Positions 1 through 64,000 of a stretch of 64,000 nt of DNA are shown here, piece by piece. Both the position numbers and the translations under genes were made by a program. Source of the DNA: Paraphysomonas bandaiensis (lineage: Eukaryota; Protista; Chrysophyceae); the NCBI GenBank assembly GCA_965644295.1, contig CBFFRP010000053.1, positions 1-64,000 on the forward strand. The letters are read 5' to 3'. The notes beneath the pieces are model-generated. The model saw nothing but the letters and a program-made list of their open reading frames with translations, was not told where the DNA came from and made no database searches. Position 1 is the stretch's first letter. Each line of letters opens with the position of its first letter.

Positions 1-624
1 CTCAGACAGGAAGTAAGAGTTACCTCATAGGGGAAGAGGAAGTGGCCGTATACGCCGACAGCGTGTTGTATCTGTTGACTCCAATGCTGATAATGTATCT
101 GACTATATGAAGAAACGAACTAAAGCAGAGATGAAAGCAGCATACAAGCAAAGGTTGGCCATATTACTGTGTGGTGTAAAACAGAGTACCCTGAAGCTCT
201 GATGATGATGAAAATTTGAAGATTCCATTCCCGAAAGACATCTGTCTGATTACTTTGGCCATATGTAGAACTCAGCAAAGGCAATAGATGACTACAAGAA
301 AGACATCAATGAACTGAAGAAGAAAAAACTCAAAAAGAAGAAGGGGTTTAAAGTCCGTTAACAATGAATGACTGTACGATTTTAGCGACGAAGATGATGT
401 TAATGGTACCATTGCAGGCAGTTGGTCCGATATCTTGTTCATGTGGGAATATTTTGTACTGATGTGGAATTTGATGAGTAGATCTGATTCAGTAGCTTCC
501 TTGATGATTTAACTTTTTGACTGGAAAGGTGACTCAATGCTTGTTCAAGACCAAGGACACAAAGCGGACAGGAAAGTCAGTGACAAAAAAGGGCATCATG
601 CAAGACAATGAATGTAATGTGCAA

Positions 625-795
625 TGGTGGAAAACATTTAACTGACAAGATGGTCAGATTATTCACTTCGTTCCAAAGGATTGGAGATTTACAGCCAGAA
701 TACCATTGATCTGTCTGTATGATTTATGGTTCTATGGAGATAGGGTGAGCTGAATAAGACCATATCGTCTCATAAGTCGTCGGTTTGACGTTTGA
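625..795 (+). pseudogene. Crypton-like C-terminal domain remnant (repeated in every unit)
   Basis: Translates WWKTFN*QDGQIIHFVPKDWRFTARIPLICLYDLWFYGDRVS*IRPYRLISRRFDV* with in-frame stops. This fits the H-x-VP-x-x-W/F-x-F...W-x-x-G...I-x-P-Y/F-R pattern I recall from oomycete/diatom Crypton proteins. Confidence 0.65.
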
Positions 796-1949
796 CATAC
801 AGATGAGTGATGTTATTGCTTTTACTCGAGCTAGTACAGTGCGTGATGTCATTTGTTAATACTATCGTGAGTGATAATGGGCTGCTGCCAGATGGATACA
901 GCAACTTCAATAATGTTCCTGCACGTGCTAATAATGATGAATATATTCTAGTGTGCTGGATATAATTTTGAATTTCGTACGTAGCTTGTACAATGAAATC
1001 TGCATGTTGAATCGTGTACGGCATTGATAAATGATAGTTCTTTAATTTTAAGTAGTGCATATCAAAAGCTACAATTTCTTAGCTACAACAGCACCGTCAT
1101 CTTGATAACTAGTAAACAACTCTACACGGTATGATCTTATACATACACACACATCTTATATACGACAACACCTTCATACATACATACATACATACATACA
1201 TACATACACATCTTATCTACGACATCACCTTAATCTTGATGAATGATATATGTAAACCTCAGTCATATTTACAGGACACAACAGATCATTACGAGTGATA
1301 CAGCATTAGGAGTCATATGGTCGACAGTATCGTCACTGGTTGGGTCGTAAGAGGCGTCCCTGTACCACATACATACACTCTCACCACCCCCACAACTCAT
1401 CCACACTCTCATATTACTCATATGTTATCCTTATAGAGGAAGTCCTCATATGGATGATCACCACCAGCTCCACTAACAACATCGTCACAGTCATCTAACG
1501 GATACTATGCTTCCACAGCTCCATTAATGCAGATACACCATATAAAATAACATACTCAGGAGCGCATTAGTGGTGAACGCTTCTGGTTCAGTTATATGAC
1601 TATTCAGGGTGCTCCATGCAGTCTATGCATGTATGTGTGTGTGGGTGTTCTGTATGTATATGTGTGTATCTGCTGCGGTATTATTCATATGATCATACGA
1701 GTCTCTCTCCTCATGAGGAGCACACACCACTATACACCACTATGACCACACACTGTTGATAGTCCTCACTCGTGTCTGTGAGTAGAGGCAGCAGCAGAGC
1801 CTCTGAATCATGTACTCATATATGCATATATCCATATCACATTCACTTCGAAGTGAGCCAGAGATATACACTCTTATACGCACACGTATACCAATGTATT
1901 CCATATACACAGTATACAGAGAATACGTAGCTTCACAGTTGTAGCAAAA

Positions 1950-2124
1950 AGCTTCACATATGCACTCATTATATGTATGGACTGCATATGTGAAGCTCCA
2001 TGGGTTTTTTCCTCATCTAAAAACCCCTAGTGTGAAGCCAAAAGCTTCACATATGCCTCGAATACGGACAAATATATAGTAGATAATCATATTCAATGCA
2101 TATGTGAAGCTTTAGGCTTCACAC
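1950..2124. repeat. Subterminal inverted repeats at the element junction
   Basis: Perfect 15-bp IR at 1950-1964 / 1983-1997 with an 18-bp spacer containing TATGG. Second 27-bp IR (1 mismatch) at 2030-2056 / 2098-2124 built from the same GCTTCACATATGC motif. Present at all three junctions. Confidence 0.9.
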
Positions 2125-2277
2125 AAAAACTGGCACTTTTATATAATAAAAATACCATTTTACAGGGAAATAGCCACTTTATTAATTGTAAAACACTGTT
2201 AGAATACTCTACTATTCTCCTTGAACATGACAGCCGTTAGTGGCATATATCAATATTCGACCATACTTACTGCAAAC

Positions 2278-2560
2278 ATGAGTGAGACAGACTCAGACAG
2301 GAAGTAAGAGTTACCTCATAGGGGAAGAGGAAGTGGCCGTATACGCCGACAGCGTGTTGTATCTGTTGACTCCAATGCTGATAATGTATCTGACTATATG
2401 AAGAAACGAACTAAAGCAGAGATGAAAGCAGCATACAAGCAAAGGTTGGCCATATTACTGTGTGGTGTAACACAGAGTACCCTGAAGCTCTGATGATGAT
2501 GAAAATTTGAAGATTCCATTCCCGAAAGACATCTGTCTGATTACTTTGGCCATATGTAGA
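2278..2560 (+). pseudogene. Crypton-like N-terminal remnant (frameshifted)
   Basis: ATG at 2278: MSETDSDRK*...DYMKKRTKAEMKAAYKQRLA, then frameshifted WCNTEYPEAL and LKIPFPKDI/DYFGH. Resembles the helical N-terminal region preceding the tyrosine-recombinase core. No catalytic-core sequence recognised in the unit. Confidence 0.45.
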
Positions 2561-5500
2561 ACTCAGCAAAGGCAATAGATGACTACAAGAAAGACATCAA
2601 TGAACTGAAGAAGAAAAAACTCAAAAAGAAGAAGGGGTTTAAAGTCCGTTAACAATGAATGACTGTACGATTTTAGCGACGAAGATGATGTTAATGGTAC
2701 CATTGCAGGCAGTTGGTCCGATATCTTGTTCATGTGGGAATATTTTGTACTGATGTGGAATTTGATGAGTAGATCTGATTCAGTAGCTTCCTTGATGATT
2801 TAACTTTTTGACTGGAAAGGTGACTCAATGCTTGTTCAAGACCAAGGACACAAAGCGGACAGGAAAGTCAGTGACAAAAAAGGGCATCATGCAAGACAAT
2901 GAATGTAATGTGCAATGGTGGAAAACATTTAACTGACAAGATGGTCAGATTATTCACTTCGTTCCAAAGGATTGGAGATTTACAGCCAGAATACCATTGA
3001 TCTGTCTGTATGATTTATGGTTCTATGGAGATAGGGTGAGCTGAATAAGACCATATCGTCTCATAAGTCGTCGGTTTGACGTTTGACATACAGATGAGTG
3101 ATGTTATTGCTTTTACTCGAGCTAGTACAGTGCGTGATGTCATTTGTTAATACTATCGTGAGTGATAATGGGCTGCTGCCAGATGGATACAGCAACTTCA
3201 ATAATGTTCCTGCACGTGCTAATAATGATGAATATATTCTAGTGTGCTGGATATAATTTTGAATTTCGTACGTAGCTTGTACAATGAAATCTGCATGTTG
3301 AATCGTGTACGGCATTGATAAATGATAGTTCTTTAATTTTAAGTAGTGCATATCAAAAGCTACAATTTCTTAGCTACAACAGCACCGTCATCTTGATAAC
3401 TAGTAAACAACTCTACACGGTATGATCTTATACATACACACACATCTTATATACGACAACACCTTCATACATACATACATACATACATACATACATACAC
3501 ATCTTATCTACGACATCACCTTAATCTTGATGAATGATATATGTAAACCTCAGTCATATTTACAGGACACAACAGATCATTACGAGTGATACAGCATTAG
3601 GAGTCATATGGTCGACAGTATCGTCACTGGTTGGGTCGTAAGAGGCGTCCCTGTACCACATACATACACTCTCACCACCCCCACAACTCATCCACACTCT
3701 CATATTACTCATATGTTATCCTTATAGAGGAAGTCCTCATATGGATGATCACCACCAGCTCCACTAACAACATCGTCACAGTCATCTAACGGATACTATG
3801 CTTCCACAGCTCCATTAATGCAGATACACCATATAAAATAACATACTCAGGAGCGCATTAGTGGTGAACGCTTCTGGTTCAGTTATATGACTATTCAGGG
3901 TGCTCCATGCAGTCTATGCATGTATGTGTGTGTGGGTGTTCTGTATGTATATGTGTGTATCTGCTGCGGTATTATTCATATGATCATACGAGTCTCTCTC
4001 CTCATGAGGAGCACACACCACTATACACCACTATGACCACACACTGTTGATAGTCCTCACTCGTGTCTGTGAGTAGAGGCAGCAGCAGAGCCTCTGAATC
4101 ATGTACTCATATATGCATATATCCATATCACATTCACTTCGAAGTGAGCCAGAGATATACACTCTTATACGCACACGTATACCAATGTATTCCATATACA
4201 CAGTATACAGAGAATACGTAGCTTCACAGTTGTAGCAAAAAGCTTCACATATGCACTCATTATATGTATGGACTGCATATGTGAAGCTCCATGGGTTTTT
4301 TCCTCATCTAAAAACCCCTAGTGTGAAGCCAAAAGCTTCACATATGCCTCGAATACGGACAAATATATAGTAGATAATCATATTCAATGCATATGTGAAG
4401 CTTTAGGCTTCACACAAAAACTGGCACTTTTATATAATAAAAATACCATTTTACAGGGAAATAGCCACTTTATTAATTGTAAAACACTGTTAGAATACTC
4501 TACTATTCTCCTTGAACATGACAGCCGTTAGTGGCATATATCAATATTCGACCATACTTACTGCAAACATGAGTGAGACAGACTCAGACAGGAAGTAAGA
4601 GTTACCTCATAGGGGAAGAGGAAGTGGCCGTATACGCCGACAGCGTGTTGTATCTGTTGACTCCAATGCTGATAATGTATCTGACTATATGAAGAAACGA
4701 ACTAAAGCAGAGATGAAAGCAGCATACAAGCAAAGGTTGGCCATATTACTGTGTGGTGTAACACAGAGTACCCTGAAGCTCTGATGATGATGAAAATTTG
4801 AAGATTCCATTCCCGAAAGACATCTGTCTGATTACTTTGGCCATATGTAGAACTCAGCAAAGGCAATAGATGACTACAAGAAAGACATCAATGAACTGAA
4901 GAAGAAAAAACTCAAAAAGAAGAAGGGGTTTAAAGTCCGTTAACAATGAATGACTGTACGATTTTAGCGACGAAGATGATGTTAATGGTACCATTGCAGG
5001 CAGTTGGTCCGATATCTTGTTCATGTGGGAATATTTTGTACTGATGTGGAATTTGATGAGTAGATCTGATTCAGTAGCTTCCTTGATGATTTAACTTTTT
5101 GACTGGAAAGGTGACTCAATGCTTGTTCAAGACCAAGGACACAAAGCGGACAGGAAAGTCAGTGACAAAAAAGGGCATCATGCAAGACAATGAATGTAAT
5201 GTGCAATGGTGGAAAACATTTAACTGACAAGATGGTCAGATTATTCACTTCGTTCCAAAGGATTGGAGATTTACAGCCAGAATACCATTGATCTGTCTGT
5301 ATGATTTATGGTTCTATGGAGATAGGGTGAGCTGAATAAGACCATATCGTCTCATAAGTCGTCGGTTTGACGTTTGACATACAGATGAGTGATGTTATTG
5401 CTTTTACTCGAGCTAGTACAGTGCGTGATGTCATTTGTTAATACTATCGTGAGTGATAATGGGCTGCTGCCAGATGGATACAGCAACTTCAATAATGTTC

Positions 5501-8500
5501 CTGCACGTGCTAATAATGATGAATATATTCTAGTGTGCTGGATATAATTTTGAATTTCGTACGTAGCTTGTACAATGAAATCTGCATGTTGAATCGTGTA
5601 CGGCATTGATAAATGATAGTTCTTTAATTTTAAGTAGTGCATATCAAAAGCTACAATTTCTTAGCTACAACAGCACCGTCATCTTGATAACTAGTAAACA
5701 ACTCTACACGGTATGATCTTATACATACACACACATCTTATATACGACAACACCTTCATACATACATACATACATACATACATACATACACATCTTATCT
5801 ACGACATCACCTTAATCTTGATGAATGATATATGTAAACCTCAGTCATATTTACAGGACACAACAGATCATTACGAGTGATACAGCATTAGGAGTCATAT
5901 GGTCGACAGTATCGTCACTGGTTGGGTCGTAAGAGGCGTCCCTGTACCACATACATACACTCTCACCACCCCCACAACTCATCCACACTCTCATATTACT
6001 CATATGTTATCCTTATAGAGGAAGTCCTCATATGGATGATCACCACCAGCTCCACTAACAACATCGTCACAGTCATCTAACGGATACTATGCTTCCACAG
6101 CTCCATTAATGCAGATACACCATATAAAATAACATACTCAGGAGCGCATTAGTGGTGAACGCTTCTGGTTCAGTTATATGACTATTCAGGGTGCTCCATG
6201 CAGTCTATGCATGTATGTGTGTGTGGGTGTTCTGTATGTATATGTGTGTATCTGCTGCGGTATTATTCATATGATCATACGAGTCTCTCTCCTCATGAGG
6301 AGCACACACCACTATACACCACTATGACCACACACTGTTGATAGTCCTCACTCGTGTCTGTGAGTAGAGGCAGCAGCAGAGCCTCTGAATCATGTACTCA
6401 TATATGCATATATCCATATCACATTCACTTCGAAGTGAGCCAGAGATATACACTCTTATACGCACACGTATACCAATGTATTCCATATACACAGTATACA
6501 GAGAATACGTAGCTTCACAGTTGTAGCAAAAAGCTTCACATATGCACTCATTATATGTATGGACTGCATATGTGAAGCTCCATGGGTTTTTTCCTCATCT
6601 AAAAACCCCTAGTGTGAAGCCAAAAGCTTCACATATGCCTCGAATACGGACAAATATATAGTAGATAATCATATTCAATGCATATGTGAAGCTTTAGGCT
6701 TCACACAAAAACTGGCACTTTTATATAATAAAAATACCATTTTACAGGGAAATAGCCACTTTATTAATTGTAAAACACTGTTAGAATACTCTACTATTCT
6801 CCTTGAACATGACAGCCGTTAGTGGCATATATCAATATTCGACCATACTTACTGCAAACATGAGTGAGACAGACTCAGACAGGAAGTAAGAGTTACCTCA
6901 TAGGGGAAGAGGAAGTGGCCGTATACGCCGACAGCGTGTTGTATCTGTTGACTCCAATGCTGATAATGTATCTGACTATATGAAGAAACGAACTAAAGCA
7001 GAGATGAAAGCAGCATACAAGCAAAGGTTGGCCATATTACTGTGTGGTGTAACACAGAGTACCCTGAAGCTCTGATGATGATGAAAATTTGAAGATTCCA
7101 TTCCCGAAAGACATCTGTCTGATTACTTTGGCCATATGTAGAACTCAGCAAAGGCAATAGATGACTACAAGAAAGACATCAATGAACTGAAGAAGAAAAA
7201 ACTCAAAAAGAAGAAGGGGTTTAAAGTCCGTTAACAATGAATGACTGTACGATTTTAGCGACGAAGATGATGTTAATGGTACCATTGCAGGCAGTTGGTC
7301 CGATATCTTGTTCATGTGGGAATATTTTGTACTGATGTGGAATTTGATGAGTAGATCTGATTCAGTAGCTTCCTTGATGATTTAACTTTTTGACTGGAAA
7401 GGTGACTCAATGCTTGTTCAAGACCAAGGACACAAAGCGGACAGGAAAGTCAGTGACAAAAAAGGGCATCATGCAAGACAATGAATGTAATGTGCAATGG
7501 TGGAAAACATTTAACTGACAAGATGGTCAGATTATTCACTTCGTTCCAAAGGATTGGAGATTTACAGCCAGAATACCATTGATCTGTCTGTATGATTTAT
7601 GGTTCTATGGAGATAGGGTGAGCTGAATAAGACCATATCGTCTCATAAGTCGTCGGTTTGACGTTTGACATACAGATGAGTGATGTTATTGCTTTTACTC
7701 GAGCTAGTACAGTGCGTGATGTCATTTGTTAATACTATCGTGAGTGATAATGGGCTGCTGCCAGATGGATACAGCAACTTCAATAATGTTCCTGCACGTG
7801 CTAATAATGATGAATATATTCTAGTGTGCTGGATATAATTTTGAATTTCGTACGTAGCTTGTACAATGAAATCTGCATGTTGAATCGTGTACGGCATTGA
7901 TAAATGATAGTTCTTTAATTTTAAGTAGTGCATATCAAAAGCTACAATTTCTTAGCTACAACAGCACCGTCATCTTGATAACTAGTAAACAACTCTACAC
8001 GGTATGATCTTATACATACACACACATCTTATATACGACAACACCTTCATACATACATACATACATACATACATACATACATACACATCTTATCTACGAC
8101 ATCACCTTAATCTTGATGAATGATATATGTAAACCTCAGTCATATTTACAGGACACAACAGATCATTACGAGTGATACAGCATTAGGAGTCATATGGTCG
8201 ACAGTATCGTCACTGGTTGGGTCGTAAGAGGCGTCCCTGTACCACATACATACACTCTCACCACCCCCACAACTCATCCACACTCTCATATTACTCATAT
8301 GTTATCCTTATAGAGGAAGTCCTCATATGGATGATCACCACCAGCTCCACTAACAACATCGTCACAGTCATCTAACGGATACTATGCTTCCACAGCTCCA
8401 TTAATGCAGATACACCATATAAAATAACATACTCAGGAGCGCATTAGTGGTGAACGCTTCTGGTTCAGTTATATGACTATTCAGGGTGCTCCATGCAGTC

Positions 8501-8846
8501 TATGCATGTATGTGTGTGTGGGTGTTCTGTATGTATATGTGTGTATCTGCTGCGGTATTATTCATATGATCATACGAGTCTCTCTCCTCATGAGGAGCAC
8601 ACACCACTATACACCACTATGACCACACACTGTTGATAGTCCTCACTCGTGTCTGTGAGTAGAGGCAGCAGCAGAGCCTCTGAATCATGTACTCATATAT
8701 GCATATATCCATATCACATTCACTTCGAAGTGAGCCAGAGATATACACTCTTATACGCACACGTATACCAATGTATTCCATATACACAGTATACAGAGAA
8801 TACGTAGCTTCACAGTTGTAGCAAAAAGCTTCACATATGCACTCAT

Positions 8847-8848
<2 letters not shown>

Positions 8849-8878
<30 letters not shown>

Positions 8879-9303
8879 TGTATGTATGTACGTAGGTCGG
8901 TAGGTATGTATGTATGTATGTATGTATGTATGTATGTATGTATGTATGTATGTATGTATGTATGTATGTATGTATGTATGTATGTATGTATGTATGTATG
9001 TATGTATGTATGTATGTATGTATGTATGTATGTATGTATGTATGTATGTATGTATGTATGTATGTATGTATGTATGTATGTATGTATGTATGTATGTATG
9101 TATGTATGTATGTATGTATGTATGTATGTATGTATGTATGTATGTATGTATGTATGTATGTATGTATGTATGTATGTATGTATGTATGTATGTATGTATG
9201 TATGTATGTATGTATGTATGTATGTATGTACGTAGGTCGGTATGTATGTATGTATGTATGTATGTATGTATGTATGTATGTACGTAGGTCGGTAGGTATG
9301 TAT
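8849..9303 (+). repeat. (TATG)n microsatellite with three CGTAGGTCGG interruptions
   Basis: Read directly; interruptions near 8891, 9231 and 9283. Confidence 0.98.
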
Positions 9304-9398
9304 AGTTGGCTGTATCCACAGAGAGCGATAACATCACTTTCACTGACTTGCACTTCATTAACGTACACTCCCATAGTATCGAGTGCATTGGTGTGACT

Positions 9399-11323
9399 AT
9401 GAATACACTTCATATTCGATACCTTATACTCTTACTATACACTATCTACTACTGTGAATCAGAGGAAAAACACGCATCATGCGAATATGATTTCAAAGTC
9501 TATGTATACCCACTCCCCAACTATCTCCCTACAGTGGTATGTATGTACATATATATCACACCATACATACATACATACGTACATACATACATACATACAT
9601 ACATATGCATCATGTCTAACTAAGAGTATATAGCATTTAGGAGAGGAGGCTCGTCGTAACCGCACATATCATGTATGTGCTAACTGCATCTATGTACGTA
9701 CCTCTATCGATGTACATATCCATACATACATAACATACACACACATATATATATGTATATACAGGAGCAGTTCTCGTTGGAGTATATTATACAAGATTTC
9801 TTTCAAAACTTTTGTGGCCGTACAATGAATCCTGATGAAGCGGATTATTTCTATCTTCCTATTATTAGAGATGTATGTAACCGTCTTGACATTACAGTTC
9901 AATTAATTATATATGTATGTGTATGTGTGTATATCAGATTGAATATCGGATTGAAAAAGAAGTCCACAATAATAAGAGTCCTTCTGTCACAGAATTGACG
10001 TTATTAGAAGCCATGGAAAAGAATTCAACAACAATGTGGCGTAGGGTTTTTAATATTACAGACAAGTATTGGAATCGCCACTTTGGATCTGATCACATAA
10101 TAGTTATGCCTGCTCCGGTCACGAACTTGCGCCACGAAAGTAGTCGCAGAGGTTTTTTTCATTACATGTCTCACCTCCATCGTCCTATATTCCTTAATAT
10201 TGAATACTCTGAATCGTTTGTCGTGGAGTATCCTGTGTGTGCAACAAAAAAAAATATAGTGATGCCCTATCCTTCGGTTGACCCCGACATTTTTAATGGG
10301 AAAACAGTGCGATCAAAGAGCCCTGCACAAGGTCGAACTCATCTGTTGTTCTATCGTGGTGGTAACCATGGAGAGTGCATGGCTATTCGGGGTGCGCTGA
10401 ATTCACTCGTACGTGCTTCAAGTTTTCGACGCAATGTGCACAGGGCTCAGGGATACCTGAGTGCTGTGTTTTGTCCAGTTCCAGTTGGGGATTCACCATC
10501 GTCCAAGCGCATGTATGACGCGATGAATCTCGGCTGCGTACCTGTTTTACTCTCAGACGATGCCGTGTGGGCGTACTCCAAGCTGACTGGTGGCACATTG
10601 CGGCCTCCTCTCTTTTCTGTGCGACTGCCACAGAAGGTATACTCCCCTATATGCATTTCCTATTTATCAGGCCTGAACGGTTTCGTAGATTGTGCTGTGC
10701 ACTACGGCGGATTTATTAAGCTGCCTCGGAGTTAGTGAAGGTGATATTCATGAGCACCCCTACTCCAACCGGCTGCCTGGTACTGGGACTACTGTGGGGC
10801 AGATTGTTCTTGAGATATCTAGGGACGCAGTCGCCGCATCAGATAGCGCAGGGTATATGGATCAGGCACCTACCCCTAACACCACAGCAGTGAACGCTTT
10901 AGTAGAATTTTTACGCAGAATTCCTATTACCGATGTTACGGCCTTGCAGAGAGGAGTAAAGACCTTTTCTTCCGCTTTCAGATATTACCAGTACAACTCT
11001 TCTATAACCCATATTCCAATCAGCCATCATATGTATCCTGACGGCGGGGCCATTTCTCACATGGCGTGGAGACTGTCGAAGCTAAAGCGGGACGGTATAG
11101 CTACTGTAGGAACCCAATGCCAGGTGAGGATATATGATTACTCTATATGACCTTATTGACTGCTGTATTCAATTGTGCTTAGGAAGAAAGGCTGAGAAAG
11201 GGACACGAATATATTGGCAATTATCCATGCGAAGTAAAAGGCAACAACAAGAAGCAGAATAAGACACGGAATCGCCGGCACAGATTACAAAAGTTAAGAC
11301 AAGCTCGCATTGATGCCGAATAG
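9399..11323 (+). CDS. Exostosin-family (GT47) glycosyltransferase, multi-exon
   Basis: Signal/anchor MNTLHIRYLILLLY; FKVYVYPL; RTMNPDEADYFYLP; YWNRHFGSDHI; FCPVPVGDSPSSKRMYDAMNLGCVPVLLSD. GT-AG introns join the ORF pieces; stop TAG at 11321-11323. Confidence 0.88.
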
Positions 11324-11596
11324 TGTTGCAGATAGTATGCTAGTTTTCTTGTAGCAAAACAGTTCTCCCTTACATTTGTTCCAATAGATTCATTATAACA
11401 ATGTTAGGACCACTGGATGGGGTCCTATATTGTCTATAGTTATAACCGCAGTCATCGGATGTGCTTGTAGTCGTCACGTATGAATATTATTAGTGATGTC
11501 AGTAGCTTAAATTAATATATTTTCTGTTGCTGTTCTAGTCTTCTTTATTCAACAGCACTTTTACCCTGTCAGTGGTGCTATCGAATAGGTATAATG

Positions 11597-12397
11597 CAGG
11601 GATAGGGAACAATATATTGCAATACTATTGTTAGATAGCGTTCCATCAATAGTATTGATGGATTTTTTAAACCGGTCCTACAATACAATTACAATATATT
11701 GCAATATATTGTCAATGTATTGCGATATATTAGTTTGACTAATCAGTAGGTAAACACATCCGTAGATTTCATTTTTAGTATTAGTCATTAAGATCACATG
11801 ACAACCAAACCAACTGCTGCTTATAGCTACTAAAATTTCACCTCGTCCTCATCCTCTGAGCCATCATCGGTGAAGTCAACATCACCATATTCATCCACAG
11901 AATTAACTGAAATATGCTAGTATCCGGCCATAACTGTCGAAGAGCTTTCTAAAACAACAGCATATTAAGTAGGATGGATACTTTTGCGCAACACTGATAT
12001 AATATGTTTAGCTGTGCTGAACAGACGTTCCCATGTATTGGAAGCACATACCAAGGCCAGGCAACCGTTAATGACTCTTGGATCTGTACGTTTCTTAATT
12101 TTTTGAGCTGACTGAAGATTTTTAGTCGCATATAGTCAACATCAGCTTCATTATCCTTTGTAATGTTGTAATCAATTTCTCGGTTATTTATATCCATTTT
12201 GCACCCTACAGTTGAGAATCTTCTCTTATATGACTATCATAATATTGATTGCAATATATTGCAATAGTATTGTGAGCTCTTTTAGCAGAAACACTATTGA
12301 TGGAATATTTGACCAGTCCACCAATCAATATATTCTACAATATATTGCAATACATTGTACAATGTATTGCAATACAATATATTGTTCCCTATCCCTG
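11597..12397 (-). mobile_element. hAT-superfamily non-autonomous element (801 bp)
   Basis: TIR CAGGGATAGGGAACAATATATTG at both ends. Perfect 8-bp TSD GTATAATG (11589-11596, 12398-12405). Subterminal ATATTGCAAT repeats. Minus-strand remnant SNT(W)ERLFSTAKHIISVLRKS...NMLLF resembles the hAT C-terminal dimerisation region. Confidence 0.92.
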
Positions 12398-12885
12398 GTA
12401 TAATGTGTATAGTGTATAAATCAGTTGAGAGATGTATATGTATTCGGCCCACTTATTCAGGGCCAAACTCTCTAGAAGAGAATATTATCAAATGAACTGT
12501 GAATTTTGAATAAACTTAACAGTGGGTCACGGCATATGCTTGATTGTGGCATGCATGCAATAACTTCACGTTTCACGTTATATGAACTAGAAATCTATAA
12601 TCTATAAGCATTCAAGTCAATACGATAATTGAGTTTGCTTCTACCAACGATTAATCACGTTTTGTGTTATGTTTATAGTAGAGAAACATCACTAGCTGAG
12701 TACTAAGAATAATTGTAATATTTTAATTGGTTAGAATCCAGTCTATTTTTTGCTAATTGACAATTGTGTCGTTAACGCAAAAAATGGGCGCTTAACGTAT
12801 AGCCCGTGTGATATTATTATCACTACAGCATAATAAGCAAGATTACATATTTTACCAGCAATTCAGTGCCAAACTAAGCGTAGTA

Positions 12886-14362
12886 TTAAAGCTCATCTAT
12901 TTCCCCTCCATCCACATAATTATCACTCTGACCCTTTTTGTTTTTATGACGCCTTCGCCGAGCATTTTGCTGAGCCCCTTTGCGTCTTCTGTTGGTAGAG
13001 CCCACCCGTGCCATCAGTACTGAATGTGCAACAACACCAATTCGCAAGTCGAATTCGTGTATCTCAGCTTTTATTTGCTGCAGTGCCGATTTCATGCGTA
13101 CGAGAGGTGAGGTGTCGTTCATACCCGAGTCACGGGACTCAAAGGACTCCTTCAGTTCCTCTAACCTCTCCGACACCTCCGCGAGATCATTCGTGAGTTT
13201 AATAACCGACTCATTCGTTCGACCACTTTTAGCTTCAAGCTCTTCAAGTTTGAGCTTAACTTCCTTAAATTCATGACTGAGAGCAGCAAATTGGTTATTC
13301 GTGTAGCGCTCTTTACTGCGAATCTTGTTCAGCTCGTCGGATATTTCTCTATTTATCAATTAAATACACACAGTAAAAAACTATTCATCCTACCTGTTGA
13401 GAGCCTGCAGATCTCCTTCAGTCTCTCCTAGTACCTTCTCAATGTGGCTTTTGCTGGCCACAGTCATGTCCACATGAGCCCTCCACTCGTTGGTCGACAA
13501 CTGCTGCTTCGCTCGTAGCTTCGGTCCAACTCGCTCTAACTCAGTCTTCCAGTGAATGGGGTCCACCTTCATACACATGTAACACATCAAATTTTCAAAG
13601 AATATAAGGTAAGAAAGCTCACCTCTGAGGTATGAATCTGTCTGGCAGAACTGTCTAAAGAAACCTCGCTCATTTCTAGACGTGCATCTTCCTGATAGAG
13701 ATCGTCCTCTTCAACACCCCCATCAACCTCGTCTTCAATGTCGTCTAAAGACGCAGCCACATCATCCTCGGCCATCTCCACCTGAAAGCACAATGTCAGA
13801 GCAATCTATGCACAGTCAAAGAGAAACGTACAATGTCAGCATCGGTGTAGACAGGCTGGGCCCAACGAAAGTTCTTAACACTCAACGCTTTATCAGTGAG
13901 AAAATCCAAAACGCTGCATACAGCTTCGCCGTGAGCAGCTTTTAGCTTCTGTGAAGGGAATGAAAGTCGGCAATCCAACTGACGCAACGCAAGCATGAGC
14001 TTGTTGGCCACTGTATTAGGATCATCATAGGGGTCACGTTTAAACGTTTCTGGATCTCCGCTACAAACGGTACAAAGCCAACCACAAATATCCATAAACT
14101 CATCAAACTGATTACTCATATTTTTTCCCGGAAAAATAAAATGAACTCTGCTGAATGGTTTTCTTCCTCTCTCACCACAATACTCATTTTCATAATTTAA
14201 TATTTTCAATTTTTCCAAAGAATTTTCCCAAAGAACATATAACGGTCCCTGTTATCAATTAGTTTTCAATAATTTATATATATATTCTTTTCTTACCACT
14301 GCCGTTCCAGCTTCTCCTTGATTACTTCGTCTTCCAGCCTCTTCAGTATCATCGTCTGCCAT
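12886..14362 (-). CDS. IFT57: Intraflagellar transport protein 57 (HIPPI), multi-exon
   Basis: EKLKILNYE...YDDPNTVANKLMLALRQL...KLKAAHGEAVCSVLDFLTDKAL; WKTELERVGPKL...EWRAHV; D.SPLVRMKSAL...FDLRIGVVAH. ATG at 14362 (MADDD...). Confidence 0.93.
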
Positions 14363-15039
14363 AGCTGTATTATTACTATCAATATATAGTTAAGAAATGA
14401 TTTAATTTAATTTCTGATAGTAATGTTAATGTTTTCAACCTTATGTGGTTTATATATACAGCTAAAGTATGTTATAATTGCTATTCTATTGCAATGGTAA
14501 TGTATATATATATATATATGGTAACAACTACTTGGTGTACTCATATACATATGAGAGTATTCATATGTACTGTACTTTGATGCCGTTATATACATACATA
14601 TATATAGAGTATGAATATATCGAACTGCTGTATTCAAGTAACTGCTTTTTTGAAACTTGGATTTCGTATAGCCGGTTACGGGAGGAGTTCTACTAACGGA
14701 TTCATGAGATCCGTCAATGAAAACATTGCTGTATTTTTATATAGTGCAGAACTCTCCCAGCCAATTAAAATACGGAGTCTGTAGATCGTGTAATACATAC
14801 ACTACATCCTCTTCCTTGTGGTTTGATGGAGTATGAGCATGATACGATGTCGTACGTATATTGTAGTAGCACGTGTAGAGTGGAGTATACATAGTAAAGT
14901 ACTGTACACTGGACAGCAGTGGTCTTATAATGTGAGGTGATGGCTTCATATATACATACATACATACACGATACATTCATTTCAACACACATCTCTTCCT
15001 ATTAACCATTTCAATACAACAACAAATCAACTTTCCCCT

Positions 15040-15768
15040 ATGAATCCTAATGAATCAACAGAGTCTACAGGCAAATCACGTCGAGCATTACGTACAAAGA
15101 AAAGACGTCGAATACAATCCGAGAATCGACCAGAAATCAATATATCTTCACTCGATCAATTCCCATTTCGCTCACCTAGTTTATTACTAGAGGATGCACA
15201 AATTGTATGTAATCAACTTGGTTATATACCAACCAATCTAGTGGATATAGGGTCCCGTGATACTGAAACAAATGTTCCACAAACTATAGTGTTATATGCT
15301 TTAAATAAGAATGATTCCATTAACGGGAGGTATTCAAAAGGACTTTGGCAACCATTTCCTACAATGATATGGATGTCATGTCCGATTTTAAAATCGAAAA
15401 TATCTAAACTGGAAGGAGAGGGTTATATATCAGAGTTCCAAGAGCGGCTGGTCAATGAGTCAGGTGACCCGTCGCCAACTTCTACCTCAAGTCCATCATA
15501 TTTACGTCAAATGGAAACTGCTCACCGCTTGTATGCAAATGAACGCTGGGATAGATTGACTGACGAAGATAAAGCTATTGTTGAGAGGAATGGATGGAGC
15601 GACTCACTTGGCAGTGAAGTTGGGGTTGCTGGTATCAGGGATTTTAGTAGTGTGAAGTGCCTGCATTGTCATTATGCCCATTTTCTGGCTCGACCAGATC
15701 ATGGAAATATTATTGGTGCCTGGACTGACAGTGTTCTTAAATCCCAAGAAAACACCGAAACTTCCTGA
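15040..15768 (+). CDS. DUF501-family protein, intronless
   Basis: QLG...PFPTMIWMSCP..ISKLE..G, AH..YA.ER, GVAGIR...VKCLHCHYAHFLA...NIIG.W motifs. Confidence 0.85.
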   Translation: MNPNESTESTGKSRRALRTKKRRRIQSENRPEINISSLDQFPFRSPSLLLEDAQIVCNQLGYIPTNLVDIGSRDTETNVPQTIVLYALNKNDSINGRYSKGLWQPFPTMIWMSCPILKSKISKLEGEGYISEFQERLVNESGDPSPTSTSSPSYLRQMETAHRLYANERWDRLTDEDKAIVERNGWSDSLGSEVGVAGIRDFSSVKCLHCHYAHFLARPDHGNIIGAWTDSVLKSQENTETS

Positions 15769-16628
15769 TAGTATTATCGTATAGTGGAATCGCGTTTGAG
15801 TATATATTGGAGCATAATATAAAGTAGTTACCCTGATTATAATAACGAATATAATTCTTTTTGAGAAATAAATACACTATGCTTGCCACAGACAAACGTT
15901 TTGAGAGGCACAACTCAGTATATACAATTGTATATTTTTGCTTAATTGTTTTGTTTGAATGTATATAGTATTAAGTATTAGTATGCTGTATGCTTGTGAA
16001 ATGAAAATGTACATAGTACTTAGTAAAAGTAGTATTGCTGTATGTGGTATTCGTGGTTGTACGAAGTACGAAGTACAAAGGAAGTTTACTTACAAAGTGT
16101 GAAGCTGTGGATCTGTTGTTCAGATACAATTCCATTATATCAGCATGGATGATATACAATATTTAGTATGATACAGTCGATGTTTGACCATGACTGTCTT
16201 GGCTAGTGATGATAGTAATGATTTGGTTCTGTTGATATTTATGTATCATATACAAACGCGTTCAATACATACATACATTCTGCAAGTACTTGTATCTATG
16301 ACATAATCGGAAAGATAACTATTGCACAAATATACTATCCATTTGTTGAGATTCAATTTTTTCGTTCATCAAAGTGAAATCTTAAATATTCATAATGGTC
16401 GACAACAAATCAAGTTGTAAACAAGTGTACATCACTAGCTACATCTTCAGTGCAAACAACGAGAAAATATTCCGAAGGTGCAATTTTCACAACGATTGAA
16501 ACTGGAAACTACAACGACAAATGTGCTGTTTACAATTCCGTTCGATGGATTTATGTACAACATGTTCACAGTATGTGAATGATGACGGCTAGAACATATC
16601 CCGACCCTATGAGAAAACACCGGTGGCA

Positions 16629-18231
16629 CTACGGGATGATGCAATCTGGGTTTTCAGAGTTTATATTTAACTCAGGAGATTTCAGAAAAAGCTCTGTAGA
16701 TTCAACTGTGTCAGAGTCGCTCAGGCTTACGCCTTCTGCTTCCAGCTCGAAGCACTGCGCCGGCAAATCACAGTTGGCGCTAGCCTTCTCCCTACAATAT
16801 CCATGAATTAAGAGCGCAGTTCAAATAGCACAGCACGCTACAAATACCACTCACTTGATGCTGGCTATAGTTGTGCTTCTATCAATATCTGCTCGTAAGA
16901 AAAACTTGCAAGGGTGTGGCATACTCAGTTGTAGTCGCCACGGCTCAGGAATGCGAGCTTGCTTCACACCTCCAGCGGACCCCACAGGGAGTCTACAAGA
17001 AAAACTCTGATTAATCTGTATAACACGCGCGGGATAGTAATGAGAACCTTGTCTCCAGACCAGAGGGGATAGTATGCCATGCTCGCAGCGGTTGCCACTC
17101 GTAGGATGGGATGAACTCCTCAGGGTGCCTCACCTCCACCTCTCCACTACGCTCGCTCTCCTTGTAGTACCGATGGGGCTCTCTCTTCGACCGTAGGCCC
17201 ACAGTAAATGTGTGTTTTCCCACTTCTAGACCCCGCATAGAAAAGTGCAGTGCGTCACTCGCGGCAACACAGTATTTTAAAGGGTTCTCTGATGCCGAGT
17301 GAAAGTAGAAAGTAAGACAGCAGTCAAGATGGCCCAGCGACCACGGATAGGCTGGGGAAACTTCCACAGATACAGGAAGATGAGCCTCTTCCACAGTACC
17401 ACCTTCCGCTGGGACGCCAAATTCTAGCACCGGTACTGGAAGAGACACTGAGGGAAGAGCGTCCTGAAGGCGAATTATCTCCACCTCAGTACTACAGGAA
17501 GACGACGGAAACGGGGTTTTGGGCCCACCACGCTGCTGAAGCTCGGCTAGCACGTTGTACTTGCCACTGGGAACGCTGTAAAGAGTAATGGCTGGTTGGT
17601 TACTAGGAATACAAGTGCGCTCCAAAACAGCACCAGAGCCGTCGAAGTGGTTCACCTAAACCAGATATCAACTTGTGACGATGTTCACAATATATCATAC
17701 CTGAATACAGATATCTAATTCCCTATTGATTGGGCTATTCGTTAATTCTATATCTACCGGTACATCAGACGCATCTGTCGCACCATTTGCAAGAAACTGT
17801 AGACGGGGTGGGAGGCGAAGTGAAGGTAGTGCCTCTTCCATGGTGAGCACGTGGAAAGTAGATACCACGCGACTCTCTTCTATGTATGAGTTACCAGATG
17901 ACTGAGAGTTGTTACTCAGCACAACATGTAAATTGTATTTGCCCGGATTCAAGTTTGACACAGTGAATGAGTTATGGGTGGTGTCAAGGCACTGCTCAGG
18001 GAACACAGTCGTATCTTCTAGCAACAGTGATAAACATGCCTTGTAATCACCGCCTCTGTCATCAACAATAAAGTTGACAGGTATATCAGCATGATTTTGA
18101 GGTGGAATAACTGCTACACTAGATGAATGACGAGGATTTATAAGCTCTAATGTAGGTAAATTATCATTGATAACAATCACTCCTTGTGATGCAATTATAC
18201 TCAATAGCCATATTGACAGAACACGAAACAT
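16629..18231 (-). CDS. Secreted protein: Ig-like/beta-rich repeats, SIL1-N-like motif and possible C-terminal ubiquitin-like domain; 4 exons
   Basis: Signal peptide MFRVLSIWLLSIIASQG. Repeated C...GKY.LHV-type units. EEFIPSYEWQPLRAWHTIPSGLETRL. Last exon ends ...NPDCIIP* at 16629. Confidence 0.65.
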
Positions 18232-18522
18232 AATGATCAAATGCAAATTATATTCAGAACTGATAGTCTTAATCTCAATACGTATACAATAATAGCAGAA
18301 ATTATCTCTAATATATATGCATTATGTATGGATCTGATAGTATTCCCTCCGAATGAGAACATTGATATGTACACTTGGAGGTGTATGATGCATGCTGTAC
18401 TATGTATATATAGTGCGGTTGTACGTATTCAAATAGAATGTTTTCCGTTGCAAAGGTACTACAAGACTGTAGTAGAGAATTCTGTAAATTCTTTTATACG
18501 TACCTATCTATATGAGTACTTG

Positions 18523-18627
18523 CATACATACATACATACATACATACATACATACATACATACATACATACATACATACATACATACATACATACATACA
18601 TACATACATACATACATACATACATAC
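18523..18627 (+). repeat. (CATA)n microsatellite in a divergent intergenic region
   Basis: Read directly. Confidence 0.97.
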
Positions 18628-18750
18628 TACACCATACGAGGCGTACAACATCTAGACATGTAGGAACATATTTGTGCTTCTGTTCCACTCGTTCAAAGGG
18701 TTAGTTGATCTGATACATTACCACATATTATTATTCTCCGATTAGTGATA

Positions 18751-19689
18751 ATGTCGTCTCCAACTGTAACATCGAATATCATCATGGTTCGTCCAGCTCA
18801 GTTCAGAAGTAATGAACAGACAGCAGTAAATAATTACTTTCAGAGTACTGTAAACTCATCCGTGGAATCAGTACTGAGCAATGCTCTGAAGGAATTCGAC
18901 AATTTCGTTATCAAGCTCCAGAGTGTTGGTGTTAATGTCCTTGTTATTCAGGACACTGAAGATACAGACACTCCAGATGCAGTATTTCCTAATAATTGGA
19001 TTTCATTCCACTCTGATGGAACTGTATGTTTGTACCCTATGTTTGCCGTAAACAGACGAATAGAAAGAAGGCCTGATATATTTGATATTGTTAGGACCAA
19101 TGGATTTACAGTGACTAAAACTGTAGATTACAGTGAATTTGAAGATAAGAGTAAATTTTTAGAGGGGACTGGAAGCCTAATACTAGATCGAGTAAACAAA
19201 GTAGCATACTGTGCACTCTCGGCGAGGTCTGATTCCGAGCTTTTGGCAAAGTTTTGCAATGATTTTAATTATAAATGTGTTGCCTTTACTGCTTATCAGT
19301 CTGCTGGTGGCGATCGTCTAGTGATATATCACACCAATGTGATGATGGCAGTATGTGAAACGTTCGCTGTTATATGCCTAGATTGCATCGATGATGTTTC
19401 CGAGAGGACTGCCGTTGAAAACTCACTTCGAAACACAGGGAAGGAGATTATTGCTATATCTGAGGATCAGGTGAAATTATTCGCTGGGAACATGCTGCAA
19501 GTGGTGGGGGAATGCGACAAAAGGTTTCTAGTGATGAGTTCTACAGCATATCAATCGCTTACTGATGAGCAAATCGCCGCAATCACTCGACATTGCGATA
19601 TTGTTCACTCTGACATCGGGACTATAGAGACGTGCGGTGGGGGTAGTGCTAGGTGCATGATGGCTGAGGTGTACCTTCCCAAGAACTGA
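18751..19689 (+). CDS. ctlX: Amidinotransferase-superfamily hydrolase (CtlX-like citrulline utilization hydrolase), intronless
   Basis: MVRPAQFRSNEQTAVNNYFQ, DTPDAVFPNNWISFH, LYPMFA.NRR.ERR, FLEGTGSLILDR, IYHTNVMM, FAGNMLQV, catalytic GGGSARCMMAE. Confidence 0.9.
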   Translation: MSSPTVTSNIIMVRPAQFRSNEQTAVNNYFQSTVNSSVESVLSNALKEFDNFVIKLQSVGVNVLVIQDTEDTDTPDAVFPNNWISFHSDGTVCLYPMFAVNRRIERRPDIFDIVRTNGFTVTKTVDYSEFEDKSKFLEGTGSLILDRVNKVAYCALSARSDSELLAKFCNDFNYKCVAFTAYQSAGGDRLVIYHTNVMMAVCETFAVICLDCIDDVSERTAVENSLRNTGKEIIAISEDQVKLFAGNMLQVVGECDKRFLVMSSTAYQSLTDEQIAAITRHCDIVHSDIGTIETCGGGSARCMMAEVYLPKN

Positions 19690-20136
19690 GGGAGCGACAT
19701 CGTGTATGGAGGGACGTGTGCTGTTTTGCTGGCTGTGCTCATCGTGCAGATAACAGTACACATCCTACCGCAGAGTTAGATAGTGACTACAGCAGAACGT
19801 ACGAGTTAGAATAAAGTATTCTACAAAGCTGGTCATCATTTTTGAAAAAACAATAATAATACAGTTATTATTATTTGAATTTATTTTCTGGCTTGTACTC
19901 TTTATATGTCTTTTGTGTGTATTGGCATCTTGCATGCTGATTGTAGAGCAGGAGCAACTATAAACTATCCGACACTAAGAAATTGTGGAATTATGGTTCC
20001 GAGAGGGATGCTTGTATTCAAAGAACTGGCACGATAATTTAAAAGAACATATATTCTAAATATAGAAATGTAGCAAGAAAAAGCAAAGTTTATACAAGAA
20101 TACAAGAATCAATACTGTACAACATATTATACTCAG

Positions 20137-20998
20137 CTAGATATCTCTATTAAGCATACGTATGCCGGCAAGAGCAGCTGCAACCGCAGTTTCAGTCCTA
20201 AGAACGGTATCGCTCAAAGTTACGGCGTGTATATTGGCCACCTGGCTAAGAGTTTTCAGCTCCCCATCTGTGTATCCCCCCTCTGGACCGACCATTATTC
20301 CAAGAGAAGATGGACGTGTACTCAACAGATTGGAAGCACATGACAGGATATTCTGCACTGAAGTATCAGCCCGCTCCCGACAAAGTAACACTGGGTCGCC
20401 ACCCATTCCTGATTGCAGAATCTCTCCCAGCGAAATCGGGTCCTCCACCAACGGCACTGTGAGACGCTCGGACTGCTCCGCACCACTGACAGCCAAAGGC
20501 CGCATCGCACTAGCCGTAAAACTATGATTCGTATTCTGAAATACAACTGGCACAATACGAGACACACCGAGTTCGGTTGCCATCTCTATCAATCGCTTCA
20601 TATTAGTTTTTCGGATAGGAGACACGTACAAATTCGTACACAATGACGACGACTTATGCGGTAATCTCAACTGTTTTATAGCACTAACTGATATACACAT
20701 GCTATCTTTATCCCTACGGCGCGAATTACCACTATTTATACTCTCCACCTGAAACAAGTACTCCCCATTTTCACTTCACAAGAGGAATATTTAGATCATA
20801 AAATTCAAACAAGAAGCGTAGATACCTATTGAATCCACGAAACATACTTCCAGGTTTCAATCTCATAACATTCACCAAATGGTGAGAGTTGATAGGGTTG
20901 AGCAATACTGTAGAATCAAGCGCTATGTTCGTGTCAATATATACTCTAGATAACTTGTGAGGGATACGAGGCAACTGACGTATCAAATTATTTGCCAT
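20137..20998 (-). CDS. rsmE: RsmE-family rRNA m3U methyltransferase (SPOUT), 2 exons, probably organellar
   Basis: HHLVNVMRLKPG..FRGFN, IEMATELGVSRIVP, AEQSERLTVP, IMVGPEGGYT..E, LSDTVLRTETA. Confidence 0.9.
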
Positions 20999-21432
20999 TC
21001 TTATAGTAGTATGTGTCGTATGAATACTTGAATTATTGCATGAGATCAATGACAATATGCAGTAATTGTTAGGATATCACTGTAAGATGATATATTTGCA
21101 TTAATAAGCTAGAGGCTTCAGCATATCACATATACATGTAGAGGCAAGGACATGTTTCGATCTATGTACTTGTACATGATGAAGATGTACCTCTAGCTTT
21201 ATGTGCTGCAGTACATGTATATATGGGGTATGACGTATATAGAAAGCTGTACTTATCGATCTGCGTACTTATGTAGGTTGACGGTATGTACCTCTGTCTT
21301 ATGAGTGTCTGTCTATCGATAGATGTGTGGATGACTGTAAACACATATGCTTGTATTGACTCCCTCCATTAACCTAATCAACTCCACAACCTTCTATTAT
21401 CGTATGCAATATACTCCCAATTGATCAACAAT

Positions 21433-22830
21433 ATGGATAGTATTCCAGAACACTTCCCTGATGATGAATTACTCACCATAACCCACACCAGTACTGTTAC
21501 CACTGATCCATCTAGTAATAGTAATACATATCATAAATATTATCCATCTATTGGATTATTACTTAAACTATATAAAGGATTAAAACGATTATGGAAAAGG
21601 GGTCGAATGATAAGACCAGAGGATAATGGAGAAACATTATTATATATATTATGGGAGCACTATAGAGCCCCCCATGAACATGTTTGCTCCGAATATTGGA
21701 CTCCCAATCAACTCTTTTCTACTGCCATTCATTTAAATCGACGATGTAGAGAAATATCTCCTCTTATATGTCGTGATCTAGACCATCACTTGCTTCTACC
21801 CCCAACTCATGATGGAGAAGTTGTGACATTCGAACCATCATTTCTAAGTAAGGTCGAAAGTTATCTAAAGTCGTTGGAACGCCCACCTGGAACTTTTGAT
21901 GCCCCAGATGAAGTTAAAAAGGATTGTGATAGCTACGATGGGGAGTGTTCTGAGCTAATAAAACGACTTGCTGCACTCCCAAGAGAAGCGTGTCCCAAAT
22001 GTGGTGGGCAACGACAAGTGTATTGTGGTGAATGTGGAGGATTGCGCATGCCAAGTGCCTCTCCTCTTTTACCTCCTCGAGTGTCCTTGCCTTTTCGCGT
22101 TCATTTGCTTTTGCACTGGTAGGCCGATCTCCGATTGTACATTGTAAAGTAATGTCTTTTTGTTAGGCGGGAGTCACTACATAAATGCACCGGGATTCAT
22201 GCGGCGGTCCTGTGCGAGGAGGATACAATTTCCTACTCCCGTTGGCGGAAAGATGGGGAAGAATCCATATCGGAGTGTCCTTGGGAGGAGGTCGTACGGT
22301 CATTTGACGCTGAGAGAGATTTGCTCGTCTATCCCACTGAAGAAGCTATTCCTGCGGATAAATTTCCATGGTCTTCTGACCCTTCATCACCTACTTCTTC
22401 CGTTCCATGGCGTCTGGTACTATTGGAAGGATCTTGGGAAGGTGCCAAAACTATGGCTCGGCGCATTATTTCCCTCCGTAGTGAGCTGTCCCTACCACCA
22501 CTTCGTTGCATCTCATTGCAAGGTGGGGTTACGGGCAGATACTGGCGACTGCAGCATATGGGCGCCTCAGCGGTTTCTACAATTGAAGCACTGGCGCACG
22601 TAGCTGATGTCGCCGCCCGTAGTGTGGACACAGAATCTAGTCCTTGTCACCTTCTTGACGCAATGCTGCTCCTCTTCAATCTGCAGCGGTACAGGGTATT
22701 CGAAAATGTTAAGGGAGGGGCACGGGTGCCACTTGCTATGGCAGCATCGAATAGTAGTGACTTTGAGACGTCATGGGCAGCGAGTATTAGAAGACACGGG
22801 TCTGTGGTGGATCAAGGAGGTGTATTATGA
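21433..22830 (+). CDS. DTW-domain tRNA-uridine aminocarboxypropyltransferase-like protein (DTWD1-like), 2 exons
   Basis: CPKC...YCGEC zinc motif, ESLHKCTGIHAAVL, LVYP, LLEGSW (DTW-equivalent), RYWR, VSTIEAL. Intron about 22120-22166. Confidence 0.82.
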
Positions 22831-23240
22831 CGTTTATGGAGTGGATTCACTGGTTGAAAATATTTTTGTATATTATGTTTAAAATAGTAAATGAATAATA
22901 TATTTTGCCTTATTAGCAGTCTTGATCGTTTAACAGGACATATAAGCAGGCGTCATTGATACCACATATATAAGAAACATTAATCTTCACGTATCCTATG
23001 TGATACATATATAATTTGCCATTTCACAACTATGCAATAATGTAAAAATTACTGTGAAATGCAACGATAAGTATAGAGAGCCAAAATACACTTAATCCAT
23101 GCACTGAACAAACAATGCACGGACGTGATGTGAAAAACGTAGCGCTATTCCTATAATGGCTGCCGTAAGTACAGCATTTGTCAAAATATAACACTGTAAT
23201 CTGGATACAGCACTCATCCATGCGGCGTCATTTTGAGCTG

Positions 23241-24800
23241 CTACTCGGAGTTGTGTACAACAGTATGCAGACAACGCATGTATTGAGGAGGCAAATCCTG
23301 GAACGATATCGAGTGATTCGAACAGCAGTCCAGTCCTGTCCTGTAATCTGTAACCTGAACTTTGAATTCAGAGTTATTGGGGCTAAAAGCCTCCGTAGGT
23401 GGAAAGGGATGGAAAAGATGGAGACCAGAATCGGGGTCGCGTGAATCTTTGGTCCGCACTCCAGCATGCATCAGACACCGGGCCACCATCACATCCTCCA
23501 TGGAGGTGTGAACATGCACAAGGCACTCGTTGGGATAATTAGATAGCAGGTCATACAGCATAATGACCGCAACTTTATTGAGCACATACCCTCCCCCACC
23601 GTGGTAGAACTTCAGAAATTCGTTTTGTTTCATTTCCCTACCAACAAACACTGGCTGTAGTCCTTCACCGTCGTCTAATGTATACAGGTAGGCTCGTAGG
23701 TTATGCACGTGGACATAAAGATCATCCCCACCAAGTAGGAAGTAATCGTACTCATCAATGAGTTGAGATTGAGCGACCATCGACCATATCAACTGCGCCT
23801 TTACAGACATAGAATTATAAGATTCCTGCCAATGCGGAATGGGAGGAGCTAAAGCAACCACGGGTAACATCGGCGCTGATGCGTTGCTTATGGCCAGATA
23901 ACCGTCACAATCTCGCCCCCAAGTGTGTGTGATACTTTCTACATATCCGTGCCGAGGCTCGAATGTATAGCTCATACAAAGAACGCGAGCATGACGGGTA
24001 GTTGATTTCATTGGGGCGGAAGATACTCTAGACGCCACCTTTGCGCCATCGATTCCAAACATTCGCTCTATATCGCACAATTCATAATCCCCTTTTTTCT
24101 GACCTGCTGTCTGACTTGCTAACGATGATAGATATCCCGAAACTTCATCGCAAATATTGCCTCTTCGTCTCCAGGAGTGCCCACGAGCCACTTTACATGT
24201 ATCCCCTGACAATGAGGCCTCGTTGCACAAAGTATGCCTAATATGCGTCTCTGCCCGTTCGAAGGATATTGCGCCTGTCACATTTAGCAGACGTTTAACA
24301 GTAAAATCTCCCTCAAAAACGACGGCATCAGGAAAAGGTGCTATGAGAGGAGGGTTTGGTATAACATGTAAAAGAGAACGTATAAACCCAAAACTCTCCA
24401 TCCCTACATTAGTGTCTGCAATGATGAGGTCTGCAGCCGTGAGTATAGCAGCAGCAGTATCTAGCCCCCCTAGATCAAATCCATCTTTCCAGGATGGCTG
24501 TAGTAAATGCAATCTCATTCCTTCTAAATCATTGTTTAGATGAGACCATTTTATAGGTTCATTTAATGCATCAATTCGAACTACTGTCACAGAAGGACAA
24601 AAGTTTGTTAAATCTATATGTGATTGAGATAAGAGTGTGAATGAAACTTCATCAGATGTAGTTGAACACATTAACTTGTATAATATAGGAGTAGAGAGGG
24701 AGGGAATCATGGGTGTGATGATGGCTATATTCAGAGGTATGGAGCTGCAGATATGTATAGTATACCATAGTGTTAGTAGGAGCAGTAGAGCTCGTGCCAT
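23241..24800 (-). CDS. GT31 beta-1,3-galactosyltransferase (C1GALT1/Fringe-like), intronless
   Basis: Signal peptide; TWGRDCD, YDYFLLGGDDLYVHVHNLRAYL, GGGGYVL, EDVMVARCL, CCSNHSISF. Confidence 0.85.
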   Translation of the reverse strand: MARALLLLLTLWYTIHICSSIPLNIAIITPMIPSLSTPILYKLMCSTTSDEVSFTLLSQSHIDLTNFCPSVTVVRIDALNEPIKWSHLNNDLEGMRLHLLQPSWKDGFDLGGLDTAAAILTAADLIIADTNVGMESFGFIRSLLHVIPNPPLIAPFPDAVVFEGDFTVKRLLNVTGAISFERAETHIRHTLCNEASLSGDTCKVARGHSWRRRGNICDEVSGYLSSLASQTAGQKKGDYELCDIERMFGIDGAKVASRVSSAPMKSTTRHARVLCMSYTFEPRHGYVESITHTWGRDCDGYLAISNASAPMLPVVALAPPIPHWQESYNSMSVKAQLIWSMVAQSQLIDEYDYFLLGGDDLYVHVHNLRAYLYTLDDGEGLQPVFVGREMKQNEFLKFYHGGGGYVLNKVAVIMLYDLLSNYPNECLVHVHTSMEDVMVARCLMHAGVRTKDSRDPDSGLHLFHPFPPTEAFSPNNSEFKVQVTDYRTGLDCCSNHSISFQDLPPQYMRCLHTVVHNSE

Positions 24801-24949
24801 AGTTTATTATATATGAAAGTAGATGATATTAAGGTATGTGTTGCTTATGCATCTTTGCTTAAAGAGATTCATGGATATACACAACAGTACCTGCCTATAC
24901 AGTACATATATACCTATGTGCATACATACAATACATACCTACGTACAGC

Positions 24950-25026
24950 AGTACATACATACATACCTACATACATACATACCTACGTACATACATACAT
25001 ACATACATACATACATACATACATAC
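24950..25026 (+). repeat. Imperfect (CATA)n microsatellite in a divergent intergenic region
   Basis: Read directly. Confidence 0.9.
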
Positions 25027-25267
25027 ACTCATCGACGTTGATAATATATGAAGGACGGTTTCCAACACAAAACAAACACTTCATAAAAAAAGTTCATCAC
25101 AAGGACAGAGACACACACACACACACCATCTCAGCGGTCTTCATATAATAACAACGTAACTAACATACTTATAATAGAAACCTTCCACTTATACTCATAT
25201 ACTATTAACAATGCTGATTAATCCTTAAAGCTACTGCTTATAAGTGCAAGTGGCCCGGATGTCAGCC

Positions 25268-28200
25268 ATGCTGATCCATGTTATAAGGATTTTGTGCATA
25301 CTATTGTGCTGTTTAGGTATAGTATGATATGATCGACTTGCTGTATATCATATATATGTACCTTCATAGGGAGTGATTATGCGGCTGAGGTATATACTTT
25401 AGAAGTTATTGTCGCACCTGCAGGAGCAGTTGGTGGTGAAATCTTCTCTGTTCAGCCTCAGATAGCTGTCGTTGATTCAGATGGTGTATTAGCTGTGGAT
25501 TTAGATGGCTATGTGTATGCTGAAATGGGGAACTCTCCGACGGGCGAAGAGTCCTTATATATAGGATCATGCGACTTGTCTGGCTGTGGCGTAGAAGTAT
25601 ATAAGGATAACGCGTTTGCAGTACTAGAGAACGGAGTTGCAGTATTCGAGGTGAGTTGGTAGTATCCTTTGTTCTGCTTTTCACGTTTGTGTAGGATTTG
25701 CAAATTCGCACCGCAGGGAGTGGATATACGTTAAAATTTGTCGCCGTAACATCGACTGGGATTCCATTTGCATTCACGTTTTCCGAAACATTCGATGTCG
25801 AAGTGGGGGAAGCATATAGTCTTGATTATATTGACTACCTCGGACAAGTCCATGGCGGATTGCCATTTGAAATTCAACCGTCAGTCAGAATAATAGACAG
25901 AGGGGGAAATACGATTAACAGTATTAATACTGGTACAGTTGTAGTTGAACTAGTAAGACAGCCTGAATATGTGCAAACGCAATTGCTGCCAGCATCTAAT
26001 TTGAATGCTGCATTTGAGGGCGGTGTCGCAACATTTTCAGGGCTCTATATCAACGAAGCAGGCACTTCATATCAAATGGGATTCTCGACTGATATGGTGA
26101 GTTTGCTGCCTATCTATAATTTTGTTGAATCGTTTAGTACCTTCTTCATCTAATTATTTTAGTGATGTACTCAAGTAACACACCTGATGCTAACACTAGG
26201 ATCTTTGATCCTTTCTATCTTCATGTGATGCTAATATAACTTACACAGGTATTAAATGGCACAAATACGGTTTATTCAGGAAATTTTACTGTAGCTGTGG
26301 GTGCTCCAGCTATGCTAACATTTGTGGGCGATTTCGCTGCAGAACCTATTCAATCTGGAGAATTTTTTCCTAACCCCCCTATACTTCAAATAAGGGACGC
26401 TGGTGGAAATATGCTTGTCTTGGACAGTTGGTCGAAAGTACGAGTTAGTATAGAGGATAATGCAGCCAATAGTGTTCTAGCCCCTGTGGAACATACTACT
26501 ACAATTGCTGATCGAGGTGTTGTTCGTTTTTCAGCTATACGACTCGTAGGAGGCTATGCGACGGACTTTCGGTTGAAGTTTTCGTTATACAAATTCAATG
26601 CATTTACACTCAAGCATGATGTCACACCTGTTGCAGAGGTTGTATCGGGTTTATTTGAAGTTGCATTAGGGCGACCCAGAAAAGTGTCTTCTGTTAAGCC
26701 GAGTGACTACTCGTGGGCTGGTAATCAACCTTTCGACCAACAGCCTGTTTTAGCACTGATGGACTACTCCAACAACGTGATAAAGGTAGATTCAAAAAGC
26801 AATATGACAGCCAATATTGTCTCGTCACTATCGGCGAATTTTAAACGACTGGTGGTTGATACTTCGAATGCAAATGCAACTGAAGTATTATCTGTGGAAG
26901 TCGATCTGTTAAACGGCACCTATGGAGCTGGCGAGCAGATTGATGTATACGTGGAATTCGAGTATGAAGTTTGGGTCAGCTTGTTTAATGTGTCGCTGCC
27001 TTTGGAGAACTCATCGCTGCCTTACATAACCCTTAACATCAATACAACAAGTGGATATGCTACTGCATCGCTCAATACTAAGTTCTCTTACGAGAAAACA
27101 CGCTTCCTTGTTTTTACTTACATAGTACAGCCGATGGATGCAACTTTGTATGAATTGGGCCCGCTAAACACGTCAACGGCCTTTGTTGTCGTGACAAGTG
27201 ACACTAGCATTATTGATGGCAATGGAAATACTGTAGTCGGCGAGCTCCCTTCTAGTCGTCCTGATTTTGGGAAACAAATCTATATTGATACCTCAACTCC
27301 TTATGTCGTTGGTCTTGAAAGTGACACGAGTAGCGGTGAATATGGATCAGGAGAAGAAATTTTTATACGTGTGACCTACAACTTCCCTGTTTATGTTACA
27401 GGAAGTCCATATTTGACTTTGGCGATAACGAACAAATCTAACCCCGTGCAGGACACAACCCGTGACATACCATACTATGATCTCGATGATGACGATTACA
27501 GCGTTCTATTTTTGTACACTGTTGGTTTGGAGGATGACACAGTAGATCTCCAGCTTGCTAATAGCTCGATTCAAGTCGCATATGACAATGTATCCCAAAT
27601 TTTGCGGCGATCAACATTTCCTATTACACCTGTCAATTTTACTTTAAGTCCTCAACATATATCTGCCTTCGACAGTAACTATGATATTGTGATAGATACC
27701 ACAGCTCCTAGATTAAATACGACCTATGGACTGCAAACTACCACCCAGGACGGATGGTATTATCCTGGGGACGTAATCGATTTATCTATTTCGTTTGATA
27801 AAGAAGTTGCCCTTGGTCCAGGTATTAGTATTGCTTTACTGCTTGATGTTGGAGGTACGAAGCAGGTTGGATCGGCGACTATTACAATGTTGGGGAGTGA
27901 CAATAAAACTCTATATTTTGAATATGTAGTTACTGAAGGTACAAATACGAGTGCATTGGATATTTTTCCTATCGATACAATGGCTATTCATGAATTTGGA
28001 GACAGAAACTACATACGGAGAAGGTCCACTATTCCGACCAAAGATGCCAATTTGAGCACGGCTGACATTGCCATACATCATGGTAATTCGCTTACTGGAA
28101 ATCACGCGATTGGAGTGTTTGGTTTTCCTCCAGTCGTCACTGATGTTTCAGCTTATGCTCTCAATTCTACCGGTCAGAGTGTCATTACTATATATCCTGG

Positions 28201-31200
28201 TGACACAGTCTGGGTCAATATCACTTTCAATGCACCTGTTGTAGCCACCTGTGATCCTGTACTTGTCATTCAAACTACTACAACATTTCGAAATGCGGCA
28301 CTTGTTGATGGTAATGAAACTTCACGCTTGACATTTGCTTACATAGGCGAGTTGGGCGATGAAAGTCCCACTGGCTTTTATTATCGTCATCTCCCAAATG
28401 CCCTGTGCTCGGAAGAGACCTGTAGTGCCAATGCAAACCCATCATGTAAAATATATGCACACTCTATGGATCCATCAGTGGAGATCAAATATATTATGCC
28501 GTGGAGGGGTAGAAACAAGAAACTTGGTATGAGAGTTACTTCTGATATCGTTATTTCACCTTCCCACTCTATGGGAAATGAAAGAAATACAAGCGTTGTG
28601 TCTGCAGCAATTTTGCATAATGATGGAGAAGTTGGCACTGGAACACCAATTTATCTATCTCTGACATTCACAGATGACGTTTTTGTGACATCGAAAAAAC
28701 CTTATTTGTATCTTAATACAGGACGTTTTGTGAACTATTTTGGAGGCAGTGGTACCAAAACTTTGTCGTTCTTGTATTACGTTAATGATGGGGATGATGT
28801 GAATCATTTAGATGTTGCGAACGTTCCTGGTACGTCCTCTACCGTGGCATGTAACAACACATGCTCACTAGTGAACCGACTTGGGGAGATCGTTAATACC
28901 ACAACAATTGGAATAGCTGTCAGCGAAAATGTTTCTATTGATACCTCACAGCCTGTGGTGGTTGATGTGTGGTCAAATTCTACAACTTCACCATACGACT
29001 CGTGGTATGCTGCGGGACAGTCTATCTTTATCTTTGTTGAATTCGACAAGCCAGTATATGTTACAACCGATGCAATTGCCCCTCAGCTTAGAATGCAGCT
29101 TAACACGAATGAAAATAGGTATGCATTGTTCTCACGTGAGAATAGTTCCGATTTTGTGTTGGCATTTGAGCTCATCGTTGAATATGGTGATTATACTGAG
29201 AATCTGGAGTACGATGGTGTGGATGCTTTGGTTACTCCCCATGCACTGTCTAAAATTTTTCGAGCCGCTCCCTATGTGCATACGGAAGTGAACTATACGT
29301 TGCCTGCGCCTGTCCCATTAGCACCTGGGGGTCACACTATTTCCATTAACGCTAGCACTGTGCCCTCTGTAGTGGAAGTTACGTCCACATCACCCGATGG
29401 TCGGTATGCTACTGGAGATGTAATTGATATTTATGTCCACTTCACACACTATGTTGTGGTAGAGGGAAACCCGTATATAAATTTAAATTTTGGAGATCAC
29501 GTTGGTCGGGCCTACTACTCAACTCGAGATGGAACTGATGCATCTAAAGATATTCTATTTCAATACACGGTTGCAAGTGGAGATTATTCTCATGACTTAG
29601 ACTATGTGGATGTTTTTTCCCTTCGTCGAGCGTATACACCAGTAGCCGACTTGGGAAGCATTTTGCAGGCCTCTACTAATCCTATAGTAAATTCATCGCT
29701 TACACTGCCTAAGCAGGGCACGGAAGGTTCACTGTCTTTTAATTCTGATATTATTGTTGATGGCCGCCAGCCTTACATGACGAGTTTGTCATTTGTAAAC
29801 CCTGCTGAAACGATTTACGAAGTTAGAGACGTCATTCAAATTGAAATGAACTTTTCCGCGCCTGTGTTTGTGGAAGGAACTCCATATATTGTTCTTGAGA
29901 CAGGAACGCATAACAGGTTTGCCTATTATGTGTCAGGCACGAACTCGTCATCGTTGTTGTTTGAGTATGCCCCACAACCTGGTGATATGACCAATAAGCT
30001 AGACTACGCTTTTGACCGTGTAGCGATTCGTTCGTGTGCTGAATCTTTCAATGTGAGGGGTGAAGATGGAAAAGGTGCAATATTAGCTCACTCTGAGAAT
30101 CCTACTCAAGAAGCCCATATTCACTTAAATCCTCTTCGTGGTGTCTTGATGGGCACTACTACTGTCCCTGCTCTGAGTGGAATATATTACTATTCTAATC
30201 TTACTCTGAATAAGCAAGGACCAGACTATGAAATTCGCTATACCTCGACTCCAGAAGCTGAAAACCACACCGTGTTGTCAACAACTGAACCACTTTTCAA
30301 TTCATTCTCGAATGAATATGAATTGCGACCAATGGCCATGGAGTCTGGAGATCGAGTTGGATGGTCAGTTGCGACTGATGGGGAAGTATCTGTACTTGGT
30401 GCGCCTTTCACCAATTTGATTGTAAAAGATGTACAAACAGTTACAACAGGAGTTAGTCACGGGACAAAACTCTCGGCAGTTCAAGAAGTACAGCTGCTTC
30501 GAGTGGAGGTGGATCGTGCCCCTGAGATTCAGAGTTTCTATACCACTGCGGACGTGTACCAGACTGTAGATGGAACATTTACCATAAATTACGGCTTACT
30601 AGGTCCAACGAGACCGATCCCTGCCAACGCTAATGCTGAAATGATAGAAGTGGCGTTGATGACAGATATACCCAAACTTGGAGTTGTGTCGGTGTCTCGG
30701 ATTCCCTATATATACTGCGCCTGTTATAATGCCTTCACCTGGAACATAACGTTCCATGACTTAGATAGAGGCGTCGTCCACCCATTGGTTTTTGATGGCT
30801 CAGGATTAACTGGAGGAGGGGTGGCAATTCATGGCCCAACAACAGTGCAAAACTCATCATATATTGGTGGAACATTTACGCTGTTATCTGACGACGACAA
30901 GGAAACTGATCCAATTTCTTTTGACGTTGACGATGATGGTCTGATTGAAGCATTGGCAAGCATAGATATTGAAGCTGTTGAGGTTCAAATCAGCCCGACG
31001 AACACTGCGGGTAGTCGAACTTGGACAATCACGTTCGGCGCGGTTAATGGTTCATATGAGATACCTACATTGAGAAGTAATGCCAGTGGAATAACTGGTG
31101 GTGAGGCAACAGTATGGCATACAACTGCCAGACCAGGCCGACATGGACCACCGACTGATGATAGTATCAGTGGTATATCGGGATATTTTATGCTTGAGTG

Positions 31201-34200
31201 GAGAGGAAATGTTACGGATAAGATAATGTATAATGCGAGTGCAGATTTTATGGAATCTGCTTTAGAAGCACTCCCGAATATAGAAGATGTCTCTGTTGAA
31301 CGAATGGTTTCTTCCGATAAAGTAGGATATACTTGGAAGATTACTCTGAATCGAGTGTACTATAACACTCCACGAGGATACGAACTTGATGACCACGGAC
31401 CTTTTGATGCTATAATTGCTCATAATCATCTCATTGGAACTAACACCTCCATTACCATTGGGAGTAAAAGTAACAGTGTGGTTAGGCTCTATGGTGAGGA
31501 GGTGCGTGGGCTTTATGGTAATCAATCCGGTGCTGTTTATGTGTTCCAACGAGAGATAGATGATGCCGACTGTTGGATTGAAACTAGTACAATTACTGCA
31601 AATGACACAGATTCGTCAGATCAATTTGGCAGCAGTGTGTCTATTTACGGTGACTATATCGCAATAGGTGCTGTAGGAGCAGAAACTATTGGTGTCCCTG
31701 AAATTCAATCAATATTTTGCTCTGCGGAAGCAGGTTTCTTTCAATTGGGGTTTCGTGGATGGACAACAAGTGCTATTCCGCATAATGTCACTCGAGATGA
31801 TTTGATTTATGCCATCCAAGGCGATATCGGATCTATGCACTCCATTTCTATTGCTGATTGGGGTGTTGGTGGGTTGTGTGACAACAACACTGCTGTTATT
31901 ACATTTCATTCTCCAACCGATGGTCACGCTGTTATGTTTGGCGAGGACACCGGAGCTGATCTAGAACTGCTTGAGGTGACCGCCCAATCATTAACCAATT
32001 CAACTGGCAATGCTGGTACAATTGAAATCAATGAAATTCAAGCTGGAACTCGAAGTGCTCATGGGGAAAATGCTGATGGATTGCAGACTGGATCGGCCTA
32101 CGTGTTCAGGGCGGTCGCGGATTGCTATGATTACGAACTTGTCCAGTTTTGCAATCGTAAGAAATGGGTTCAAGAAGCTCAATTCTTTCCGACGGAGCCA
32201 CTTGGACACGAGAAGTTTGGTGCGTCCATATCTGCTTATGCAGACAGGATTGCTGTTGGTGCACCTGGAACCCTTGGAGGCGAAGGAGCTGTCTATGTCT
32301 ACGAATACAAGTACGACATAGATTCGTGGTTTCGCGTTGGAAAATACACAGCCAGCGTATGGGTTCCTGAGTTGAACGACGAATTTGGATATGACGTTGC
32401 ATTGCTGGATGATACACTCGTTGTTGGTACTCCTGGAAGGAATAATAATACTGGTATCGTATTTATATTTCGCTATGCTAGAGGAGTATTTGTAGCCACT
32501 CAAGAGTTATATCTTCCGCCTGATTTGTATCGCACTGAAGAAGGAGATCGCTTTGGATGTAGTGTTGCCATAGATGGGGACCTCATTGTTGTTGGTGCCT
32601 GTGGATATGATGATTCGACAATATATCTTGGTCAGAATCCGAGTAAAGTCGAACCAGATACAGGTGCTGCATTCGTCTTCAGGCGAGAGAGTAAGGCAAC
32701 TGATTTTGAATTTGACCAGCAGCTAATACCGTCCAACGTTCGTCGTTTGGACAGGTTTGGACATGATGTCTCAATTCATAAAAACACTATTGTCGTCAGT
32801 GCTGTGGAAAATATGTTGGAAGGTCTCGTGCCGTCTCGACCGATCATGGAAGTCAAAACTAGTGCGGACTACAATCAAGAACCGTGTGGCAATTATTTTC
32901 AATTAAAATGGGTCAGTACTAATGAAACTGGCGAATGGGAACAGCGAACAACCCGATTAATTAAGAAAGATGCGTCAGATCTAGAGTTGCGGCTTATCCT
33001 GGAGGAAGATTTAGGAACCGGACCACTTAGTGTTGTACGCTCTTTCAAGGATATATATGATGGTGGGTACGTCTGGACAGTAACGTTCCTTAGTGAATCG
33101 GTAAACGATGTGGCTCCTTTGGAACCTGTAAATGATGGAACATTAACAGGAACGAACGCTAAAGTAACCGTCACAGTTATTAACGACACTCCCCCAATTA
33201 AGCGTGGGAATGCTCACATTTTTACACGGGAGAGTCCACGTGACATAGATTTTGAGGAGCAGGTTTATTTGTTTCCATTTAAGTATCAGCGTATTGATCG
33301 TTGTGGATGGGCTGTGTCGATTCGAGATGATTATGTGCTCATGGGTTGTCCAAACCGAGACTTCTTCATACCAAATCAAAACAGTGGAGCAGGGTATATG
33401 TTCAAGTTAGACTTTTTGAATCTAGAATTTGCGGATTTTGAGCCAACGGTTGTGGAAGGTAACGAATTAGGTATAGAAGTGGTACCCAATGAGCGTGAAT
33501 CAATGGTTGATGATGTGCTGTACTTCATTGCCACGCTTGATCGAAATGCCTTTTCTCGTCGACAGACGCTCATTTCTAACCTCTACGGATTGCAGAAACG
33601 AAAAGAAGTATTTGAATTCGGGAGAACAGCAGTTGATATTTCAGACACAGCTGGTACTGCTATGGCTCGATCCCAGTATTATGGATCCACACAACGAGAG
33701 CATGTGTGGGTTGATGGTGTGTATGACTTCAGAGGGCTATCTGATTATGTTCCAATCGACGTGCCACGTGCCTATTTGCTGGAATATTCAAACGACACCG
33801 AATACGTTACAACAACTCCAGATACAATACTTGAAAATTTGGACGAGACATTTACAATGATTCTGCACGCTCCAGGCTATTGGCCGAGTATTCTCGGCAG
33901 ACTCACATCTTTGGCTACCATTGAGGACGATTGGGATGGGTACGTTGATGTGAATGGTACGACGTATTTTCAATACGACAAACTGTACGGTGATGTTGAT
34001 GTTGATGGATGTGAAATCGGCATATCTATGGATATCGAGAGCGATATTGATGTGGTTGTCAGTGGTTGCCCTCGCAGTACTGTTGATGGAGTGGAGAATG
34101 CTGGTAGTGTGTTCTTATACAAACAGGTACTTGGGCACTGGGCAAGGTTGGCAACGATTGTTTCGCCATCACCATATGAGGGTGGGTTATTTGGAGATGC

Positions 34201-37070
34201 GGTTGCCATAGACACGGCATACGGGCGGAATACCTCCACAGTAGTGGTCGGTGAACCTGGTATATTTGCGGCTCATGTATTTGTATCGTCACACCCAAAT
34301 ACTAATTGGACATACGATACGAATCTTACCGTCGATGTTGAGTTAGTTGTTCAACACAGGTTCGCTGTACAAGGAACTCTTGATTTGTATGGTGATATTG
34401 TGTTGATCGGTGCACCAGGCATAGAAACGATGTTTTTGTTTACTCGCCGGTTCGATCTCAACACATCCAGTTGGGTTTGGAGCAGTGCAAAGGCTATTCA
34501 ATCAGCTGATTACGATTATGATCTGGTGTTCTCTACAATTTTTCTGCATCGACAAGAATTTGGAACTTCAGTATCAATCTCGGAGAGAACCATTGCAGTC
34601 GGATCCCCTTTTGCGGATTACGATAAAATTGGTTCTGATAATATTGAAGTTGATTGGTTTACGGAGGGAACGGACATTCATGGTATGAGTCGGGGTAAGG
34701 TTTATTTGTTCACAAGTGAACCTGCTGTTCAAAATATTACCATATACTCATATCACCAAATAAGTGTTGGGACATTTAAGTTATCTCTATCGTACCGTGG
34801 AATAACTACTAATTCGAGTCAAATACCTTTCAACGAAACCGCTGAAAGTCTTAAATATATCTTGGAAGAGTTAGAGAATATTGACTTAATTACTACATCC
34901 AAAGATGAAGGGCGCACGCATGATTTTGCTCAAGGTGACTACGGTTACTATTACTCCTGGCAAGTGACATTTTTATCGGAGTATCAGGACCCCCCACTTC
35001 TGGTTCCACAGTTCAATGACACCGGCTGTGAGGATTGTGAGCGTTTTGATGTGAATTACGATAACTCGTCCTTTCGTATTGTGGTTACTCAAGTACGCCA
35101 GTATGAAGACTGGAAGCGAAGCCATGAGTTATCTGCTAGGGATCAGCGGCGGGGCGATCGGTTTGGCACTTCTGTGGTTGTTGATGGTGATACCATAGCG
35201 GTTGGTGCGGTTCATTCTGCAGCTGTTGTGACAACGACGTGGGATTTTGAGGCCGGAGTTTTGCAAGGCTGGACGACCACAGGAACTGCTTTTGATTTTC
35301 AGCCGACGTATGGTGATAACTCATACTACCATGCTATATATCGGGAAAAAACAGATAATATATATAACAAACGCGGTCGCCCAATGCGATCGCAATTGCG
35401 TGGTAGATACTATGTGGGCACATACGAAAAACGCCCTGGAGATTCCACCGATTATCGCGCTGCCGATCCCAATTATCCACAAGGTAATGTCCAAGGTGAC
35501 AATCCTGTAGGAACCATGGAGAGCCAGGTGTTTATTATCCGAGGAGAAAAAATTTCTTTCCTTGTGGGTGGGGGGTGTGATTCGAATCTGGAGTATGTAG
35601 AACTTGTAGTGGATGGAGTGAGTGTGGCAAGAGAGACTGGACAATGTTCTGAGTCCATGAGACGCGTATATTTCGACGTCTCTTTATTTCATTTGCGCTC
35701 TGCATATATTAAAGTAGTTGATGCAGGTCGTGGTCCGTGGGGACATATTAGCGTTGATGACTTCCGGTTCGACTGGGACATTAAAGGGGGGCTTGTCAAT
35801 GATACCATGACGGGAAATGTTCGCGATATATTCGGAGGACAAGTGGAAACATCGCGTTCTGGAGCTGTCCATGTATTCCATCGTCATAACTCACAGTCTG
35901 CTGATGGCATGGACGTCACAAGTAACTGTACTGGACTAAAATCTGATTGCATATGGTCTGAAGTCGCCAAGTTAACTGCGTCCGATAAGCGACCCAGTGA
36001 TCGGTTTGGATCAAGTGTGGCATTGAATGAGAAGAGTGGCGTCATTGCTGTTGGTGCACCATACACTTCTCTGACTGGTTTTTATAAGGAAACTCCGAGC
36101 CTACACCCACATATAGAAGGTGATATCAGTACTACTTACGGATTACACTTTCCTGTATTGAGTCAAAACGAAACTTTATTTATGCACAGAAATACATATA
36201 CTTCACAGCCTTCTGGATCTTACGGAGTCATGTACTTGCGCAACCAGTCTGGTATTTTTCCTGATGTTAAAGCTTACGAAGAAACCGGAGCTGTTTATGT
36301 GTACACTGTCAGACATGCTGTCATCGACCACCGAGATGTTATTTCCGTATCAGATAACTGGAAAACCACAGAAACGGCCAAAATACAACCACCAGATGGA
36401 TTTGCAAGAGACCACTTTGGTATCTCGGTGGTCTTAAGTGGAAGTCTTTTGGCCATCGGGTCACATGGCAACGATGGTCAAGATCTGGACACTGGGGCAA
36501 TATATCTATATCGCGCTGGGTTTGCTGCTGTTTCATTTTCAGAGGTATGAGGTTTCGTGTGTATTGCGTTTCCGTGTCATTTACCATACATCTTTGTTTG
36601 GCTGTTTACAGGCTGTATTCAAAGTATTTGAAAGCTTCGATCGTCAATATGTCACGGTTACAATTCTGCGGGATACGTCGGTTTACGATGATGTCCTTGT
36701 GCTTGAGTACTCCACGTCCGATTTAACTGCTGAAGGTGTAGATAGTAATAAGTATGAAGAATGCCTTCGACTTCCACCTATGCAACGAGGCCCTGCGAAG
36801 TGTGGAGATTACGAACAGACATCCGGGGAAATGACTATTGCCGCTGGGGATGACAGAGGAACTTTCACGGTTGGCCTGGTGGACGATTTATGCAAAGAGA
36901 AGTTCGTCGAGTTTATTCAGGTGCTGTGAACAGTTTTAGAGAGTTAGCAGTTTTACGCATTTGTGCAGGTCACCATTTCTGTCCCCGGATCAGCGGCACT
37001 TCAAGGAGAATTAATGTCAGCGAAAATACGAATAGATGATGATGATTTCTTTGGAGAACAATATTGTTAA
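25268..37070 (+). CDS. Giant (roughly 3,800 aa) secreted protein: Ig-like repeats, FG-GAP (integrin-alpha-like) repeats, EVQ/EIQ beta-sandwich repeats, Calx-beta; 6 exons
   Basis: Signal peptide MLIHVIRILCILLCCLG at 25268. Exons join the ORFs at 25698, 26297 (3417 aa) and 36438. Repeated Y..G..I.I...F...V.V.G.P.L.L units; many FG.SV.I.GD...VGAP...G.VYVF units; C-terminal YSTSDLTA...GDYEQTSG...DD...E.F...IRIDDDD. Stop at 37068-37070; no TM segment seen. Confidence 0.85.
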
Positions 37071-37454
37071 TAGTGTCTTATTTCTAGCGTAGTGTAGTTG
37101 TGTGTGTTCAGTTCCTGGTTATATATCCGTACCGTCAATAATATACGTTATAATTTACTGAAGTGATGTACTATGCGGAAATTGTTTGAAAATGATATGT
37201 TAAATATATATCCAGTGGGAAATCCTGAAATTTGGGTGAATCATGCAAATAGTGTATAGATATCGAGTAAAACAAGAATTAAGCTGGGTTGAATACCCTT
37301 TAAGGTTGTGAGATGTACGATATGCCAAGCATGGAGAGAAATATATTTTTCCAGTACATGAAGTATAAAAACTCCTCAGTAACGTACCACGATACATTTC
37401 TTGTTCAACGCATGTAAAAAACTAAGAGCATCATCTGCATTTCATACAAAGTAC

Positions 37455-37967
37455 TATATATTGAAAGTCCTATTATTAGCAATAAGCGTTAAAAACCTGC
37501 ACCAACGTTGTAGCTAGATGCATGCTAGACAAACTAGTTAGACCTCTACCTATAACTAATCAGTACACACTTTTTTTATCCTACTATTTAACGCTACGGA
37601 AGCTGCTTGTGCGTCGCCGCAAGCACCAAGGTGCGACCACTTCCGCTCTGAGTTCTTAAGGTGAACATCCCGAATGCTTGACTTCAGCAGGCAGCCATAT
37701 ATCCCGGTTACCCTTCAGGTGGGCCCTGTCCCGGATGCCCTTGAGGTGGTCCCATTCCCGGATGCCTGTTTATTCGTCAGGGCCCAAAGACGTCTACACA
37801 AGTGACATTTATAGGAGTCCCTTGTACCACACAAGCATTCGGCTATGAGTAGGAGAAGAATATCTGTTAACTATGTTTGCGGCTTACATTAGCTTCCCAG
37901 AGAGAATCTCTCCGGTACTTATCCCCCAGAACACCACGAAAAGTTGCGAGTCCGACTTTGTTAAGGG
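37455..37967 (-). mobile_element. SINE-like non-coding retroposon (about 513 bp) with TSD
   Basis: Flanked by direct repeat TACAAAGTAC (37445-37454, 37968-37977). Near-identical copy at 61331-61840. Internal CCCGGATGC repeats. Confidence 0.65.
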
Positions 37968-38069
37968 TACAAAGTACAATCTTGTTTTATATGTGATTAA
38001 AAATCATATTTACTACGTACAACGAGAAGCACTTTTTTCGCAAACTTGGTACCGGGTACACACAATCAA

Positions 38070-39076
38070 CACCATTTCTCTGTTCACAACAATGACTCTC
38101 CTCCGACGAAAGAAAAACACCACCTTGGAGTTCCGCCATTCTTAAGAAACTTTCCCGCAGATCCTGGAGTACCTTACTTCCGCAGGTTGAACGATTATGG
38201 ACAGAAACTATCGCCGAGGCTCAAATGGAAAGCATCTTTGGAACACAGTACAATTGCTCCCTCAATTTGCGTGGACTATACGTGCCATTGATAAAGCAGT
38301 TGTTACCCTCCTTTAACCGCTTTACGCTGCAGCAAACAAATGCTCCAAGATCGTAGTGGGCGTTATGCTGTCAACCTAAGGGGCCACATCGATTCCTCCC
38401 TTGACCGCGTCAGCGACGTGCACACACACGAAGCAGAGCATGATGGAGTCGGCTGTTTTCCCCCAAAATGCGGCAATACACGATTTAAATCGAGCATCAC
38501 CCAGCGGAAGCAACGGGTTCTACGCATACTAAGTGTAAAGCGGAGACCTAACGAGCCCCTCCGGTCGTCTTCCTCTTCCACCACCCCCGCATCAGCAGAG
38601 AAGCTACGATGCCAACTCGGCTACTTCTCTGCCTCAGGCCTAACTCGCAGCTGAAGCCATTCAAAGACACGCAGCGGCCCCAACATACCCCCCTCTCCAT
38701 GTATCTTACGTTAAGGACACTTGACTCACTGCCTTCTCCATAAAGTCCTGAGGAGCCCTATCCTAAGGGGCATCCCCCTGACTGATCCTTCTGTATTTCA
38801 AGGGGACTAACATCCACAGAGAGCTTCTCCCTCACACAAGAACGGAAGTGGTTGCACCTTGGTTCTTGCGGCGACGCCCAAGCAGCTTCTGTAGCGTTAC
38901 ATAGTAGGATTTGAAAATTTGTGCTAGTTAGTTACAGGTAGGCGTCTATCTAGCTTGACTAGTCATCATCTAACTACTAATCTGGTGTTGGTTCTTAACG
39001 CCTACTGCAAATAATAAGAATTTCACAACACCTTTTCTCTGTTCTCAACAATGACTCTCCTCCGACGAAAAAAACA
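38070..39076 (+). mobile_element. Degenerate longer element sharing the ~190-bp tail of the SINE-like family; terminal ~50-bp direct repeat
   Basis: 38839-39025 is an inverted, diverged copy of 37458-37649. CACC(A/T)TTTCTCTGTT..CAACAATGACTCTCCTCCGACGAAA occurs at about 38070 and about 39029. Confidence 0.5.
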
Positions 39077-40569
39077 TTCAAGATTTACAATTAGACCAAT
39101 GTCAACAACTATCCAACTACCTAAATAATATGACTCTTACTATCCCGATATGAGCTATTCTTCAGTATCCTGCCTGTTAAAAGGACTTCCGACTTTGTAA
39201 ATGTCTACGAGCAGCCAAATTTACCGGCATCGTCAGTAAGGACGCCACAATCTATTTCTGATGATGATGGGGAAACTCTAGCGAAATAGCATCAATAACT
39301 TACAAGAAAAGTTTTTATATTAGTGGGAAAGGAGCACCTTTCCTAGCATAGACGTCCTAACACTCAACTATTATAGTTCTGACTCCCTTACATGGGTACT
39401 GCTTATAATCAGACATTCACTACACTCAACCAGTGACCAGGAGTGGTCCAGGTATCTATAAGACATTTTAGGGTCAACCTTGGTACCTTGGTCAAACAAA
39501 ATCACTTGTCTGGTACTCTATTACTCCGTGGTGAGACTGCTTTGTACTGAAACTTCTCCTCATCAACTTATCCAGATATTCTTTTGAGTTTCTGCGCAGC
39601 TGAGTCATGTTATCATTGAGCTCGTGCAGTCTAGCATGATCTTTTTCTGGTACTCCTTCCATTCCCATATTTCCATACTGTTTGTGAATAGATTCTCTGG
39701 CTCCAAGTTGCCCCAGAGGTAATCACTATGTTATTCTTACAGGGTCTGAACTCACACTCTTAGCATTCTCTTCCTTCTGGAATATCGAAATTAGTTTGAG
39801 AGTTTAGACTGTTTACTTCGTACTTAATTATGGTGTTGGGAGCTGACCCACAAGTCTGGTTTGTGTATAGTATACATGCTCTTGTCTAATTCCATAAGAC
39901 TGATATACAATTCAGTGTGTTGTAAGGCATTGACTGTTAATGATGACTGTACATTGCAGTCTGTTAAGTATCACAGTCAGCATCCCTTCAGGCATCAATA
40001 GCCTCAACATTATACTGATATATCATACATATGAGAGTAGCTGTAGAATGTGATGGTGTCTCATAGGAGTGTAAGCAGAGGGATGTATGTATGTATGTAT
40101 CAGTGCTGTGTAAGTAACGGGGGAGAGAAGGGTGGCATGTAGCCTGTTAAATCAAGTATCGTAGATGTTAATGTATTGTATAAGAATTGGTGTTAATATC
40201 TGTGAGTAGAGACTTCCCTATGGATACAGGCTATTCTCATATACAGGAGATGTCCCTCCTATGGATAAGAATGAGACAGAAACCAGGGATATACAGTATA
40301 TTCTGTCAACAAAATATCCATATTTTTTTAAATATCGAATAACTTTGATCTAATATTATCGAAAAATAGGGATTTTCAACACCAGAACACTTGTGTTTTG
40401 TATAGGGGGGTATCCGTATACCTCTCCTACTATATTCACAGTAGTAGCATCTTATGTATAGAACTTAACGGATGAGTGTTCCATATCCATCATGATATAT
40501 ACATACATATATCCACCTTACAAACACATTATATACATACATATATATCAACATCAGTAATATAATAGT

Positions 40570-42325
40570 ATGGGTACATCACCTATTATTAAACCTACCT
40601 TTTATCCTATCAAAAATAATTATAATTCATTAAAAGATTTACAAAAAGGTTTGAAACAAGCTGGTTTAGAATCCAGTGATTTAATTATTGGGATTGACTT
40701 TACAAAATCTAATATATATAATGGTTTACATTCATATCAATCGAAATCATTACATCATATATATAATGAATTAAGAAATCCTTATCAATTAGTGTTATAT
40801 TTAATATGTAAAACATTATCTGTATTTGATGATGATCATATGATTCCATGTTATGGATTTGGAGATGTATTAACACGTGATAAGAAATTATTTTCTTTTA
40901 AAGATAATGATGAACCATGTTATGGATTAGAAGAAGTACAGGTAATGATAATACTTATTAGTATGTATATTATCTTGTGAATATTATGGAGGTTAATATG
41001 TTGAGGCTTATTACAAGCCACACTGACAAAGTCATATGTTATATTTATTTTATACTCTGTATGTGATGAGAATTTCTTTATATTTTCAGAGCCGTTACGC
41101 CGCTCTGGCAAAGACTGTATCTCTGGCTGGGCCGACATCATTTGGTCCATTGATAAGGTTTTAGAATAGTAGTTCCATTGAATGTATGACAGGGTGAATA
41201 CAGGCAGGCTCTTCGCATAGTTGTGAAGAATGATTTCCGTTATCACATACTGTAAGTATCCCTGATTTCAATATGTAGAGGTTCTTATCTCTTTTGTAGA
41301 CTGATTGTAGCCGATGGGCAGATATCGGAGATCGCAATGAAGGACAGTCTGTCAGCAATTGTTCAGGCTAGCCATTATCCTCTCTCGATTGTAATGATAG
41401 GTGTTGGGGTATGTGTTTTGTATTATGCCAAACGTTCTTTCCGCCTTGTTTCATACTCCATTATAATATTCTTCGCTTGTCCGTCGTGCTACTGTTTATT
41501 GTGGAAGAAATGATGCAGAAATGTTACATATTTTGACAAACTTCTATGCATACAGGATGGGCCGTGGCATATGATGAAAAAGTTTGATGATGAGTTACCA
41601 GTTCGTAAATTCGATAATTTTCAGTTTGTTTCTCTGAACGCGACACTTGCAGCAGCCCGTAAAGAGAAAGTAAACGAGAAGGTGTGTCAACTCAACTGGG
41701 CACATATCCGCCTACATATTAGTATAATTCAAGTCTCATCGCAATCGTTTTATATAGGTTCACTTTGTCTTAGAGGCACTTATGGAGATTCCCGAGCAGT
41801 ATCAGTTAATTAAGCGACTCAAGCTTATGTCACCAAACTGTCTCCAGGCTATGATTAAGAAACGACTGTTACGAGGTCAGCTGAAAATTGTGTTGTATAG
41901 TTTTATACCTCTTCTCTACTCTCTATGTATACCATGTGATATTTTCCTAGTATATGTGATATATTTCTCTGCCAGCTGTGACAGTGTTACGCCCACCAAA
42001 CGAAATGGATGCTGCATTGCACGGCTCCACTGCGAATATGTCCACTCAGTTGGACATTCCAATCAGTGGGTTTGATCCAGTGTATGTTCTAGACCGGCCA
42101 ATGCCTTCTCGGTGTATCTCCCGGACTCAATCGTCCCCCAATGTCACTAATAGTGCGAAAGTTTCTCTGAATCGCACACGCAGCAGCGATCAACTCCGCA
42201 GACAAAGCTCTGGGAGGATAGTTATTCACGAGAAGCCTATATCTAGACAGCCTTCCAATGATCCAGAGTATGTTGATAATTTGGTGAAGCAGGCTGAAAA
42301 CTTGTCCAAGTTTGTGTTATTTTAG
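40570..42325 (+). CDS. Copine/RGLG-type vWA-domain protein, multi-exon, no RING finger seen
   Basis: GLESSDLIIGIDFTKSN, NPYQ, FDDDHMIPCYGFGD, LAGPTSFGPLI, IVADGQ, ASHYPLSIVMIGVGDGPW, FDDELPVRKFDNFQFV, ALMEIPEQY. 3' end uncertain. Confidence 0.85.
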
Positions 42326-43364
42326 TGTCTTACCATATATAGGTGATTTATTTTATGCTTTTTTCTTATGCTCTTGAGGTTAGTATATGAGGAAATTACT
42401 TTCGTATTTATTGCAGTATCCATGTTTGTAGTGGTTTATCCTGTATGTTATTGTGCTTTTCTGGCACACAATACTACTTTCCTCATCGTGTATGTTGGCT
42501 GTGGGCTATAGCGTGATTCCACTTTGCGGCTAATAAATTAATGTGTTCTTATGTGAAATTTCGCTGATTATTCACAACTGTTGATGTTGTGGCGGATGGA
42601 AGCTGACACATATCAGATAAAATGCTAATAAGTCATACGACAACAACAAGTTATCTTATGTTTCGTGTAGCTGTCATCTACAACAAGATATTGTTCACAA
42701 CCCATAGCCAACAGCATTGCTCGTACTATAGGCTCGTATTCGAACACTGAATGGAGAATAGTTGTAAAATAAATACCGATGTAGTGAATTAAATTATTAG
42801 ACTTTGACTTTTTTTGTGCGTATGGCAGATCATAATAAGATCCGTAGTCACCGATAAAGTCTATCGTAATCTTCTGACGATTATAAAAACACCATGTCCC
42901 TACAGCATTTCCAGTAGGATACATACAAAGCATTGGTCGTTGTTTTCAATCTTTGTGGCGAGTCTCGCAATAATCCCCACCTATTTGTCGAAAATAGGAC
43001 GCGAACCAGCCAAAGCGACGCGCGGGACAAAGTTTGTGACGTTAGCAGTCGCTCTGCGAGGGTTGTTCCGACTCAAAGCGTTTCTAATGAAGTTCATCCG
43101 GCGTAACACAGAACCTTCGCGCTTGTATTGTCCGATGGTACGTTCACGACAATGAAACCTGGTAGGATTCCCTGTTCGTGAACGGTCACGGAGTCGCTAG
43201 GCACTATGTCCCCGAGTATCATTTAATATCGTCTTTTGATATGAGTAATACGTAACTACAGAGGAAGAGACAGAGTACAGGAAAGTGATTGCGTTTCGGT
43301 GTAGTGTAATCAAGTCAGTTGTGTAGAATAACAGTCTGCTTATGCTATATCTGGATACAGAAAG

Positions 43365-43892
43365 ATACATACATACATACATACATACATACATACATAC
43401 ATACATACATACATACATACATACATACATACATACATACATACATACATACATACATACATACATACATACATACATACATACATACATACATACATAC
43501 ATACATACATACATACATACATACATACATACATACATACATACATACATACATACATACATACATGCATACATACATACATACATACATACATACATAC
43601 ATACATACATACATACATACATACATACATACATACATACATACATACATACATACATACATACATACATACATACATACATGCATACATACATACATAC
43701 ATACATACATACATACATACATACATACATACATACATACATACATACATACATACATACATACATACATACATACCAACATACATACATACATACATAC
43801 ATACATACATACATACATACATACATACATACATACATACATACATACATACATACATACATACATACATACATACATACATACATACATAC
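43365..43892 (+). repeat. (CATA)n microsatellite, about 530 bp
   Basis: Read directly; lies about 85 bp upstream of the ATG at 43976. Confidence 0.98.
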
Positions 43893-43975
43893 GTGCATAT
43901 AACTGTTGGGGATCTCTATCATCACTTCACTGTTAGAATATACTTACACAATTCTACATCTACAACACTCACAAC

Positions 43976-46380
43976 ATGTCATATGGATTACCTGAATGGT
44001 CATCACGTGCCATTCAACAAGCATGTCAATCTGGATCATGGGAATCTCTAATAGAAGAGGTGGAGACTGGTCTTAAGAGATCCAATAAACTGAATAAGAA
44101 GTTCTCAGACTATACTGAAAATGAACAAGCAGTACTTGTAGAACAACAAATGAAACTAGTTAAGTGTGATATCATTCATATGATAATATTATTATATTAA
44201 TTGTATTATTTTGTAGTTACAGTTATCAGATAGTTCAAGTTTATATGATTTTAGTCGTTGTTTGAATGCATCAGTTGATGATGAGCTTATGACATTGCTG
44301 AGTACCTATAATGCATCTTCAGAAACAATACCAAGTGTGCAAACACTTCAAACTATTTGTTCTCGTGCAGTTATTGGGGCATTAGAGTCCTCACCACCTG
44401 AATTGGCTTCCACTGCGAAGCTTTTCATTAACAGGTATGCTTGTTTTCTTTGGTAAATAATACCAATTGTAGATGGTAGGAATATTCCAGAGGGACTGAG
44501 GTCTTTTATATGGTCGTCTTCATTGAGAATTTTAAGTTGTACTCCTGAAACGGTATACATATAATTGCTTTTCACGATTACGTTCATTGCGTCCTTTCTT
44601 AGCTACCACCCTACCGCATTCCACCATCGTTGGATGTTCTTCTTGCCAGACGCTGCCACCAGTTACTTGACAGGTTCTTTGTAGTAGATGTCATTGTCAA
44701 TTTTTATATTTATTCTTTTATTTATTAATTATCAGTCACTACTCAGAGCTGGCATCTCGATCTGCTGCTGCAGTAACGAAAGGAGTGGTGGCTGAGTACC
44801 TGCGCCGCGTCAATTGTGAACTCCCTCAATCCGACTCGGACCGCAACTCCTGGAATTCTTTTGACCGTGTATTTTTTCTGACTGTTCCTTTGAGTTGTAT
44901 TTTTCCTGGTGCTGCAGTTGACTCCTCCTCCGTAAAGCCACAACGAACATTAGACACAGCTCTCAATTGCTTGGTGAGTGTTGATATTTCTATCCTTTAC
45001 GTGTTCATATGCAATGTGGTTAGACGGAGGCACGACACTTAGACATTATTAGTCGTATTCCATCCCGGGACAATGTCAAGGGAAGTAGTCTCACCTCCGC
45101 TGTCAGATTGCGATCGATATCTCCTCTGTTGTCCTACACACAGTCACTCGTGGCGCATAAAAACAAGGAATTACACGAACATTTAATTGCATTATCGACC
45201 ACCAGTCATACCAAAGGAAGTGGAGAACAAATGTATAGTTTTTATGAAGTTCTTATTAATGAAAACCTGCTTCGTGGTCTCTCTGGTCTTCTATCTTTGC
45301 CGTCAACGCTCTTCGTGTGGGACCAGTGTTTTATTTGCGGTAAATTTCGTCCAACCGGTGTTTCGTCGCTCTAATTAATCTGTGTATGTTGTGACTAGGA
45401 TTTTCTATGATGCTTCCTGCGGTGTGTACAGCCCTCATTTTGGGGTGTGCTAATGAACTTATTGCACTTGTTCATGCGTCCAGCCTTGCTGACACATTTG
45501 TATCTTATTGTCGCCACGCATCCCCTGAGACGATACAGCGGTAGGCACTTTGAATTTTTTTTTATCTTTGAAATGATTACTCTCTTTAGGCTTCTAACCG
45601 ACCACTGTGCAGACGAAATGAGAGATGTTTTTGATATCGAGGGAACTTACAGATTGGACTATGACGAGGATAGTGACGGTCTTCTTGTGGTACGCCATAA
45701 CGCTGTCATACTACTTGACTAATTTTCCACAGGCAATATATAATCACATCGACGGTGCACTGACAGCAAACGCGAGTGTAAAATCGCCGGCGAGAAATAG
45801 TACTGGTGAAAATGGGCACCCACCCTTACGTGCTAAAGAACCGGCACACGGTGAATTCGAGGGTTCTGACGGAAACAATGCGGATAGAGCACGAAGCGAT
45901 ACTGCAGACACATTCACGAATAAAACCGGGGATAAGATTGCCGATGATACAAATGACCAGGTCGGAATTACATCTAAAGATGAAGCATCGGGGCGTCCCT
46001 CAACTACGAGTAAAGATAAAGAGTCCAATGAATACAAAGTTGATACTGAAGAAACTCCTAACGATGATACTGGAAAGATTGTTGCGGATAAATCTGAAGA
46101 CAACACCACAGAAAAAGTCGATGAAACAATCCAAAACAAGTTGGAAGATGAAACTAATAATGAAGATGAATCTGGAAATGAAAGTGAAGAACATTCTACA
46201 TCGAATAATTCAGAGGAAATCAGGGAGAGTAAAAGTGCTGACGATGAAAATGCTAACCGCGAAAGAGTAAGCAGCAAAAGTGTTAATAGCCGACACAGTG
46301 ATGAAGAGTCAACTGGGCATGTGAATGCTAGTCCTCGTAGCAATGCATCGAATAGGAGTTCCACTGATGGCAATAAATAG
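43976..46380 (+). CDS. Multi-exon uncharacterised protein, possible Rab-GAP TBC-like domain, with acidic low-complexity C-terminus
   Basis: Spliced exons give GRNIPEGLRSFIW and LFVWDQCFI.GFSMMLPAVC (TBC-like helices). The last exon is the 45625-46380 ORF. Confidence 0.55.
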
Positions 46381-46619
46381 GGATGAATTGAATGATATAT
46401 CTGGTGTTTAATAGTCGTAATTCGTTTTATAAAGTAGTTCGTGTGGAAATAGAAAAGTAGACGCACCCACCCCACGATAATCTGTAAATAATACTGAAAC
46501 ACTAAAAATACCATTTACAACGAAAACAAGATAAATGAACATTTGGTTGTCAACTCAGGACTATTTTTTACCAGATAGTGTTATATACAGATATATATAA
46601 ATTAGAAATACAGTGGTAA

Positions 46620-46766
46620 AGGCCCAAAGACGTCTACACAAGTGACACTTATTAGTGTCCTTTGTACAACACAGAAGATTATCTCACGTTAGTTTCCCGG
46701 AGAAATATCTCCGGTACTGATCCCCCAGAACAGCACAGAGAGGTCCGAGTCCGACTTTGTTGAGGG
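46620..46766 (-). repeat. Fragment of the SINE-like family
   Basis: GGCCCAAAGACGTCTACACAAGTGACAC...GAGTCCGACTTTGTTGAGGGTA matches 37781-37969 with an internal deletion. Confidence 0.85.
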
Positions 46767-47484
46767 TAGAAATACAAAATGGTGCTTACTGTACTCTAGA
46801 TCGTATAACCATCGTAATATATACCAGAGAATCAATCAGTGAGTATCTAATAATCATTACTATAATACGATTAATATAAAATAATAGACTACGACATTGA
46901 AATCAATCAAAGCTCAGAAATGGTACAACATTTAGATTATTCTATTAGATTTTATTCACATATCGACGTTAATAAGAACTGCTCGACTGTTATGCTTTAT
47001 TGCTACTGCTGTTGTTTGGGAAACAATTGCTGGGAGCATAAGTTTGAGGAGACAACTTCACAGTTTCAGTGTATATCCTCTACACGTTTGTAGTTGTGAT
47101 GAATGGATTGCTACCCTTCAGAAGAGTACAGTGTGTCTGGCAATATCCACGATCACATTTACAACATGTTGAATACTAAACACTACGACTTTAGTCTTGG
47201 TATGGCTGCGGCAGCCTGAGCGAGATATCCAGATATCATTCAGCCATATCCAGCACCAGACACACAGGCACACACAGCAGACTATTGTGTACAGATAGAG
47301 TACACAACAATATATTTTATTATGTATAAAAACCTCCAATATTTCGTATAAATTTGCCAGTTTTTCACTTTCTACATTAAAATTTTCGTCAGAAATTTGG
47401 GAAAAGATAAAAAGATAGTAAATATAGGAAAATATAACTCTCATGTGCAGAAAACTAGGGAATATATATAAAAAATGGGAAAAT

Positions 47485-50400
47485 ATGAGTCTGCAATATC
47501 TGAAAAGTGCGGAAATATTAGCAGTATGAGACATGCTGTGTATTCATATGCATTAAGAGGTTAGTGAGAGTGCATTATATATACGCATATTAGCTTCAGG
47601 ATATCAGGGTATGCAACTTCATTTCATATGGATTTATTAGCTCTTCAGACTGCTGCAGATGCTACCCTTGAGGTGTTAAAGCCTCTGAATGGGGCATCTG
47701 AGAAGGTTAGTACTATACATACATACATACAGTACATGTATGTATATATAGAGATATATATACATATATACACATATAACATCTATGATATAGAATAAAT
47801 TACTTGTGGAAGAGATAGAGAAATTGATAGTTTCTTTATATCTAGCAAAAGATTCAACATATGAGCAGAAACTAGTCCATGTTGTCGACCCATTAATTGA
47901 TATACTTCGAAGCACAGAAGATAAAGTAAGAGATGCTATATATGTGTTATTGATTATAGTGTTTTTATTGTTATTTTTTTGGATTTTGAAGGTAAAAATG
48001 AAACTTCGTGAGATTGATGCAATTGTTGCATCAACTAGATCTCAAGTTGTGCAAAAGTTGGTTGTAATCAGTGAAGTATCTGGTGTATCAGTCGAGGGGG
48101 ATCGGGAGACGGAAAGAGACGTGTATGCTAACCACGCTGCTGATGCTGCCAGGGAAGCGGAGATGGAACAGTGGCGGGCAGTCCCCTCTAAACTTGCAGC
48201 AGTAGTGCAAACGCCAGGGTTTCAGACTGATAGGAGTTCTGCCTTGGAGCAACAAGCAAAGGAAAGTACAGGTAGTGGCTCAGAAGAAAATCTTTGGCCA
48301 ATTATAGTGCTACCGGAAAGAAATCAACACTTCTATTGTGATCGGGATTATCTCCCACACCTTTGTGAAAGTGTGTGGGGTGGGGAAGAAGAAATCGTTG
48401 TGCATCCCCGGGGACCAGACCGGCGTGTACCACGCTGTGTCGCCGTGCTTGGTGAGGAAGCGGGTTTGGGAAAGTCGCAACTCGTGCGGGAATTCGCTCA
48501 TCGTATATGTTCCTTAGAAACTGATGCCAATGTTCCTGCCTATCAGTTCATTGGATGGGTATGCGCAGCGGATGAGGGTAGTCTCCTAACTTCATATCGC
48601 CGCCTTGCCATCGCTATACGTGCAGCCGACCCACAGTTTTGCCGGCTCTCATCTGTTGCAATAGAGGCTCTGAAAAAGAAAGCGCTAATCGATGCAGTTA
48701 ATGGGTGGTTGGCAGATCTTCCAGTGCCATGGCTACTGATCGTTGACGACGTAGACACGGAGGAAATGCTGTTCACTTGCTCCTTTCCAACTTGCAGAAT
48801 GGTCACTGCGGCCGGTGCTGGCGTAATATTCACAAGTCGGAATGTCGATATGCCAAGGCGATGGTCGAGTTTACTGCAGGATCGTTTGCATCCCGGTGTT
48901 TGGGAGGAGGAGCGTGGACATGACATCGTTGGACTCAGAGTGATTACTGTTTCACCTTTTACAGAGGAGGACAGCTGGAAGCTTTGTCACGAAATCTTGG
49001 GACAGGACATGGACTATGGTATAGAGGAAGAAGAGGAAAGAAAGCGTGGGACCAGTGAGGGAGCTGAGGAGCGATATGACCCCAAACAACTCAAGTTACA
49101 GATTCAGAAGCTAACGGATACTCTGCATGGGGCGCCTGCAGCTTTGCATCAGGCCTACCGCGCCTGTCTAGAGGTATATCGACACAGGCGGATGCTGAGA
49201 CGACAGGGAGGACGAGGAGCCCTCCCACAAACTATTCCAGTTTCGTATGCTTCTAGGGTACGGGAGTACATCCATTGGATTACAGAATTTGACCGAGCAG
49301 CAGAGAGGGAGTTCCCAACGCAACCCGTGACGGCAGGTGCGTACAAGGCCTTCTTGGCAGCCCAGGCGGTTGCCTGCGAAAAAGCTGGAGGGCGACCTCT
49401 TGCAATCAACAGGTCACTTGAGCTTTTAGCCTTCCTTTCTCCCAGCTGTATCGATGTGATGATGCTCAGCTCGTGGTTGCGACCCCCGAACACCCCTATT
49501 GTTGCATCGATTCAGAAAAAGTGGCGGCTACCGGTAGTTGGGGGCACTGATGCATCACGAACACGCTTACCCTTCCAAGATGCAGAATTTGAGATAGTTG
49601 TAGAGAGCGTATTCCCGGTAAATACAGAATTTGGCCAGCGGTTTACCTGGCGAGTACATCGTACATATGAACGCATTAGAGATGCGCATGATGCAATGAA
49701 AACCTCGTATTCGAATGACATGACATCTCGACGTTTTCCGACCGTATCTTTGCCTTACGGTGCATCTGACGAAGTCTTAGAAGATGCAGTCTCTCACCGA
49801 CGGGCAGAATTAGCTGCATTCCTTTCCTCGCTTGTCCAGTCTGAATGCTGGGGACGTATCTGTCGATCACCTCCTATGGCAGAATTATTGGGATTCACGG
49901 GCTTTGCGGCTACTTCTCACATGGAGACTGACTCCCATATATATCAGTCCCGGGTGCTGTTGGGGTCTGGAGATGCTTGCAATGCGACAACACCACTACC
50001 AACCAAAGACTCTGAAAGCTTTGAAAAGCGCCTTCTCCCTGCTTCTGCCGATCCTTTCTTGAAGCTAATAGACCCCCTCATTACACTGGGACTTTTGGAC
50101 GTATACATGAGCACCTGTGACGTATCTATTCGACCACCCTCAGATAAACAGACTAAATCTGGAGAGGATGCAGATGGAAAGATATCCCATAAAAATAAGC
50201 TTGATGAAATGGCTAATAAAAGGGTGTTGTGTGCCATGAGTAGGCAGGTACAAGTATTAGTCCGCTTATGGCTAAAAGCCAATGGTAGGCTTGAAGAGGT
50301 CGTAAATGATGTCACGAAGTTCATATACCTTGCGTTCAAAGCTGCACACACGAGGTACAAAAAGGAATGTCACTCACGTGATACTCCCTCCAATGCACGG

Positions 50401-53400
50401 CTTGCATGTGAGGAGCTTCTTCCTCATGCTTTGTGTGTTCTGTCTACTGCAGCTTCGTCGTTCGTCCCAGAATGCTTTGAATTATCATCTATGGTGTACC
50501 ACTACACTGCAAATGAAGGATTGTACAACGATGCCATATTCTGTGCTACCCGATGTATCGAGATCGTAAAAGATCGACCTGGACCCAGTGGACCGGGTGG
50601 TGAGCATGATGGACAGTGGCACAGCTACCTTGCTGATATGTTCTGTCGCGTGGAGCGGTGCGACGAAGCCCGGGCTCTCTACGAACATTCGTTGTCCATA
50701 TTCCGTCGAGCATGTGGAACCTGCCACCGACACACGCTTTCTGTCTTGGAAAGATTAGGACGTCTCTTGTACGAAATGGGAAAATATAAACACTCCACTA
50801 AAGTGTTGGAAGAAGCGCTGCAGATTTGTCGACAGTTGTACGGTAACGATGGCACTGGTACCAGCACGAGCATACTTAATCTCGCTTTGGGGTCGAGTGT
50901 ACACAACAGTAGCACAGCAATAGCGAACAGCCTGCATATTGCTGACCGTATTAACCAGCTAGTGAAAGTAATGATGGTAGACTCACCTGATTCCGGTGTT
51001 GTGTCGCGCTGCTTAGATCTCAAACAGAATGAACTCGCAATTTTGCGAAAAGCGAAAGGAGAGTATTCAGCACACGTAGCGCGTTGTTTGAACTCTATTG
51101 GTGAGCTGGAGAGGCGTTTTGGAAGGACTGCAAAAGCTGTTGCCTATTTTGAGGACAGCCTCGATATATTATCCCGCTGTGTGGGGAAGGATAGCCTCGA
51201 GTTAGTTGCTCCACTTTTCAATCTTGCCATTGAGCAGCACACAGCTAGAAAATATTCCGATGCGAAACGACTTTACCTCCGGTCATTGCAGATCAAAGAG
51301 CTGGATGTAGCGTGTGGTGGTAAGGAAGATTCAGTGCTCGCCAGTATTCACGATAGTCTGGGACAGTTTTATAGTGATCAGGGGCAGTTCGAAGCTGCCC
51401 TTAGTCACTTACAGAAAGCTAAGGATATGTACCTAGACTTATTTGGAAGTGAAAACTACGAAGTAGCAATGTCACTCAATAACTTGGCGTATGCTTGGCA
51501 ACGCATGGGAGATAAGGACGTTGCTAGATCGTTTTACTCCCAGGCCCTGAAAACTTTGCGTAAGGTAGGCAGCCGGTCTGATGAAGACACGATTGCACGC
51601 ACTCAGAACGCTTTGGGAGAGCTGTGGATGGAAGTTGGAAATTACAAAGAGGCTCGCCCTCTTTTAATGGAAAGCCTGACATTACGGGTTAATCTTTATG
51701 GAGAAAAACATCGGGATACTGTAGTTGTGATGAAAAATCTTGCCCTACTTTCCTATTCGACAGGTGCTTTGGAGGAAGCTGCTCACGTCTGTAAAAATGC
51801 ACTGTCCATCCAGAGTGGCCTGGACGGGGGACAAAGTGAAGAAGTTGCAGAGTTGACCGCACAGCTGGCTGAGATAAAGCGCGTCATGGGAAAGTTGGAA
51901 GAGTCCAAGATTTTGTACAGAAGGTCGATTGCTCTATTTAAGCATGTGCATGGCCATAATCACCCTACCGTTGCATTGCAAATGAACAATCTCGCCTCTG
52001 TTTTCTTTGGGTTAGGTGCATACGACGAATGCGAAACACTGTATCTTGAGAGCAGGAAGATACTGACGCTTTACCACGGAAACGACCACATGTCGATCGC
52101 GGCCTCGATTAATAATCTCGCTGAACTATATAGGAAGCTTGGACGTAGTGGGAAGGCCTTGAGTCTGCATGAGGAGTGCAGGGAAATGCGAACCAGATTA
52201 GTAGGAAAAGACCACCCTGAGGTGGCAATATCATTAGCACAGGTTTCTGAAATCCTACGACAAAAAGGTTGTCTGGAGGAGGCTATAGTTACATCTAAAC
52301 AAGCACTTGAGATACGCATCAACACTTACGGCATGGAACACGTTGATGTCGTGAGTAGCTTGCGCGCGATAGCTAAACTGATGCAGTCAAAGGGTGACCT
52401 GAAAGAGGCACAGAGACTATTGAGGGATGCACTAGCTGTGAGACACAAATTGGACGCTACTGCAGCAGTATCAGGCGTCGGTGGTGATACTCTATCTGAT
52501 GGTCCAGAGTCACTGGAGACTGCGTCGGTAATAGATGAATTGTGTGGTGTGCTTGATGACGCTGACTTGGATGAGAAAGATAGCCTGTGTGAGCGGTGTT
52601 TACGCATCAGAAGAATGCATCTTGGAGAGGAACACTCGGATATTGCCAACTCTCTCACTGCTTTGGCGGACATACGTTCCAAGAAGAGGCAGTACCAAGA
52701 GGCTATCGAGTTTCATCGAATAGCTCGAGCTATCCGTGCGAAGTGCTATGGTGAAGGCAGTCCAGCTACAGTAGCTTCAATTGATCGCATTGCGGACTGT
52801 TTGCGGTCCCTTGGAAGGTTTGAAGAGGCCCGGAGTCTGTATGAACAGTGTGTTATCAGCCTACGCGCCTTTCACGATGAGTCCCACCCTGATGTGGCGG
52901 TTGCGTTGACCAAACTGGCGGCTATTCTTCAGCTGCTTGAAGAATACGATGCTGCGCTTAATGTAAACGAGAAGGCCCTGCGTATTAACAATAGGGTATT
53001 GGGGGAAGGGTCTGTAGCAGCTGCATCATCCCACAAACGTATAGCTGACATTCATCGGGCTCGAAAAAATGCCTCTGACGCAAAGTTGGCTTACATGAAG
53101 GCCCTCAATACTTACCGGTCTGTATTAGGACCCGAAACTATAGAGGCCGTACAAGCAATGGAAGGGCTGGTGTGGGCTTTGGACACTCTGGGTTGTGATG
53201 AAGAGGCGGCCGCATTAAGTTCGGAATGCATCGAACTCCATAAAAAGGTATTTGGTGAGGAACATATAGAGTTGGCCCGGGAACTCATTGCTGTAGCCAA
53301 GATGCTTCGGTCGCGTGGTAAATATGTGGAGGCATCGGATCACTTCAACCGAGCAATGAAGATCGGCATTGCTGTGCATGGAGAAGACCACGAAAACACT

Positions 53401-53616
53401 ATAGAGTCATTGCAAGGACTGGCCTGGATACTGGACGCTAGAGGCCTCAGTAACGAAGCCAGGCCGCTGCACGAGAAAGCCAGAGATATACGAAATAGAA
53501 TAGGTGGAAGCGAAAGGTCAGACGAGCTTTCAACTCCAGCCAAGGATGACCCCAAGCGGAATGCGGCAGCTTTATTAAGTAACTTGTCTTTGCTACTTAG
53601 CGAGAAAACTGAATGA
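47485..53616 (+). CDS. NLR-like STAND protein: N-terminal TM helix, NB-ARC-like NTPase, PX domain, long TPR array
   Basis: Three small 5' exons (MSLQYLKSAEILA|LQDIR|TAADATLEVLKPLNGASEK) splice in frame to the long ORF at 47794. TM AIYVLLIIVFLLLFFWIL. Walker A GEEAGLGKS (48451-48477), Walker B WLLIVDDVD, sensor VIFTSRN. PX-like WRVHRTYE...FP...RRAELAAFL...LLGF. Many kinesin-light-chain-type TPRs (G..HP.VA..LNNLA). Confidence 0.88.
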
Positions 53617-54105
53617 TTTCATATTGTATTATGTGACTTCGAATGCTCGTATTCTGTTGTTTATTGATATGCAGTTTGTATTCTGATTATAAATGACTTT
53701 TTTCTGTATCTTGGTACTACATGCTGAAGACTACTTGATCTTCGTTTTGAATGGTGTTTTGTGTGTTTAAGTTTTCTAATTTTTCCAATCTGGGATTGGT
53801 AATAGACCATATTTCACTTATTCAATAGTAACCAGCGATTTCGTTGAATTAACTAAGCAGTTGATGTAGCAATTTTTGTAATGGTTGTAGCTATTTATGA
53901 GGCATGAGAAGACTGTGTTTATTAATTACAAATGCAATGTATAAAATTTACTGTTCAAAGTATATAGAAAGACTACATTGACTTAAACGCATAGAAGGAA
54001 CAGCACTCAAAGTTAGACTAACTTGTATGAGTTTAATCAATATGTATATAGGATACAACTGATTCAATGTATATATAATTTACTTTGATTCAGGCGTGTT
54101 TACAC

Positions 54106-55216
54106 CAGGGATAGGGAAAAATATATTGCAATACAATTGTTAGATAGCGTTCCATCAATAGTATTGATGGAGTTCTTAAACCGGCCCTACAATACTTTTG
54201 CAATATATTGTACAATATATTGCCATATATTAGTATGGCTAATTAGTAAGTAAACACATCCGTAGTTTTTAGTACTTGTCATTATATGGTCTAAGGTCAC
54301 TTGATAATCGAACCCACTACTCTTAACTAATTAAAAGTTTCCTCATACTCATCCTCTGAGCCATCATCGGTGACATAATCATCACCATATTCATCCAATA
54401 TTAATTGAAATATGTTGAGTTCTGCTGTTGGAGCAATTAAAAGCTGTAATTCTAAGGTATTGGAAGTATGCCCGTTAGTCGAAGAATACAGTAGTGGTTA
54501 ACAGTATTATGAGAACTAACAACATGATGGCTACTGTAGTAGTGATCACACAAGATAGTGACGATGTAAGATCGTACGAGAAATGATTGGTCGTAGAGAT
54601 AACATGAAATTGATGAATGAGAAGAGATATTGATTATAATTTTATAGTAAGATTAATGAGTGAATACACGTCCAGCTAACTTAGTAAATCATCGAATTGT
54701 GTTATAACTTGACAAAATATGCTTGCATCCGGCCACAACTGTCGGTTAGCTTTCAGAAACAACAGCATATTAGGTGTAGTAGGATGCATACGTTTGCGCA
54801 ATAATGATATAATCAGTTTTGCTGCCCTGAACAGGCGTTCACATGTATTGGTAGTACATACTACATGACTCGTGCACCAATACTTAGATATTTCAACTTC
54901 CCGTTTCTTAAATTTTTGAGATGATTGAATAATTTTTTCCGCATAATAGCCAACTTCAGCTTCGTCATCCTCTGTATTGTTGCAAAAATCACTGTCTGAA
55001 CGGAGATTTACATAGATGGACTTATATTTTTTACCCTACAGTTATTAAGAAGCTTCCTCTATATGACTATCATACTATCATAATATTGATTGCTATATAT
55101 TGCAATATATTGTGAGCTACTTTAACAGTAACAATATTGATGGAATATTTGACCAATCAATATATTTAACAATATATTACACAATGTATTGTAAAATATA
55201 TTGTTCCCTATCCCTG
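54106..55216 (-). mobile_element. Second hAT non-autonomous element (same family as 11597-12397), with nested insertion
   Basis: Same CAGGGATAGGGAA TIRs. Minus-strand remnant VVCTTNTCERLFRAAKLIISLLRKRMHP..LNMLLFLKAN. Flanks GTTTACAC / ATTACCTT are not a clean TSD. Confidence 0.88.
54413..54714. mobile_element. Solo LTR (302 bp) inserted in the hAT element
   Basis: TGTTGAGTT...AACTTGACA termini. 5-bp TSD AAATA (54408-54412, 54715-54719). Absent from the sister hAT copy, which reads GAAATATGCT uninterrupted. Confidence 0.8.
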
Positions 55217-55422
55217 ATTACCTTTGAAGCAGTACTTTCATTATTATCATATTATCTACCTTATACTGCATTCAGCCAATTAAAAACAGTCATATATAAA
55301 CCACTTTAATTATACGCTTCTGAAATATGTCGTATTAAATAGCTATACACAGCATATTGGCTGAAACTAATTTAAAATAGAATAAATTTCAGTCGTCAAA
55401 ATGATAAACAAATAACACTGTT

Positions 55423-58400
55423 CTAAAACACGGTAGCACGCGCCGCCGTTCTCTTGGCTGCAGGTTTAGCTAACATTTCATCAACTGAATTGACTCTATA
55501 CGTTTGCTTGGGAACAGCTTGCAAGAGGTTTTCCCAGTGGCTATTCCTAACTTTCGCGATACAACAGCATACCAACGCTATATTTACATTCATCAGTAGC
55601 TTTAATGTCAGAATAAAACACATACCATTCGTCGAAGCGGATCGTACTGTCATTACCCGCACACGATCTTCCTCCTCAGGCGTCATTGCCCTGGCAAGGA
55701 AATTCTTGTCATCCGTAATATTTCCGCTTATAATAGAATCTACAGAAGCGCAATCGATTCCATCTGCTCCCCCCAAACTGGCAACAACACTTTCATTAGA
55801 TGCCTTGTTGAGCTTCATCATGACAGCTAGGGCTTCGTTACGACGTAGTTTCTCTATTTTCATCATCTCCACGAGACTGTGAAGGAGATATGGGCTCTGC
55901 ATCTGTGCTGCCTGGAGATGAGGCATCCCTAAGAACACCTGATCAATAGCATTCTGATCCACAGTGAATGTATATTCCTCATTCCTGCAGACACATGAAC
56001 TATACAAAGTATATAGCGTGGTTTTTCTTACCCCTGGAAGCAAAATGCATTAATTTTGATGCACTCTTCTCTTGGAAGCCAGTACACGACAAGGTTGATC
56101 GGCTCACCTCCCATCCTGAGTGTCAACTGTGATATCACTTGGTCGTCTATGTCTTTGTTAATCATTCTCTCCAGCATAGAGTATTTCTCAGGAAGAGAGT
56201 CACTTATATGCGATCTGATATCCTCTATAGAGTTAGAACGCAAATTCAGGGAGTCCGCAGAACCATGCTTTGTACTTGTTTCCTGTGCTACCTCTGTTAT
56301 CATCTTTCGTGTCTCAAAATCATCATCGTCATCACTACTAGTATTATGGACACTTCTGTTTGAGTCACTGTCGTCTGATGAGTCACAGATATTGGACGAG
56401 CTCTTTATGATATCACTCGGCTTAAGGATACGAGGACTCTCTGTTGTATCAAACTTTGGAACAAACTTGGGAATTCTATACTTCTCATTTACAACCATAG
56501 CTCCGCGCTTTTCAGCAGCATTCTGAGCAGATATCTGAAACTTGCGTACCAGAGTCTGCATGCGGCGCTTGCGCTCGGTCTTTCGAGCGAGTCGATCATT
56601 TTCCGAGGTCTGTCTATTCCTTCCTCGTGTCGAAGTTACTGGTGCAAACTGGACCCCTCCTGACTTTCCAGCGCCTCCCAATGAAAGATCAAGCTTATTT
56701 TGCATGTCGGGATTCATTGAATACACAGATGCCTGATGTCGAACAGCTGGGCCACGGGCAACTTTCATGAGTTGAAGTACCAGTTGCTGCGGAGCACAAG
56801 GACATGGGGATTCAACCACATTACTCTGTAGAGAGGTCATACAGAAATACAAAACTTCTAGATTACACTCACCGCCTGCATAGAAAGCCGGTGGAATGCC
56901 ATCCACTCTTGATACTGTCTGACTCCTTTTCCAAGCAGTTGCACTCCAGACTGCACTGCTGTATCATTCCGTTCAGCTGTAGCGGAGGTCTGAGGTCTAG
57001 ATGGCGGGAACGTGTGTTTAACTGTGCCACCATTTCCAGGGAGGGATATCGTCACACCATTCATAATCTTTCGGCTACTACTACTATCACCAGCTTCCTG
57101 TTTCATACCGAGAAGGTAGTTCCAGTCAGCATCAGTATTCTCATAAGTTTGAGCGGCGTACTCAGCAGCAGACATTTGAAGCTTCCTCCACACTGACCGA
57201 CACTCCAACGCTGTCAGTGCAGCTTTCATCTCATCACAGTCCATCGACTGCCATGCTTCAGCATTAGAAGAAACTGAAGGGGATTCTGTACTTGGCTGTT
57301 GAGTATTGAAAGGTACACGGTTGAGAGATTCACTCTTCTTGTGTCGCGAATTGTGTCTTGGGCTAGGAGCACTCGAACTTGGTGGGACCACAACATCATC
57401 ACTATTCGCTGTCACTGCCCGGTCCATTGCCTGAGCAAGGGCGCTCCCAGTGTGAATATACAATTGCCTCATCCAGCGCTCTGTTAGAGAGAAATTCTTC
57501 TGAACGTATTGCTTCGTGGTCGTGTTGTCCATGCTTCGTCTCCTAGACATTCCGCCTGTGCTCTCTTTCGGGTCACTATCATGAAGATTTGCACTGGCAT
57601 TTCGATCTTCATGTATAGGAATTATATCCCCTGTGGCTAGGTTTACCTCTTTAGAGTGGATTTCTGTGTCTTCTGAAGGTGGATTCTGGACAGCGATATT
57701 AGCAGCAGAGGCAACGTGTTTGCCATTTGTAGCAGCAGATGCTATATCCTCCTCAAGAGCGTAGTTTAGGTCAAGCAAGAGACTACGCATTTGTCGGCGT
57801 TGCTTCTCGAGTGCACTCACTTCTTTCTGCAAAATCGCTATATCAGAGAGAGTTTTCTCATTCGCAGACTGAGTATTGAAGTTGAGTGTGCTGAGGGCAA
57901 GTTTAAAAGAATGGGCGTGAATCATTCCCTTGCCTCCTTGTCGATTTGTACTCTCTGTGATAGCCTTAATATCGCAGGCGAGAGATCTAAGTGCCACCCA
58001 CTCTCCCACAAATCCTTCAAGTGATGATAGTGCAGCCATTGATGCGCTGGAATCCATGTCTGCAGTCAACCAGACCTGCAGCGCTGGCCACACAGAACTC
58101 CATCGTGAATACGTTTTAAGCATTTCAGTCTTGGCCAGAGTACACTGTTGTATACTCTCCTTCGTGTTAGACTCCCATCCGCCACCCATATTTGCAATGG
58201 CAGTTATGTGCTCTTCCACTGCAGACAGCTGCTCCAGTATACTGGCTTTGAGACTTCGCACCTCATTCATTTCACGCTAAACCTTTATTACCAACAACGA
58301 TATGACATATGACATCTTTACACACCTGATTCACTTCTTTCGCCTTTTCAAGAAGTGTACCAAAGCTCTCAATCTTCTCGTGTATTTCATCTAGACGATA

Positions 58401-58736
58401 TGCAGCTGGTATCCACGTTAATGCAACCACAACAATGTGAAACACTATTTGTACTTACACTGGTTCATATCTCGTCGAATAAGTTTCTGACGTGCTCTAT
58501 TCGCATCTAAAACTTTTAAAACTCGACGCTTCTTCCTATCAAGAACCTCCAACTCCCGCTCCATCCCTTTAATTTTGTCATTATACTTACTCAACTGGGC
58601 ATCTATTTCCATTTCTTCTCGTTTAATCTGTATGATCAGAAACATCATAAGAAACTGTATATATATGAGTTTATACATCACTTACTTTACTGATATTAGC
58701 CTTACGGCTATCCTCCTCATGTGTGTGAGATATCAT
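55423..58736 (-). CDS. Uncharacterised multi-exon protein with N-terminal coiled coil
   Basis: MISHTHEEDSRKANISK|IKREEMEIDAQLSKY... The ORFs at 58445, 56858, 56028 and 55423 are joinable by short GT-AG introns. No family recognised. Confidence 0.65.
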
Positions 58737-59731
58737 AATTCACAACTGGAACTGCTATATATACAGTTAGTTATATAACATAACAAGATAACTATCTATA
58801 CAACTGTATATATAACTATACACACACGCATACACATATACATAGAGTGAGAGAGGGATGACAATACTGTGAACATCAGATGTTAAATACACAGTCCGTT
58901 ACTTGATAATTACACATACCTCTACATACATACATACACATGACTATACAGTTAACTTACCAGATAATAAGACACTACACTGTGCGATAAGATCCTATCA
59001 ATTCACTACTGTTTACAATCTCATTATATAGATGTTGTTAATAGATTCATAGTGATGAAGTTGTATCATATATATATGAGCTCCTCCACAGTGTTATTAA
59101 TATATGGAACGACTCGTCTATATATACATACATATACATACATATACATGTACATTGACAGAATTGATGAACGTATTTTTTTATATGAGAGGACTCTTAT
59201 ATATGAAATTGATCGTTAAGGAATACCATCCTGTTAAAAGTAACGTTTGTTTTTGACTTTCTATTCAGTATTTTCCTAGATTTTTATTGTGAATACAACA
59301 CTGTATTCTACGGTATTGTATTGGGCATCGCATCTGTGAACTACAGTGTATACCTAATACTACAAAGAGTAGAGTAGCTTGATTGAAAATGGGGAATACA
59401 TCGTATACAGTGCGGTAGTCAGTAGGCTTCTTCTATGTGTTTTGTACGTAGTTGTGGTATGGTAGAGTAGAGTATGATAGTGTAGTGTGAGGTGATGGTG
59501 GGGTATGTATGTCAGATGTCAGTATATACGAGGTGTGTAGTATGCTGTGGTTCTATATGTATGTGTATGTATAGTAGTATGCAGCAGTATGTATATATAT
59601 ATGCAGCCGTACATTGCTATGCATATACATACATAGAGAGGCTCCAGCCCTCTGCATATCAACCACAACATTCCTACACCATACCATACAACACTAAATA
59701 ACCTCCACTATTATACTACAATTAAATAACA

Positions 59732-60720
59732 ATGAGAGTTCTTGTTGGAGTGAAGAGAGCAGTTGATTATGCAGTGAAAGTACGTGTACTTCCTGATAAA
59801 ACGGGTACAATATACACCAATGCACACATACATACATAACACTAACATATATATATATATAATTATAGGAGTTGATTTAGCGAATGTTAAGATGTCAATG
59901 AATCCTTTTTGTGAGATTGCTGTGGAAGAAGCCATTCGATTGAAAGAAAAGAAAGTTGCTAAAGAGGTAATGTGTATGTTTAGATAATTCATTGATTGTA
60001 TATCATATAATTCACTTTATTAATAGGTTGTTGCGATTTCTATTGGACCAAAAGCATGTGTAGAGACCCTTCGAACTGCACTTGCAATGGGTGCTGACAA
60101 AGGTATCCATGTGACAACTGATGTGAGGACCGATCAGGGCATCTCCCCATTGGCTGTGTCCAATATCATTGCCCACTTTGCGAAGAACGAGGAGGCGGAT
60201 CTTGTCATCGTCGGCAAACAAGCTATTGATGGTGATAATGCCCAGACTGGCCCTATGGTTGCAGGTCTTCTTGGGTGGTCTCAGGGAACTTTTGCCTGTG
60301 GCATGGAGGTCGATGGCCAGGTGAGCATCTCATGTAGCGCTGATTTGAGCTAACAGAAAATTTCATATGCAGAAGCTTATTCTGGACAGAGAGACTGACA
60401 GTGGCACGGAGAAGCTCTCCCTTAAGTTGCCATCTGTCGTCACTGCTGACCTTCGCCTGAATGAGCCTCGATACGCGACCCTTCCCAATATCATGAAGGT
60501 GACGTGTGTGTGTAGTGCGTGTGACGGACGTAACGCTTTATGTGATTAGGCCAAGAAGAAGCCTATTAATACTGTGGACGCAGCCTCTCTTGGTATTGAT
60601 ATGGAACTCAAGAACACTGTTGTGAGTGTTGAGGATCCCCCAGTGAGGAAGGCTGGTGTGATAGTGGAGTCGGTGGATGAGCTGGTCAACAAGCTCAAGA
60701 ACGAGGCCGGTGTTATTTAA
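59732..60720 (+). CDS. ETFB: Electron transfer flavoprotein beta subunit, 5 exons
   Basis: [103 protein letters not shown]. Confidence 0.96.
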
Positions 60721-61042
60721 GTGTATTGGCTGCAAATTTACTGTGTGCTTGTTAACCGTAGCCGAGTACTATGAGGACCAAGTTAATAATTACTATGTTG
60801 AATACATGATCGTTCTTGTTGGGTATCAGAAATCGCATGTTCTCACGCCTAGTCGAGTACTTAGCCTTCAGTCAATGGTCGAAGCTATAGAGTATATAAA
60901 ATAGCTTCGATCATTACGTCGATTGAGTTTAGTAAAGAGTAAAGTTAAAATGTTTCCTACTATGATGTTTCCACGTGACTTTTTTTTCTCTCCCTCACAC
61001 ACCAATTTGGACCACACTGAACAAGATAGTAGTGAATGTCTG

Positions 61043-62490
61043 ATTATTAGCAGTAGGCGTTTAAGAGTCAGGACTAATGTACCAAAATATAACAGCCCGG
61101 ATGCTTGACTTCCGTAGGCAGTCCAGTATCCCGGATGCCTTTGAGGTGGGCCTATTCCCGGATGCCTGTTTTTTCGTCAAGGCTCAAAGATGTCTACACA
61201 AGTGACACTATTTAGTGTCCCTTGTACCACACAATCATTTGGTTATGAGCGAGCAGAACGTTATCTGTTGACTATATATGCGGCTCCCGTTAGTTTCCCA
61301 GGGAGAATCTCTCCGGTACTTATCCCCCATATATTGAAAGTCTTATTATTAGCAATAGGCGTTAAAAACCTGCACTAACTTAGTAGCTAGATGAATGCTA
61401 GACAAACTAGTTAGACCTCTACCTGTAACTAATCCGTACACACTTTTTTATCCTACTATTTAACGCTACGGAAGCTGCTTGTGCGTCGCCGCAAGCACCA
61501 AGGTGCGACCACTTCCGCTCTGAGTTCTTAAGGTGAACATCCCGGATGCTTGACTTCAGCAGGCAGCCCAATACCCCGGTTACCCTTCAGGTGGGCCCTG
61601 TCCCGGATGCCCTTGAGGTGGACCCATTCCCGGATGCCTGTTTATTCGTCAGGGCCCAAAGACGTCTACACAAGTGACACTTATTGGTGTCCCTTGTACC
61701 ACACAAGCATTCGGCTATGAGTGGGCAGAAGAATATCTGCTGACTATGTTTGCGGCTCACGTTAGTTTCCCATGAGAAATAACTTCGGTACTTATCCCCC
61801 AGAACACCACGAAAAGGTGCGAGTCCGACTTTGTTGAGGGACTTATCCCCCATAACACCACAAAAAGGCTGCGAGGCCGACTTTGTTGAGGGGTATAGTA
61901 TGTCTTTTGTATATTATATATCATATATGGTATATGGGTATAGTATGTAGTATACCGAGTGAAGGTACTGTTGGTTTGCATATAATTATAAGGTACTGTT
62001 GGTTTGCAAATACATTCATCTTTCTACATTGTGGTAAAACCGTGGATACTTATTGTGCCAGAGGCAATGCTTTGTTTTGAACATCAGTGGAATAGATGAA
62101 TACAAATGACGTAGCAGTGTTAACTAACTATATATTGTCTCTGAGGTGTTCAAGACAAGAAGCAGAAATTGACATTTAACCAAGTGTGAAATGACACTGC
62201 AAAAACTACAAACTGTAAACCACATAACTAGTCTACAATTATTTAGAATGCAATTAGAAATTTTAGGTAGTGAATATCTTATTAGCAATAGGCGCGTAAG
62301 AGACAGAACTAATTTAGCAGAGAAATTTAACTAACTAGTGCTTAACCCTTATATCCTACTACTTTTAATGCTACGAAAGTGCTTGTGCGTCACCGGCATC
62401 GGCTGATTTCAGGATTTTGGAGTACTTGAGGTGAAGAGCCTGGATGCTTGACATCACAGTCCAGTATCCCGGATACCGTTGAGGTGGGTA
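61043..62490 (-). mobile_element. Cluster of three same-orientation copies of the SINE-like family (61043-61328 deleted, 61331-61894 full with duplicated end, 62278-62490 diverged)
   Basis: Shared blocks ATTATTAGCA(A/G)TAGGCG, ATCCTACTA...GCTACG, GGATGCTTGAC, CCCGGAT(G/A)CC and, in the full copy, GAGTCCGACTTTGTTGAGGG. Confidence 0.8.
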
Positions 62491-62965
62491 ACAACGCCTG
62501 TTTACCATTAATTGTTAATTGTTACAAGGCCGTATATATATTATATATCTGTATGTGCTGATAATCGTGTTAATTTTATTGTATTTCATTTAGGAAATTA
62601 TATACAATAAACAAACCAATAGTGTAGTTTTGTGTTTCGTTTTGGGCCCATTAATCGGTAACTTGTTCTCCTAATCACCATTAATGGGTACCCAACTTTG
62701 ATACCTTTTAAACCTTCACTATACTACAATTGATATTTCATTCATTTACTCCTTTTTATATAGTTATCAAAGAATCTTCTTACAGTGTTGACTAGAATAT
62801 ATGATGTCAACATGAATAACCGTGATTGAATTTATTTTACTTATATGCTCTGAACAGTTACACTCGCTAAAATTAATAATACAACTGAAGTATGCAGGTA
62901 ATGCATGACATACAATATTCAAGCAACCTTCCTAATATTTCATATGTCAATATATATACGATGCT

Positions 62966-64000
62966 CTACAAATTCCGTTTTTTTAGCTTAGGAATCGCCA
63001 CCGATTGTAATCTCATTTTAGCACGTAAATCGGCCGCACCTTTGCTAGGAGATTTAATGTCGCTTTTACGTACAATTTTTCTTGGCGGCAGCGCAATATC
63101 TATATATACAATTAGAAAAGAACAATACATGACATAAATAACCATCGTACCAGAAGAATGGCTTTCATCGTCTTCATTGATGACAGAGAGTCGTGATACA
63201 GAAGAATTGTCACGAGTCTTCTTAGAAAGTTTTCTTTTAGCGCAAGATACAGACGTCACATCAGAAACTGAAATATCAGACTTCTTTCCGGAGTCGTTTA
63301 GTTTATCCTCTGTGTCATCATTCCATGACTGAGACGTTGCAACTTTACTATGCAAAGTCATTTTTCTATTTTGAGTTTTCGGTTTTGAGTCTGCAGTAGC
63401 CGAGTTTTTCTTAACTGACGTTTTTTTCTTACTTCTACCTTTCTTCTTACTTATTGCTTTCGCAGCTTCATCAAAAATGGAAGTATCGATATTTGATGTA
63501 CAGGCTATATCATCGTCACTCTCCAAGTCCGGTGGAGGAACCTCAATATCAAGCGCACTACTTGAACCATTCAATATAGTAGGTTGTTCAACAAAAGGTA
63601 AAGCAGCGCCACAGCCTTGCTCCTTTTGAGAGTTACTCGCATCTTTATCAACTGAATCTGTGGTATCACTAGATGATTGAATACTATCCTCAATTTCGTT
63701 GACAGATTCTGAATGCTCTGAAGGCATAAGTCGTTTTGACTTTCTTTGCTTCTTATTTGATACACAGCCTTGCTCCTTTTGAGAGTCACTGACGTCTTTC
63801 TCAGCTGCATCTGTGGTCTCACGAGATGACTGACTACTATCCCCAATATCGTTTACAGATTCTGAATGCTCCGAAGGCATAAGTCGTTTTGATTTTCTCT
63901 GAGTTTTACTAGTTGGCGCTGTATCACTTGCTGCTTTACAGTCAGATTTTTCTGGCAGCTCTGACTTGCCTTGATCTTCACCTGAAATTTCAGTATCAGA
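62966..64000 (-). CDS. 3' part of a Ser/Lys/Asp-rich low-complexity protein with internal 51-aa repeats (5' end outside the window)
   Basis: The frame appears to stay open towards the window end. MPSEHSESVN...SQKEQGC repeated with a 153-bp period. A probable small intron lies near 63100-63150. Confidence 0.6.
   Translation of the reverse strand, partial: SDTEISGEDQGKSELPEKSDCKAASDTAPTSKTQRKSKRLMPSEHSESVNDIGDSSQSSRETTDAAEKDVSDSQKEQGCVSNKKQRKSKRLMPSEHSESVNEIEDSIQSSSDTTDSVDKDASNSQKEQGCGAALPFVEQPTILNGSSSALDIEVPPPDLESDDDIACTSNIDTSIFDEAAKAISKKKGRSKKKTSVKKNSATADSKPKTQNRKMTLHSKVATSQSWNDDTEDKLNDSGKKSDISVSDVTSVSCAKRKLSKKTRDNSSVSRLSVINEDDESHSSGTMVIYVMYCSFLIVYIDIALPPRKIVRKSDIKSPSKGAADLRAKMRLQSVAIPKLKKRNL

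Follow-up and report, generated by a model that had tools for sequence, protein, structure and literature searches.

The 64,000-nt window analysed here (the whole stretch from contig CBFFRP010000053.1 of the chrysophyte Paraphysomonas bandaiensis) holds a long open reading frame at 47806-53616 on the + strand, and the original prediction saw at this locus a membrane-anchored, NLR-like receptor with a PX domain integrated inside its winged-helix domain (WHD). This raises the question of whether a single gene really encodes such a protein, whether the protein resides in a membrane, and what a phosphoinositide-reader fold might do within the moving part of a STAND switch.

Transcript contigs established that the locus is one expressed gene with three exons and a product of ca. 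1,944 aa, and transcripts of this gene are present in marine poly(A) metatranscriptomes. The gene is built as follows:

47628..47705 (+), exon 1: 26 codons from the start ATG at 47628; seen in the X1 transcript contig (47648-47703/5), where it is joined to exon 2
47706..47793 (+), intron 1: 88 nt, GT..AG; joint 47703->47792 (cut +2) in the X1 contig
47794..47925 (+), exon 2: 44 codons, covered by the X1 and X2 contigs and lying within the conserved N-terminal region
47926..47991 (+), intron 2: 66 nt, GT..AG, in frame, stop-free and T-rich; joint 47925->47992 in the X1 and X2 contigs
47992..53616 (+), exon 3: 1,874 codons plus stop, with all recognised domains; the X1, X2, and X3 contigs are continuous and without joints over 47992-53399

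A start at 47485, as initially proposed, is without support. Translation is instead assigned to the ATG at 47628, the first in-frame ATG downstream of an in-frame stop, and the exon 1 peptide (including its Met) is kept in the orthologous loci L002 and L004. Exon 2 is 52-62% identical to its counterparts in L002 and L003 and more weakly similar to that in L004. The RNA was also inspected for the two outcomes that the original prediction had singled out, i.e., splicing that removes the PX region or a locus split into separate genes, and neither was seen: the transcript contigs extend over 47992-53399 without a break, so that the PX is retained in the mRNA and a single gene spans the locus.

The supposed membrane anchor did not survive this gene model. 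The transmembrane (TM) helix that had been read at 47935-47988 lies inside intron 2 and is missing from the contigs of both runs, X1 and X2. The signals of this intron are visible in the sequence itself (i.e., a donor reading AAA before and GTAAGA after the cut, and a pyrimidine tract with AG), and the orthologous loci L002 and L003 carry stop codons at its position. Splicing lowers the highest 19-aa Kyte-Doolittle mean from 2.93 in the unspliced ORF to 1.55, and a hydropathy scan found no hydrophobic helix of ca. 20 aa in the spliced protein, the sole such segment being intron 2. The protein is not transmembrane, and the case serves as a warning for annotation that a short, in-frame, T-rich intron can mimic a convincing TM helix.

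Within exon 3, the following features were delineated:

48427..49191 (+), NB-ARC-type nucleotide-binding domain (NBD) and helical domain 1, assigned by a profile-profile match to NB-ARC relatives
48451-48477 (+), P-loop, GEEAGLGKS
48733-48756 (+), Walker B, LLIVDDVD
49363..49488 (+), first half of the WHD (helices 1-2, LELLAFLSPS...), from hhalign to DUF7779 WHD segments, with the helices in model m17cd1aec6845
49489..49902 (+), PX domain, aa 562-699 of the unspliced ORF, nested in the WHD
49903..50040 (+), linker after the PX, disordered (pLDDT <50) and poorly conserved (mean pairwise identity 11%)
50041..50283 (+), second half of the WHD, comprising helix 3, a hairpin that forms the wing and has a disordered loop, and M-S-R at the place of the MHD motif
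50383..53505 (+), TPR array of the TPR_12/TPR_10 type, ca. 1,000 aa, from Pfam

The predicted NB-ARC-like NTPase was borne out by its motifs and its relatives. The GKS of the P-loop is present, with G220, G222, K223, and S224 invariant, and the Walker B motif (DN in orthologues) is accompanied by the sensor motif TSR and by GAPAAL, which resembles GLPL; LLIVDDVD, FTSR, and HGAPAAL align to the WLLIxDN, IITTR, and LPLAL of NB-ARC-bearing relatives at Walker B, RNBS-B, and GLPL, respectively. When the family profile (A3) was compared by hhalign to these NB-ARC-bearing relatives (A6, which carry Pfam NB-ARC and DUF7779), they matched over 189 columns (probability 99.2%, E 7.9e-20), and NCBIfam FxSxx_TPR matched at 2.4e-9. 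The kinship to NB-ARC is drawn from such profile searches, as no Pfam NB-ARC (PF00931) match above the gathering score was present in the protein (AAA_16 being the only hit, at E 0.017); when the NOD profile was searched against PDB sequences, PX was all that matched. By these alignments, the NBD can be classed as a divergent NB-ARC-type STAND ATPase. Its P-loop is atypical in that the first Gly is replaced by Glu here and by Ser in orthologues. For the ca. 150 aa of the N-terminal region, a PDB sequence search gave no match and a structure-atlas search no usable lead (best score 0.79), in agreement with the original view that no effector domain is recognisable there.

That the segment first placed at 49520-49900 adopts a PX fold was corroborated from several sides, with the bounds now at 49489-49902. 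The domain was modelled at a pLDDT of 81-94, with the three-stranded sheet and helical subdomain of a PX; VIA superposed it on the SGK3/CISK PX with Z 12.9 and an rmsd of 2.5 over 110 of 111 residues, and all of the top 34 rows were PX. The best 50 Foldseek matches were likewise all PX, the atlas structure search yielded PX clusters only, and the family profile run against the PDB found the KIF16B PX as best match (E 4e-6). The Pfam PX profile (PF00787) scored 14.7-19.2 bits in this protein and did not reach its gathering score of 21.6 bits. Nevertheless, it matched 6 of the 14 family members at E <= 0.01 (best E 1.8e-7), and the PX of the paralogue on contig C71 passes the Pfam cut-off at 22.3 bits.

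This PX fold is inserted into the WHD between helices 2 and 3, in the loop that connects them. The first half of the WHD, originally taken to start at about 49418, was confirmed at about 49417, and the expected remainder was recovered beyond the disordered linker. Once the PX columns had been removed, the flanks aligned as one WHD: profile A4 without these columns matched DUF7779 over 98 columns across both halves (hhalign probability 87%, E 4.1e-6). A larger AlphaFold model over aa 160-860, built from 4 sequences, reached a pLDDT of only 57, too poor for structure search. In model m17cd1aec6845 (pTM 0.72), VIA matched the WHD to that of the archaeal STAND-TPR protein 6mfv, ZAR1, and Apaf-1, with matches spanning both sides of the PX. 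Of these, 6mfv was the best non-PX match (Z 7.2 over 93 residues, model range 1-335, although a Z of this size alone is not decisive), and its WHD carries no insert, unlike the one described here. On its N-terminal side, the PX joins the WHD through a tight junction of high conservation (RPPNTP...KKWRLP); on its C-terminal side, it is connected by a long, flexible tether. In the long clade, Ser or Asn takes the place of the MHD His (M-S-R here), and only the divergent members P0011, P0015, and P0016 retain His; together with the atypical P-loop, this suggests that the ATPase cycle may differ from that of model NLRs.

The ca. 1,000 aa of TPRs that had been noticed downstream were also verified, with Pfam TPR_12 (E 2.5e-127, 415.7 bits, 17 stretches) and TPR_10 (E 1.4e-91, 298.7 bits) above thresholds, and TPR_NPHP3 matching at E 4.6e-69. 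In the Ectocarpus NB-ARC-TPR family, repeats are shuffled as one exon per repeat (PMC3341825); since the TPR array here is contained in one exon, there is no sign of shuffling of that type.

A search for the architecture and a count of paralogues, as recommended at the outset, found the PX insert in ca. 17 cluster representatives and two family genes in the 62.5-Mb genome, the paralogue on contig C71 having the same nesting. Homologues are labelled in their sources at most as 'TPR repeat protein'. In an NBD tree of 85 relatives, all 14 PX-bearing NBDs grouped, with two fragments too short to judge, in one set (SH-aLRT 96), which indicates that the PX-bearing proteins form one clade; in this tree, the insert is older than the divergence of two ancient paralogue clades. 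With a conservation of 45% for the PX and 53-56% for the WHD halves, versus 28% for the NBD, the PX and WHD are the best-conserved parts of the protein.

To judge what the PX might bind, its pocket was set against those of six canonical PX domains encoded in this genome and read by the rule for groups II/IV of human PX domains. By that rule, PtdIns3P binders all carry four residues, i.e., an Arg directly followed by a Tyr, the PxxPxK Lys, and an Arg in helix alpha2, and domains missing any one of these do not bind PtdIns3P (Chandra et al. 2019, PMC6449406). Only two of the four are present here (the aromatic and the alpha2 Arg): the Arg adjoining the aromatic is replaced by Thr (R-T-Y instead of R-R-Y), and FPTVS stands in place of PPxPxK, leaving neither the Lys nor the PxxP. 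The proposed PI3P-based tethering to endosomes or phagosomes is consequently weakened and not supported. Nevertheless, three pocket residues are conserved, namely the -2 Arg, the aromatic, and the Arg of alpha2, and in the distant family member P0015, YRKY, FPPKR, and the alpha2 Arg are all retained, so that the ancestor of this domain probably bound lipid. Moreover, eight basic residues (K571, K572, R574, R612, R616, R619, K632, and R666) are invariant in the four closest orthologues and suggest an anionic ligand. Most likely, the ligand would not be PtdIns3P, but a higher-phosphorylated or anionic lipid bound via the secondary site, or a peptide partner. The argument for the secondary site is a sequence rule taken from human PX domains, and of this site, which consists of a His in helix alpha1 and Lys/Arg residues close by, the His is missing in 3 long-clade members.

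When a STAND protein is activated, its WHD moves off the NBD. Since the WHD moves in this way, the nested PX is probably a ligand-docking module tied to the switch, and the reading we favour is that of a soluble NB-ARC/TPR STAND switch whose ligand is likely not PtdIns3P. By analogy with the WHD of other STAND proteins, the nucleotide switch might expose or hide the PX, or the PX ligand might help to release the switch; the TPR array would serve as sensor or scaffold, and the N-terminal region of ca. 150 aa as the output domain. A TM-anchored receptor held by its PX on PI3P-rich endosomal or phagosomal membranes would be in keeping with the genuine PX fold, with the conserved part of the pocket, and with the probable lipid-binding ancestry to which P0015 points. 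It is nevertheless improbable, as its TM segment is a spliced-out intron, and both the 3-phosphate Arg beside the aromatic and the PxxPxK Lys have been lost, either of which goes with an absence of PtdIns3P binding in human PX domains (PMC6449406).

The loss of canonical lipid residues would also suit a bait no longer in need of lipid, and the presence of an additional domain in an NLR-like architecture evokes an integrated decoy, in which the PX would mimic host PX proteins targeted by pathogen effectors and effector binding would trigger the STAND switch. Such a decoy is unlikely, however, in a monophyletic family of low copy number whose insert is older than the split of its two old paralogue clades. 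No paired helper or other NLR gene lies adjacent, the neighbours being a giant ORF with FG-GAP and several ORFs of no assignment, and the better conservation of the PX than of the ATPase argues for a working ligand-docking module over a decoy. With half of the canonical pocket lost and a tight, conserved N-terminal junction in the model, the PX could alternatively lack an external ligand and be a structural or autoinhibitory insert, packed on the NOD or TPR and tuning the switch; the eight invariant basic residues and the long tether on the C-terminal side, however, make this rather doubtful. For the favoured ligand-docking module, a tentative extension, again by analogy, is a lipid-gated or lipid-reporting STAND switch, in which docking and nucleotide state would be mechanically coupled through the PX in the moving WHD.

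Fungi, brown algae, and bacteria have NB-ARC-TPR STAND proteins (e.g., the Ectocarpus family, PMC3341825) with the same order of NBD, helical domain, WHD, and TPR_10/12, in line with the profile matches of the NBD, WHD, and FxSxx_TPR given above. The present protein differs from them in its PX, its low copy number, an unreached Pfam NB-ARC, and its substituted P-loop Gly (Glu/Ser) and MHD His (Ser/Asn). The original prediction was aware of no description of this architecture, and our literature search likewise found no published description, nor a PX paired with NB-ARC, NACHT, or STAND; in a survey from 2010, the partner listed for NB-ARC is FYVE and not PX. Two long FYVE ORFs examined in the present genome are FYVE-ankyrin proteins and not NB-ARC proteins. 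The PX domains of SGK3/CISK (1xtn, 1xte, 6edx; Z 12.0-12.9 for 1xtn and 1xte) and KIF16B/SNX23 (2v14, 6ee0; Z 10.4, and the best sequence match at 24-26% identity) have the same fold, but lie at protein termini and carry the full set of four PtdIns3P residues, whereas the present one is nested and reads R-T-Y and FPTVS.

In plants, integrated domains mostly occur at the termini or between domains, and are not known inside the WHD. Plant NLR-IDs such as Pik-1 HMA and RGA5 HMA (PMC9528084) likewise combine an NB-ARC receptor-like protein with an extra, non-canonical domain. The present family differs from these in having a TPR rather than an LRR sensor and in being low-copy and conserved instead of diversifying, and PX as an integrated domain was not found in our search of the NLR literature. 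The NLRP3 polybasic region binds PI4P, and the helper NLRs ADR1/NRG1 bind anionic lipids; their action depends on anionic-lipid docking by short basic patches or N-terminal domains, whereas here a complete, dedicated lipid-reader fold, with putative lipid binding, is located in the moving WHD.

Membrane recruitment of animal and plant NLR switches is an active question, and NLR-like STAND proteins of protists are, to our knowledge, almost unstudied. A conserved family with a whole phosphoinositide-reader fold in its moving WHD offers a concrete example of how one domain can be nested within the NOD module, and possibly a natural example of ligand or membrane docking coupled to a nucleotide switch. 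If true, a lipid-gated switch would be an unreported way to tie an NLR-like oligomeriser to a membrane surface, and this mechanism would be conserved in a marine-protist clade and in two old paralogue lines.

In the window, the NB-ARC/PX/TPR gene appears as a single long open frame of 1,936 codons (47806–53616, + strand), with a coding GC content of ca. 47–51% in AT-rich surroundings. Further upstream, a 3,417-codon ORF (26297–36550, + strand) consists mostly of FG-GAP_2 repeats (Pfam, 1.1e-83, 8 stretches). Public transcript contigs of the gene from three runs (X1, X2 and X3), together with the conserved exon-1 peptide, gave the following structure:

47628–47705, + strand: exon 1, with the ATG at 47628 and 26 codons
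ca. 47705 joined to 47794, + strand: intron 1, 88 nt skipped in the X1 contig
47794–47925, + strand: exon 2, followed by the X1/X2 joint from 47925 to 47992
47926–47991, + strand: intron 2, 66 nt with GT..AG ends, skipped in X1 and X2
47992–53616, + strand: exon 3, covered without a break by the X1, X2 and X3 contigs from 47992 to at least 53399

This three-exon model yields a protein of ca. 1,944 aa (residues are numbered here from 47806; adding 8 to those in exon 3 gives the spliced-protein numbering), and the continuity of the contigs means that the PX-encoding segment is kept in the transcript rather than spliced out. The originally predicted start at 47485 found no support; the exon-1 peptide, including its Met, is kept upstream of exon 2 in two orthologous loci (L002 and L004) and an in-frame stop lies upstream of ATG 47628. 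Pieces of the mRNA were also found at ≥99% identity in poly(A) marine metatranscriptomes (X5). The X3 contig stops at the exon 3 boundary (47992) with a 27-nt loose end, of which only the last ca. 12 bases agree with the exon 2 end; an assembly error or an alternative exon upstream could account for the unexplained first 15.

The membrane anchor of the original prediction (47935–47988) turned out to be a T-rich, stop-free, in-frame intron that had been read through, since the X1 and X2 contigs join 47925 to 47992. The stretch starts with AAA/GTAAGA and ends with a pyrimidine tract plus AG, and the orthologous loci L002 and L003, while collinear with the window on either side, have stop codons and unrelated sequence at precisely this segment. 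Splicing lowers the Kyte-Doolittle maximum over 19-aa windows from 2.93 in the unspliced ORF to 1.55, so that no such window of the spliced protein has a higher mean. The pyrimidine tract of intron 2 translates as a perfect-looking hydrophobic helix of 20 aa, and retention of the intron would insert a TM-like segment; a conserved TM isoform arising in this way nevertheless seems unlikely, because the orthologues have stops at intron 2.

As predicted, the C-terminal 1,000 aa are filled by a TPR_12/TPR_10/TPR_NPHP3 array with a very strong Pfam match. The NTPase gave a weak Pfam AAA_16 match at the P-loop and, at 2.4e-9, a match to NCBIfam FxSxx_TPR, whose members are NB-ARC-like TPR proteins. 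Searching 1.84 billion representatives with a profile returned 1,055 matches at E ≤1e-3 and only 25 at E ≤1e-10, the distant ones covering solely the nucleotide-binding domain (NBD) and bearing Pfam NB-ARC, DUF7779, TPR_10/12 and, in some, TIR or HET. In profile-profile comparison with the NB-ARC regions of these distant relatives (probability 99.2%, E 8e-20), the P-loop with its K223 aligned, as did Walker B, the sensor motif TSR and the GLPL-like GAPAAL; this agrees with the predicted NB-ARC-like NTPase, which is a divergent one. Compared with model NB-ARC domains, the first Gly of the P-loop is replaced by Glu or Ser in the family, Walker B reads DN in the orthologues and DD in the window protein, and the MHD His is replaced by Ser or Asn across the long clade, a change that may alter ADP-dependent autoinhibition. 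In the window, the MHD equivalent is M-S-R (ca. 50236–50244); the His is kept in the divergent family members P0011, P0015 and P0016. The N-terminal 150 aa matched nothing known in sequence and atlas searches, consistent with the predicted lack of a recognisable effector domain there. The N-terminal block at 47992–48123 (unspliced aa 63–106) contains a sharply conserved S-G-V-S-V-E-G-D-x-E-x-E-x-D motif, with G93, G98, D99, E103 and D105 unchanged across six homologues; it likewise matched no known domain.

The PX domain had been predicted at 49520–49900. Pfam PX matched aa 611–680 below its 21.6-bit cut-off, the whole protein scoring 14.7 bits and the excised segment 18–19 bits. The PX-like block was among the best-conserved parts of the window protein and the three full-length homologues found first (33–41% identity), and a profile from these four segments matched the KIF16B PX in the PDB at E 4e-6, followed by the PX domains of SNX16, PI3K-C2alpha and SGK3 (E 0.2–1.2, not significant alone). 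Individually, 3 of the first 4 members, and 6 of the 14 in the enlarged family, matched Pfam PX (best E 1.8e-7). An AlphaFold model of aa 514–860 based on 14 family sequences (pLDDT 74.9, pTM 0.72) reached a pLDDT of 81–94 across the PX, and its 50 best Foldseek matches in the PDB were PX domains without exception. Exhaustive VIA-align comparison gave PX domains in the best 34 rows, with the SGK3/CISK PX at Z 12.9 (rmsd 2.5, 110/111 residues) over model residues 49–186, i.e., aa 562–699 or window 49489–49902. Taken together, sequence and structure show this segment to be a real PX domain. An ESM-atlas shape search returned PX clusters only, none paired with NB-ARC.

The model residues flanking the PX on both sides jointly matched winged-helix domains (WHDs), i.e., those of the STAND-TPR protein 6mfv (Z 7.2), SmtB/BigR-type repressors (Z ca. 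7) and ZAR1, NRG1, Apaf-1 and Dark (Z 6.4–6.7). Since these Z values are modest, the nesting was checked by sequence as well. Against DUF7779, the WHD family of ordinary NB-ARC-TPR proteins, only the first 31 columns of the intact profile aligned, whereas 98 columns did so once the PX and linker columns were removed (probability 87%, E 4e-6), pairing LELLAFLSPS with LLEVCSFLSPD and M-S-R-x-x-Q with the MHD-type IHRLVQ motif. Because both flanks align as one WHD after this removal, the PX is inserted in the helix 2–helix 3 loop, bearing out the predicted nesting, and the WHD-PX unit spans 49363–50283; the linker behind the PX is disordered (pLDDT <50) and unconserved (11% identity).

The insert occurs in ca. 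17 cluster representatives, which take a long (ca. 1,600–2,070 aa, including the window gene) or a short form (ca. 1,235–1,350 aa). The 62.5-Mb genome of the window (G000) carries one member of each, the short one being:

G000:C71:149509–153447 (L008:2509–6447), - strand: paralogue, 1,313-aa ORF

This paralogue shares the NB-ARC/WHD[PX]/TPR layout of the window gene, and its PX passes the Pfam cut-off (22.3 bits). In a tree of 85 sequences built from the NBD alone, all 14 PX-bearing rows fell in one supported set (SH-aLRT 96), which also includes two fragments too short to reach the WHD and hence to show a PX, and the short form was nested within it (support 95). One old PX insertion is the simplest reading of this tree. 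Within the set of the four closest orthologues, pairwise identity averaged 45% in the PX, 53–56% in the WHD halves and 28% in the NBD. At most, the homologues carry the label 'TPR repeat protein' in their source annotations. In full-text literature searches, no paper turned up that joins PX to NB-ARC, NACHT or STAND, and a 2010 survey covering the architectures of PX and FYVE proteins has NB-ARC with FYVE only. The genome further holds a large phosphoinositide-reader repertoire, with at least 59 PX (E ≤0.1) and at least 47 FYVE matches (E ≤0.001), the latter including FYVE-ankyrin ORFs on contigs C259 and C212, the C212 one also with a RabGAP-TBC fragment.

All human PX domains that bind PtdIns3P have a sequential Arg-Tyr pair, the PxxPxK Lys and the helix-alpha2 Arg, and every non-binder lacks at least one of these (Chandra et al. 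2019, PMC6449406). When the family was aligned with six canonical PX domains from the same genome, the canonical R-R-[YF] read R-T-Y in the window PX (R-[TSN]-[YF] throughout the long clade) and the PPxPxK loop read FPTVS, while the alpha2 Arg is retained; R619, Y621 and R666 are what is left of the canonical site. The short clade shows the reverse, as in the C71 paralogue (Y-R-R-Y kept, alpha2 Arg lost), and the divergent P0015 is near-canonical (YRKY, FPPKR, RR). Since the rule residues are incomplete, the window PX should not bind PtdIns3P canonically, and the proposed tethering through PI3P is improbable. A secondary PX site, made up of an alpha1 His or Tyr and nearby basic residues, binds di-/tri-phosphorylated phosphoinositides (PMC6449406). 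At the corresponding alpha1 position the window PX carries a His, H628, and the nearby K632 is invariant among the four closest orthologues, as are K571, K572, R574, R612, R616, R619 and R666, suggesting a candidate secondary phosphoinositide site.

The gene is expressed, and its product is a soluble NB-ARC/TPR protein whose WHD harbours a conserved PX. Our favoured reading, which we hold to be reasonably probable, is a soluble STAND switch with the PX as a putative non-PtdIns3P ligand-docking module; that the ligand would be a lipid is a more tentative proposal, somewhat short of an even chance. A regulatory insert that binds no ligand seems unlikely, and a PX serving as integrated decoy decidedly so. 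A role in immunity is conceivable, yet unsupported. The family is conserved and has few copies, a single exon encodes the TPRs, the adjacent genes are uninformative and nothing known matches the N-terminal 150 aa.

Upon STAND activation, as established for Apaf-1 and plant NLRs, the WHD rotates off the NBD. Since the WHD is the rotating part, a PX borne on it, being a ligand-docking fold, would be in a good place for the nucleotide switch to expose or hide it, or for it to bias that switch.
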